DNA of 64,000 nucleotides from Neophaeotheca triangularis. Taxonomy: Eukaryota. The translations under genes were made by a program, and so were the position numbers. Every line of letters begins with the position of its first letter. Within the stretch, counting starts at the first letter, position 1. Shown here piece after piece: positions 1 to 64,000 of this stretch. Below the pieces are notes generated by a model. The model was not told the DNA's origin and made no database searches. It was given only the letters and a program-made list of their open reading frames with translations. The DNA lies in assembly GCA_054600435.1 (NCBI GenBank), contig BAAIJX010000003.1, positions 496,001-560,000 of the forward strand, given 5' to 3'.

Positions 1-2
1 TC

Positions 3-1211
3 ATCGGCCGCTACCCTGCGAAAAAGGATGATAGCAAGCGCACGATTCTGGTTTACGGACACTACGATGTCCAGCCTGCAAACAAGAGCGATGGTTGGTC
101 GACCGAGCCTTTCAAGCTCAGCGTGGATGACAAGGGTAGGATGTACGGGCGAGGAAGCACCGACGACAAAGGTCCTGTGCTCGGGTGGGTGAATGCGATT
201 GAGGCACACCAAAAGGCCGGCGTGGACTTCCCCGTCAACCTGCTCATGTGCTTTGAGGGTATGGAGGAGTATGGCTCTGAGGGTCTGGACGACTTCATCA
301 TCGCCGAGAGCAAGCCCGGAAAGTTCTTTTCCGACGCAGATGCCGTTTGCATTTCGGACAACTACTGGCTAGGCACCGAGAAGCCCTGCCTCACGTACGG
401 TCTTAGGGGTTGCAACTACTACTCCATCGAGATCTCCGGCCCAGGCCAAGATCTACACTCCGGTGTTTTTGGAGGAACAGCGCAAGAGCCCATGACCGAC
501 TTGGTGCGAGTAATGGCAACTCTCGTCGACGGCGACGGCAACATTCAAGTTCCAGGCATCAAGGAGATGGTCGCCCCCGTTACCGAAGAAGAGAAGAGCC
601 TCTACAAAGACATCAGCTTCACGATGGAGAACCTTTACGAATCTCTCGGCAGCAAGACCGGCATCTTCCCCGACAAGGAGCGCACCCTCATGGGTAGGTG
701 GCGATACCCATCGCTCTCCCTCCACGGCGTCGAGGGCGCCTTCTCTGCCCCTGGCGCGAAGACCGTCATCCCCGCCAAGGTCGTCGGCAAGTTCTCAATC
801 CGCACAGTTCCAGACATGGACCCGGATCAAGTTGACAAATGCGTGATCGACTACGTCAATGCACAGTTCAAAAAGCTCGGCTCGAAGAACACCGTGAACT
901 GCTACTTGCAACACAGCGGCAAATGGTGGGTAGCATCGCCAAACCACTGGAACTTCACCGCTGCCGCAAAGGCCGTGGAGAAGGTCTGGGGCGTCAAGCC
1001 TGATTTGACCAGAGAGGGTGGCAGTATCCCGGTCACATTGACTTTTGAACAGGCGACGGGCAAGAACGTGCTGCTCCTGCCAATGGGTAGCAGCACTGAT
1101 GCTGCGCACTCGATCAACGAGAAGTTGGATCGGAGGAACTACATTGAGGGGATTAAACTGCTGGGAAGCTACCTGCATTACGTCGCGGAAGAGCCTATGA
1201 AAGCGGCATGA
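3..1211 (+). CDS. DUG1: Cys-Gly metallodipeptidase, M20 family (CNDP2/Dug1-like); 5' end lies outside the window
   Basis: Frame is open from base 3 (IGRYP...LVYGHYDVQP) into the listed ORF. M20 motifs GHYDVQP, GRGSTDDKGP, EGMEEYGS, DLHSG and AHSINEK are present. TGA at 1209-1211. Confidence 0.95.
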   Translation: MGRYPAKKDDSKRTILVYGHYDVQPANKSDGWSTEPFKLSVDDKGRMYGRGSTDDKGPVLGWVNAIEAHQKAGVDFPVNLLMCFEGMEEYGSEGLDDFIIAESKPGKFFSDADAVCISDNYWLGTEKPCLTYGLRGCNYYSIEISGPGQDLHSGVFGGTAQEPMTDLVRVMATLVDGDGNIQVPGIKEMVAPVTEEEKSLYKDISFTMENLYESLGSKTGIFPDKERTLMGRWRYPSLSLHGVEGAFSAPGAKTVIPAKVVGKFSIRTVPDMDPDQVDKCVIDYVNAQFKKLGSKNTVNCYLQHSGKWWVASPNHWNFTAAAKAVEKVWGVKPDLTREGGSIPVTLTFEQATGKNVLLLPMGSSTDAAHSINEKLDRRNYIEGIKLLGSYLHYVAEEPMKAA

Positions 1212-1768
1212 TTTGATTAGGCGAAGAGGAGAGTTGCAATGCTTGCTATAGCATAATGAAAGCGCTTTAGCTACATATTTTTGCGCTTTGACAAGGTGAA
1301 ATGAACATGGAAGTGTCCAATACGTGATAGTAACAAGCATCTCTTCGATACGCTTGCCATGTGGTCCCGAAAGCTTGATGAAAGCCTGTTTGAACCCACC
1401 TCCAACGGCAGGAGCGACAAAAGCCGACTTCATGTGGCTACAAGCCTACAACCTCTTTCGGGGAGGAATCGGGCCTTCCGCCCCTGAATTGGCAGTAAAC
1501 AAACACGCACTTTTGCGATAACACGATGCTTGAAAAGGATGTACCTTGCGGAGATACGTGGAGGTACGTGGAGGCCTTGTGGAGTACATTGCTGCGCCAT
1601 TGCCTTGTCATTGGACGACACAGGCACCGGGTAAAGTGCCTGTATTTCGATCAGGCAGGATGATGTAGGTATTATTAGGCTGAGTCTTGCTTGGTTTCCT
1701 TCTTAAGCATTATTAGTTCCCCGTTGTACTGCTAATCAACGTACTTCCTTGGGGCCTACATCGACAAA

Positions 1769-2922
1769 ATGACAAGAGTGACTGCCGTACTGCTAAGTCT
1801 GTCCGCGTTCGTGGCCACATCATTAGGCGAGCCCAATGGTGATTACACAAGCCCGGGGACCGCCATAAGGGAGAAAGGACCTCAACATTACCCCAGCCAT
1901 TGGAACCCCAAGACAGGCAAAAGGCCATCCTGCCCTTCAAAACCCTCGGGTAACGACACGCCAACCAAAATTTGGCCAGGTTGGGATGGCATCGAGTACA
2001 TGTTCGTCTTTGGCGAATCCTACACCCAGACCGGCTTCAACACCTCTCTCGCCCAACCTAATCCTGCAAACCCCCTCGGCAACCCTGACTACCCAGGCTA
2101 CACAGCCACTAATGGCCCAAACTGGGTCGACTTCCTAACAACGACCTACAACGCCACTTTCCTCCAAACCATCAACCTCGCCTCCGGCGGTGCAACCGTC
2201 GACTCCGCTCTCGTCGAACCCTACGCTCCGACCGTTCTCAGCCTCATCGATCAGGTCCAAACAGAGTACCTTCCCATCTACTCCGACTCCCCCGACTTCT
2301 TCTCCTGGATACCCAACAACACCCTCTTTGCCGCCTTTTTCGGTATCAACGACATCGGCAACAGCTACGCCAACGCCAACAGCACACTGTACACCCAGAT
2401 CTTCGCCAAGTACGCCGAGCAAACTGATGTCCTCTACCAATCCGGTGCTCGCAACTTCCTCTTCTTGAATGTACCGCCCGTTGACCGCTCGCCGTTGACT
2501 GCCGAGCAGGGTCCCGAGGCACAGGCACTTGAATCCAGCGTGATACAAGCTTTCAACCAGAACGTAACCACTCTAGCCGAGAACCTTACGAGCACTTACG
2601 CCGATGCGACGGCTTTCGTCTTCAACACGCATGAGCTTTTCACGCAGGTGCTGGATGAGCCTTGCTCGTGGCCTGAGACTTGTGCATATAGGAATACTAC
2701 TGGGTTTTGCGATGCTTGTAAGTCTTCATCTAAGCATCTCAAGTTCAAAGGAACGATAGACTGACAGCGATAGATTACAACGGCACGCCTGAGTGGGATA
2801 CTTTCTATGAGAACAACTGCAGTCTTCCCGTTGACGAGTACTTTTGGCTGAACGATTTGCACCCTACTTACAGGGTTATGAATGCTACTGCTAGGGCTAT
2901 TGTAGAGGATTTGAGTGTCTAG
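1769..2922 (+). CDS. Secreted SGNH/GDSL acetylesterase (CE16-like), 365 aa, 2 exons (1769-2717, 2774-2922)
   Basis: Signal peptide; blocks FVFGESYT, NGPNWVD, NLASGGATVD, FGINDI. Intron 2718-2773 (GTAAGT...CTGAC...TAG) restores C-terminal YFWLNDLHPT with the catalytic His. Stop TAG 2920-2922. Confidence 0.9.
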
Positions 2923-3056
2923 AGGTCGAGTGAGGTACTGCAGTAACACGAAGCTCCTCGTATCAAAACCACCACGTATCCACTACCCGCAGACGTTCGA
3001 CCAACTACGGCAGCACGCCCGGGACAAACCATTGTGCCTCCAACTAAGCCACCGCG

Positions 3057-3512
3057 TCAATGTTCAAATCTAAAGCGGGTAGTCCTGAGCGATTTCGCGA
3101 AAACATGTACCCCCTGCGCCGCCATCCACTTTCCCAAGTCCCCGCTCCTGTGAAATTCATGGCGCAATCGACAGCAATTGCGGCGCGCGAGCTCAAATGC
3201 ATAATTGTCGGCCAATTCTGGTGTCGCAAAAGCCTTGCACTTGCTACCCAAGCTCGTTGTCGTTTCGGCGCGCTCTCGGGTGCCGGATTCGGTGAGTTTG
3301 GTGTCCCAGACGATCCATATATTCTGGACAATCGGCATGCTGATTTGCGTGAGAGTGTTGGTTGAGGCTGTCTGGGTGGTAATTGTGGTGTTGTTGGCGT
3401 TGGAGTTGGTTGTTTGGGTTGCCAGGGATTGGCTTGCCATTCGAACTGTAGTGTTGGTCGTTTGGCGTCGGAGGCCACAGTTTGTCAACTGAGCTGTGGT
3501 GAGGGCGTTCAT
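3057..3512 (-). CDS. Hypothetical 151-aa protein with Thr/Asn-rich N-terminus
   Basis: ATG-initiated ORF between two genes with plausible globular C-terminal half; no recognisable domain. Confidence 0.35.
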   Translation of the reverse strand: MNALTTAQLTNCGLRRQTTNTTVRMASQSLATQTTNSNANNTTITTQTASTNTLTQISMPIVQNIWIVWDTKLTESGTRERAETTTSLGSKCKAFATPELADNYAFELARRNCCRLRHEFHRSGDLGKWMAAQGVHVFAKSLRTTRFRFEH

Positions 3513-4013
3513 CGTTGGTATGACTACAGTCTAGCACTTCGAAGAGGCTCAGTGAAGACTATGTAGGCACGGAGAGTTTGGATCGGAGTGGGAGATCGGG
3601 CTGCACTGTGCGATCCTACGACAAAACAAGATTTGTCCGATTGCAAAGGGTTCGGGGTCTCGATCAAGCAGATGTGCTTGCTGGCTGATTGCTTGACTAC
3701 TCTAAACGATCGGCCTTTTTCGCCGGGCTTCTGCAGATGAAGAGACGAGAGTGAACACTATGCTCCAGGATAGAAGCTGCAAATAATGATGTCAAGGGGC
3801 AAGGTGCTCAAACGGCGATTTGTATGGAGAGGGAATGATAGTTGTCTGCATACTGGAACCTCGTCTTTGCAGACCAAGTTGAGTACTGTACTTGCTCCTC
3901 CATCAGAATGCATCTTGTCCTACCATCGAATGATCGAACTGCTTGAGAATATGGTACAATGATCGGTCGCTCACTTGGCCTTCCCACCCGCACATCCAGT
4001 TGCCGTATGTCCA

Positions 4014-5867
4014 TCAAACCATCAAACCGACAAACATTTGAGCTCCCACCAGCATTGCAACAACCATAGGCCCTACCCTCACTCTCGACCCTGCACTGGC
4101 GCCTGGAACATCACTCCGGAAACAAGGTCCATGCCCAGAGCAGGCGCCGCGACCAGCCGTCGACGTGCTCGTCCCGGTCTCAGTCTCTACGGACAGGGAC
4201 GCCGTAACACTGGTCACGGCCTCGCTGAATCTGCTCTCGGCCGCCAGCTCCTCGATGACCGATTCAGTACTATCCTCAGGCCCAAAACCAATGGCCCCGG
4301 GAGCCGTGGGAACCCAGCTGGCGACCCGGGTGATGGTAGCTGCTCTTGAGGTATCCGAGTTTGTGGGGTCCGCCGACCAAGTCGTTAAGGTCGTGAGGAC
4401 AGGGGTTACGGCCGCGAACCTCCCATCAGCAGGGGCATGAGATCCGTAAGCTATGTTCGCGAGCGGCGGGGTTGTAGTGAATTGTGACAAGAGACTCTCG
4501 ATCCCAAGGACTTGTCCGCTCAAGACGGGCGTCGGCAGTTGCTGGCCCCCTAGCCAGCGTCTCAGGCGTTGGATGAAGAGGTAAGCGAGGGGCTCAGGGG
4601 AAGAGCAGAAATTCTGGAAACGTTGCTGCTGTTGCCAGATTTCGGGAAAAGGCAGATTGGCGTTGGAGGCCAGGCAGGAGGCGCAGGTGGTGAAGTTGGA
4701 CCAAAGTGGGCTGGAGGAGTTGAACGTTGTGGAAGGGTCGGTATCGCAGAAGCAGAACTGGAACGACAAAGACTGCTCCTGGTCGTAAGGGTCGTTCCAA
4801 GGGCCGTTGTTGGAGTAACAGGCTGATATTGCCGTCATGATCTCGCCACAGCTGCCTGAGGTATCACCATTCTCTTCCTTTTGGTCGCTGGAAAGGGTGT
4901 AGCAAGCTTCGATGGCTTCGGCGTCGATTCTGGAGCTTGAATTTGAACTAGCTGCTGCTGAAATCTCAAGAGAGAAGTCGGCAGTGGCCGTCATCAGAGG
5001 TATCATTATGAGATCGGCTGGGTCGATCAAGACGTTCTCACTTGCGATGGCGCTGGAGATGTCACTGGCCAAGCTGCGACCGGGCGTATGAATCGCCATC
5101 GTCATAGCCATGGCGGCACCCGAGGGGTTGCTGCTAAGACTACCGACAGAGGCGATCGGACCGCTTGTTGTGCTCATAGCAAGGGCGACTGTAACGGTGT
5201 TGGTCGGAGAAATCATCGTCGGTGAGAAAGGTCCAAAGGGGGTGCTCGGTTGGCCAATAGATCCAGTGCCACCGTTTGGGTGTAAGACTAAGGTGACTCC
5301 CACTGTCTCAGTTGTTGCCCTTAGTGTCGCGCTTGTGAGCTCCCGACGAGCGGCGAAGAGCAAAAAGTTTGTTGAGTTTGCTGATACCTTGTCTGTACCA
5401 CTGACTAGAACAAAGGGAAAAGCGTTTGGTAAAATAGTTGGAACAGAAGTCGGGTTTGATGCCTGCTGTTGAGATATCAGAGTTCCAAGTTGATGGAGAG
5501 GTAGAGAAAGGGCAGTAGAAGAAGTCGAGCTTCGAAGTTGGGTAAGGTCTGGCAGGGCGCTCGTGACTTGGAGCACGCTTGTGATCAGCGTTGCTGTATG
5601 ACTGGATTCGTCAGAAGCCGAGGAACTGATTGAGAAGACGGAAACCTGTGTAGAAGTGACGAGTCCTATTTCGCACAAAGTAATAGTAGAGGTGTAAGTA
5701 ACCGGGAAAGTGGAGACCGGATGGCGGATGGGAGTGACGAGGGGAGTGACGAATCGGAACGAGCTTGTGATTGTCTCGCCTCTTGTATGGGCCTTTGATC
5801 CGTAGTCTTGTCGTTTGAGCTTGAGGATAGAGATCTTCGCAAAAAAGTTGTCCGCCGGCCACCTCAC
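4014..5867 (-). CDS. Ser/Thr-rich cell-surface protein with a Cys-rich domain and probable GPI-anchor signal; true 5' end unresolved
   Basis: 617-codon ORF. Mucin-like S/T tracts; Cys cluster (ACY...SCGE...ACY...FCFC...TCASC...NFC); C-terminus ...GASAGSRVRVGPMVVAMLVGAQMFVGLMV has small residues plus a hydrophobic tail. A possible intron at 5867-5932 suggests upstream exons that I could not fix. Confidence 0.7.
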   Translation of the reverse strand: MRWPADNFFAKISILKLKRQDYGSKAHTRGETITSSFRFVTPLVTPIRHPVSTFPVTYTSTITLCEIGLVTSTQVSVFSISSSASDESSHTATLITSVLQVTSALPDLTQLRSSTSSTALSLPLHQLGTLISQQQASNPTSVPTILPNAFPFVLVSGTDKVSANSTNFLLFAARRELTSATLRATTETVGVTLVLHPNGGTGSIGQPSTPFGPFSPTMISPTNTVTVALAMSTTSGPIASVGSLSSNPSGAAMAMTMAIHTPGRSLASDISSAIASENVLIDPADLIMIPLMTATADFSLEISAAASSNSSSRIDAEAIEACYTLSSDQKEENGDTSGSCGEIMTAISACYSNNGPWNDPYDQEQSLSFQFCFCDTDPSTTFNSSSPLWSNFTTCASCLASNANLPFPEIWQQQQRFQNFCSSPEPLAYLFIQRLRRWLGGQQLPTPVLSGQVLGIESLLSQFTTTPPLANIAYGSHAPADGRFAAVTPVLTTLTTWSADPTNSDTSRAATITRVASWVPTAPGAIGFGPEDSTESVIEELAAESRFSEAVTSVTASLSVETETGTSTSTAGRGACSGHGPCFRSDVPGASAGSRVRVGPMVVAMLVGAQMFVGLMV

Positions 5868-8059
5868 TGGAGTGGAAGAGTATAATGAGGATAACAGCCG
5901 AAAGTGAAGGCATGTCTTCGCGCTGTACTCACCGGTGATTGTATACGGATATGTAGATGGCGAATAGTGGGTGTACCGTAGAGATGGGAATGGGTACTTC
6001 TAAAGCTGTTGACTCAGGGGGAAGAGGTAGAGGAAATGTTGTGGAAAAGCAAAGATTGAAAGTTCGAAAGCTTGCAAGGTTACTGACAAGAAAACGAAAT
6101 ACAGACAGATATTGTAGAAATATCACTAAAGTAAAGAAAAAGATTTGTAGTGGGAGGCCGTAGGTAAAAGGCCGTACATGTGAAATCCCATTGACATCAA
6201 CATCGTTGAAGGTCGATTTATAGCTCGGGATCTCTGGAGAAAAGACGAAGGGATACTGCACGGAGGCTCCAGAAGCATGAGAATTGGCTTCTTCTCAAGC
6301 TACTCAACGAAGCGAACAGAACGATCGACGATTCTAGATTGCTTGCTCTGCATCGTGAGTCGCAGAAGAAGCTTTGGGGAGCCAGAGAATCGCAACTAGA
6401 GGCTCTCGCCAACGGAGATTGATTAGAACGCTTCATGCCTAATGTTGCGATCGATGCGAAGAGTTCAGATTGCGACCATAAACTACCATGGAGATGGGTT
6501 CGAAATATGGCCCAAAGGTAGCGAGACCAGCATCGGAGGACGAGTTAGAGCGCACTGAACGGCGCTTTGCGTCGTGAAGGAGGAATCAATGAAAATCCAT
6601 GGGCGAATTTTTCGCGCTCGATTCCTAAAGTCGGTCGTAGGTCGGTCGTAGGTCACGGCAACAATCGGAAGCAACCGGCGAGAGTCTAAGCTGCCTCCAT
6701 ATTGCAACCGAGCGGCCCCAGATCCTCACTGTAAGGCACCGTCCCTGCTGAGAGTTCATTCTACTTCATGTATGGAGAATGGCCGAACTAAGTGATGACC
6801 GGGCTGATACGTAGAGTATGGGGGCATGTTTTGATCGCCACCATGGGAACTGGATAGGGCGATTGTTACGGCTTCCCTGGGTTGATTTTCGAAAGCATTA
6901 TGCTCTGTTTGAGCGAGGGTTGATGGATAAAGGAGAGGAAGACGTTGTCTGATGTCGTGGTCGCGCTCCTCGAAAGCTGGAGATGCGCCGCCGGCTGAGC
7001 TTCGGAACAGGCCAACCTTCTTGCCACGTCACGTCGTCGACAACACACTACCGTACCTACTGTAGGTACCTTACCCGTGATCACCTACCTAACCTACTTA
7101 TTGACACAGTTGGACCTCACTCTCCCATATCAAATCGTAAATAGGACCGATGTTCCGATACTGGTCGCCTTCGAAAGTATGCAATCCGCGTCACCCCTGA
7201 ACAACAGGCTGGCCACGAGAAGCGACGGCGACGCTATTGCATGTGCGGACGTGGCCGTTTGAGAAACCCAAGAAATGCAGGGCATGCACTCAATGCACAT
7301 CTATCCCACTTCCATGGCAGATGCGCGAAGCCAATCGGCAACTGAGCTATGACGAGCGCGAATGGGAGAAATCCCTCTGCAAAGCTACCCAACCTCGAAT
7401 CTTCACGTCAACATACGCTTCACCCTTCCGGTATTCAATTGCATTAGCGACCTCTTGATGCTCTTCGTTCCACCTCACGCGGTACTCTTGCTTTCCAGTA
7501 GCACCAGCTCAGCATAGGTACTCCCAATGTGTCGTCCAACGTGGAGCCAGTCACGTGGAAGCAATGTCTGCGTAGACGTTGGCAGTACAGCAGTTCACGC
7601 CCGTCGCCTCCTGCCTCCCGCCTGCCCGCCTCCGTCCCGTTGCTGCTGGTGCCCGTTCATGGCACTTGACCCACCTCATTGTAACACCATAGTACTCGTA
7701 CTCCCGGACTCGGATCTGGATGGCCGGATGGTCCCACGTCTTGCCAGTGAGCTTGGGCACTCACTTTCGATCTCGAGGTGGTCTGCTTCTTGGCTCGAGG
7801 TAGGTCTGTGACTTTCCCCGTATCATTCTTCTTGCTCGATTCAATGCTATACCACTGTTCCATAATCATCTCGTCTTCACCAACAATTTCGACCCTCCAA
7901 CAAGTATTAAGCGTAGCATTCGGAGAGGTGCTACGATGGCACGAGCTTCGCATCGTCGTTACATAAGCCACCGCTTCTCCTTCTAAGGGACCCACAAGCT
8001 CTTCAGATACATCATTCCTTATCGTGAGGCTCACTAGCGCATAGCGCGGGACAAGAGCT

Positions 8060-11000
8060 ATGTCGGATCTTGAAGCAGTCAAAAACCGCTATGGCTTCAA
8101 GGCAAGAAGATCTTTGACATCGAGTTAAAACAATCAGCCATTGACTTGTTCGTATAGAGCATATCTATAGCTACTTGGCGAGATCCAAGCCAGAGCATTC
8201 ATCCAGCACGCGGAGGACCGAGAACACCGAACGTTTCCCCGGATTCTTTCAAACCGTACGTACCAACGTACAAGGTATCGTATCAGAAGAAACCCGAGCC
8301 AGCACTTCCGGAACCAAAGGACGACGAGGAGTCCTCCAGTGACGACGGGAAGGGGGAAAAAGAGGGTAAATCTAATCTCGCAAAAGCTCTAACATCCGCA
8401 CGCTGACAATGAGCTGGGAAATCACCTCAGATTCTGGCGCGGGACAACTGCAAGAAGCCCAACCTGGGGACGATATACCGGCACCGGATACCCAAGGCGC
8501 GGAAGTCACTTCAGGGGGAGACGTACATACAGGTCAAGAGAGCGAGGCAGACTTAACCCCAGCTCTTCTCGAGACTGAAGGAGCTACATTGGAGACGCCT
8601 GTTCTAAAGCAGAGCTCGAAAGCCCCCGAAACTGCTCCTGCCGACCAGGAAATTCCCCTCACCAACGGAGCAGAAGCCGATCCATTCGAAAGCAGCCTCG
8701 TTCAAAGTGAGGATTCAACTCATCCGGACAGCGACCCGCAGATTGACGAGATCATCGTTGAGATTATGCAACCTGCCGAACCAACTCCAACGACCGAAGT
8801 TTCAGGCAAAAAGAAGGGCAAGAAAGGCAAAACTAAGAGCAAGAAATCTGCTAAAATTGCCGAGGAGCACCATATAGCTCATTTAGAACCTCCGGTGGCC
8901 GAGGACGCAAAACCTGATTCCGAGGAGCATGTAAGACCCGAAAAAGTTGCTGAGGAAGCTGACGTCAGCGAGTCAAACATACCAGCAAACGATGTTCTCG
9001 CCCCAGTCTCTGGTGAAGTTGTCGCTAGTGCGGATGCACCACCCGAAGCTGTGTCTGGAAATACTGGTAACGCCGAAGCGTCTCTTAACGACATTCCAGA
9101 CCCTCAGGGCCCAGATAAAGCACCCGAGCAACCTGGCAGCGATCCAACGCTCTCGAAAGATCAATCGGTGGTTAACACTGGCGCGCCTCCTCCCGCACCC
9201 TCTCCACCAGTTGCCCCAATTGATGACCCATTCGAACAAGCCCTGGATGACCCGTTTGCTTCTATACCGCTCGTTGGACCCCGGCCGCCAACTTCGGGCG
9301 GCAGAGCAGACAACGAGCTTGCAGCAGCAGCAGAAGACGTACTCCCGAATTTCGACGTCCCTACCACGAATGGAGCAGACGCAGAGCCTGAGGAGGCACC
9401 TCCAAGCAGTCCGAGGACAGTAAGTTCCGCGCCAGGAACTCCCGATCCCAAATCGAGGAAGAAGAAGACTACCAAAGGCAGCGCTGGCAAGACTTCGAAG
9501 TCGAAAAAGAAGAAAGCTGTATCCGTTGAGGAGTCGCCTGATGATATCGTAGCTATTGTGGATGGGGCCGAGGGGGCGCCTGCTGCGCCTGCGGAGGGGG
9601 TGGAGCGATCTAATCAGCCAACTGAGAGCGTTGAACAAGGCGACGAGGCGAAGGAAGGTGACAAGCAAGTACCAGCTTCTGCAGATCCTGTTGTTGCTGA
9701 CGGTGCGGCACCCGAGCCTGAAGCCACTAAAGCCGGCAAGCATGAAGAAACAGACGTTGTCATAGAAGAAATACTCGACAAAGATGCAGAACCTGAGCCC
9801 AGCTCATCATCGATTAACGGCGCCATTGCGGAGCCTGCTGGAGAAGCAATACCCGCTGAAGATCCTGCCCCGACCAAAGATGCAGAGCCTCAATCCGAGC
9901 TCCGCACGGCCACGGAGCTGTCCCCGGAAGAGAGCAAGGAAAATGAGGACATCCTAGTAGAGATCACTGGCGAGCCTGCACCTTCACCAGCAGAAGGCAG
10001 AAAGAAAAAGAAGGACAAAGGCACGAAATCAAGCAAAGGCAAATTCAGGGGCCAAGCCATTTCCAAGCTCGCTGCAAAGTTTGAAACGCAGTCGAACGAT
10101 TCTGTGGCGGACATAACAGATGCTTCCGGCCCTTTGAAGGATGAGTCTATTACGCCCGTGGAGGGTCACGAGGGGGCTGATCAACCAAAGACTGCCCAAG
10201 GGGACAGCCCTGCGCCAGCTGATGCGGCTAGCGAGACCACACAATCTGCTCCCTGCACGGACGCCACGTCGGAAACCAGCAAGGTACCAAGCGAGCCCAC
10301 CGAGCCCACTGTAGATGAAGTGTCCTCGTCAGACAAAAAGGGCAACGACAACGGCCCGGAAGACAACAAATCGGCTGGACCCCCGGATGGACCGGGGATC
10401 AGTGAACTGAGCGATGAACCTGCCGTCGATGGAGTTGCTGCCGAGGAAGAACCTTCAAAGGGGGCGGAAGAATCGGGGGCGAGCATGCAAGCGGAAAGGG
10501 ACGTCGGGCAGCCAGTGGTCGAGCTTACAGGTGTTGATATTGCGAACGACGCCACCAAGAATTCGCAAGACCCGAGTCAGGATGAAGCCGCTAAAGAGGA
10601 GCCGTCCGAAGGAAAAGCACTCGAAGGAAATCCGGCTGGTCAAGATATTTCCACCGTGGGAGCCAGCGCGGAAGCGGCACCCAATGTCGAGCCCAACGAG
10701 CTAGAGCCGCGGCAGGATGAAGCAGAGATGGGCGAGGAGGGGAAAGCGAGCGTACACGCCATTCAAATGCCCGAGGAAGAAGCTGTTTCTGACACTGGAG
10801 ATGTCGGTCCTGACGCTGATAAAGCAGCTGATGAGGACCTCGCGGCTGATCCATCTGACCAAGGAACCGAGGAAGGCCAATCCCCAGAAGAAGCGACGCC
10901 TAGCCAGATCGAGACAACAGATCAGACCGGCGAGGCAACGGGAGCCACGTCGAATGAAAATGAGGGAGACGATGCGGCTCCAGTAAAAACGGAGGACGAG

Positions 11001-12206
11001 GGCAAGGTCGAGCAAGAACCGCCATCAGATGTTCCAGTGGCCGACGGCTCAAATACAACCCTGACACACAAAGGCCCCCAGGATGCTCCACCAGCCGGTG
11101 AGACCGTCGAGGCAGACGGACCAGCGTCAGGGAGAAGCGATAAGCCAATTGCATCCACAACGGAGGAACCACCAAAAGAGCCAGACATGACAACCCCCCA
11201 AGCAGAAGCCCAAGATCTCCCGCAAGACGCCGCCGCCGCCGCCACCATAGCTCCGACCGAAACCTCCCCAGAAAGCACCCAGGAACCACCAGCTCCACCG
11301 TCCCCCACCCTCTCTAAAAGTAGCTCCAAGCGCCACCCAAAAAGCTGGCAACGCCCGTCCCGCAAGCGCGAATCCCTCGACCTACCCCCTCCCAAATCCC
11401 ACTCCACCAAGCCCCACTCCCACACTCCCCATCCCAAAACCTCGTCAACCAAATCCCGCGACCGCCCCCGGAACCCGCACCGCTCCTCCTCCCCCGAAAC
11501 TCGCGCCCGCCGCGAAGCCCGCCGCGCCGAAATCATCCTCATCCGCGCCGAAGAAGCCCAGCGCGCCGAGGAAGAGGAACTGCGACGGATCCGGCACGAG
11601 GAGAGGCGGCGAGCGCGCAAGCGAGCGGCGGAGGCGACAGCGCGATCAGTGCGAGAGGAGCTTGCGCGGAAAGAAGCCGAGGAGGGGAGTCGGAAGCGGG
11701 AGAAGAGGCGGTCTGAGGTGGAGAGAACGGGCCCGAGACCGGGGTTGTTTCAGGCTTTTAGTTTGGGGGATGGGGAGAGTGTTACCAAGGCTGGGTTGTT
11801 TGTTAGGAGTAGTGTGGAGAGGAGTCGTCCGCTGGAGGCGAGGACTGAGGGGGTTTCTGAAGTTAGGAGGGTGAGGAGGGAGGAAGGGGATAAGAGGGAC
11901 AGAGGGAGTTCGCATCGGAGTGGGAAGAGGCGGGATTCTCACCGGGAGGAGGCGAGGCGTTCGGTGGCTGGGGAGGAGGGTCGTGTGGGCATGGGAAGCA
12001 GGGCGGGAAATGAGGGAAAGAGGGTTGCGGATGAGGTGGAGGGGAGGCGGAGATCGAGGGGGAGTCGGATGGAGGGGGAGCGTTCGCACGGTGGTTCGCA
12101 TCGGAGTAGGAGGGGCAGTGAGAGGTCCGGGCGGAGTAGGCTGGTTGTTGAGGAAGAGAGTAAGAGGCCAGGGTTTTGGGGCGCTTTGAGGAGAGTGTTG
12201 AGTTAG
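8060..12206 (+). CDS. Large low-complexity, probably disordered protein (acidic Glu/Pro/Ala body, Lys-rich patches, Arg/Glu-rich C-terminus), 1341 aa, 3 exons (8060-8101, 8158-8365, 8431-12206)
   Basis: 1265-aa ORF extended upstream through intron 8366-8430 (GTAAAT...GCTGAC...CAG) and a GC-AG intron at 8102-8157. Exon lengths sum to 4026 nt, in frame. No recognisable domain. Confidence 0.8.
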
Positions 12207-12658
12207 GATTGCAGCGGGTCGGTATGTGATGTCTGAGGGAGGGAGGGAGCTGTGTCGTGCTGTGTAATGATAGCTAGGGTTTTCGGCTCTTTTGGGATAT
12301 GTATTATGATTGTTACGATAGTTACGACAAATGAAGCATTGTTTCCTTTAACAAGTGCCAACGTTCATAGAACAGAACCAACGTTCGTTAAGAGCTGTTA
12401 AGGGTGAGTTTCTCGGCTACAGTCGAATGCATCGAAACCTGCATCTTATTAGCTGTTCTTGATTGTGGCTCAGGGAAGCGCACGAAAGCACTTTACTGCG
12501 ATTCAAATCGTAGATAAGCAAGAAGCCTCATTGAAGTTAGTTCATAACCTCTCCGTTCCTCGCAGATATGTATAGCCTGACAAGCGTTTCAATCGTGATG
12601 TTCCGGTCGGTCTACTAGCAACCACACTTCCTCCAATTATGCATCGCAACCAACCAAA

Positions 12659-13678
12659 CTACTTCATAACCTGGTTCAACCTCGAAAAGCCCTCCTCGGG
12701 CGGCTGCAACCAATTCCTCCCATCATACTCATTCTCGCCCTCAATAACATGAAACGTATAAATCATCCTCCCCTTGGGACTCGTGTTCTTCTCACTCTTA
12801 TGCAGCAAATTGCCATGAATCAACACCAAAGTCCCCTTCTTCACCTCTCCCAAATCATAAACCTCTTTCTTCACCTCCTTGTCCTCCTCCAGCCCCTTGG
12901 GCCACGCCTCGCCCTCGTTGGCCGCGAACTCCGTCCCCGCGGGCCCGCCATCGGTGGTTCGGACAAAGCGGTCCCGGATTGGTGCCCGTTTGTGCGAACC
13001 CGCCGCGAAAGACAGACAGCCGTTGTCCACTGTGCAGTCTTCCAGCGCGTACCAGAAGCCCACGGCCGAGGGCGGGTTGGTGTAGAGGAAGACGGAGTCC
13101 TGGTGAGGGGGCACGCGGCCGCCGATCTCAGGCTGTTTGCAGATTATCATGCTCTGCAGGACGCGAGGGTCGTGGAAGCCAAGGTCGCGGGCTATGAGGG
13201 CGTTCTGGCGGGAGAGGGAGGCCGAGCGGAAGGGTGGAGAAAGCTCGTGCAGGTAGTGGCCGATTTTGTTGATGGCGAGGTGTTTGGGTTTTGTCAGGTT
13301 GCCGGTGTTGTCGAAAGCGTCTGATTGTCGAGGAGAGTGGTTTAGATGGGAGGGTTTATGGAATGTTTGCGGAGTTGAAGTTGACTCACCTTCTTCAAAG
13401 AAGAAACGAACTTTGTCGCCAGAGTCGAGGAAGTAGCTGTCCCCTACGTGGTCACTCTTCTCGCCTGTTGAGAAGCGGGTCATGGGGTGCTCGTCGACAT
13501 CAAAGTCTCGGAGCATCTTGTTGCTCTCGCCCATCAGTTCCGCCACTTGCTCCTCGGATAGGGCATCCGGGATCAGCAAGTAGCCGTTCTTGTCCCACTG
13601 TTCCAGTTGTTCATGCGTGAGACCGGACGCCGCCGAGCCGGCAGCCGGGTCAGACGAAGTTGTTCTCGAGGGAGCCAT
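12659..13678 (-). CDS. Phytanoyl-CoA dioxygenase family (PhyH/PHYHD1-like) Fe(II)/2-oxoglutarate dioxygenase, 316 aa, 2 exons
   Basis: HQD iron-binding motif, distal His (IHGNLLHKS), INKIGHYLH, DKVRFFFEE. ATG 13678; intron 13321-13389 (GTGAGT...CAG). Confidence 0.93.
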   Translation of the reverse strand: MAPSRTTSSDPAAGSAASGLTHEQLEQWDKNGYLLIPDALSEEQVAELMGESNKMLRDFDVDEHPMTRFSTGEKSDHVGDSYFLDSGDKVRFFFEEGESTSTPQTFHKPSHLNHSPRQSDAFDNTGNLTKPKHLAINKIGHYLHELSPPFRSASLSRQNALIARDLGFHDPRVLQSMIICKQPEIGGRVPPHQDSVFLYTNPPSAVGFWYALEDCTVDNGCLSFAAGSHKRAPIRDRFVRTTDGGPAGTEFAANEGEAWPKGLEEDKEVKKEVYDLGEVKKGTLVLIHGNLLHKSEKNTSPKGRMIYTFHVIEGENEYDGRNWLQPPEEGFSRLNQVMK

Positions 13679-14194
13679 GGTGGAGGTATGAGACTGGAGA
13701 CTGGAGACTGCTGATGCAGCAAGACGAAGACGTAGAAGGTACCTAGGTAGGCGATGAATCAGTTGGCTCGGTGATATATGTTGGCCGTGTTTGTTGATTG
13801 CTTGTTGACAGGGCCACAGGCCATCTGATGAAGTTTCAGAGCATTCAGATGATGATTGACCGAACGAAAGAGCAAGTAGCAAAACAGAGAGAGGTAAGTT
13901 AAGGTACAAGTAATCATTTAATAATCCATCTCGGCATGCCGATACAGGTACCTTGGGGAGACACGGCGAGTCGCCCCGATATCGCTTATCGCCTCTAGCA
14001 GCCCCACCTCCGCCGCCCTACGGCTTTCCGCTTGACACCACCGACACACCTCCCAAACCTCCCCCGTGGGACAACTTCAACTGCTCTTGAGCTTATCGAT
14101 AAGAGACCCCCCTGGCACTCGAGTCCAGCGGACCCAACTCACAACCACCTCTGCGAACCACATTCCCAACAACCCCACCACCTCGCACCCAACA

Positions 14195-14813
14195 ATGGAC
14201 CCCAATCCCCTCCCCAACGCCCCGTCATCTCCCCCCAAACCAGCAATCTGGCGCTACGTCCTGGGGTTCCTCCTCGTCGGCATGGCCTGGGGCCTCACAA
14301 CCCCCTTCATGCGCAAAGCCGCTATAATCCGCGACGCGGCGCCCAAAACACAGCGACCATGGCTCGCGGACCCGCATACATCCTGGTTTAAACGTAGAAT
14401 TTACACGATCCTGTACGCGGTGCTGGATTTGCTCAGGAGTCCGGGGTACGCTGTGCCGCTGCTTGTGAATGTCACGGGGAGCGTGTGGTTTTTTCTGTTG
14501 ATTGGGCAGGCTGGTGAGTTTTCTTTGAGTTTCTTGCTTGTGTTGATGGGGTGGTTTAGTTTTGAGGGTTGTTACTGATGTTTGAGGTTGTGGTAGAATT
14601 GAGTTTGACAGTGCCGATTACGAATTCTTTGGCTTTTCTGTTTACAGTTCTTGGGGAATGGTATGCGGAAGGGAAAGTGATTTCGAGGGGTGAGTCCTGC
14701 ATTCTCTGCTAACCTCACGTTCTCGATACTGATGCGCTGTTCCTTCAGATACGTGGATAGGCATGGCTTTTGTCCTGGGTGGTATAGCGTTGTGTGTACA
14801 CGCTAAATCGTAG
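14195..14813 (+). CDS. TMEM234-family small multipass membrane protein, 158 aa, 3 exons (14195-14513, 14597-14689, 14749-14813)
   Basis: GFLLVGMAWGLTTPFMR, YAVPLLVNVTGSVWFF, and spliced ELSLTVPITNSLAFLFTV and DTWIGMAFVLGGIALCV. Both introns GTGAGT...AG. Confidence 0.9.
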
Positions 14814-14904
14814 TCCTTGCGCGGCATTCCTCGAATCATGGCAATTTCTATTTGCACCCAGTCGCCAGTTTCTTGTTCTTGAATGTCATGGCCAGCAGAA
14901 CTCA

Positions 14905-15290
14905 CTTTTCATTGGTCGCAAGTGGTGCCGCAGAGTGTTCGCAAGTCGCCAGGGACACGCCAAATCCCTCGCATCCATAACCCTACACCAAAGGCTAAGG
15001 CTCCCTGGCGAGCCAATTCCCGCACCGTCTAGGAGTGGCCTTTTGATTGGTCGCTATCAATCAGCGCTAGCTCATGGACATTTCCGCGCCTAGCACCGCC
15101 CCCCGCTGCATGCGCGTGAAAAAGTCCCGGCACAGGTAGTAAACGCCAGGGACACCCCAAGGTCTCGCTTTTCGAACGACAGGCCAGCATCCCTGGCCAG
15201 CCGACACGCAACCCAACCTGAGTCTGATCTTTTGATTGGTCAATGAGGAGAACCGCTAGCCTGTGGACGTTGTCGCTTTGGAGCCAAGCA
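14905..15290. repeat. Degenerate tandem direct repeat, two units of about 190 bp, each with a TTTTGATTGGTC (CCAAT on minus strand) motif
   Basis: Shared blocks: CGCCAGGGACAC(G/C)CCAA at 14947 and 15144; CCCTGGC(G/C)AGCC at 15003 and 15191; TTTTGATTGGTC at 15041 and 15230; CGCTAGC...TGGAC at 15065 and 15254. Confidence 0.7.
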
Positions 15291-15426
15291 GGCATGCCAA
15301 ACCGCTGGAAACGCTGATTTTTGCCGGGGAGAAGGTGGCTTGGGTGACATGACCGAATCTTAGTTTTTTAACTGTATCCCGGCGAGCTTGGAGGGACCAG
15401 AGTGAAGTGGCTTCGTCCAAGGCGAC

Positions 15427-15606
15427 GCTTCGGCTTGTACTCCCAAATATCCTTCGACTATTGCCGGGTTTCGAATTCCCACACTACCTGCTGGAGGTTG
15501 TCTCTCACTCTGTAAAACATAACTAAAGAGAAGCATTCATTAGCATCGCCGAAACTTCCTTCGTTCCAGTTTCTGATGGAATTGTGCCAGTAAGCCGAAG
15601 TTTTTT
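15427..15606 (+). ncRNA. Candidate structured ncRNA of unknown family
   Basis: 10-bp terminal stem GCTTCGGCTT (15427-15436) with AAGCCGAAGT (15592-15601), followed directly by T6; internal hairpins. Lies between two convergent genes. Confidence 0.3.
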
Positions 15607-15973
15607 GATTTGGCCTTGCCGTCATGTGTCTTGTTTTGGCAGAACTCGTGGGGGTAGGGGGTTGGTAGCAGCTTTCGCCACGGGCCTAGTTGCCCGGGAG
15701 GGAGCTCGGAGGTGGGAGGGGAGGAAGGTTGTGACTTAGAACTGGAGGACTAGAGTTCGATGTGGTCTCCGGAATGTCGAGCATATACAGGTTGATGTTG
15801 AAGGTCGCTGCGATGGGTTAACAGAGGAATTGATGGCCAGCAGCAATATATGACTACGCTTGCCTGAAGTTGGTTGCAGGCCGTGAAAGATGTGCTATGA
15901 CGATTGGAACTAGCTTGGTCATTTGCCATATCCGAAATACCATTACTTTGAAAACCTCGCTCTACCTTCAATC

Positions 15974-16891
15974 TCAAGCTTTCTCCTCCCTCGCCACAAC
16001 AATAGCAGGAAAGAACCCCTTGACAGCATTACTAAACCAAATCGTCTCCCCTCCTCTCACATCACCCACCGAAACCGCATCCTCCACCACAAGCCCCTGA
16101 TTCAACGCCCACTTCCGCGTAGTCCCCTGCAAACCAGCCCAATCACCAGCCTGCGTAACCCACCTACCACCACGAAAAAAATACGGGGTATTGATACTCC
16201 CATCCAGCACCTTACCCTCAGCCGTCCACAGCAAAACCTCCTTCGGTGCGAGCAAAGAATCAATACCAGCATCCTCACGCGCGCGCGTATACGCCAGACG
16301 GTCGGAAGTCTTGAACATAGTCGCTTCATTAGCTTCCGTGGGCTGGGAGTCAACGACACAGCGCCATTCCGTCTGCGGCCCGTCCTGGCCGTCGGCGAAG
16401 TACAAGCGGGAAGGGAAGAGTGTGGTCAGCGGCAAGCGTGCCGTGGTGCCGATTTCGATCGTCATGCGGCCTGTGACGTAGCGGCGGAGTTTGACACGCA
16501 GGCAGTCGTCGCGGTGACTTTCTGGGTTGTCGGTCTGCACTATGTAGCGGTCGATGGCGGTGAGTAGGGCTTGCAGGAGTTTGGCCGGAGTTTGGATGGC
16601 GGGGGTTTCTTCCGATTCCCGAGGGCGAGTGCTCCATGAGGCGATGCGTAGGCGCGTCCAGTGGTGTTCGAGCATGTATATCGGGGATGGGGCGCCGCAG
16701 GAGGCGGCAGTGTTGGCGGAGCTGTCTGCTAGTCTTGGGTCGTAGCGGACGGTGGTGAAGATGTAGGGGTCTTCGATGTGGCCGACTTGGTCATGAGGGC
16801 CTGTTGGTCTATCTGGGGCGTTGCCATTCTTGATGTCCTCATCGTGATTTGGGTTGGACGATGATGGTTCTAATGGCTGCTCTCCTGCCAT
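15974..16891 (-). CDS. ABZ2: Aminodeoxychorismate lyase-like PLP enzyme (aminotransferase class IV fold), 305 aa
   Basis: IFTTVRYDP, YMLEHHWTRL, FKTSDR (PLP Lys), EVLLW, DGSINTPYF, GLQGTTRKWAL and FSNAVKG match the fungal Abz2 family. Confidence 0.85.
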   Translation of the reverse strand: MAGEQPLEPSSSNPNHDEDIKNGNAPDRPTGPHDQVGHIEDPYIFTTVRYDPRLADSSANTAASCGAPSPIYMLEHHWTRLRIASWSTRPRESEETPAIQTPAKLLQALLTAIDRYIVQTDNPESHRDDCLRVKLRRYVTGRMTIEIGTTARLPLTTLFPSRLYFADGQDGPQTEWRCVVDSQPTEANEATMFKTSDRLAYTRAREDAGIDSLLAPKEVLLWTAEGKVLDGSINTPYFFRGGRWVTQAGDWAGLQGTTRKWALNQGLVVEDAVSVGDVRGGETIWFSNAVKGFFPAIVVAREEKA

Positions 16892-17407
16892 TGTTGCGGA
16901 AGAGAAATGTTAATTTGAAGTTAGTTGTCAGATGTCAATCTATTCGAAGATTCCGAAGTTTTGACTCCTCCAATGGTTCGGGAAAAAAGAAAACTTCGAC
17001 ACGAGTGGTACGAAAGGAAGGTCCACTCACTCTTTTGTGGTCTTACGGACGAATTGCCAAGGAACCAGATGTTGTACAGTCTTTGTCAAGACTATGATTC
17101 AATGGACGAGATTGACAAGCACTAACTACCTAGGGAGTGTATGGCAAATAATGTGTAGTTGAAGGCGAAGAGAGCCCAATCGTGTGCCAAGGCGTGCTTC
17201 TGCGGCAGCTCGGGAGAGCTCGACTCCAGACATCAGGTTGCTTCATCAAGTTTCTACAGGCCGACACGACCTCACATACCACCAGCCTCACCTCCACTAC
17301 CCACCTAATCCCTTCCGCCCCCTTTTCATCGTCAGCGCACACAGTGCAATTCTTATACCACATCTTTGCTCCTCGCGGCAGTCCTTACTGCTGCAAGTAA
17401 CCTGAGC

Positions 17408-19470
17408 ATGGCTTCCGCGCGTGCGAGCGCAGCAGCAGTTGATACCTTGTCGCTTCCCACATCAGCCTCCCCGGCACCTCCGTCGTCGACATGGGACAGG
17501 ATAAGCGCATGGGCGTCTGAGAACAAAGCTGCGGCATGGACGATTGCAGGTGTCACAGTCGTGGTTACAGGAGGCACGATATATTACCTCTCGACATCTG
17601 GGAAGGTGCAGGAGTCCAAACCCGTCAAAAAAGCAAAGAAGAAGGCCAAAGGCAAGGACGTCGAAAAGGGCGCTGAGGCAGAACCTGCCAAGGAAGGTAT
17701 GTCAGAGCAAGACTCGGAGATGTGTGAGAGAGTGATTGAATGGTTGGCTGATGTAATACCATGAATGCGCAGCTCCCAAGGCTTCAGTCGAGGAACCAGA
17801 GGAGCTTCCAGAGGTCACGGAGGAGTCCGTCAAACAACTCGGCGAGCAAGAGCGGAAGGACTACGCCGGCAAGCTCAAGGCTGCTGGCAACAAGGCATAC
17901 GGCTCCAAGGACTACAACCGCGCTATCAATCTCTACGGCCAAGCAATTCTCTGCAAAGCTGACCCCGTCTTTTACTCTAACCGTGCTGCCTGTTACAATG
18001 CCCTAAGCGAGTGGGACAAGGTCGTTGCTGATACCACTGCTGCCATCAACTTGGACCCCGAATACGTCAAAGCTCTGAACCGTCGCGCGAATGCTTACGA
18101 GCAGTCCGAGCGCTTCAGCGAGGCTCTCCTGGATTACACCGCTAGCTGCATTATCGATCAATTCCGCAACGATCAGTCCGCTCAAGCTGTTGAGAGGCTA
18201 TTGAAGAAGGTTGCCGAGTCCAAGGCACGTACGATCATGAGCAGCAAGGAGAAGAAGCTTCCATCGCCTACCTTTGTCTCGAACTACTTGCAATCTTTCC
18301 GACCCAAGGACTTCCCGGCGGACTTGGCGGAATCTGCCGATCTTCCCGCGGAAAGCGGAAAATGGTACCTGCGCAGGGGACTTCAAGCTATCAAGACCCG
18401 AACAGGTGAAGGTTACGCAGAAGCCGCCGAGAGCTTTGAAAACGCCATTGAAGCTGGCGGTCTTGACGGCCAGGAGGCCTTCGCCTACAACATGCGCGGA
18501 ACCTTCAAATACCTCAAGGGCGAGAACGCTACTGCTCTCACTGACCTTAACAAATCCATTGAACTCGACCCTGCCTTGGTGCAAAGCTACGTCAAGCGCG
18601 CCAGCATGCACCTGGAACAAAGTAGGGAGGCCCTAATATTTTATGCCAGTCTACCCTTCATGCTAACAATCGCGCCTTCAGGCAACCGTGAACTTGCCGC
18701 CAAAGACTTTGAACAAGCCATCTCCCACAACGCCGAAGACCCCGACATATTTTACCACCGCGCTCAGCTCCACTTCATCTTGTCCGAATTCAATGATGCA
18801 GCATCCGACTACCAGAAGTCCATCGACCTCGACCCCGAATTCATCTTCTCTCACATTCAACTCGGCGTGACGCAGTACAAGATGGGCAGCATTGCTTCCT
18901 CCATGGCGACCTTCAGACGCTGCATCAAGAAGTTCGGCGACAAGAGCGATGTCTACAACTACTACGGAGAATTGCTGCTGGACCAACAAAAGTACCAGGA
19001 GGCGGTGGAGAAGTTCGAGACCGCCGTGGAGATGGAGAAGAAGAATGTCGGCGAGAAGGGCGGCATGAACGTTCTTCCCCTCATCAACAAGGCTCTGGCA
19101 CTGTTCCAATGGCGCCAAGACTTTGGCGAGGCCGAGAAGTTGTGCGAGAAGGCTTTGACCAGTAGGTTTTATTCCTGCGGGGGTGCCTCGATAATGCGTA
19201 AACTGACACTTTATTCCTATAGTCGACCCCGAGTGCGATATTGCCGTTGCCACCATGGCGCAGCTGCTCCTGCAACAAGGCAAGGTCATCGACGCGCTCA
19301 AATACTTCGAACGCGCCGCGGAGCTGAGCAGGACAGAGGGCGAGATTGTCAACGCTTTGAGCTACGCTGAGGCTACCAGGACGCAGCTTGAGGTGCAGGA
19401 GAAGTACCCCCAGCTCGCTAGCCGACTTCAAGGCATGGGCGCTGGCATGGGCGCGCCCGGAATGAGGTAA
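17408..19470 (+). CDS. TOM70: Mitochondrial outer-membrane import receptor Tom70, 621 aa, 4 exons (17408-17696, 17773-18621, 18682-19161, 19223-19470)
   Basis: N-terminal anchor [12 protein letters not shown]...GTIYYL; TPR repeats ([25 protein letters not shown]); [11 protein letters not shown]; spliced [19 protein letters not shown]. Confidence 0.97.
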
Positions 19471-21077
19471 AGCGCTTGAACGGGAGCTTAAACGTTTTGT
19501 GTATAGTGGCAGGAGAAAAGGTAGCTCTACAAGTGTGGACAGGCATGCCTTGAACTGGTTTTGTGTACTTTTACCATGCTGACGTGTAGTCGGTGTATAT
19601 TGAGCGTGGACATCCCCCTCTGTCTTGCATGAATTGGGGAAATCATCATCTCCAGCCTTGTCATCATCTTCAATAATGTCCGCACGAGTAACACAATGGC
19701 TTGCCGCCACACGGGCCACGTGCCTCGCCTTGCCCAACCACAAGCCCCTGCTTCGCCCTGTAGAAGCGAGTGGAGATTATTCGTATTCGAGTGAGGTGAT
19801 GTGGAACAGAACTGGAGCTCCGCCTCCGCAGCAATCATTGCAATCCCAGCGCCACAGCAATTTACGACGTCCTATGCCCCTGTCATCATCTACCTTGATT
19901 AACGCCGGTCCAAGACGTGACTAGTAATAACTACTCTTTTGTCAGTTTGTACTGCCGGCGACCCCCCGACCCCGCTAACTTGGCGGCTGGGGATGGATGT
20001 CTCCCTCTCGCTTAACGACAGTAGGTACTGGGTATGTACATGTCGACATGCACCTGGGTACTTGTTATTGAAGTACTCGGGAATTCAGAACCTTGCCAAT
20101 CACCGCAGGAGACGCAGAGTAATAAGGCGCACGGCACGAAGGGGGAGACTCGGGAGAGACTTGATGAGCGCAATGTGGGAAGGAAAGTATTAACTGGGAC
20201 TTGCTTGTGGCAGTTATTATTGTTGTTGTTTTGACAGTTGCCTACTTTAGCCTGTGGAGTTCGGGTGCCCGGGCTTCCAATCCAGATTCGGCTCGAATCG
20301 TCGGCTCTCCCACCACGGTTGGTTAATGGAGCTTGAATTTACGTCGCAACGTTGTGTAGGTACTACGACTGGTACGTCGTTTTCGTCAAAGCTCCACACT
20401 GGAGGGGAAGCAAAGGAACCTTGGGAAGAACCTTGGAAGGCTGTGTGTGCCCACCGACTACTACCGAACTGATGCCCTTGTCGCAGGCGCAAGCCACGGC
20501 AGACTCTAAGGTGGTCTTGACCTTGACTCCCGTCCTTGAGAGCCCATTTTCTTGCTTGATTGCTTCTCTCTCCCTCTCTGTCTTTGGCACTTGTCTTGTC
20601 TTGTCTTCTTCCTTTCCTCCATCCTCCCCACTCACCTCCTCCCTTCTCCCCTTCTTGATCCTCTCCTCTCCGCGCCTCGACATGGACGTCAGCGCGACTT
20701 CAAATCTAGAGCTTCTCTGTTACAACCCCGCTGGCGCTTACCGGACTCTGCTCGTCGTCGCTGTGGGGGAGACTACCTGAACCACCGAGGTGTGGAGTTG
20801 AGCTTTCCAAGTTCAAACACCTGCCCACACTTCCAAACCCTGTCCGACTTACTCGAGCACCACCCCTCCCTTCCAGAGGTGGTAGCTGACCGACCTTTTG
20901 CTCCGACCTCTACCGTATCAGACCCACCCGGGTCGCCCTCACGTGGCAGCGTGAGATAGCGCTGGTAATTAGTAGTACTACTTTTGGACTGCCAACGCGG
21001 TCGAGACTGCAACTCGCTTCTGCCGGCCAAAAAGCGAAAGCCGGACCAAACACACAAGGACGAATTCGATCGACAAC

Positions 21078-22922
21078 ATGAAGAAGCCCGGCCGCGCGTG
21101 TTTCCAGTGCCGCACCGGCAAGCGCAAGTGTGATCGCCCCGTGGGTGAGGTGTGCCAGCCTTGCGTCAAGAGGAAGCTCGATTGCAGCAGCGCCATCGTG
21201 CCGAGGCGGAATGCGCAGCTTAAGCCGGCGGCGAGCCCGACGGATACGACGGTGACTGGCAGTACGCTGGTGAATGGTAATGGCAATGGCGGTGCCGATG
21301 GACCGGGACTGGTGAGGATGCGGACAGGGAGTCAGAGTGTAGTTGATGACGGTACTGCTGCTACGGCTGGGCTCAATGGGTGGCATGGTGGACTGAAGAG
21401 GGGGAATGGAAGTGTTTCGTCACCCGGAGATTCGATGGATCCGAGGCAAAAGTTACGGAGTGATGTAGTCGTTGGTGATGGCTTGGTCGGGGACGTCAGC
21501 GAACACCTTACCATCGAGCTTGTGAGGGAATTGATTGAGTACTATCTCAGCTACATTCACGACAAGCCGCACGCTGTCATACATGCACCGACCTTGCGGC
21601 GGGATGTGGAAAACGGTATCATTACGAAGCCGTTGTTGTATAGCATTCTGGCTCTATCGGCACGGTTTCATGAATCACCGCATGTCAAGAGTTTGGGACC
21701 TAGACTGGCGGAAGAGGCGAAAACGATATTACAAAACAGTCTGGAGACTTTCACTTTGGCAAATGTACAAGCGTGGATCGTGCTAGCCAACAACTGCGGC
21801 GCAAACGCAAAGTCATCCGCCGAAGCACTTTACTTTGGCATTGCAACACGAATGGCGCATATTCTCGGCCTGCCAAACTGTCGACCAGAAGACAATGCGG
21901 TGGAGAGCGAGTTGAAGATTCGCATCTGGTGGTCTCTTTACATGATAGATCGATGGTCGGCAGCCGGACTGGGCCTGCCACGACAGATGCATGACCGGGA
22001 TAACACAATGACGCTCAGCATGGATGAATACGACTTCCACAACATGGCCATTGACCAGCCGATACTGCACATACCGCGCAAGTTAGGACTATGGGCTCAC
22101 ATGGTGACGCTTGTGGAAGTCTTCGGGCCCATACAAGACCTCAACCGCGAGCTCGCCTTCCAAGACGTCGACGACCTTTACATCGCCAGCACCGTCTCAA
22201 AATATTCAATCCGGCTAGAAGACTGGCAACACCGGCTCCCTGCCGACGCCCAACTCAACATCGACACCCTCGCATACCACAAATCTCGCGGCCACGGCAG
22301 GACCCTCGTCGCCCTGCACCTAGGCTACTACCACTACGCCACACTCCTCTACTTCCAATACCTCGACGCCACCGCACGCGCCTCTTGCGAACACGGCGAA
22401 ATCTACGCGCTCCGCTGCCGCGAGCACGCCTCGGCCTACTCAGACCTCTTGCGGACGAGCTACGAATTCGGCGAGTGCGAAGCCATGTACAACATTGTCG
22501 GACACATGACGGTCGTCTCAAGCTCCGTATTAATCCACACACTCCTCTTCGGCTCCGACTCGGAACTCGGTCTCGCCAAAGCCCGGCTGGAATCGAATTT
22601 CAAAATCCTCATGCGGCTGAAGTCCTGGTGGCCCAGCGTCGAGCAGATGATAGGCCGGCTGATCATGTTCCAGAACGCGTGTCTGCGCAGCGCTGACAAT
22701 ACGCACACGCACAAAGTGGATCGCTGGATGGTCAAGTATTTGCTCGAGCATGCGATTTTGCTGGGCGATAAGAGTGAGATGGAGTTGATGGATACGCCCA
22801 GTCCGACGAGTTTGGCTGGCGGGAGTTTGGGGCTGTTGAGTGAGAGGGGTAGATTTACGAGTAGTGCGCTTAGTGGGTTGAGGAATGATGCGAGGAGGTC
22901 TGTGGGAGGTCCTGGTTCGTAG
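21078..22922 (+). CDS. Zn(II)2Cys6 transcription factor with fungal-specific TF (middle homology) domain, 614 aa
   Basis: ACFQCRTGKRKCDRPVGEVCQPCVKRKLDC binuclear cluster; GIATRMAHILGL...RIWWSLYMIDRW. Confidence 0.95.
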   Translation: MKKPGRACFQCRTGKRKCDRPVGEVCQPCVKRKLDCSSAIVPRRNAQLKPAASPTDTTVTGSTLVNGNGNGGADGPGLVRMRTGSQSVVDDGTAATAGLNGWHGGLKRGNGSVSSPGDSMDPRQKLRSDVVVGDGLVGDVSEHLTIELVRELIEYYLSYIHDKPHAVIHAPTLRRDVENGIITKPLLYSILALSARFHESPHVKSLGPRLAEEAKTILQNSLETFTLANVQAWIVLANNCGANAKSSAEALYFGIATRMAHILGLPNCRPEDNAVESELKIRIWWSLYMIDRWSAAGLGLPRQMHDRDNTMTLSMDEYDFHNMAIDQPILHIPRKLGLWAHMVTLVEVFGPIQDLNRELAFQDVDDLYIASTVSKYSIRLEDWQHRLPADAQLNIDTLAYHKSRGHGRTLVALHLGYYHYATLLYFQYLDATARASCEHGEIYALRCREHASAYSDLLRTSYEFGECEAMYNIVGHMTVVSSSVLIHTLLFGSDSELGLAKARLESNFKILMRLKSWWPSVEQMIGRLIMFQNACLRSADNTHTHKVDRWMVKYLLEHAILLGDKSEMELMDTPSPTSLAGGSLGLLSERGRFTSSALSGLRNDARRSVGGPGS

Positions 22923-23473
22923 GCCGTCCAGGGGAAGTTGGGGGGAGGGGATAGGTTTGTGGCATGTTTACGAGGTATGAGGGATGAGGGAATGGGGCTT
23001 GCTGTTTTTTGCTGCTTTCATATTGGACTGAAAAGGTCTTTACGCGATACCACTGATCTGTTTGTATGCACTTTGTTGGAAGGACGGGGTGTAGCGGCTG
23101 GAGAGAAGCATTGGAGGATATGGACAAAACGAACGGCATTATTGTACATACATATCTTTGCGGATTACGGGGGATGGCAGCTGATGAGTCTGGCTATGAA
23201 TGACGGAATGGAATATTGTCCATGATTGTCCATTTGCCTCTACCTATGAATCGGCAGGAGAAAAAAAAAAAAGCTTCTTTCGTTACGACTTTTTGAAGAC
23301 CAACAGCACCTAAACTAAGCCTTCGATTATTACTATTGCTCGAGGGTCGAGCCATCGGATGAAATGGCTTTAAGGGGTCATGTCCCCGAGCGGTCACTTC
23401 GCTAACATATTAATAAGTTGCTCTTCCACTCTCTCCACAAAAGCTATGCTATGCTAGCACCCACAGCTGAATA

Positions 23474-24212
23474 ATGGATGGATGGATGGATGGATGCAGG
23501 TGGATCATGGAGCCCCTCGTCGCCCACCGCCCCACAATCACATGGCCCACGTAAGGTACAGGTATGTAAATTGAAGGTACTGGCATGACTGGTAAGGTAG
23601 GTAGCCACTAGCCAAGTCCGAAGCTAGGTAGGTACCTACGGTGTACAGTACCTAGACTACCAGCATACAAGCATACAAGCATACAGTATACAGCATACAG
23701 CATATATATCGCGGGGTTCAGGTACCTTACCTTACCCTTGTAGACAGAACCCCTCAGATCGTCACCACCAACTTGGAACATGGACGGCGCCTGTTGTCCT
23801 GCAACATGATATAATACAAGGTGATGATGCGGGAACATGCTAGTACCCTCGCGGATCGTCACACGTGTCGAGCGGACAACGCACCAGTCGCAGTCACACG
23901 GCGCCGGCGAGAGCGAGAGCGAGAGCGAGAGCGACCGCTTTCGAGGTTGCCCTGGCTTTGGCTTTGATGACGGCGGGCTTGAGTTGGAACTTGGCGGGTC
24001 TCGGTATAGGAGGACTACATAGTACTACCTGAAGTACTAAAAGTTGCAGGTGGACCGACTCAGGGCTTTCCGGGCTTGTTCCTGCAGGCTGCTGTGTCTT
24101 GTGGAGAGAGAGACCCACACGAGCTCGAAGCTGGGCTCGCTCTCGTTTGGAAAGGTGTATCTAGTGTAGGTATGTAGTTGGGTATATTATTATTATTGTT
24201 ATTATTATTATT
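23474..24212. repeat. Cluster of simple repeats upstream of the GH35 gene: (ATGG)n, AGCATAC-type repeat, (GCGAGA)4, (TAT)n
   Basis: Read directly at 23474-23496, 23661-23704, 23907-23934 and 24185-24212. Confidence 0.85.
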
Positions 24213-24336
24213 GCACTGAACATTTTCTCTTGCTTAGACAAGTGTTGCCTGCTGGGTTTTCGTTTTCTTGTTGCTTTCCCCATCCTTGCCGTCCAAACCT
24301 CCAACTCGCTCCCAAAGAAAACCCCCCGCAACCATC

Positions 24337-26145
24337 ATGTCACACAAGGAGATCCCCTGCCTCAAGGAAACCCCGACGTCCAAGCAACTCCACGTCAATG
24401 GCGAACCCTTCCTCATGCTGGGAGCCGAGCTCCAAAACTCGTCCATGACTTCGGCGCGCTACATGAAAGACAAATGGCCCAAGCTCACCGCCGCCAACAT
24501 AAACACTGTCCTCGGCTGCGTCACGTGGGAGCAGATTGAGCCCGACGAGGGCAACTTCAGTTTCGAAGAGCTCGATGGCGTCGTCGAGGGCGCTAGGGCG
24601 AATGGCTTGCATTTGATCTTGCTCTGGTTTGGGAGTTTCAAGAATGGTAGGTTGCTTTGCAGTGTAAGAGCTGGTTTCTGCGTTCGGTTTGCTGTGGGAG
24701 TTTTTTTTTTTTTTTGGGGAGCTGCCTGCTGATGCATAGATACAATAGGTCTTTCGAACTATGTTCCCCCTTGGGTCAAGACGGATCCTAAACGCTTCCC
24801 TAGGGCCATGTTGAGGAAGGCTGGCGGGCACATGGAGATTGGGGATGTTTTGTCCGTCTTCTCCGAGGAGTCGCGCAAGGCGGATGCCAAGGCTTTTGGG
24901 AAGCTCATGGCGCATCTCAAGGAGCTGGACGAGAAGCACTCGACTGTTATTATGGTGCAGGTCGAGAACGAGTGCGGCTTGTTGGGCGATTCGAGAGATG
25001 CTGGCAAGGCTGCTGTGAAGAAGTTCAACGAACCGGTGCCGCAGGATCTGATCAAGAAGCTGGCTGGTGACTTTGATAAATTGCGACCTGAGCTGCAAAA
25101 GGCTTTGTCGACTTTCAGGGCTACCTCGAATGGCTCAAAGGGTGGCTCTTGGGAGGAAGTGTTTGGCAAGAGCCAGCAGACGGACGAAATCTTCATGGCC
25201 TACCACTACGCCCTCTACCTCAACCAAGTCGCCTCGGCAGGAAAACAGCAATACCCGCTCCCCCTCTACACCAACGTCTGGCAAAACTATGTCGGTGATG
25301 ACGCCGAGAACCCTTTTCCCGTCGTAGCCGGCGGCGGTGGCTTTCCCGGAGACTATCCCTCTGGAGGCAGCGTAATAGACGTAATCGACATCTGGCACGC
25401 CTTCGCGCCCTCGCTCGACTTCATCGGCCCAGACATCTACCTGAACGAATACAACAGCTCTTGCGCCAAATACCGCCACAACAACCAACCCCTGTTCGTG
25501 CCCGAGCAACGCCGCGACGACTTCGGCGCCCGCCGCATCTGGAAAGCCTACGGCTCCTACCAAGCCCTGGGCGCCGCACCCTTCGGCATCGACACCGTCG
25601 AGCCCGCCGACAACCCTTTCCGCCAGCACTACGGCCTGCTCAAAAGCGTGCGCCAAATCGTCCTCCAAGCCCAACGCGACGGCAACAGCGTGGGCTTCTA
25701 CTTTGACGAGCTGAACCCCGACGGCAGCGACCCGTCCCCCAAAGTGCAAGTGCGCTTCGGCGACTTCAACCTCACCATCCAGCGCTCCTTTGTCTTCGGC
25801 AAGCCCTCGCCCGGCTGGGGCATGGTCATCCACACGGGCAAGAGCTCCGGCAAGGACACCTTCCTCCTCATCGGCCTCGGTTTCATGGTCGAGTTCCATC
25901 ACGTCTCCAAACAGTATACGAGCATTCTCCGCTTCGCCGAGAAGGAGGTTGTCGATGCCGAAAAGGGCGAGCTCAGGACGCTGCGCATGCTGAATGGTGA
26001 CGAGACTCGTAGCGGGCTGTACTGCATCATGCCCAACGAGGACCCCGATTATGGCGGCTTTCCGATTAGTATTACCATTCCCGCAGGCACTTGTATTGCG
26101 GAGTGTGAGGCTTATGCCATTGGGGAGGAGGATGTGGATGCTTAG
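24337..26145 (+). CDS. Intracellular glycoside hydrolase, GH35 beta-galactosidase-like with DUF5597-type C-terminus, 568 aa, 2 exons (24337-24646, 24749-26145)
   Basis: GAELQNSS, WEQIEPDEG, LLWFGSFKNG/LSNYVPPWVK across the intron, MVQVENE (acid/base Glu), PDIY, LFVPEQ (nucleophile), LNGDE. No signal peptide. Confidence 0.92.
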
Positions 26146-26960
26146 ATGGAAAGGCTGGGGGCGAGGGCAAGGAAGGAAGGAAGGAAGGCAATGTCGTTTT
26201 TATGTCTTGTACGAACCTTGATGAAATGGACATTTGACGTCGGAAATCGCCGTGTCCTTTTTTTTTTTTACTTTCGAAGTGTAGTAATCTCTGATATCAC
26301 GCGAGCTACAGCCCTTTCTGGACATTAGATCACCAACTCCAAATGACCAACCTAAGCGATACTGCTTACTCGTCTTTTTCTTTTTTCAAAACTTGCGCAA
26401 AACCGTCGTGCTCTCGAGATGTCGTGGAAATGCCACTACCACGTCCATCATCACCCCAATCGTCTCCTCCCGAAATCTACCGCGGCAGTGGCGCGTGAAC
26501 TTGGGCGTGTGTACAGCTCACGGCTCTCGGGAACGTGCAGGCAGGCGCGATAGTACTGGTGTCCGTGGTCCGGTTCACATTGGGACGGCTGGATTTTTGG
26601 ATAGCGGGTTTTGCTCATGCGGATTGCTGACTGCAGTTAAAACCCGCATTCACGTCATGTGAGGATCCGTGTCTCACAAATGATCATGATAGTCGTCTAA
26701 TCGTGCCCTCTTACCCATCTGACCGAAACCGTCCTCACGACCAAATTTGCCAGATCGAAAGCAAAAAGTACATACAAAAACCAAGGAAACTTCTCACGGA
26801 TCTCCTCACAACTTATGCATGCTTGTTCTTGAACACTGCCTCATTTCCTCAAACGCCTCTGGTCCCCTCGTAGGTAGCATTCCAACCGTCGACCGCCAAG
26901 GCATTTCCATCACATCCAAAATTGACCCCGACAACCTGCAGATACCCCGAGTCCCGCAAG

Positions 26961-27315
26961 TCAAAGCGATCCATTCCTGCATTCACAGTCTGCGCAGCCG
27001 CCGGGCTTGCAGTGCTTCAGAATATGCCACGTATAGATGAGATTCCGACTCGGTCCGCATATCAACTATCACGCAGGAAAGTTAATAAAAAAAACAAAGA
27101 GTCAGAAAGCGCCTAATGGCGAAGCCGGCTGGATGTGATGCTTTCGGGGCGGAAGGACTCACGACATTGCCGTCGTTCCCAGGTCCACAGGTCTTGCGTT
27201 GGTTGTAGTCGGATCTGCATGAATTTCCATTCCTCCTGGGTCCTTTGACGCATGCATCGACCGAAGAGATGGAAAGAGCCCATGTTAGAGCGACGGCGAG
27301 GGTCTTGGGGAGCAT
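26961..27315 (-). CDS. Small secreted cysteine-rich cationic peptide, 85 aa, 2 exons (27315-27163, 27065-26961)
   Basis: Signal peptide MLPKTLAVALTWALSISSVDA; phase-0 intron 27066-27162 (GTGAGT...TAG); exon 2 LICGPSRNLIYTWHILKHCKPGGCADCECRNGSL*; 8 Cys in total. Confidence 0.85.
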
Positions 27316-28757
27316 GGTCGGATTTGTAGGACGTTTGGTGAAGTTCTGAGCCGGGTAGGGTTGAATTCCTAGGTGACTGCGATTTCTGATGTCTGTGATT
27401 GGGCAGATGAAGAAGGCCTTACTGCTGGACGGATGAAGTCTGCTCTACTTGTAGTGCCTCCTGGGAGCTTCTAGATTGTGCCTTCGGGGCAAACAGCTCA
27501 CAGGTCTGCTAGAGTCTAGCCGTTCTCCTCAGACCGCGTCGTAAACCGCATGCTGTGCCCCCGCTACTGTTGGGGAGCTTACTGCAGCCAATTGAATCCT
27601 TCGAGAAGTCAAAGGGATCAGTGCCAATTGGAGTAGCGATGGAAATAGGTTTGCATGACAGCGAGCATCTCCAGACGACTGATCTTTATCCGCTCTCGGG
27701 TGCTTTCGTCTCGCCCGCTGTCATCTCCTGTTGCTGTCGGTTTTAAGGCTCGAGTGAAGGCATCTTCTGAACACAAGGATTCCCTCGGGGGTACGATAAG
27801 ACCCCTAAGTAAGTGTAGATGCGGTATGTCAGTTACTCTACAGTTGGGAGGTCATATGCTGGCCCAGGCCCGCGAAGGTTCTGAACTCCGGGAAGTGAAT
27901 TACCGATCCTTTTAGGGAAGATGTCATAATACAGGGAAGCTTGTGCTACCGGCCATCAATGTTGGCTCCACGAGCTGTCCTGCGTTCGTAACTCGTTTCA
28001 CGTGAGCGGGAGGCCGTCAATCAGTGAAACCTGGCTGAAAAGATGTACATGGTGGGAGATTGGTTGGTGTAAGTTTGGCTGGGGGAGGACGGCCGGGGAC
28101 GTAACAGCCCGCATGGACCGGTGAGAGAGCTACACCGGTGTCATGCGTCGAAGCCACTCGCATGAAGCCTTGAGGGGATCATTTGGTCTCAGACCGTCTG
28201 ATCTGACCGCTGAGTGCCTTCAAAGTTGACAAGTGCTTTGCAGCTTGACTAGACGGGCCATGAGCTGCATGCGGAGGGTGGTGATAGTAATGTGGTGAGA
28301 ATTCTCGCTTCACCGGTCGCCGTCGTCACCGTTCTCCTAGTATGTTAGCGTGTACTTCGTAAAGGATGGACTTGTAAATCAACTTACTCTCTACGATCGT
28401 TTGCTAGTGAGATGGGTCGCAATGCGGCAATGAGTTGAGTTCTCGAAGCTCTGGTTTGTGGGTGAAGTTCGCAAGTCTTGGCGTCCCACTTTTCCTTGCT
28501 GGCCGCTAGCTACACGATACAAACATAGTCATCTTCGAGTTGAGGTTCGACTAAAACTCAAACGTATCAACATCAAGCACATAGCAAGACTACACGTTAA
28601 GGAGAGCGAAGCACGGCCTGCATGACTCGTGGGCCATGGCTAAACCATGGTCCACACCGACAACAGGCTGGCAATGTTCGCTTGACATTCGTGCACAGTG
28701 ACCGATCAAACACTTCTGTTATAATTATAATACATTCGCTACAACACTCACAAGCCA

Positions 28758-29498
28758 TCAAGGCCGCTTCCGCTTGCAGCCCCTTTCCCTATCATCACTA
28801 CAATTCCTTTTTCTTCCCCGAACATTCCTAGCCATCGCCCTACTAGGCACAAACTGCCCACCACGCATCGACAAAAACGCAGCATCTCTCGCAAAACTCT
28901 CTCGCCGCTCAGAATGCTCCATGGATGCCTCTGGGATGCCACGGTCCCGAAGACTTACGCGACCCTCCACGGAGCCCTCAGTTGTCGACCCCTCACCAAG
29001 ATATCGTTCCAGTGAAGCCGGTGCAGAGCCGCTCACTCGATTGTACGTGTACATGCGCAGTTTGGCCGCCCGCATTGCTGCATTGCTGTCGCGTTCTTCT
29101 TCGGTAAGGCCTTTGTAATCGGTGTCGGGAGTGAGGTCGTCGGAGGCGAGGGGCGATGCTCGTGTGGCATCGTCTGGCTTTTGGAGAAGGGCGACGGGGT
29201 CGGGATCTAGTGTTGCGTGGATGGAGGCGATCGGGTCATTGGTGGACTCGGATGTTGCGTTCTTCATTGGCGTGGTCGGGCGACTGGGCGAATTCTGATT
29301 GAAGTGGTATGATGCTTGCTCCCATTGCTGGGTGCGTTCTTGTTGAATGGCTGTCTCGATGTGGCTCTTGCGCTGTTTGGGGTCAGGGGAGCCATTCTTT
29401 GAATGCTTTGAAAGAAGGATACTGACGTCGATATGAGGAGGGTCGTTAGATACATCCTCGGTGCCTGCTGGTGCCTGATTCTTCTCGTTCGCTGTCAT
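28758..29498 (-). CDS. Hypothetical hydrophilic protein, 246 aa
   Basis: ATG-initiated ORF with natural-looking disordered composition, isolated in an intergenic space; no domain recognised. Confidence 0.6.
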   Translation of the reverse strand: MTANEKNQAPAGTEDVSNDPPHIDVSILLSKHSKNGSPDPKQRKSHIETAIQQERTQQWEQASYHFNQNSPSRPTTPMKNATSESTNDPIASIHATLDPDPVALLQKPDDATRASPLASDDLTPDTDYKGLTEEERDSNAAMRAAKLRMYTYNRVSGSAPASLERYLGEGSTTEGSVEGRVSLRDRGIPEASMEHSERRESFARDAAFLSMRGGQFVPSRAMARNVRGRKRNCSDDRERGCKRKRP

Positions 29499-31374
29499 GC
29501 CGGTCGTAAATGTTGGTCGGAACTGCTAAGTCTGATTTGTGGTTTGAATCAGCAAGTGCGCTAAATTCGATGGTCTCTATAGTAAGCAGTCCTAACTGAT
29601 GAACGTTCCTGCGTTGCAGCTGCTTGATATCTCAGAGTTCAACACCAGAAACCCACGTTGGCGACGTTGCGTCGGAGACTTGCCAACTAATACCAACACG
29701 ACAGCGAGATCACGAAGGAGAGTATACTGTGGCTCCATCCTCCCAGCTAACCTTTACTTTCCCACAGGTTGCACTCAGCTGAGTTGCGAATACGCTACGG
29801 CCGGAAATAGGTTCGTGACAGACAACATATCAACTCACAATGCATTGGCATGTTTCATAGTGCAGCCTGGTTGGTGGTCGATGCAGCATGTATCAGCAGC
29901 CCTGGTTGTCTCCCCGAAGCAATGGCTCGCCCCAAAGCAGAGCATGCTACTTGATCAAAGCGAATGCATAATGGCAGCGTACGAGTCAGGCAGCACTATC
30001 AGGGGGTTAATGTGCAGTGTCAGCCCCTTGAACAAGATGAGAATGTCGTCAAGTAGATCAATGCTCATGGCGTACGTGCAGCTTGGCTGGCACTCTGTGA
30101 ACCAGGTAGATGGGATCGAAGTGGGAAAGAAGATAAGGCATCCAATGGCAGAGCACACTGTCCACTGTGCAACGGTTGTATGCACAGCAGCAATATAAAT
30201 TAGTGAGCCGCATTGTAAAATAGGCAGGCAGTCTTCAGTGGGAGGCTAAGGGCGAACCGAGGAGACCTATGAGCGCTCGCGAATAGCACCACGAAGTCAG
30301 GACTGACAAAGAGGTCGTTGCAGAGGAAATCCAACCACTAGGTGTACGGTCAAGATGTCGGATATCGGGCAAAGGCATGTAGACATACACGTGGCACAAA
30401 CATCATCGATCTTCCTCTAGAATGAACGGTAGAAACGTCTATTGCCCCTTTACCTGGAATCGAGACTGATGTAATTGTGCATGTGCGAGGGCTCGCGATA
30501 GATTGCGGTCACTTGTTTCCAGTATCCGGCTTCTTCCAAAGTGCGGTCGACATGGAATTTCGGCAAGCGTGCAGGAGACGCTCGGCTTGCTGGTGGGAAT
30601 CCTTCGAAAGTGCTGTGTCGCATCGAATCAGAATGGCCCTTTCGAAAGTCACGGCAGGCTCTCCGCGGTCAGCCGTCTGATCGTTCGCGTAAGAGCTGGC
30701 ATCAAACGCTGCAACGCAATACCAGGCTCATGGGGGTTGTTATGCAAGGCAAAGGGGGCTGTTTGCAATATCATTGCAGCATGCAGGCAGCAGGCGGACT
30801 GGAAACTTGGAGCAAATGTCAAGAGATGCACTGCTTGAGCGTACTCCTTAGATTCGATCAGGACGACAGCTAGACATCTAAGCAGCTGGCGGAATATCTG
30901 ACGACAAAACAAGTGAGGAAGAATTGCACCTAACGGCGAACGCTCTTCGAGTGAAGTTGCTTCTCCAGGCCCCACTTAAACTTAACGAGCGCTATGCTCC
31001 ACTTGATCAACTCAAAACCTGCCTTTTCTCCTCCATTACCTTACCGTGCGCTGCGATTTTTCTATCAAAAGCATATGTTTCCAGAACGAGCGGCCACGAG
31101 CAAATCCGTGAGATGGCACAAATGCATCCAGTGAGGTTGCTCGATCCTGAGACCTTGTCCCGGCATACCACGTGGGATAGAAAGTCCGAAAGCTCCCAGC
31201 GCAGCGGTAGCGAGGTGAAAGCTTATTTATAGGTTCCGTCACAGCACATGTCTTCACCACGCCTTATGCGAACGAATGCGAACTTGAAGCATCTCTCAAA
31301 ATCTTGAAATTGAACGCCGTAGCGTATCACATGCAAACATTGCTATTTACAACACCATCGCACCGTTTACAACC

Positions 31375-32816
31375 TCACAACTTCTCCTTCAACACAGCCT
31401 TCATCCTCTTCTCGACCGCCTCCAAGTACTGCGAGGTAGTGACGTAGTCATCCTTCTTACCACAGCTAATAGCCAAGTCCTTGGTCATGATACCTTGCAC
31501 GTCCACAACGTGCACGCAAGCCTCCTCCAAGCTCTCTGCGAATTTGGTCAACTCCGGGGTACCGTCCAGCTCGCCGCGCTTGGCGAGACCTCGTGTCCAG
31601 GCGAAGATGGAAGCGATGGGGTTGGTGGAAGTAGGGTTGCCCTTTTGATGTTCGCGGTAGTGGCGTGTGACGGTGCCGTGGGCGGCTTCGGCCTCGTAGG
31701 TCTTGCCGTCGGGGGTGATCAGGACGGATGTCATGAGGCCGAGACTGCCGAAGCCTTGGGCGACAATGTCGGATTGAACGTCGCCGTCGTAGTCTATGCA
31801 GGTGATTGGTTAGCCAATGTGCTGAAAGTCTGGAAGATGTGCTTAGCCTTACTCTTCATGGCAATCACAAAGCCGCCCTCGCTCTTGATCATCTGCGCAA
31901 CCATGTCGTCAATCAGACGGTGCTCGTACCAGATGCCAGCCGCCTCAAACTCTTTCCTGTACTGAGCCTCGTAGATCTCCTGGAAGATGTCCTTGAACCT
32001 GCCGTCGTACTTCTTTAGAATCGTGTTCTTGGTGCTCATATACAGAGGGAACTTCATGCTGAGCGCGTGCTTGAAGCTTGCGTGCGCGAAACCGGAGATG
32101 CTCTCTTGGGTGTTGTATTGAGTCTGCGCGACACCTCCTTCGGTCTTCTCGTCAAATTCAAAGACCTTGATTTTCTGAGGCTCGCCTCCCTTGGGGGTGT
32201 AGACCATCTCGAGGGTGCCAGGCCCAGGGACAACCATGTCCTTTGCCCTATATTGGTCGCCGAATGCATGTCTGCCGATAACGATTGGCTTCTTCCACCC
32301 AGGCACTAGTCGCGGGACCTTGGGAATAACGATGGGCTCTCTGAAGACGGTTCCGCCGAGGTGGTTCCTGATGGTGCCGTTGGGCGACAGCCACATCTTC
32401 TTGAGCTTGAACTCTTCCACTCGCTGCTCGTCGGGCGTGATGGTCGCGCACTTGACACCGACGCTGTACTTCTTGATCGCCTCAGCGGCATCGAGAGTGA
32501 CTTGGTCATTGGTCTCATCTCGATATGGCAGGCCGAGGTCGTAGTATTTGAGCTCGATGTCGAGGTATGGGTGGATGAACTTGTCCTTGATGTCCTTCCA
32601 AATGATCCTGGTCATCTCATCGCCATCGAGCTCGACGACGGGATTCTTGACCTTGATTTTGGGGATTTGAGAGGCCATGGTTCGTCGCTGGACAAGCTTT
32701 GCTGCTGCAGGTCTGCTCAAGCTCGAAGCTGCCAGAGAGGAGGCGGAGAACGATGAAGATGCGGCGGGGGTGGAGGTGGCGAGGGAGCGGGTAGTAATAG
32801 AGCGGAGGGACTGCAT
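31375..32816 (-). CDS. IDP1: NADP-dependent isocitrate dehydrogenase, 460 aa, 2 exons, with mitochondrial presequence and a second in-frame ATG at 32678
   Basis: [37 protein letters not shown], spliced [10 protein letters not shown] (intron 31794-31852), [10 protein letters not shown]. Confidence 0.98.
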
Positions 32817-34011
32817 TATTATGCGTGAGACCAAGGGAAGGTAAGGTTGTCGCGTTCGTGCCGTCTTGCCCTTTTTCAATTCTTGTTCCACGGCAGAGAA
32901 ACAGCGGCGGCACAGCAGGCTTGCTCTCAGCTTGTCTCGGCTTGGGGAGAGGGGGGATTCGACTTCCGAGATCGGCTGTCGCTTGCGGTCAGCTCAGCTT
33001 ATTACCCGAGGACGGACACGGGGAAGAGAGAGCTTCAGGCACGTGAAAAGCAATTGGGCGGGGCATCTCAGGGCGAATCTTCGGCTCTTCGCAACGGCAG
33101 CCCACCCTCCCGGCGCTGACAGCTGGGGAAATCTCAACTTCACTTCATCCAGTGGCTACTCCCCGAGCACGTCTCGTGTTTGAAGCTCTAGCCTATTGAT
33201 AGTCAATGGGACTACTACTATCCGCCCGGATGGATGTGAGAGCAGGCCTCAGTTACCAATGTCGTATGCCTACTCGACGCGCCCCTGACCAAGACCTCCC
33301 AACGTCCAGTTACGTTTCCCAATGGCTAGTTATTGAAAGGAACAATGGCGAGGCACGTGTTGAGATCGGTGTTTACGAACTTGCAAGCGTGGTTAATTGT
33401 GGACTGGACAAGTTCTGTGATGAGATATGAGCTCAGAGGGTGAGCTCGAATTACGTGGCGTACGGAGCACAAGAATGAAAGAATAAGATGATCTTTTGGT
33501 CGAAGAGATCAGGTGGTATAACATGAAGAGTTGATCTCAAGGTTAATCTGGCGATCGCGACATGAGTTTCGGACGACAATTCCCAGTCCCACCCCGCGAA
33601 GCATTACAAGCCGCATCGGGAATGAAAGTCGATACATGCGATATAGCATCGATAAGCGGGCTCTTTGGGACGCTGCGAAGACTCAAAAAAGAGCGGGTGC
33701 ATGGTAGGCAATCTGCCATCTCAAGAACATCGCCGCAGCCGGAGATGACCTCAAACTATGAACCGATTGCAAGCCGGACCCGATTAATTACCTTAGAGCT
33801 GTTATAACGAGAAGCATATCGCGAAAGTGAAGAACGAACCAAGCGAACGGCAAACCAGAAGTATATGGGCCTGGCCGAGCAACGCAAACTCCAGGCTGTA
33901 CTCTTCACTTCACTTCACTCCACCTCACCTCACTCCCCCCCCCCTCCCCCAGTGAACCCAGCACACCCAAAGAATGAAACAATAAATACCGATAAACGGT
34001 CCACGTGACTA

Positions 34012-34250
34012 CTCAGATCCGTCGGCGTACTGGCAGTACCTCGAGGCCCTAGGGGCAACTAATTCGGGAAGCAGGTTCAGGACTGACTAGTGCGCGGAGG
34101 GTGACCGAAGATCCGTGGCGTGTGAAGTACCCGCGGGGTTCATCCCCCCAAACGATCAAATCCCATGCGTTTCGAGCGGCTCGCCCGCCTTCGCCATAAT
34201 GGGTGTGCCACTCGCCCGCGGGGTGGTTCGGACTGAGACTTTTTTTTTTT
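34012..34250 (+). ncRNA. Candidate RNA polymerase III-type structured ncRNA (about 230 nt), family unidentified
   Basis: Closing stem CTCAG (34012-16) with CTGAG (34233-37); two long arms with G-U pairs; A-box-like CGGCGTACTGG (34023-33); B-box-like GGTTCAGGAC (34074-83); AATAAATA about 30 nt upstream; T11 tract 34240-34250; no credible ORF. Confidence 0.55.
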
Positions 34251-35715
34251 CCAATTTGTTGGGGCGTGTTATGGTGTGCTTATTTTATCAAGTTTATTTG
34301 ATTGTTTTTTGGTGTTAGTTGTATAGAAGGGTACAAAGGGGCTTTAGAGGCGCTTAGGCGTTGCTTCACTTTTGCCTGAGGCGCGGGGGTTGGTATGACG
34401 CACTTTGTTTCCTCCGCCGCTCCAACGCCGTCCGCGCCGATAGCACGTACTACTACTCGTACGAACATCTCGTGCCGCAAGCATGCTAATGAGTTCACAG
34501 AGTGTACTAAGCTTTCTACGATGGTGAGGGCCGGCTGCAGGACTTCGCCAGCTCCGCAAATGGCCGACAGTTCGAACAGTACCATCAGCTACAGTGAGTT
34601 AAGACTCTTCGCTATTTACTTGTAGACAACCAGCCCAGGTCCTTGTATACAATCAAGGATCGCAGCGTACTACGCCGCACTTTCGCCTTGATCCGAAGGC
34701 CTACCTAGTGCCAGGTCTTGACTTTCAATGGTAGAGCTGCGACAATTCTACCCGATTCCGATGACAACACTAAGATGCGGCGGTTTGCACACCACGCCTT
34801 CTCCCGGTTCTGGGCAAGAGACTGACATAGGCTTGATTGGCGCATCCCTCCAAGTCTTCTCTCATGCTACTCCTCGACTCACTAAATTCAAGCGGGACCC
34901 GAGCAAATCGAGACAACTTGATGCTTTACCATTGGCAGCTTCAATCAACCGCCGAGCTACTAGCAGAGCCTAACATGCCGAAAGTCACACGCTTCGTCGT
35001 TCGTTTGCTTGCAACTTCTGGTGCCATAGGTTAAGAACTCTCAGTGGCTGCGGATCGCTCTCCTTATTCCCGACAGGACCGCCAGAAGGTCAAGCGCTGG
35101 ACTGGCAGCTCCCTTTCCAAGAGCGACGCAGTGCACCGTACAAATCATCAGCCTTACTCGGCCTCCCTTTCCAACGTTTGAAGACTGGAAGCTTAGGCGT
35201 CGCAAACTGCGCAATTGATTTGCCCACGACTACCCGAAGCGGCGAGGCCTTTCTATGAACGGACGAGAAACAGTAGATTTATTGAAGTGTTTCAAACTCC
35301 ACCTCCACCAAAGAACAAAAGTAAACGAACCACGATAGGAGAGAAGGCACTGCGGAAGTCGGAGTGTTGAAAGCTCTAAAAAGCTGCCCTGTAGATTGAA
35401 CCTTGCCACCTTTTGCCTCCTAGCCCCTGAATGCTCGGCGTCACACATTCTCTACTTCGTTTGCGTGCGAGTCTTGTTACTCCGACTACATCGAAAAGAT
35501 CTCGCGAAGAGAAAAAGAGGGGTGATCGTACTGCGCGGCCCTGCGTGATCCGCTCTGCCGCACGAGCTAGCGCATTCCATACTGGAGTGATGAAGGATCA
35601 ATGATAACCTGCTAGTCGCCCGTCTTTTAGCGCTTGGTCTTCCGCCAGGAATCATACGCTAGCCATCTGCTTGCTAATAATGTGGCTTGTCTAGCATGTA
35701 GCTAATGCAGCCCGC

Positions 35716-36381
35716 CTACACCTGAGGTTGAGTTCCTTTCTCGTTCAGAAGCTCTCGACCTTTTTCCAACAATTCCATGACCATTTGCCAATGACCAGTG
35801 TCGCTTGCGCACCGCCCGATCACCATGCCCAAGTTTTTGCACTGTTCGGCCCGTCCAAACTTGCTGTCCGCCGCCAACATGCAGTCCGACCAGCCATTGG
35901 TTACCATCTCGCCGTGACATCCTTTTGAATGTGAGTGCGCCGCGGCGGCTGATACTCTGAACTCAGCATAGCAGGCTGCCATACCGTCAAAATCGGCACC
36001 CCGGCCATCAGCTCTTCTCGTGGAATGATAATTATAGCACCTGTATGCTGAGAGTGGCGCGCAACGACCTTCTGCGTCTTTCTTCACGAGGCGAGGGTCG
36101 CACTTAGGCGTGCCTAAAGAGCGAGCAAGTTCCGGATGACTTGTGATTATTTCCTCGTCGAAAGACCTTGCCAGACAGAATGTATGTTCGAACGGTATTG
36201 CAACGCCAATCCGCTGGCTCAATTTGTCGTTCATAATCGATGCGAGATAGCTAATCACGAGATTTAGGACAAGCCCAGCTGGGTCGGCTAGTAGTTGTGT
36301 CCTGATCATCAACCATTTGAGGTGGACTTCGAGGAGTAAGAGCGTGGCGGTCCATGCCCAGAAGGCCAGGAACTTGCGCAT
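35716..36381 (-). CDS. Hypothetical 221-aa protein with hydrophobic N-terminus and Cys-rich C-terminal region
   Basis: ATG-initiated single ORF with N-terminal hydrophobic segments and 9 Cys; divergent from UTP15. Confidence 0.55.
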   Translation of the reverse strand: MRKFLAFWAWTATLLLLEVHLKWLMIRTQLLADPAGLVLNLVISYLASIMNDKLSQRIGVAIPFEHTFCLARSFDEEIITSHPELARSLGTPKCDPRLVKKDAEGRCAPLSAYRCYNYHSTRRADGRGADFDGMAACYAEFRVSAAAAHSHSKGCHGEMVTNGWSDCMLAADSKFGRAEQCKNLGMVIGRCASDTGHWQMVMELLEKGRELLNEKGTQPQV

Positions 36382-36743
36382 TGTTGGCGAGCAGAGCCTG
36401 TCATCGGATCTATATCGGCGTTGCGGTCAAAAAGGTGGTTCGGAAAATGAATGGCTCCAGAAGGCGATTGAATGCCGAATACAGTATTCGAGGTAGATGG
36501 ACAAGGATGAGGTGAGTGAAGTGAAGTTGGTCAGCCAAGTCAGCGTAGGGCAGGGCAGCCGGCAAGTCCAGGCGAAGCTCGGCTTCTCCCGTCCTTCAAA
36601 AGCACCGCACTCCGACACGACAGCTCGGGAAAAATTGCAGCCTCCAACCGCGCGACTGAGCTTGATATCAAACTTCGTAGAAGAATGTTCAGGCAGTAAA
36701 CTTCCAACTTCTCCCCCTTACACTCATCTTCTTCCTCTTGATC

Positions 36744-38402
36744 ATGGCTGCTGAAGTCCAGCCTCTACCGCTTGTGCGGGCACCAGCCGGGCCTGCACCC
36801 CTTACAGCTGATCAAGCTTACTGGAAAACTTTCAAGAACCAGCTGCTGTTACCATCGCCGCACAACAGTGGAATCACCTCGATTACGATCCCGTCTTTGA
36901 ACCCGACAGGCGCGCAATCCGACACATTTGCCGTGACAACTGGCGGACGAGTGCAGATTTACTCTGCTAAGACGCGCAAAGTTGTCAAGACGATCAGCAG
37001 ATTCGGCGTGGACGACACAGCTCGCTCAGGGGTGCTGAGAAGAGACGGCAGAATTTTGCTGGCGGGTGGTGATTCTGGGGTTGTACAAGCGTTCGACACA
37101 GGCTCAAGAGCTATCTTGCGGCAATGGCGAGGGGATTTTGGGCACAAACAGTCTGTCAATCTTGTCCGCTGGAAACCGGATGAACTCACCGAGTTTATGA
37201 GCTGCAGCGACGACCGTACCGTACGACTATGGGATCTCACAGAGGACGAAGCGAAGTGGACAGGCGTTGGTCATACAGACTACGTGCGCTCGGGCTGCTT
37301 CCTACCCAACCAGTCGCACATGGTGGTCAGTGGTAGTTATGACCAAACTGTGCGCGTATGGGATACTCGACAAGACGGAAGACCAGCCCTTACATTCAAG
37401 CATGCCGCTGCTATCGAAGACGTCCTCCCTCTCTCGCCAACTACTCTAGCAGCCGCTTCAGGAAACCAAGTCTCCATCCTCGACCTTGTAGCCGGCCGAC
37501 CCTCCAACGTCCTCCACTCTCACCAAAAGACCGTCACCGCTCTCGCGACCGCCCAAAACAGCTCGCGTCTCCTGACAGCAGCCCTAGACGGCCACGTAAA
37601 GATCCACAACACAACGAGCTGGCAAGTAGTCAGCGGTATCAAATACACCGCTCCTATTCTATCGCTCGCCGTAATCCCCAACCGCGCATCCTCCCCAAAC
37701 GAGCAAGAAGACCGCCACCTGGCAGTTGGGCTCCAATCGGGTCTGCTCGCCCTTCGGACTCGCCTCGCCGGCGCCGAAAAAGCCCGCAACCAAGAGCGTG
37801 AAAAGCGTATGACAGCCTTGCTGGCGGGCGAGGCCGACGAGTACGAGCGTAAGCAACGTAAGAAGGACATGCGCCAGGGCATTCGCGCAAGAGACAGAGG
37901 CAAAGATTTCAAAGGCGAGAGCGCGGATATCGTCATTACGGGCAATGAGCGGAGTAAGCAGAAGAAATTGAAGCCCTGGCAGAAACTCCTGCGTCAGGGC
38001 AAGTACTCGAGTGCGCTGGATATGGTGCTCGTACCCGAAGGCGGGCCAGGAAAATATAACAACGAAGATGTGCTCACTCTCTTCACTGCGCTTCGGCACA
38101 GAAGCGCCCTGAAAGTTGCCCTCGACGGCAGGGGCGCCGAGGGATTAGTCCCCATTCTGCGTTGGATTCTGAGATACGTGGCGGACCCGCGCTGCTTGCT
38201 GCTGGTCGTGGACGTACTGCTTCTGGCTCTGGACTTGTACGCGCGGGCCCTTGGGGATTGGGGGTTGGGTGGGAGGTCCGGGGAAGAGAGCGAGTGTGTG
38301 GACTTGATCACTAGGATTGGGAGGAGGGTGAGGCATAGCACCGAGGTTGCCCAGGATGCGAAGGTGGTTTTGGGTGCCGTAGATTTGATTGCGGCTGGTT
38401 GA
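36744..38402 (+). CDS. UTP15: U3 snoRNA-associated WD40 protein Utp15 (SSU processome)
   Basis: MAAEVQPL...YWKTFKNQ; WD40 repeats (SCSDDRTVRLWD, GHTDYVRS, SGSYDQTVRVWD, HQKTVT, LDGHVK); C-terminal ALRHRSAL..ALDGR. Confidence 0.95.
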   Translation: MAAEVQPLPLVRAPAGPAPLTADQAYWKTFKNQLLLPSPHNSGITSITIPSLNPTGAQSDTFAVTTGGRVQIYSAKTRKVVKTISRFGVDDTARSGVLRRDGRILLAGGDSGVVQAFDTGSRAILRQWRGDFGHKQSVNLVRWKPDELTEFMSCSDDRTVRLWDLTEDEAKWTGVGHTDYVRSGCFLPNQSHMVVSGSYDQTVRVWDTRQDGRPALTFKHAAAIEDVLPLSPTTLAAASGNQVSILDLVAGRPSNVLHSHQKTVTALATAQNSSRLLTAALDGHVKIHNTTSWQVVSGIKYTAPILSLAVIPNRASSPNEQEDRHLAVGLQSGLLALRTRLAGAEKARNQEREKRMTALLAGEADEYERKQRKKDMRQGIRARDRGKDFKGESADIVITGNERSKQKKLKPWQKLLRQGKYSSALDMVLVPEGGPGKYNNEDVLTLFTALRHRSALKVALDGRGAEGLVPILRWILRYVADPRCLLLVVDVLLLALDLYARALGDWGLGGRSGEESECVDLITRIGRRVRHSTEVAQDAKVVLGAVDLIAAG

Positions 38403-39505
38403 GGGGAAGATGTGGTGGCATTGTGCTAGATGAGACGGTACGGTTCAAGATGAGAGAGCGAAATCGGCAGATCCCATGGGCCTCCTGGCACGCGACACTG
38501 GCCGCAAGACAGATCCAACACTCGAGGCACCACACGAAGCTACCGGAGGTAGCAAAGCTGGTAAGCCTGTTGCTTCAAAAGCCGGAGCGGCCAGCATCTT
38601 GTCGCCAACATCATGGGCCGCCGAGAAATTTGGCACGTAGGACTTCACGATGCAAAGACGAGGCCGGGCTCAGGTTTCGGATTCCTCGGGCGATGCAAAT
38701 GCTCCTGCAAAGTTCACAAGCTGGCGTCTTCAAACAGCGCCCGAGTTGCCAGTCAGCCCTTCTCTCCACGATTTGATCCCTCGGTTGGCCTCGAGGACGC
38801 TAATACTTTAGCAATTGGCGGTTTGCTTTGGCGAAAATCCATTCGTACCCGGGCCAAGGATGCTGTTGAAGTGCTCTGTCGCGTGTGATGGCACGGTCGC
38901 TGTGAAGGGCGCATGGCTCCTCAAAAGACCAAATACCGCAGAAGCAGTTCGGAAATGATCGAGCGAACCTCATTCGAGTTCCGGGTCTTTGTAATGTAGC
39001 AGATGTAATAATAACCGTTTCGCTGTATGAACAATCGTGTACACTCTTCGATTACTGTACACTTCTGTGCTCCCTTTCCTCCGGAACTTTCAAATGGATC
39101 CACTTCCGTTCATGTGTAGCCATGTCCTAGTATTTGTACACGTCTGCCTCTCGTCGCGGCCCTAAATGCAATTGTGAGAGCCAGGCTTCTGGGCGCTTGC
39201 TGAGCTCTGATCCTCCAAACGCCAGGGAAGCCATGGTGTCCAGCTCCTTGAATCTCCCAGCGAAGCCGCAAAGATCGTCGCTCAGGCGCCTGGTAGGTCG
39301 CGGCAGCAATTCGCCGTCTCAAACCCTCCTAATCCACCCCAAGATTCCACCGCGCACACCACAGCCAGTCCAACCCTCAGCTCCACTCCTCTGAGCCTTC
39401 GACTCCCTCCCCAGCGCGCTCCAGCTCCCCCCATCCCAAACCCACCTTCCCTCCCCAAAAACAAAAAAAAAAACCTCCCCTCTCCCAGATCAAAACCAAC
39501 AACCC

Positions 39506-39799
39506 TCAATTCCTCAACCGATAAGCCCCCATGCCAACCAAAACCGCACTCAACGCGAAGACCCCCGCCCGCCGAACCCCCAACCCAAACCGCGACCCGC
39601 TCTTCAAAATCCTCTCCTGAGTCTCGCGCTCTTTCAGCTGCCGCGTCCCGCTCGCGTAGCTGTAAATGCCCAAGCCCGTGAAAGCGGCCGAGCCCATCAG
39701 GCGGCAGGGCATGCAGTCGTCGTAGTCGGCGCGGAGCGCGGTTTGGGTTTCGGAAGCCGGGATCGGGGTGCTTGGGAACTGGGGGTCGCGGGTGGGCAT
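39506..39799 (-). CDS. Small mitochondrial membrane protein, DUF4536/DMAC1-like, 97 aa
   Basis: DDCMPCRLMGSAAFTGLGIYSY motif, then a second hydrophobic helix ending GMGAYRL. ATG at 39799. Confidence 0.85.
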   Translation of the reverse strand: MPTRDPQFPSTPIPASETQTALRADYDDCMPCRLMGSAAFTGLGIYSYASGTRQLKERETQERILKSGSRFGLGVRRAGVFALSAVLVGMGAYRLRN

Positions 39800-40322
39800 T
39801 GTTGGGTTTGCTGGGCTGGTGGTTGGATTTGCTGGGCGGACGTGAAAGCTAAGGTAGGTGGGTGGTTTGCTTGGGTGAGGTGGATTGCTTCGAGGTGTTG
39901 CCAAGATTTTTTGCGGTTGGCGGCTTCACTTGACGGCGTCGAATTTTATTTTTATTTTTATTTTTAATTTGGAAAGGAGAGGTCGACTGTTCAGTTACAC
40001 GGGGAGATGTGAGCAGAGCAGTTGTTCTATATCTATTACAAGTAGACGATGTTTTGGTAAATAAGCCCGAGAAAGTTTGATAAACGAGTGCCTATATCTC
40101 CTACACGAAGAAGCGGAAGGCTACAGGCATTCTGTTCGTCCCATACCAAATTGTTCTAACGGAGCCAACACTTACAATATCATGAACACTACGAATTCAA
40201 CAACCTCCGAAAAAGACCCAGCCGTATCGACCACAGAAAATCCCCAGACTTCCCAAAGTATCCAACAGCTCAACATCTCCCATGCCATTCCCCACAATTT
40301 CACCACTGTCCCCGCTCCCTTC

Positions 40323-42068
40323 TTACTCCCCCTCCTTTCCTTTTACTCTAACCCTCAAATCCCCGTCCACCCCCATAATCCCGGTTCCGGTAAATTGCTT
40401 CTGCAACGGTGGAAACCCTTCCCTACCTCTGCCCTTCAAATCCACAAACCCCTCGACCTCGACCTCAAAAACCCGCAAAACCCACGCCAAACAGGTGAAG
40501 ACCTCTTGCTTGGCGAAAGTCCTACCGGGACAGATGGTCTTGCCGCCGCCAAAGGGGAAGAGTTTGCCGTTAGCGTTTGCCAGGGAGAAGATGGTTTCGT
40601 CGCTCTCTGGGTCAGTCGTCAGGAAGCGCTCGGGGTAGAAGACTGTGTGAGGGGGCGAGGTCCAGAAGGCTGGGTCGTGGTGGCCGAGCCAGGTGGGGGC
40701 GAGGATGGTGCTGCCGGCTGGGAAGAGGAGGGGGGCGGTTTGGTTTTTGTTGTCTTTGTTGTTGCTTTTAGTGGTGGTTTCTCTCGGATCTACGGTGGGG
40801 AGGACGGTGTCCTCGTCGCAGTGGCGCGTGATTAGGAAGTCCATGTAGATGCGCAGGACTTCGTAAAAGATGCTCTGGAGGAGGGGTTGCGCGGACATTT
40901 TCTCAATGTCTACGGCGCTGCCGTCGGGGAGCCAGCTTTTGGTTAGTTCGGTTTTCACGCGCGAGAGGAGGGTGGGATCTGCGGCCGGGTCCAGGATGTG
41001 CATGAGCATATAGGCGGCAGTCGGGATGGAGTTGGAGGATAGGGCGAAGAGAAAGCCGAGGTCTTGACTGGCTTTGGAACGCGCGTTGAGGTGGACTTCT
41101 TTGTACATGATGTGACGAGCACGGAGACAACGGGCTCCTAGGGCTGGGTCCCAGCGTTGGGGTGAGTCGGGGGAGAGGATGGGCTCAGTGTCAACTTGGA
41201 TGTGTTTGTGCCAATCTTGCAGGCCTTGGAGGAGCTTTTCGCGGACAGCGTAGGCGCCTGGGGCCATAAAGCGCGGAATACCGAAGAAGAGTGTCATGAT
41301 GATGTCGTCGAACTCGAGAAAGTCTTCGAGCATGGTTGGGTAGGCTTTGAAGAGTTCGGTACCCATGAAGGCTTTGGTCGAGGCTCTTCCCATCATTAGT
41401 TTGATCCAAGCGCAGACATCTATCTCTTTGCCTTGGGTTGGGACTTGTTTCTTGTATTCTCTGAGTTCTTCGACCAGCAATCGTTCAAAGTCCCTGTTCA
41501 GTCCGCACGCAGGTTCATGCTTGAAAAGGTAATTGATCATGATATTCTCTTGCTGAGCGAACCTGTCAACTCTCTTTCCATCCTTCCCAACGGTACCGCT
41601 ACCATCGCTATCAAAATATCTCACGACTTCCGACCTCTCCATGCCAAAGCCATCCACGAGTGCCTTCTCGGTCTGTACATGCCTGCTAACCTTGCGAGCT
41701 TTATACAGCGCCTGCAACGCCACGGGCGAGAAGAGAACATACATTCTCTCGCCGCCGAGTAGAACAGCCAACGCTCCCGCCTTGGTCGCATGATTGATGG
41801 CCAGGTAATCCCAAAAGCATCCGGGCGTCGGCGAAAGCAGTGAGAGAGCAGATCCCAGCCATGGTATCGTGTATGGCAGCCGCGGTGGCTGCACGAGCTG
41901 GTTGTTGTTGGGCGATTGAGACCACCTTTTGTAATCATATGTAGTTTTGAAGTTGGTCAAGACTAGCAGAAGAACACCCAGGCCCAGTAGTAAGGCGACG
42001 GGTTTTATTGGCACGTGTTGCCAGGTTGTTTGCAACGGTGCAGCGAGCTGCTGCATCCATGGCTCCAT
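40323..42068 (-). CDS. Cytochrome P450, CYP7/CYP8-like (group IV) type, intronless, 581 aa
   Basis: N-terminal anchor and PPRLPYTIPWLGSAL; I-helix FALSSNSIP; EVLR (ExxR); PERF; heme motif FGGGKTICPGR. Confidence 0.95.
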   Translation of the reverse strand: MEPWMQQLAAPLQTTWQHVPIKPVALLLGLGVLLLVLTNFKTTYDYKRWSQSPNNNQLVQPPRLPYTIPWLGSALSLLSPTPGCFWDYLAINHATKAGALAVLLGGERMYVLFSPVALQALYKARKVSRHVQTEKALVDGFGMERSEVVRYFDSDGSGTVGKDGKRVDRFAQQENIMINYLFKHEPACGLNRDFERLLVEELREYKKQVPTQGKEIDVCAWIKLMMGRASTKAFMGTELFKAYPTMLEDFLEFDDIIMTLFFGIPRFMAPGAYAVREKLLQGLQDWHKHIQVDTEPILSPDSPQRWDPALGARCLRARHIMYKEVHLNARSKASQDLGFLFALSSNSIPTAAYMLMHILDPAADPTLLSRVKTELTKSWLPDGSAVDIEKMSAQPLLQSIFYEVLRIYMDFLITRHCDEDTVLPTVDPRETTTKSNNKDNKNQTAPLLFPAGSTILAPTWLGHHDPAFWTSPPHTVFYPERFLTTDPESDETIFSLANANGKLFPFGGGKTICPGRTFAKQEVFTCLAWVLRVFEVEVEGFVDLKGRGREGFPPLQKQFTGTGIMGVDGDLRVRVKGKEGE

Positions 42069-43328
42069 GATGAACTTTCCACAGGAAGTGGCAAATGCAG
42101 TTGCTTACGTCCGTCGTGGAGGCATTGTTGATTCAATCCGCATGTAACTCGCAGCTTTGGCGTTGGTATGATGAGTTTTTCTTGCTTCAAAAGTGGCGAG
42201 AAAAGCCGTCACTTACCTGCAGTCAGGACTCAGCAGTCAAGAGAAACATGAATGAAGCATAAGGTAGCCTTCGTCCGTTTTGAGTTCACTGGCGCTATTT
42301 AGCGTATGTAATAAATTAATATCCGAGTCGAAGATTTAAGCCACCAGACCGTTTTTGGCGAGCGTGATTCCCATCTTGTTGGTCGCCATCCATCCTGGGT
42401 TTCGCCATTTAGTTATGGATAACGTTACGGGCTTCCGACTTTCTCGACCATCTCTTGGAGCCGCGTGGGATATGTGTGTGATTCTGGTGGTCTGGAGCAT
42501 CGCAATGGAAGGTGAGGTGTGGTCGAGCATCGCCGCATTCGCACCAAGCAAGGCTGAGAGGAAGGACGGGTCACGGGAGTCTTCATGTGATAGACGCAGG
42601 TAAATTTCGCCCAACTTCCAAGGTTATGTTTGGTTAGGTTATTGAGTCTATCACTATTCGCATTCATCCCCGGGCTCGTCCCGTTATAGCGGTGCTACCA
42701 CGTGCCTATGTGGCTCGCTGTTGCCGTACTTGAAGGTTAATAATAATAATATTAATGTACCTAAGAGCCGTTTCAGGTGGCTGTAAATAACTAGCTATTG
42801 GCTTGCTAGGTAACCTCGGGTTATGGTAAGGCACCTACCTCACCTCACCTGATACTTCTATTGTAAGCCAGCTAGTAGTACTGTATTATGGTAATACCTT
42901 ATGTAGTACATGAAATGATACCAAACAACCCGAATCCACAACTTACCTTACTAATTACTACGGCCGAAATGCAGGTGTACCACCTCATCACCTCATGCAA
43001 CATGCAACATGCGCCCAGTGACGTCTCAGTACACTGAGACGTACATTAGTAGGTGTTGACCGAGACCCACCGTCGTTCGCACGATCCGGGAACACCGAAC
43101 GAGGCTCGTGAGCATCCCGAAGCTTTGTCAACATCCAAACAACCTTAAGATCTGGAACGCTGCGAAACGACTCGGAGGCCAACTGACAGTGACACCTTGC
43201 TTCATCTTATCACACAGTACCTTGCCTACCGCTATTCATCTTTCTCGCACACATGCCCATCACACACATCTATTATCCTATGCCACCACCACGCTGACAG
43301 CGAACACCACCACCCCTCATACCCCGCC

Positions 43329-46300
43329 ATGGCCGGCATTGAGCAGATTGTGGTGCACAGCAAGGTATGTACCATGTAGCTTTGGCTAGCGGGACCCTGA
43401 TAGACATGGGTATGCGTGACGGCGGCCCTCTATTGACAACAGACATTTATCCCTAGAGCTACATAGTCCGCTGGATTAATGTTCCCGAGCACCAATCCAT
43501 CTCCTGGTCCATCCAGCCCCAGCGCAAGAGCATCAACTTCGGCATCTTCAAGCATCCTGGTACCAAGAACGGTCTGACCCCGAACTTCCCTCAGAATGAC
43601 ACCCTCGATTCCGCTCCGACCACACCAGCAGCTATACCCGCAGATGGCTCGCATGCAGGACCGAGCAAGACCCCTCGACGGGGCTCCGTGACTCGCAATG
43701 ACACGAGCACGGTAGTGGAAAAGCTGCAGGGCATAGGGCTCAGACCGGTTGCTTGGAACGGTCGCTGCGATGCCGACATAGTGTCCATGGGCCGGTACGA
43801 TGTGGTGCAGGGCGAGGGAGGCATGTACGGGCTAGTCTTCGACAATACATTCAGCAAGAACGTCTCCAAGACCGTTACGTTCGTACTCATGACACACCCT
43901 ACGAATGCGCCACCGAAACCCGGGCATCACTTGCATTATTCGCAGGCTTTTGCTGGCAGTCAGACGGCCACGGGAAAGGGAACGAGCCCGAGCTTGCCGC
44001 CTACGACTGTCTCAAGCGAAAGCTTGCCGCAGGATGCTGCGCTGCATAAAGGCATTCTGGAAGACCCTAGACCGAGGTCTGCGAGCGGCAAGGAGAGCAA
44101 AGGACAGGAAGGCTCGAGCTTTTATACTGGTGTGCTGCACAAAAAGCGCAGGAAGAAGGGGCAAGGATACGCTAAGAGGTTCTTCTCTTTGGACTTCACG
44201 TCTTCTACACTCTCGTACTACCAAAATAGGCACTCGTCCGCTCTGAGGGGTGCTGTGCCGCTATCTTTGGCTGCTATAGGTGCAAACGAGAAGACTAGGG
44301 AGTTTTCGATTGACTCTGGAGCAGAGGTGTGGCATCTCAAGGCGAGCAACAGGAAGGAATTTGATGGTTGGAGGAATGCATTAGAGCAGGCTTCTGAGAA
44401 CGCCACACTTACCGTCGAATCCGAGGCACCTTCCATTTCGTTGCAAAGCGCTCAGGCACCGAGATTGATCAATCCAGCAGAAGATAGCGAATGGGCGCGA
44501 GTGGAGCAGCTGGTTAGTAAAGTGGCAGGCACCCGGGACGCAGTGCGAGGATTTGCCAAGGACACAGACCCTAAATATGCGCCGGCCGGTGCACCCGTTG
44601 GCCTGGGGTTGAGGACTGCGGCATCTCGCGACAGCGTCGCTGGTAGCCCGTCTGAGACTTCTAGCGCTTCCTACTTTCCCGAGACCGACGGTCAGAATGC
44701 AGAGAAGCGTCCATTTTGGAAACGCAAACCGAGTGCCAGCACCGAGCGATCACCGTCTGGCCTCTTCAAAAGGACGCCCTCTAACCAACTTACTGTACCA
44801 TCGCCTTCGACTTCTATGCCGCCACCCCCGGTGCCGCAATCAGGATCGTTAGCAGTCCCGAAACGCGGTCGGACTTCGTCGCATAATACGATGCCCGAGG
44901 AGGACGTTCACGAAAGATGCATGGCTTTGCTGCGAGATCTAGATCACGTGGTCGCCGATTTCTCGTCATTGATCGCGCAAAGCAAAGCTCGCCGACACCC
45001 TCCCCTTCCTCGATCCAACTCTCGTTTATCAATAGACTCCGTAGCGAGTCAGGAATTCTTTGACGCCGAAGACGGGGGGCGCAGTCCATCTTATCTCCTC
45101 AATATCCGTCGCGGCAGTGATGAAGACGAAGTCGAATCTCCTGACGAACCAGCCGCTGACGCAGGCTCCGATGTCAACTCCGAAGCTTCCAGCGATGATG
45201 AGGAAGATTCAACTGCAGACTCCTCCATGCTCAAGCCGTCCCGCCAAACCCAACATAGTCTTTTCCCGCGTAAACCCGCGAAGCTCTCGCCACTGCCACT
45301 GGATGCCGCTCCACGTCGCCAAACCCTCCAACCTCCAAAACAGGCACCCCCCAGCATTATAGCCTTCCTCCGCAAAAACGCCGGCAAAGACCTTTCCACA
45401 GTCTCAATGCCGGTCACTGCCAACGAGCCCACATCACTCCTCCAACGCCTCGCCGAAGGCTTAGAATACAGCCACCTCCTCGACACGGCAGCCTCCTCAA
45501 ACCTTTCCCCGATCGACCGTCTTCTCTTCGTGACCGTCTTCGCCGTCACCGGCTTTGCTTACAATCGCGTCAAAGAGCGCGCAATCCGCAAGCCCTTCAA
45601 CCCAATGCTTGGCGAAACCTATGAGCTCGTCCGTCCAGACCTCGGCTGGCGATTCGTAGCGGAAAAAGTCAGCCACCACCCCGTGCGCGCAGCCTGCCAA
45701 GCCGAGAGCCTCGAGAACGGCGGCTGGACATTCACACAATCACCGCAACCTGTGCAGAAATTCTGGGGCAAGAGCGTAGAACTCAACACGGAAGGTCGCG
45801 CTCGCGTAGTGCTCCATTCCCCCAACGACGGCAATGGCGACTTCTACTCCTGGAGCACAGCGACGTGCTACCTGCGGAACGTCATTGCGGGCGAGAAGTA
45901 CGTCGAGCCGGTGCAGAGCATGACGGTGCTCAACGAGACCAGCGGCGCTCGGGCCGTCGTTTCTTTCAAACCAGGCTCCATGTTCAGCGGCCGCAGCGAA
46001 GACGTAAGCATCGCTTTCTTCGACGCGCGCAACGGCTCCGGCGACCAGACACCTCTGGCGCTCAGCGTGCAGGGCAAGTGGACCGACTCCCTCAAGCGCT
46101 CGGACACCGGCGAAACGGTCTGGACCGCGGGCCCGCTCGTCGCCAATGCCGCGAAAAACTGGGGTTTCACCGCTTTCGCGGCGGCTCTGAACGAAGTTTC
46201 GGCCATTGAGGAAGGCAAGCTGCCGCCCACGGACAGTAGGCTGAGGCCTGATCAGAAGGCTTTTGAGAACGGGGAAATTGACAAAGCGGAGGGTTTGAAG

Positions 46301-46504
46301 GCGCGGTTGGAGGAGCGGCAGCGAGCCAGGAGGAAGGTATTGGAGGGGCATGGGCAGGCTTGGGAGCCGAGGTTCTTTGAGCCCGTTGAGGGTGGTGATG
46401 GTGAGGGGGAGGTTTGGGTGTTGAAGGAGGGGGAAAAGGGGGGGTATTGGGGGCGGAGGGAAAGAAGGGATTGGGATGGGGTTGGGCCAGTTTTTGAGAC
46501 GTGA
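43329..46504 (+). CDS. OSH3: Oxysterol-binding protein Osh3 (GOLD, PH, FFAT and ORD domains), 1027 aa, 2 exons (43329-43364, 43457-46504)
   Basis: MAGIEQIVVHSK/SYIVRW across intron 43365-43456; LVFDNTFSK (GOLD); KKRRKKGQGYAKRFF (PH); EFFDAED (FFAT); KPFNPMLGETYE, EKVSHHP, PTDSRLRPDQ. Confidence 0.97.
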
Positions 46505-47309
46505 GGTCGGCAGTATTGAGTCTTTTGAGGGTTCGTTTGAGGTCAAAGGGGTTGAGATGGAGCGAAGAGTGGTTGCTCGGGGAGGGTTTGGATTATCTCT
46601 TGGCTGCTTGAGCTTGGAATTGGAGGTTGAAAGGGTCATTGATTCGTTTCTTGGTATTCTGCCGTCCCGATGCCCTCGCAAGTTGTTCGCCTTTCCAGCA
46701 GTACTAAAATTCCGCCGTCCATCTACACCGGTCCTCGAAGAGCGTGTCTTCCCGGGCAACCGACGAGGTTTGGCTCACGCCGCGAATCTTCATCCTGCTG
46801 ATTCTCAGCTGGTATCAGCAAGATAAGCACCGCGCAATGCAAAGACCAAAATCACGTGGCAGTCGGACGGTGAGCATCCCACGTAACTTAGGAGACGCTA
46901 CGAGGTTTGAACCTTTCATGTTGCTGGGAGAACAGAGTACTTTCATGAATTGAGCTGACTACGAGCGCCGCCCGGCAGATCTCAATTTCCCTGTTCCTCG
47001 GGATGTAACTATCGCTCTCGGAGAGTCCTTCAAGGTCAAAAGTGAGGTGGCAGATGGAGCGGAGCTCTGTCCTTGCAGGGGGTGCAGGGGGTCGAACTGG
47101 AACTTTGGGCTTGTCCTGTGGCACGTGGGATGGCTTCAGCAGAGACATCTCACTTGCGAAATTCGTCCGTCTTTTTCTCCCTAGGCTATACCTAGAGCAT
47201 CTGGAACGGTCATGAATGCCACAATCGGGTCTGCGAACCGAGGTGTGGTGATTTGCTCACTATGCCGTTCATGATCACGACTGTTGATTGCTTCAGCGTT
47301 GGGGCCGTG

Positions 47310-48444
47310 TTACAGGCGCCTGGTCAGTCGTGGGAGTTTCCAAGGAAACTCTAGCCGCACCTTGTTCCGCAACTCGGCCGGTGGGCCGCCGGATTGCTGT
47401 CAACATTGCGCTCCAAGGTTTCGGTCATTGAGAAACACTTCCCACCGCCGGGGCACAAGGAGGACGTCAGCTTTTTCTTTTGCTTCAAACTTGTCCGTCT
47501 CTCTACTTGGGTGCTTCAGTGACTCTCTCTCTCTCTCCTCCGCAATTAACATGAGCTTCGAGAGTCTTGCGATTTTCCGAGAGAAAGCTTGTGATATGAA
47601 ATCTTCGAATGTCTTATCTCGATCGCCTTTGCGCGCCAGACATGTCAGAACACGGATGTATTTATTGCTCGAGGAACTTGATCCCAAGCACCGGAAGGCG
47701 CGAGCGTCGAATGACATTCCACCAGCCGCAAGGCAAAGGCGTGAACTCGAGTTTCTCCTCTGGCGACAACTCGTACTCGCCCGGAAATACCTTTCGTCCT
47801 TTAATGTATTTGGCATAGTGAGCCTTTAGATCAAAACCATCCGGATTCAGGTGGCGCCCAGTAATAAGCGCCTCGGCATTGACCTTCAGCTTCTTCACCT
47901 CCTTCTCCAGATGCTGCAAGTCGGCCTGGTGCTGTTGGCAAGGGCAGCTTTCGGTAATAGTACGACGCAGTCGGTCCACGTCCCGGTCGGCAATATCTAT
48001 ACCGTCCTATCGGCATTCTTCCCGGATATCTTCAACCTCCCATGACTTTGATCCTTTCTCGGAGTGGTCTTCTACACCGACTGCTAGATGACTATGAGAG
48101 AAGCTGCAGAAATTTGTCGTCTTCTGAAACTTTAGTTGATCAGGAAGCTTCGGTTTTGCCCAGGTGGGTTTCGAATACATTCCAGGCTTCTTCGGAAGCT
48201 CTTGCTTCGTCACCTGTACTATCCTGCCGGTGGAGTAGGGCAAAAGTCGAATGCGGGATTTCTCGGTTGGTGTCGACCTTTTCGGTTTCGAGGGTTGGTA
48301 TTTTGCTCGCATACCTGCTTGGGTTGAGAAACAGCTGGTAGCGTGTGTACGGAACAGGTCTTGGGACTGGCATCGTACAGCTGGCAAGAGATGCCCCGCC
48401 AAGTGTATCGGCGTGGTGAAGGGTTTGCGGCAAAGAAGTGCCAT
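47310..48444 (-). pseudogene. Probable decayed gene A with presequence-like N-terminus
   Basis: ORFs 48007-48444 and 47662-47979 are in the same frame, separated by one TAG; protein-like sequence continues after a frameshift in ORF 47400-47816. Confidence 0.45.
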
Positions 48445-49299
48445 CTTGAGATGCCTGACGTGACCCCGGTTTTCGAGGCGTTCGTCACTGATCTCTTCCC
48501 GAGGTACCAGCTGCGGTTTTCCCGTCGACTGTCATCAAATGCTCAGGGTTCAGGATCCGCGCGAGCATGGCGTGGGAAGAGAGGTGAGTATTGCGCCGAA
48601 GCATCAGGACAAGACAACTACGTGTGATGGCGAGCCTTGTGTTGCCGGGACATTCTTGCTTGCTGGTTAGAGACACCGGTTGGCTCTAGTTGCGAGAAAT
48701 TGTTAAAGATGAGGAAGCCATCCCAGGGGTACCGGTGAAGTCGGGCAGCAAAGCTTATATAGTCATAGCTCGCTAGGTACTGTGCTCCCGAAGTCACTTT
48801 CAACTACTTCTCTATCGCAACCGCAGACATGGGCGTCAATCGGTGACCTCAAAGAGTCGGTGACAACAAGAAGGAGTACATTATTGAAGAAATTATTAGC
48901 CTTACCACTTTTGATGATGACAACTATGTAAACTGGCTCATCGTGGTCTGGAGGCCTTGTTTGAATACATCATCTTCTCCTGCGTCGTTCGGGGATCCTC
49001 CTCAACTTCACGAGTAATGCAGACATTCGCTCTTTTCGTTGAACTTTCGGGGGAGGATGTTGACCAAAGCCGGTCTGGTTTGGACGAAGGACGTAGTGGG
49101 AGTGAGGTCCCACTGTCAAACGAGCAGACGCGGACCACGCAGTTCCAAAGCTTCTTTAAATTGGTCGCAGTTGCAACGCAGCGGCTAAAACGCGCCAAGT
49201 TGTGTGCTGCAGAAAGTGACAAGTTCCGATATAGATGGCGGTCGGTGGTGGAATTGCCACGCCAGCGGCCAGCCGAAGCGAGCCGCGTTACCAACAAGC

Positions 49300-50241
49300 T
49301 GTGTTTTTGGCAAATGCGACACGCCGGTCAATCAAGGAAGCCACAGGCAACAGAGAAATTGAGATATCATTTTTCGTTGGCCGTGAAAGGTTGGACTGTA
49401 GGAAGTGTTGCCTATCATTCCATCCTTCTCGGACCAATTCAGCTGGGCTTGAACGCGAAGGCGGACGACAGTACCAGCCGGTCATGCCTCATGGAGGTAC
49501 TATCGAACCTCAGACGGCGATCCGACGAGCTCCAGTCACCTTCTTCTGGCTTCCCGAATGAGTACTTGTAATCTTTTGTCGATTTTGACCCACTCCCGAT
49601 GCACATGTTCGATATCCCTCATTTTCCTCTGGTCATCCCGAGTCTCGGTGGTGCCACGTAGTTTCAACATCGTATACTCCACGGAGTCATTCATCCAAGA
49701 CACGAATCAAGTCTTGGTGCTAGAATTATCCTGCTCAGTCTCTCTCATCAGCAATTGGTTGCTCCATGTCGAGAACCTTGGACCTTATGCGGATTCCCAA
49801 GTCCGCCACCTTCATTTCAAAAGCGTGAAAATCGCGAAAACCGTCCCACCAGGTGTAATAGCTTGGTACCGGTCTGAGAGTAGAATGATCAATCGAGCCA
49901 TCTGACATATGACCTGCTTTCTTTCCGTGATCGAAGCCGCCTGTCCTCGGCACATGCTCGTTCTGCAAAGCTTCCCACCATCTCCGAATATAAGGCAACG
50001 GTTGGGAGCCAGGCGGTTCTACTTTTGCTGCGTTCGGTACAGCTGTTTTTTTCCGAGTTCGATCGAGAGCGAGTTTCTTGCCCTTCGCATTACTCCCGTT
50101 GCCCAGCAAGGCTTTATGGGTTGAGAAGTTGATTGCTGTTGGGTGGAAGCAAGCCCGGGATTTCCAGGTCGGTGGGAGACGTTCGGTCGATCGAATTGCT
50201 CTACCATTGGGACCACCGCAACGTGAACGCAGTGGTAGCAT
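49300..50241 (-). pseudogene. Probable decayed gene B, possible paralogue of A
   Basis: ORF 49735-50241 ends at a (GA)n tract; a shifted frame continues MNDSVEYTMLK...KIDKRLQVLIREARRR* with further stops. Confidence 0.4.
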
Positions 50242-50670
50242 GTCGGGATTGGAAGAAAGAGCGGTCCGTGAGCGTCGAAGTTGAAGGTCGCGACGCTATG
50301 ACTGAACGTCAACGATGGCGCGAAATCACATTGTGGAGCGGGTGTGCTGTGAGGCAATGTTTGAGGGGTAGAAGAAGACAAAATTCGACAACGACAGGAG
50401 GGCAGTTGAGCGCGTCATACTTAGACAACATGTTCGCGACTCCGAGTGGTTGCCAAGGGCGCTTACCAGTACTCAAACCTCGGTTCGAACAAACCTGCAC
50501 GCAGTCCGACAATGCCTAAAGCTTCCCAGTTGTCGTCGTGAGATGACCTAGAAAGAAAGCCCCGAAAAGATGTCTGAGCTGTGAGCCTGTGCCTCCGGCG
50601 GTATTGTGGTTTTCTCACAACTTCGATTTGAGATGAGAATTCGAGCTTCAGCCCTTATAGCTCAAGCACC

Positions 50671-52433
50671 TCACGTCTCAACCATTCCCCTACCACTCCA
50701 TTCCACCTCATTCGACAAATCCCGGTGGATGCTGTAGTCCCCTTTGAGAGCTGCAGCCACGCCCTCAGCCCACCTCAACCCAAGTTCTCTTGCAATGTAC
50801 TCCAGCCTTCCAATAACCCAAGCTGCCTGTGCAACAGCAGCGGAGCTTGAGTACTCCTTCTCGCCCACAACGCGAGACGCGGCTACTTCTGACCACCGCT
50901 TTCCCACACGCTCCAGCGCGCACGTACCCGCGAAGAAAAGCGGCCAGATGGAACCGTAGGCGTTGACTAAGACGCATTGCGCACTAGCCGGGTTTGCATG
51001 GCCAAGAGCCACGGGAATTGTCGCGCAGATGTCGTCGGCCATTTGACGCCTCACTGAGCGGGTGTAGGTCTCTTGCACTTGTCGGTCCGCAGTTGAGAGA
51101 TAACTGCTTTGCGAGAGCTCCTCTTGAGTCCGAGATAGCAAGATCCGCGTGGTACGCCAACTGTTCCATGCGCCGGGTATCGGAGTGTCTTCATCCTCGA
51201 AAGCGTGTACTGTGCCGTTCCAGAAGTGCGGTGAGTCTGTAACCTGGGCTTCCCGGAATTGCCACATTCTGCCTACCGAGGGTGTGTCGTTGCCCCAGCA
51301 TATCATACTGCGTTCGAGACCGGCGGCTGTGTCGATTGCAGCTGTAGTACTGATGGTGCTCAGACGCATTCTGGAGCGTAGCAAGGCGAAGTCCATACAA
51401 TGATCAGCTAGTGTATCTCCTGGTTGCACGTAGCTCTGATAGGGGGTCTTCGCTGCTAAGTCCTCGTTCCAGTCCCGGAGGAAGGAGGCCGGTTCGAGGT
51501 CATCCCAGATGCAGTACGTAAGAATTTCAGACCTGAATTGACGAAACAGAGCTCTTCCAACTTCAGTGTCCAGCTGCTTCTTGCCTCTCATCCGTAATAT
51601 CTGCGTTGCTCCGTTAATGTGTGCCTTCCAAGATTCTATCGACTGCCGGCTATCGCAGGTCAGGTTCTATCCAAGCAATTAGTTGGCGATATACGCAGAA
51701 CAATGTAGCAACAAACCTCGTAGTAGCTTAGAATTGCGACTGCTATCAAACTCTGGTCCCTCTTCACTGCGACCGGATCACGCAGTGCGGCATTCAACAT
51801 GCTCAAGGCTTCTGCGTATATTTGTCTCGACCGATACCTGCCATTTGAAATTGGCCGTACATTGTCAAGAGCGGCCATACCACAAGCACGAATTGCGAGA
51901 TCCAGACAGGAGTGTCTGTTCAGTTCAGAGACATCTCCAAGGAAGCCCCATTGCCTTCCGGACGTGAAATGATTGAAGAAGTACCCGGTGGCTATGTCAT
52001 TGCATTGAGGCAGCAGGCTCAACGGTAGCGAATTACTCGAGGAGCCCGGTTGGAACACCATATCCCCAATGTTGCGTCGTCGGTGAGGGAGGAGGCTGGG
52101 CAACATCATCTCAGACTTGGCGTTATCATCTGGTCCATTAAGGCGCACGCTGGATTCTCCGGCGGGCGAAGGCCCAGATATCGTGGCAGTGGATGAATCG
52201 GAACCTTGCCGATAGGGGTCATGGTCTTCGTCGTATCGCTGTGCTGCCTGCTTTGCCTTCCTAATGATGGCCTGACTCTCGTCTTGGAACTGCATAGCGA
52301 TAACATCTCGATAGCCTCCGCATTGCTTCTTCAACTTAACGCAGCGAGCGCAAGCTGGTCTTTCGAGTGTGCAGCTTTTCTTTGCTTTGCGGCATTGCTC
52401 GCAACCCGCTGAAGGTTTCCCACGGTAGACCAT
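50671..52433 (-). CDS. Zn(II)2Cys6 transcription factor (Fungal_trans_2-type), 570 aa, 2 exons (52433-51717, 51666-50671)
   Basis: MVYRGKPSAGCEQCRKAKKSCTLERPACARCVKLKKQC; intron 51667-51716 (GTTTGT...CTAAT...TAG) gives LSYYE/NLTC...WKAHINGA...RG; later WNSWRTTRI, ICATIP, IWPL. Confidence 0.93.
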
Positions 52434-52980
52434 TGGTAGTTGGCAGGAAGCGTGCTCGACTTTTCAAGTGTCGAGGGTTGGTACAAGAAAGAGCTTATTA
52501 CCAGGTGGCAAAGCAAACGCATATGTAGAAAGCTCCAAAGAGGAACATACGCGCGAGCACTCAGCCTGGAGGAAGACCAGAAGTATGCAAGCGAGGTAAG
52601 CTGACCGGATGATAGCCCAGGGCCGCGTTGAGGCAGCTATTTTCAGCGACGACATACCTTGGCGGAAGGAATGAGTACATGCAGTTGTATAGCATGTGTA
52701 GCACCAGTAGCCATGGCTTAATACGTGGACTGAAGACTCATTGATGAGATGTCGCGAGTCCTCCAAAAGCGCCAAGACCCTACCTTCCAAGGTTGACCTT
52801 GCCAGTCGGCTTTTCATCGGCCCACCTCCACCGACTCTTGCCAAGAGGTGTGGTCGGCCCACGGGTAATCCCGCTTTGTGTGAAATCCACACTTTGAATT
52901 CGAATTCACGCCGACGAAGACTTTGGAGGAACCACGTCTGGACGACAACAACACTTCGACACCCGCCAAACGTCGACAAG

Positions 52981-53106
52981 GTACGTTGCTGGAATCTGTG
53001 AATGGAGACAGACGCATACCATAACCTTGCGAAAAACACAGCGACCTAGACCGCCTGGAGATTTCGCAGCTTTCAATTGACACTGGCTGACATTTTCATC
53101 CATCAG
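52981..53106 (+). other. 5'-UTR intron of RPL15 ending immediately before the ATG
   Basis: AAG|GTACGT donor at 52981, GCTGAC branch near 53086, CATCAG|ATG acceptor. Confidence 0.75.
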
Positions 53107-53893
53107 ATGGGAGCCCACAAATACCTCGAAGAGCTCCAAAAGAAGAAGCAGAGCGATGTGCTCCGCTTCCTTCTGCGTGTCCGTTGCTGGGAGGTACGAC
53201 TATCTATTCCATGAGCGGCGCAAATGCGGTCTTGGTTCACACCGAGCACCTGCAGAGCTGTGCCTCGAGCGTACTCGTTGAACATTTGCTGAGAGTACAT
53301 CGATTTAGCTCCGCCAGTTGAACGTTATCCACCGCGCCTCGCGCCCTTCGCGCCCCGACAAGGCCCGCCGCCTGGGATACAAAGCCAAGCAGGGCTATGT
53401 CATCTACCGCGCCCGTGTCCGCCGCGGTGGCAGGAAGAGGCCTGCTCCCAAGGGTGCCACCTACGGTAAGAGAAGAAATGGGAATTGAAAAAAGGAGTAT
53501 AGATTCTGATTGCATTACATTGCAGGCAAGCCCACCAACCAGGGTATCAACCAGCTCAAGTACCAGCGTTCCTTGAAGTCCACCGCTGAGGAGCGTGTCG
53601 GCCGCCGCTGCGCCAACCTGCGCGTCCTCAACTCGTACTGGATCAACCAGGACAGCACCTACAAGTACTATGAGGTCATCCTCGTCGACCCGCAGCACAA
53701 GGCCATCCGCCGCGACCCCCGCATCAGCTGGATTGTCAACCCCGTGCACAAGCACCGCGAGAGCCGCGGCATGACCGCCACCGGCAAGAAGAGCAGGGGT
53801 CTCGGCCGTGGCCACAAGTTCAACAACACTTCGGCCGGCAGGAGGAAGACCTGGAAGAGGCAGAACACCCTCTCCCTCTGGCGCTACAGGTAG
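53107..53893 (+). CDS. RPL15: 60S ribosomal protein eL15, 203 aa, 3 coding exons (53107-53193, 53309-53465, 53526-53893)
   Basis: [58 protein letters not shown]...[25 protein letters not shown]. Confidence 0.99.
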
Positions 53894-55040
53894 ACGCGAT
53901 GAGCGTGGGCATCGGCATGAGTGAGTCGAGCTTCTCCAGCTACCTGTTATGCAAAGACTGCTCTGCGGGCTTTCATATGAGATGGCGCAAAGGCGAGGGT
54001 TTAGTCTACTCTCATGTCTTTCGCAAGAAGCGTTCAGCAGCGTTATCAAGCCAATCAATGACTCGATATCAAAAATACCCATTTCACTTTACTCGTAAAT
54101 CTGGCGCACAATCTCATAAACAAGCGACACATTATAACATTCGGTTGCGTTCTCGAGCGTCCTGCCAGAAGGGCCGTCCAATGCATCCTCGTCCTGCAAA
54201 CGCCCTCTCTTCTGTAGCTTTGTATAGAAACGCCTTACGAGATGTAAAAGTAAAACCGAGCCCAAGCATTCGTGATCGGTTAGCGTTGCCGGCGATCACG
54301 GCCCAGATTGTGGCTTGCGGCGACGTTCCCGCTCGAGGGACCCCTCGACACGCCTCGTATCCCAAGACCAAGGGGACCCTCACCCGTTCTTATGAGCGAA
54401 CGAGCGAGCGAGCGAAAGAGAACCTTGAGGTAACTCATGTCCCTTTTGTCACACCATGTCGGCCACTGCCACTACTACCTCAACGGCACTCTCTGTGGAT
54501 CATTATGGTAATGTGAAGAATAACAATACAGACCCATCACTGAACAAACACTGGCTTGGCGTGCGCGACCATCCGACTTGAAGGAGCTTGACCTCGACAA
54601 ACTACCTAGGTACCTGGGTATGTAAGGTACCTACCTCACGTTACTACTGACAAGTTATTGAACAATCGAGGAAGTGACCGCCATTGTTTCCCCTCGGTGC
54701 CGCTTTTACTCTCTGACCTAGCTTACGACTTCCTCGAGGCAGCACAATTGTACAGGTGCTCTGGTAGTACACTCCATCCTCCACACTATCTCTCCCTGCA
54801 CGCCATCTCCATCTGCTGTACCTCTGGAGCGTTCGACAGTTGTAGTGATTGCTCCCAGCTACGCGCGTTTGCCAACCTTGCAACAAGGCTTAAGATACTT
54901 TCCCCTGCTTGGCCTCTATCCTCACTATCAGGCACCGGGTAGCGACACCATAACAGAGTCAGCGTCAAACATTGTACCTCGCACTCTCCACGACTACAGC
55001 TCTTCGCCACCTTCGCCCATGATCCAAGACGATAGCCACG

Positions 55041-58000
55041 ATGCCACCCTCATGGCCTAACCGCCTGCTATCGAGCACAAACTCCTCCTCCGCCTCCTCC
55101 AACACACCCAGCCGTCCTTCCGCAAACGATCGCTCCTCTTCCGCCCGCGACAAACATCTTCCCCGTCCACCTGTTGCCAATACCGGCGCCCAGAGCTATA
55201 ACTCATCGACCCGCGAAGGCCTCGAGCGTATCCCCCCAACCCTGAACCCTAATCGAGTACATTCCGACCAGAGACATCCGTCTCCCCTCCGTCCGCCCGC
55301 CTCAGGCTCGAGACAGTCGGGTCAGCACTCACACGGGCGCTCTGTCAGCCATCCGCTACCTCGGCTTTTCGGGCGAAAGAAGAGCACGGGGAATTTGAAG
55401 GGGTATGCGGATACCGATGTCCCTCTGGATGATAGTTTGGTGCCTGTGCTTGACGACCCCGATGATGGACAAGGGCAGGGCCCGACGCCTACAAGGGTCG
55501 TGAGTGGAAAGAAAAATGCAGGTGCCAGTAAAGGGGAGGATGATGGGGACAGAGCGCAAAGACAGTGCATGTGTTGCGACAACAAGGTCAGGGTGCCCAG
55601 GGAGCTGGAGAGGTATAGATGTATGGCCTGTTTGACGATTAATGATTTGCGGACTGTCGGGAAGGAGAAGGTGGGAGAGCAGGGTGCAACGGATGCAAAT
55701 AGGCTTGGGCCTGGTGGAATGGGCGCTTCAAGACAGGTCTCTGTTGAGAGAACGAGAGCAATCATCGACCGATGCCTGATGGCTTATTTGGAAGCGAGGT
55801 GTAGGAGGCAAGGTGATCATCATGCGGCATCAAAGAGCACTGGGACGCCCATCAAGATTGCTCGGACACCGGACGAAGAGCTCAGCGAGGGCATGGGTGG
55901 TTTGGGTCTCCAGCCCAGTGCGCGAACTGGCCAGAGTGGTGCCCAGAACGATGCGCATGTAGCTTCATCGCCGCCAGATACTTACAATGAGCTTACGCTC
56001 ACCGCCAGTGCAACCATCCGAGACTTCTCGGATTTTGACATGTTTGCTTTTCAACGTACAGAAACACCCCCACCTGGAACAAGTGCTGAGACGCCCGGAC
56101 TTTTGTCGACTGGACTGGCGCGTAAGCCGTTGCCTCCTAAACCCGGCAGGAAACCCCCACCTCCGCCTGTTGATGCTTCTCTACGACCTACTTCGCAGAG
56201 AATCCCTGCAGAGGGAGAAAAATCCCCTCATTACCAGCAACACAGTCCTCGAATGACGCCCGAGGAGATCGAACGGCGGAAACGCTACGACCGGGTAAAG
56301 ACTATTTTCCGGCCCCTAGAAGACTACATGATCGATACCTACGGCGACTATCAATGCTTAAATGGCTCTTTTAGCACTGTCAGACCACTGCTCCCGGGTA
56401 GAGCGAAGAGCGAGAGCAACATTCGTACCCCTCCGCCTGAGCCCATTATTACATCATCTACAAAGGAAGAAACTCCAATGGATGGATTATCCGAATTAGA
56501 CGCAAAAACATTACTGCTCGGAGACATTGGCGAAAATGGTTCGTGGTGGGCCGGTCGGCTCGATAAGAACACTGCTGCTGCCGACAAATCCACACGCCGC
56601 AAGAAGGTCGGAGAGGGCTCGAGCAGGCCTGTGTCCTCGAAAACGCCGAACATTAACTGGACCGAGCTTTCGAGGTGGTACGATCTCGTCCAGTCGGCCG
56701 GCGAGGATTGGCGAGAGAAAGCTACGCTGGTCACTTGTGAAGCTCCTGGGTCATCTAGGGTGCATCTCGAGGGCCCCACCAATGAACAAGAGATTGAGGA
56801 GGATCTCGCAGAAGCACGTTCACATGCCTCTCGCGCGCTGCTCAAGATTTCAGAGAATGTGCTGAAGCGTCCTACGAGGCCGCTGAGAGAGGCCGCAGAT
56901 CTACGATTCTCACTCATCATTCTTTCAAATCCGGCATTGTATCCGTCCTGGCATCAATCAGAGCGTACGTCTGCCAGAACCCCGAATGGCCTTCAGCGAG
57001 CGTCCTCCGACAAGCGTGATGGTGCTGACGGGGCTTCTGCTTCCCCTACGAAGTCGCCTCGCCGCGAAAGCAGTGCGCATCATGGGATTCTGAAAAGGAT
57101 ATTCGGACTGCTTGCAAACTCGCCGGACTCCTGTCATCGATATCTCATCGGTTGGTTTTCGCGCTTTGACGAACACCATTTTGTGCGGACCGTCGACCTA
57201 GTGGCGAGTTTCGTCACCAACCGGCTTGCCCGGCGCAGCTCCCGGCCTCACAGCAAGAGTACCGCCGCAGATGGTGGTCTCATACCCGATCTATCCGGGT
57301 CTGCCATGAACACTTCAGCTCAGCTACACGCGGCTATGGGCCTGAGCGGCTCAATCAAAAACCCTCGCGGCGCCGAAGGTGATCAGCAGACCGACTACGC
57401 TGACGACTGGCAGATCAAGGTAGCTGCCAAGTTAATGTCTTTGCTGTTTGCGGCCAATAATAGCTGGCAGGGCGCGAAGAAAGATGGCAGCGAGCTGCCC
57501 GGTCCCGTCGGTAGTGGTATTGTTGGCCCTGCTGGCGTTCCCTCGCTAGACAAGACTCGGATTCGCGGTCAGTTGCTGCATACTTCTGCTTTCTACAATA
57601 CGCTGCTAGACTACCACGACCTCATCGCGGACTTCAAGTTGTGGGAGTCGAAGCGAGAGAAGTTTGCCTTTTGCCAGTACCCGCTATTCCTATCTATGGG
57701 CTCGAAGATCAAGATTCTGGAGTTCGACGCTAGAAGGCAGATGGAAATCAAAGCCCGCGAGGCGTACTTTGATCAAGTCATTCGTCAGCGAGCCATTGAT
57801 GGGTACTTTCACCTGCGCATACGTCGGGACTGCTTGGTCGACGACAGTCTACGGCAGATTAGCCAAGCCAGCGGTGCCGGGCAGGAAGAGCTCAAGAAAG
57901 GCTTACGTGTACACTTCACAGGCGAAGAGGGCGTCGATGCAGGCGGTCCTCGAAAAGAATGGTTCCTCATGCTTGTCCGCGACATCTTTGACCCCAATCA

Positions 58001-58997
58001 CGGTTTATTTGTCTACGACGAGGACTCCCATACCTGCTATTTCAACCCCTACACGTTTGAAGCCTCGGAACAGTACTATCTCGTCGGCGCTCTGCTCGGT
58101 CTTGCTATCTACAACTCTACCATCCTCGACATCGCCCTCCCGCCCTTCGCCTTCCGCAAACTCCTCGCCTCAGCCCCGTCCACCTCTATCTCCTCCAGCG
58201 CCACCTCCAACCTCGCCTCCCTAACCGGCACCAAAGGCCAAATGACCTACACCCTCTCCGACCTAGCCGAATTCCGCCCCCAACTCGCCGCCGGCCTGCA
58301 ACAGCTGCTCGACTTTGAAGGCGACGTAGCGGAAACCTACTGCCGTGACTTCGTCGCCCCCATCGAACGCTACGACACCACGACCACCATCCCACTCATT
58401 CCCAATGGCGAAAACACCCCCGTCACCAACACCAACCGCCACGAATTTGTCGAAGCCTACGTGCGCTACCTACTCGACACAGCAGTGATCCGGCAATTCG
58501 AGCCCTTCAAACGCGGCTTCTTCACCGTCTGCGCCGGCAACGCCCTCAGCCTCTTCCGCGCCGAGGAGATTGAACTCCTCGTCCGCGGCTCCGACGAGAG
58601 CCTCGACGTCGACAGCTTGCGCGCCGTCGCCGTCTACGAGAATTGGCGCCAGCCTTCGCCGCCCCACCAGTCTATCTCTCGACCCGCAGAAACTGTCCCC
58701 GTTATTGGCTGGTTCTGGGACGCTTTTGCTTCGGCTTCCCCCAAACGGCAGAGGCAGCTGCTTACTTTTCTCACAGGCTCGGATCGCATTCCGGCCGTGG
58801 GCGCTACCAGTTTGGTTTTGAGGGTCGTGGCTGGGGGTGATGGGGCCGGTGGTGGCGGTAAAGCCGAGCAGGCGCGTTTTCCCGTGGCTAGGACGTGTTT
58901 TAATATGTTGGTGCTTTGGCGGTATCAGACGAGGGAAGTGTTGGAGGAGAAGCTGTGGAGGGCTGTTGAAGAGAGTGAGGGGTTTGGACTTAAATGA
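55041..58997 (+). CDS. HUL4: HECT-domain E3 ubiquitin ligase, Hul4-like, 1318 aa
   Basis: CMCC...RCMACLTIND N-terminal Cys motif; FCQYPLFLSMGSK; HECT motifs GEEGVDAGGPRKEWF, GLAIYN, FLTGSDRIP, catalytic ARTCFN, GFGLK*. Confidence 0.93.
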   Translation: MPPSWPNRLLSSTNSSSASSNTPSRPSANDRSSSARDKHLPRPPVANTGAQSYNSSTREGLERIPPTLNPNRVHSDQRHPSPLRPPASGSRQSGQHSHGRSVSHPLPRLFGRKKSTGNLKGYADTDVPLDDSLVPVLDDPDDGQGQGPTPTRVVSGKKNAGASKGEDDGDRAQRQCMCCDNKVRVPRELERYRCMACLTINDLRTVGKEKVGEQGATDANRLGPGGMGASRQVSVERTRAIIDRCLMAYLEARCRRQGDHHAASKSTGTPIKIARTPDEELSEGMGGLGLQPSARTGQSGAQNDAHVASSPPDTYNELTLTASATIRDFSDFDMFAFQRTETPPPGTSAETPGLLSTGLARKPLPPKPGRKPPPPPVDASLRPTSQRIPAEGEKSPHYQQHSPRMTPEEIERRKRYDRVKTIFRPLEDYMIDTYGDYQCLNGSFSTVRPLLPGRAKSESNIRTPPPEPIITSSTKEETPMDGLSELDAKTLLLGDIGENGSWWAGRLDKNTAAADKSTRRKKVGEGSSRPVSSKTPNINWTELSRWYDLVQSAGEDWREKATLVTCEAPGSSRVHLEGPTNEQEIEEDLAEARSHASRALLKISENVLKRPTRPLREAADLRFSLIILSNPALYPSWHQSERTSARTPNGLQRASSDKRDGADGASASPTKSPRRESSAHHGILKRIFGLLANSPDSCHRYLIGWFSRFDEHHFVRTVDLVASFVTNRLARRSSRPHSKSTAADGGLIPDLSGSAMNTSAQLHAAMGLSGSIKNPRGAEGDQQTDYADDWQIKVAAKLMSLLFAANNSWQGAKKDGSELPGPVGSGIVGPAGVPSLDKTRIRGQLLHTSAFYNTLLDYHDLIADFKLWESKREKFAFCQYPLFLSMGSKIKILEFDARRQMEIKAREAYFDQVIRQRAIDGYFHLRIRRDCLVDDSLRQISQASGAGQEELKKGLRVHFTGEEGVDAGGPRKEWFLMLVRDIFDPNHGLFVYDEDSHTCYFNPYTFEASEQYYLVGALLGLAIYNSTILDIALPPFAFRKLLASAPSTSISSSATSNLASLTGTKGQMTYTLSDLAEFRPQLAAGLQQLLDFEGDVAETYCRDFVAPIERYDTTTTIPLIPNGENTPVTNTNRHEFVEAYVRYLLDTAVIRQFEPFKRGFFTVCAGNALSLFRAEEIELLVRGSDESLDVDSLRAVAVYENWRQPSPPHQSISRPAETVPVIGWFWDAFASASPKRQRQLLTFLTGSDRIPAVGATSLVLRVVAGGDGAGGGGKAEQARFPVARTCFNMLVLWRYQTREVLEEKLWRAVEESEGFGLK

Positions 58998-59554
58998 GGG
59001 TGTTGCGAGGAAGGGTTATTCGGTAGGGACTGTGTGTTTGGTAGTAATTCCTATACGCTGAGAGCTTGAATGGTGTTGCCGACTGCTATGTGGACTTATA
59101 CTTGACCGCCTCGGTGTCTTCGATAGCATTGACAGGGTCTTTCCATGAACTGCGCTTCCGTGGCGAGGCTAAGAGGTCTGCTTGAAAATGGTAGGGATCC
59201 TTGTTCGCTGGCCATCTCTAGACAACAATGACTCTAAGATATCCATGGAAGCAGAGGCATGTGAACGTTGGAAAACCTGGTTATAATCAAATTTGAATGC
59301 CTCCAGTACATTACGATCCCTTGATACCCCGCCACAAACCCCCGCAGGCCGCTATCGGCGCGGGGCCACTGAAATGGCGCTTGGGGAACCATGAGTCCAT
59401 GACTACTACCCATTTTCTAGAACAGTCCGAGGATATGAGTGAATATCACCTCAGTAATCCAATGTACATGATAGGGCGCCGTGTCTCCCCGTAAGGACTT
59501 GGTCTCTTCAAACTACGACAACCGCTACCGTCTCACGTCTCCCTTCCTTCACAA

Positions 59555-60811
59555 ATGGCAGACCACAGCACCTGCCCACCCCTAACCCGGGCCTCCGTGC
59601 AACAAGCACACACACGCATCCAAAAGTACATCCACCGCACGCCCGTCGTAACCTGCAAAACCCTGAACCAACTAGCATCGACACCGCAATCGCAGCGATG
59701 CCCCAGCACCGGCGCCAACGCAGCTGCCGAACCCGCACCACACACTCCCGAGCAGCCTACTAACCCCGACAAAACCCACGCCGCCAACCCCCAAGTCCGC
59801 CTCTTCTTTAAATGCGAAAACCAACAACGCATCGGCGCTTTCAAAGCGCGCGGCGCCTTTCACGCCCTGGGCAGGCTGATAGAAATGCAAGGTCTCGAGA
59901 CCGTTCGCGCACGCGGAGTCGTTACGCACAGTAGTGGGAACCATGCGCAAGCGCTCGCGCTGGCGGCCAAAACCCACAACGTCCCCGCGCACATTGTCAT
60001 GCCGGGGATTAGCACGCCGAGTAAGATTGCCGGTACCAAGAGTCATGGGGCTAATGTTATCTTCTCGGGTTCTACGAGTAAGGAGAGGGAGGCGGTGGTT
60101 GAGAGGGTTGTTGCGGAGACCGGGGCGACGCTCGTCCCGCCGTATGATCATCCGGATATTGTGCTTGGCCAGGGAACGCTGGGGTTGGAGTTGCAGGAGC
60201 AGGTTTTGGAGGTCTTGGAGCGGGAGCCGGGGTTAGGGTTGAAGGGGAGGAAGGGGCTGGATGCTGTGATTGCGCCGATTGGGGGTGGGGGGATGCTGTC
60301 TGGGGTTTGTGTTGCGATGGCTGGGACGGGGATAAAAGTTTTTGGGGCTGAGCCGCAGTTCGAGGGCGCGAATGATGCAGAGATTGGGTTGAAGCAGGGG
60401 AAGAGGATTGAGGCTGTTAGCACCCTTACGATTGCTGATGGGTTGAGGACCCCGGTTGGTCAGATACCGTGGGACATTGTCAGTGATAAAAGCATGCTAG
60501 AAGGGGTCTACAGTGTTACTGAAGAGCAGATTAAAGCTGCGTTGCGGCTGGCTATGGAGAGGGCGAAGCTGTTCATCGAGCCTAGTGCTGCTGTGCCATT
60601 GGCCGTCATATTGTACAACGAGGACTTCCGGAAGGAGATAGAGAGGCAGGCCGGCAAGGACGGGTGGAACGTCGGTGTCGTTCTCACAGGGGGCAATACC
60701 ACGGTCGAAGCTATCGCGAAGCTTTTCGCGGCTCCAGAGAAAGTCGAGCAGAGGGCGGAAGCGAAAGTGGGCATCAATGGTGAACGTGAAGCTGAGAACG
60801 TAGCTGGGTAG
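59555..60811 (+). CDS. PLP-dependent serine racemase / threo-3-hydroxyaspartate ammonia-lyase (Sry1-like), 418 aa
   Basis: IHRTPV, FKCENQQRIGAFKARGA (PLP Lys), THSSGNHAQA, PPYDHPD..GQGT, GGGGM, TIADGL, IEPSAA, GGN. Confidence 0.92.
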   Translation: MADHSTCPPLTRASVQQAHTRIQKYIHRTPVVTCKTLNQLASTPQSQRCPSTGANAAAEPAPHTPEQPTNPDKTHAANPQVRLFFKCENQQRIGAFKARGAFHALGRLIEMQGLETVRARGVVTHSSGNHAQALALAAKTHNVPAHIVMPGISTPSKIAGTKSHGANVIFSGSTSKEREAVVERVVAETGATLVPPYDHPDIVLGQGTLGLELQEQVLEVLEREPGLGLKGRKGLDAVIAPIGGGGMLSGVCVAMAGTGIKVFGAEPQFEGANDAEIGLKQGKRIEAVSTLTIADGLRTPVGQIPWDIVSDKSMLEGVYSVTEEQIKAALRLAMERAKLFIEPSAAVPLAVILYNEDFRKEIERQAGKDGWNVGVVLTGGNTTVEAIAKLFAAPEKVEQRAEAKVGINGEREAENVAG

Positions 60812-60944
60812 ATATCAGTAGATCCTTCCTAATGCACCTGTCCACATCTATGTCCACTGTACTAGAGAAATCTTCGCAATAAGGCGTTTAGCCTCATGGG
60901 TATATAAGTCAACCAAATCAAGCTCCAATCGCTGCGAATGTCGA

Positions 60945-61633
60945 TCATCCCCTATAGCTCCCCGACCTTCCTGAATGTGGTGGCGCATCGGGTATCGGTT
61001 CATAGTCATCCTCACTGGGCATGAAAAATGCCGCACCTACAACGCCGATGATGTCGAAAAGCAGCACCGTCCAGCTCACGGTGCACAGAATCCAGCTCTT
61101 ATCCAGTTCCCAACCAACGAAAAAGCGGTTGTCGTGGTCATAAAGATATGCCTGGAGCACAAGTCAGCCACACCCTTTCAACTAGCCATTCACCCACCCG
61201 GTCAACATAGTTTAACACTCACCACCAACGCCATGGCAATCATCTGCGTTACAGCCACCACACTCAACAACCCACCAAGCATCTTCCACCCTCCCTCCCT
61301 CATATTCCTGCCACCCGCCAAGATCACCACATACACAGCGAGACAAGCCAGTTCAAAAACCACGGCCAGATTCATCAAAAACCCCGTACTTCTCCACATG
61401 GAGCAGAAGTATCTGTCCTCGCCATAGCAGTCCTCGTATTGTGGAAAGGGCGTGCAGGAGTCTGTAATGGAGGAGCAGCGCTTGTGTAGGCCGTAGGAGA
61501 CGCGGATTGGGCTTCCCGTGGAGGTGGGCGAGCGGTAGCTGACCCATGACGGAAGGGCGATTGAGGCAATGGTGCAGGCGGTGGCGCCTAGGAAGACCCA
61601 GAGGGAGATGCCGTAGACGATGCGGCGGGTCAT
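60945..61633 (-). CDS. Claudin/PMP22/SUR7-like four-TM membrane protein, 205 aa, 2 exons (61633-61223, 61151-60945)
   Basis: TM1 followed by W...YGLHKRC...C...C...FCSMW loop; intron 61152-61222 (GTGAGT...CAG) joins AYLYDHDNRFFVGWELDKSW; C-terminal YEPIP. Confidence 0.88.
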
Positions 61634-62202
61634 GGTGGTGGAGATGTGGGAGAGGTGTTGGCAAGCAGTGATAGGAGGTAGTCCTTTCTGTGGTGTGTGT
61701 CTCGTAGGCCCGGGGATTATGTAGACTTGTAACAATCTTGTAGATAGACGCTGTAGCGAACGGTGTAGACTGCTGTAACCAGACTGGAGGAGGACTAACC
61801 GGTTATGGTATGGAGAGGGATCGATCCGTAGCGCTGGATCTATCACATGTAAAGTAGGTATGTGGGGATCTCGTCTCGCCTGCTGCCGACAGGGGAGGTC
61901 GAGCGATCCAATCTTGCGGACTTGGTCGCTGCATCTGAATCTCTTGCGAGGGACGGGACATTATTGGCGAACAAACATCTTCGCCTTCTCTCGCATAGAC
62001 GACAATAGCGACGACAGTCTTTCGCGCCAAGTATAACAGACTGTCTCGTAAACATGCCTTTCTCCTCCTACTATGGACAACTTGGCTGCTAGAGAGACGC
62101 CAACAATAAGCTCGAACGGGCCAGGAGATCACCACCTCCTTAAGCAGCAGTCACATTGTCGGATTGATTCGCGCAACCTAAATCCCTACCGGACACTACA
62201 GC

Positions 62203-64000
62203 ATGGCCACCATGGAACGAAGTCGCGACAGTAGCACATCGCCTCGAACCAGGAGCCCACGCGACACCTCGCCCAAGGCCAGTACCGCCGGCCCCAGTGA
62301 AGATGCCAGGCTTGGGAATGGCTATGTCTCCTCTCCTCTCCGGACTGAGCAACGGCTCAACAGCATTCAGAACAAGTCACTTCCTGACTTGTCAGCTTCC
62401 GAAAGCCCCAGACCGAGCACTGCGCCGCATCCACGCTTCCCGTCCTCGTCCAAGCTGGGCAACAGCTTTCCGTTCAATGCACAGCCGGGTACGTACGGTC
62501 AACTTCCAACTACTGGAGACTTAATAGAAGCGGAGGCGAGGGATACTGGGTCTTCTGAACTTGGGCCCCCGAGGCTGGGTCAACGGAGGACCAACGCTTC
62601 AGGCACGGAAACGCCACCTGAAAGGAGGAGCGTGCAGTTTGCGAGAACCCCCACAGAAGGCGAAGCGTCGGCGCCTGGGCCGCTTTCGAAGAGCCTGACA
62701 TGGGAGACGGACGAAGAAAACGAGAGGGATGCAGCGCCTGGTAGAGGAGAGCGACAGGGTTCATTCTTTACACGGTTAAAGGCGCTTGCGTCGCCAGCTT
62801 CGTCGAATCATGTCAGGACGGCGAGCAATACCACTGGCTTTGGAACGCCTACTGGACCTCTTTCGCCGCAGTCTGAGCGCAGCGAACCCACTTACCCCGG
62901 CACTCCTCGAGAAGCGAGCGAAGTGGGAGGAGACGCTGATGTCGAGGAGACGTCTGATGAGGATCAGGCCCCCGACACCATAAGGCCAAAGCGCAAAAGA
63001 AAGAGCAGGCGTCCGCCAATTGAAGGTAGCTCAAGCAATCCGAACACCCCGAGAACCTCACGCTTCGCTAGTTTCATTAGAGAACATCAACTTGGGAGCT
63101 CGAGCGGGCTGAAACCTCCACCAGAGCAAGCAAGACGGGGCACCATGGACGAGATACCCGAGAACGAAAGAGCTGGTGTATCCGAGGACGAGGGCAGAGA
63201 CAGGATACGTAACGCTTGGAGGCGTGGTATAGAGGGAGCGCGAGGGTTAAGCTATTCGGCGCGCAAGAACACAGAAGGGGATACACCGGATGGCCGACGA
63301 CCGCATGGTTTCCGACGAGCATTGACAGGTTTCGGGGGCACAGATGGTACTGCGGACTCATTATTTGCATTGCGGACGCATAGGCATAACAGCAGCAGTG
63401 TGCAAAAGTGGCGGCAAGTGAAGAACGGCTTGCGAATGCTTGGGCAAAGGAAGAAAGACGAGCGCATTAGAGTGGATCATCAAAAGTCAGCTCAACTCAT
63501 GGCCGAGCTCTTGGCTGGAGCACCCGCTGCTCTCTTCTTCGCGAGCATGTACCAGCGCGATGAGCACGGTCACAAAAGGATTCCGGTGCTTCTTGAGCAG
63601 CTCAAGATCAGCATCCCGTCCAGTCATATGCGAGAGGTCAAAGGTGGAGACCGTCACATGAATTTCCGTATTGATCTGGAGTATGGCAATGGGCCTGCGA
63701 GAATGAAGTGGACTATTCATCGCCTGCTGCGTGATTTTATCAATCTGCACGTCAAATACAAGGTTTCGCGGCAGACAGACATGGTCAAGCAGCTCAAGGG
63801 AGAGGATAAGAACAGGGCGAAGATCCCTCGCTTCCCCAAAAGTGCTTTCCCCTACTTACGTTCGGTACGTGGTCTGGCGAGCACACTTCAGCAACTCGAC
63901 GACGAGGACGATGAGGAAGAGGGTCCAGATGCAAGTGGTCTTGATGGCGAAGCTAGTGGTACCGAAAGACCTGGGCATCGCCGCCAACTATCCTCCATGG
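62203..64000 (+). CDS. SPO14: Phospholipase D1 (Spo14-like), N-terminal region and PX domain; continues past the window
   Basis: Absent from the ORF track, consistent with no in-frame stop before the window end. From ATG 62203: RRSVQFAR, DHQKSAQLMAELLAGAPAALFFASMYQRDEHGHKRIPVLLEQLKI, FRIDLEYGNGPARMKWTIHRLLRDFINLHVKYK, IPRFPKSAFPY. Confidence 0.92.
   Translation, partial: MATMERSRDSSTSPRTRSPRDTSPKASTAGPSEDARLGNGYVSSPLRTEQRLNSIQNKSLPDLSASESPRPSTAPHPRFPSSSKLGNSFPFNAQPGTYGQLPTTGDLIEAEARDTGSSELGPPRLGQRRTNASGTETPPERRSVQFARTPTEGEASAPGPLSKSLTWETDEENERDAAPGRGERQGSFFTRLKALASPASSNHVRTASNTTGFGTPTGPLSPQSERSEPTYPGTPREASEVGGDADVEETSDEDQAPDTIRPKRKRKSRRPPIEGSSSNPNTPRTSRFASFIREHQLGSSSGLKPPPEQARRGTMDEIPENERAGVSEDEGRDRIRNAWRRGIEGARGLSYSARKNTEGDTPDGRRPHGFRRALTGFGGTDGTADSLFALRTHRHNSSSVQKWRQVKNGLRMLGQRKKDERIRVDHQKSAQLMAELLAGAPAALFFASMYQRDEHGHKRIPVLLEQLKISIPSSHMREVKGGDRHMNFRIDLEYGNGPARMKWTIHRLLRDFINLHVKYKVSRQTDMVKQLKGEDKNRAKIPRFPKSAFPYLRSVRGLASTLQQLDDEDDEEEGPDASGLDGEASGTERPGHRRQLSSM

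Follow-up and report, generated by a model that had tools for sequence, protein, structure and literature searches.

The window, as we call the whole 64-kb stretch of DNA that was analysed, contains an interval of 3.7 kb between two divergent genes, that for NADP-isocitrate dehydrogenase (31794-32993, - strand) and that for UTP15 (36744-38402, + strand), and between these two flanking genes, approximately 2.5 kb upstream of UTP15, lies the element considered here. The GC content rises to 62% in the block 34012-34237, compared with 51% in both flanks and 54% in the window as a whole. None of the ORFs within 33000-36700 carries a Pfam family, and a preliminary description of this stretch was fair in speaking of a gene-free interval, if this is taken to mean 3.7 kb without a Pfam-bearing ORF. 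That the element is a coding remnant was considered and rejected, as none of the six ORFs around it has a Pfam family above the cut-off. The sole sizeable ORF of the interval, on the - strand at 35716-36426 (236 aa from stop to stop, 221 aa from the first ATG), has no Pfam family and no tblastn match in seven related contigs, and it may be an orphan gene or no gene.

The nearest relative found for the UTP15 gene product, at 90% identity, is encoded on a public contig of 59 kb (P0002), and the best of the relatives that carry names, at 65-69% identity, belong to Meristemomyces, Teratosphaeria, Acrodontium, Baudoinia, Elasticomyces and Friedmanniomyces. The host is, judged by this one protein, a Dothideomycete of the Teratosphaeriaceae/Mycosphaerellales kind and no relative of Neurospora.

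Layout and predicted fold of the element

The strings quoted in the preliminary description are all present in the sequence, namely AATAAATA and the T11 run (Table 1), CTCAG (34012-16), CTGAG (34233-37), GCGTACTGG (34025-33), CTAGTGCGC (34087-95), CCGAA (34105-09), TTCGG (34227-31) and GATC at 34016, 34110 and 34154. [quoted passage not shown] Both signals are uncommon in the window, where TATA-like hexamers number 48 per 128,000 strand-bases and runs of at least ten T or A number five, T11 being one of them.

Table 1. Features of the element, in window coordinates.
Feature	Positions	Strand	Remarks
TATA-like box AATAAATA	33981..33988	+	lies 24-31 nt before the terminal stem's first base; candidate TFIIIB/TBP site
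Predicted transcription start zone	34011..34015	+	placed by TATA spacing alone
Terminal stem, 5' strand (CUCAG, bulged A, UCCG)	34012..34021	+	pairs with 34229-34237 at probability 0.89-1.0
Arm 1, a long and irregular hairpin, its tip branched or open	34025..34095	+	base of 9+4+3 bp
Arm 2a, hairpin	34096..34148	+	firm core CCGUGG/CCGCGG (34113-18/34131-36), weak outer helix
Arm 2b, long hairpin	34154..34228	+	core 34173-34214; helix probabilities 0.69-1.0
Terminal stem, 3' strand (CGGA, CUGAG)	34229..34237	+	ensemble pairing
T11 run, candidate Pol III terminator	34240..34250	+	begins two bases past the terminal stem

The fold was predicted from the Boltzmann ensemble of 34011-34244. The closing stem CTCAG/CTGAG that had been proposed earlier reappears in this ensemble and is longer than claimed, with CUCAG and UCCG pairing to CGGA and CUGAG over 9 bp. 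The pairing proposed for arm 1 is likewise recovered, the 13 basal base pairs (9+4) having probabilities of about 1.0 and the range being 0.85-1.0 when the next 3 bp are included. The second arm of the preliminary description did not fare as well, since its pairs CCGAA/TTCGG and ATCCGTGG/CCGCGGGGT have an ensemble probability of about 0 and their place is taken by two hairpins, arms 2a and 2b. As this half of the element folds into two hairpins, the best model of the predicted structure is a four-way junction formed by the terminal stem and three arms, rather than a molecule with two arms. Within arm 2a the core reaches a probability of 0.99 and the outer helices 0.29-0.64. Two exact direct repeats were seen, CCCGCGGGGT at 34130-34139 and 34215-34224, with a palindromic core, and CTCGCCCGC at 34180-34188 and 34211-34219, and because each of them is present twice the pairing of the 3' half is ambiguous, with mutually exclusive options.

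The stability of the fold was compared with that of 200 dinucleotide shuffles. The whole 241-nt fold on the + strand (-93.5 kcal/mol) has a z-score of -0.68, 45 of the 200 shuffles being as stable, and the - strand is less stable (-79.9 kcal/mol, z +0.69). Arm 1 alone stands out with a z-score of -2.16, a value equalled by only 4 of the 200 shuffles, and arm 2 alone (z +0.30) is no more stable than its shuffles. The comparison with shuffled sequences thus speaks for arm 1, and it speaks for neither the whole molecule nor arm 2.

Arm 1, as the one significantly stable part, brings to mind the Neurospora precursors of microRNA-like small RNAs (milRNAs), which are reported to be Pol III-dependent (PMC3547838). 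The element would resemble these as a fungal Pol III-type unit with a stable hairpin, and it might then be such a precursor, with arm 1 as the hairpin that is diced. We consider this very improbable, as the helix of arm 1, with 9+4+3 bp interrupted by bulges, or approximately 16 bp in all, is short for a Dicer substrate, and the element, with its three arms, is far bigger than a hairpin.

Comparison of the layout with the rest of the window

The duplex formed by the ends of the element (-16.2 kcal/mol) belongs to the top 1.7% of pairs with the same spacing in the window, or to the top 3.5% if these are GC-matched. The window contains 13 pairs of a TATA-like box and a T run lying 80-450 nt apart, and among these the element has the best end pairing (-16.6 kcal/mol) and the second longest T run. 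Three of the other 12 come close to it, with end pairing of -15.3 to -16.0 kcal/mol, so the layout alone occurs by chance. If the 5' partner is left free to lie anywhere between 60 and 400 nt upstream, duplexes of -19 to -25 kcal/mol are available to the 20 nt that precede most of the 87 runs of at least five T. How readily the pattern arises is shown by a mirror layout on the - strand at 33685-33990, where the same AT-rich box is followed by a T6 run 298 nt off, with end pairing of -15.9 kcal/mol. The window's remaining long runs of T or A are found in contexts like those of introns or 3' UTRs, and long T runs are therefore not necessarily Pol III terminators here.

The preliminary description had placed the element among type-2 Pol III genes because of A-box-like and B-box-like elements. 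This argument finds no support, as the likeness to A and B boxes is at chance level (the window has 7 occurrences of the B-box-like pattern, with 9.8 expected) and ARAGORN finds no tRNA-like fold. The broader Pol III layout held in part: the box does lie approximately 30 nt before the terminal stem and T11 does follow two bases after it, but such layouts are not unusual in the controls from the window. We regard the Pol III layout as suggestive, not diagnostic.

The main rival of the reading as a Pol III gene is that the locus contains no discrete RNA gene, and that a patch of high GC, a hexamer rich in A and T and a stretch of poly(dT) have come to stand in Pol III-like order by chance in a 3.7-kb intergenic or promoter region, with helices such as any sequence of 62% GC would form. 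This is a real possibility, if short of an even chance. The unremarkable stability of the whole fold and of arm 2 agrees with it, as do the ease with which a free partner yields end pairing, the fact that 4 of the 13 pairs of TATA-like box and T run reach -15 kcal/mol or better, the intron or UTR contexts of the other long T or A runs, motif matches at chance level and the lack of any family match. A chance arrangement fits less well with the coincidence, on the same 230 nt, of a stable arm 1 and low variation between strains (P 0.022; see below), or with a TATA-like hexamer that is rare here and correctly spaced, a stem that abuts T11 and a step in GC content at both borders.

Comparison with known RNA families

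The covariance models of Rfam 15 (4227 families) were searched at the gathering score and at E<=10. The whole window gave no match at the gathering score, and the element alone (34008-34246) gave none at E<=10, so that the earlier designation of the element as unassigned was upheld. At E<=10 a single junk match to a lncRNA appeared in 33850-34400, and a single junk match to a CRISPR repeat in 32900-36800. Models of RNase P RNA (RF00009) and RNase MRP RNA (RF00030) did not match the window at the gathering score, nor 33850-34400, 32900-36800 or 34008-34246 at E<=10; the SRP RNA models (RF00017, RF01502 and related) matched neither the window at the gathering score nor 33850-34400 and 34008-34246 at E<=10; and 7SK RNA (RF00100) matched neither the window at the gathering score nor 34008-34246 at E<=10. 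ARAGORN finds no tRNA in the window at its default threshold (100%) and none in the element at thresholds of 95% or 85%, and at 75% and 65% its calls on the element are meaningless. For a 21-mer taken from the element, a prokaryote genome collection yields no exact match.

Pol III genes that depend on a TATA box are known from yeasts, as exemplified by U6/SNR6 and by the -30 TATA of Schizosaccharomyces pombe Pol III genes. The element resembles them in its AT-rich box approximately 30 nt before the predicted start, its T run in the place of the terminator, a predicted product some hundreds of nucleotides long and the pairing of the RNA ends. It differs from them in that it matches neither U6 nor another family of Rfam and has no convincing A or B box, and its promoter elements are putative. 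7SK RNA and its partners are known from metazoans. A resemblance to 7SK had been suggested on account of the three GATC motifs, which the element would share with 7SK along with a U tail and, as a candidate, transcription by Pol III. The idea finds no backing in an Rfam match, and three GATC where approximately 0.8 are expected is a weak signal.

In RNase P and MRP RNA the 5' strand of P4 carries CR-I, with the consensus GNAANNUCNGNG, which pairs with CR-V, with the consensus ACNNNANNNNGNNUA, near the 3' end. The architecture of the element vaguely recalls that of these RNAs, with a terminal stem and a long helix-loop-helix first arm followed by a CR-I-like 12-mer at 34106-17, which agrees with the consensus at six of the seven fixed positions (one mismatch), and it might be read as a strongly diverged member of an essential family (RNase P or MRP RNA, SRP RNA, U3) that has been missed by the Rfam models. 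We hold this to be most unlikely. Beyond the lack of any Rfam match on the element alone, CR-I-like 12-mers with one mismatch are at chance level (177 in the window, with 209 expected), and the CR-V consensus at no more than one mismatch is absent from 34012-34250, the nearest of the matches listed being at 33790 and 34282. Furthermore, the RNase P, MRP and SRP RNAs of Pezizomycotina are recognisable by ordinary similarity and have other sizes, the transcripts of a powdery mildew being 383, 257 and 238 nt long (table 3 of PMC6611051). At 383 nt, that RNase P RNA is far longer than the element. The size of the element is close to that of SRP (7SL) RNA, a Pol III product of approximately 240 nt in Pezizomycotina to judge from the 238-nt transcript in the same table, and the two also have GC-richness and long irregular helices in common, but the order of domains does not fit SRP RNA and no SRP model matches at E<=10.

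Several other candidates were set aside. Telomerase RNA was rejected, since the surroundings of the element contain no template-like AACCCTAA (the two matches in the window are at 55245 and 60233) and no Rfam telomerase model matches. The likenesses of a piece of arm 1 to SRP helix 8 and of 34022-34032 to the 5' end of U3 were dropped, as no model matches. In the part of the literature covered by our search, no description of such a Pol III-type RNA in filamentous fungi was found, and none of the fungal ncRNA motifs in the sections of PMC5640933 consulted concerns a Pol III-type RNA.

Variation, copy number and the candidate RNA gene

Variation between strains was assessed with another assembly (X2) that bears the same organism label, in which one contig of 4215 nt spans 33500-34798. 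Only one of the 25 substitutions listed falls in 33981-34250, where 5.2 would be expected (binomial P 0.022); for 34012-34239 the probability is 0.051, and a post hoc test of the largest gap is not significant (P 0.19). The sole substitution of the element, at 34023, falls where the model leaves the link from the terminal stem to arm 1 unpaired. Base 34251 is T in X2, a change that extends the T run.

Low variation reaches further upstream, to 33867, with one substitution in 384 nt, which would also suit a piece of a longer Pol II transcript, either a lncRNA or the UTR of an unannotated gene, in which the T run would be no terminator. The length of the region 33000-36700, which holds orphan ORFs only, is consistent with such a transcript as well. 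We nevertheless judge it improbable, given that no + strand coding neighbour runs into the element and that the TATA-like box and the terminal stem exactly bracket the GC-rich block.

Over 32 nt, arm 1 and arm 2a can be aligned in their 5' parts (34015-34046 and 34109-34136), with a score reached by 24 of 500 shuffles; both parts begin with AGATCCGT..GGCGT, and each half of the element closes with a GGTTC..GGACTGA-like string. This likeness in sequence may reflect an internal duplication. The motif GGTTC, which was picked post hoc, occurs three times in the 226 nt of the element and 41 times on the whole + strand, with approximately 0.14 expected in the element. The three GGTTC cores, the alignment between the two halves in their 5' parts and the inverted-repeat ends that the terminal stem provides could also be taken as what remains of a tRNA-derived SINE or MITE. 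We give this reading next to no credence: the element is single-copy, with one copy in the 64 kb; one unbroken X2 contig runs across it and no second X2 contig matches at a likeness of at least 80%, the extra pieces all lying on the low-complexity tract at 33903-33947; it has no tRNA-like fold, and no target-site duplication was seen around it. The SINE that the preliminary description had entertained is thus rejected on copy number, as counted in the window and in X2.

Relatives were sought in seven metagenome loci that were fetched by means of UTP15 (45-85% identity). The element has no match in these contigs by blastn (word size 7) or nhmmer --max, Rfam finds nothing on them, and tblastn and tblastx show that UTP15 alone is common to them and the window. 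Two of the contigs (L004 and L006) carry just 2.4-2.55 kb upstream of UTP15, that is, about the distance at which the element would be found. As synteny is lost in the seven contigs and the flanks are short in these two, the lack of a match says little on conservation. A T11 run in L005 was examined and proved to be unrelated sequence. Four of these related Dothideomycete contigs (L001, L003 with 21.6 kb, L006 and L007) contain no run of at least six T or A, as against 20 in the window.

A handful of modest and independent signals converge on the same 230 nt, namely the position of the TATA-like box, a stem that abuts T11, a stable arm 1, the step in GC content, low variation between strains and the lack of coding potential, and a Pol III RNA gene is consequently the most likely reading. 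Well-studied yeasts have yielded few new Pol III ncRNAs, which makes for a low prior, and we put the probability that the element is a single-copy, lineage-specific gene for a Pol III-type small RNA, which is plausible but unproven, at roughly 0.45. The preliminary description, whose Pol III reading was thus plausible if unproven, was largely right, except for the pairing of arm 2 and the A and B boxes.

If the element is such a gene, it would stand alone and be transcribed by Pol III from the + strand into an RNA of about 230 nt, roughly from 34011 to 34244, and its transcription, along with the polymerase, the ends of the RNA and any role it has, is what we infer from the features described above. 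TFIIIB would be brought in by the TATA-like box upstream, as in the TATA-dependent Pol III genes of yeasts, and transcription would start approximately 25-30 nt downstream of it and stop within T11, leaving an oligo-U tail that could serve as a La-type binding site. The ends of the RNA would pair as the 9-bp stem, from which the three arms (34025-95, 34096-148 and 34154-228) would radiate, and the product might be a stable, protein-binding scaffold RNA restricted to a Teratosphaeriaceae-like lineage of Dothideomycetes. We would tentatively go one step further and propose that it is a hitherto undescribed Pol III RNA whose range is limited to a lineage of rock-inhabiting or black Dothideomycetes, which has no Rfam relative, whose four-way junction perhaps goes back to an internal duplication and which acts as the scaffold of a novel ribonucleoprotein.

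The Pol III transcriptomes of fungi are regarded as almost closed sets, comprising tRNA, 5S, U6, SRP, RNase P and a few extras. Should Dothideomycetes make a further abundant Pol III RNA, it would point to a novel ribonucleoprotein, and it would also offer a compact native pair of Pol III promoter and terminator for the expression of guide RNAs in black fungi, which are poorly tractable. Should the layout have arisen by chance, it would serve as a warning that a TATA-like box, end pairing and a T run alone are not diagnostic in GC-rich fungal intergenic DNA.

Some observations concern the immediate surroundings of the element. In run X4 a single low-depth contig of 156 nt lies on 34094-34249; the RNA type of this run is a guess, and the contig is not counted as evidence of transcription. 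Just upstream of the TATA-like box, at 33880-33950, a low-complexity CACTT/CACCT repeat leads into a C-rich tract. Short, high-depth contigs from runs X2 and X5 stack on 33903-33947, so a motif of the CACTT/CACCT type recurs elsewhere in these genomes, and the length of the tract varies between strains, with 2-3 bases missing at 33935. Directly after the T run, at 34253-34262, where no snRNA model matches, lies AATTTGTTGG, which resembles an Sm-site-like consensus.
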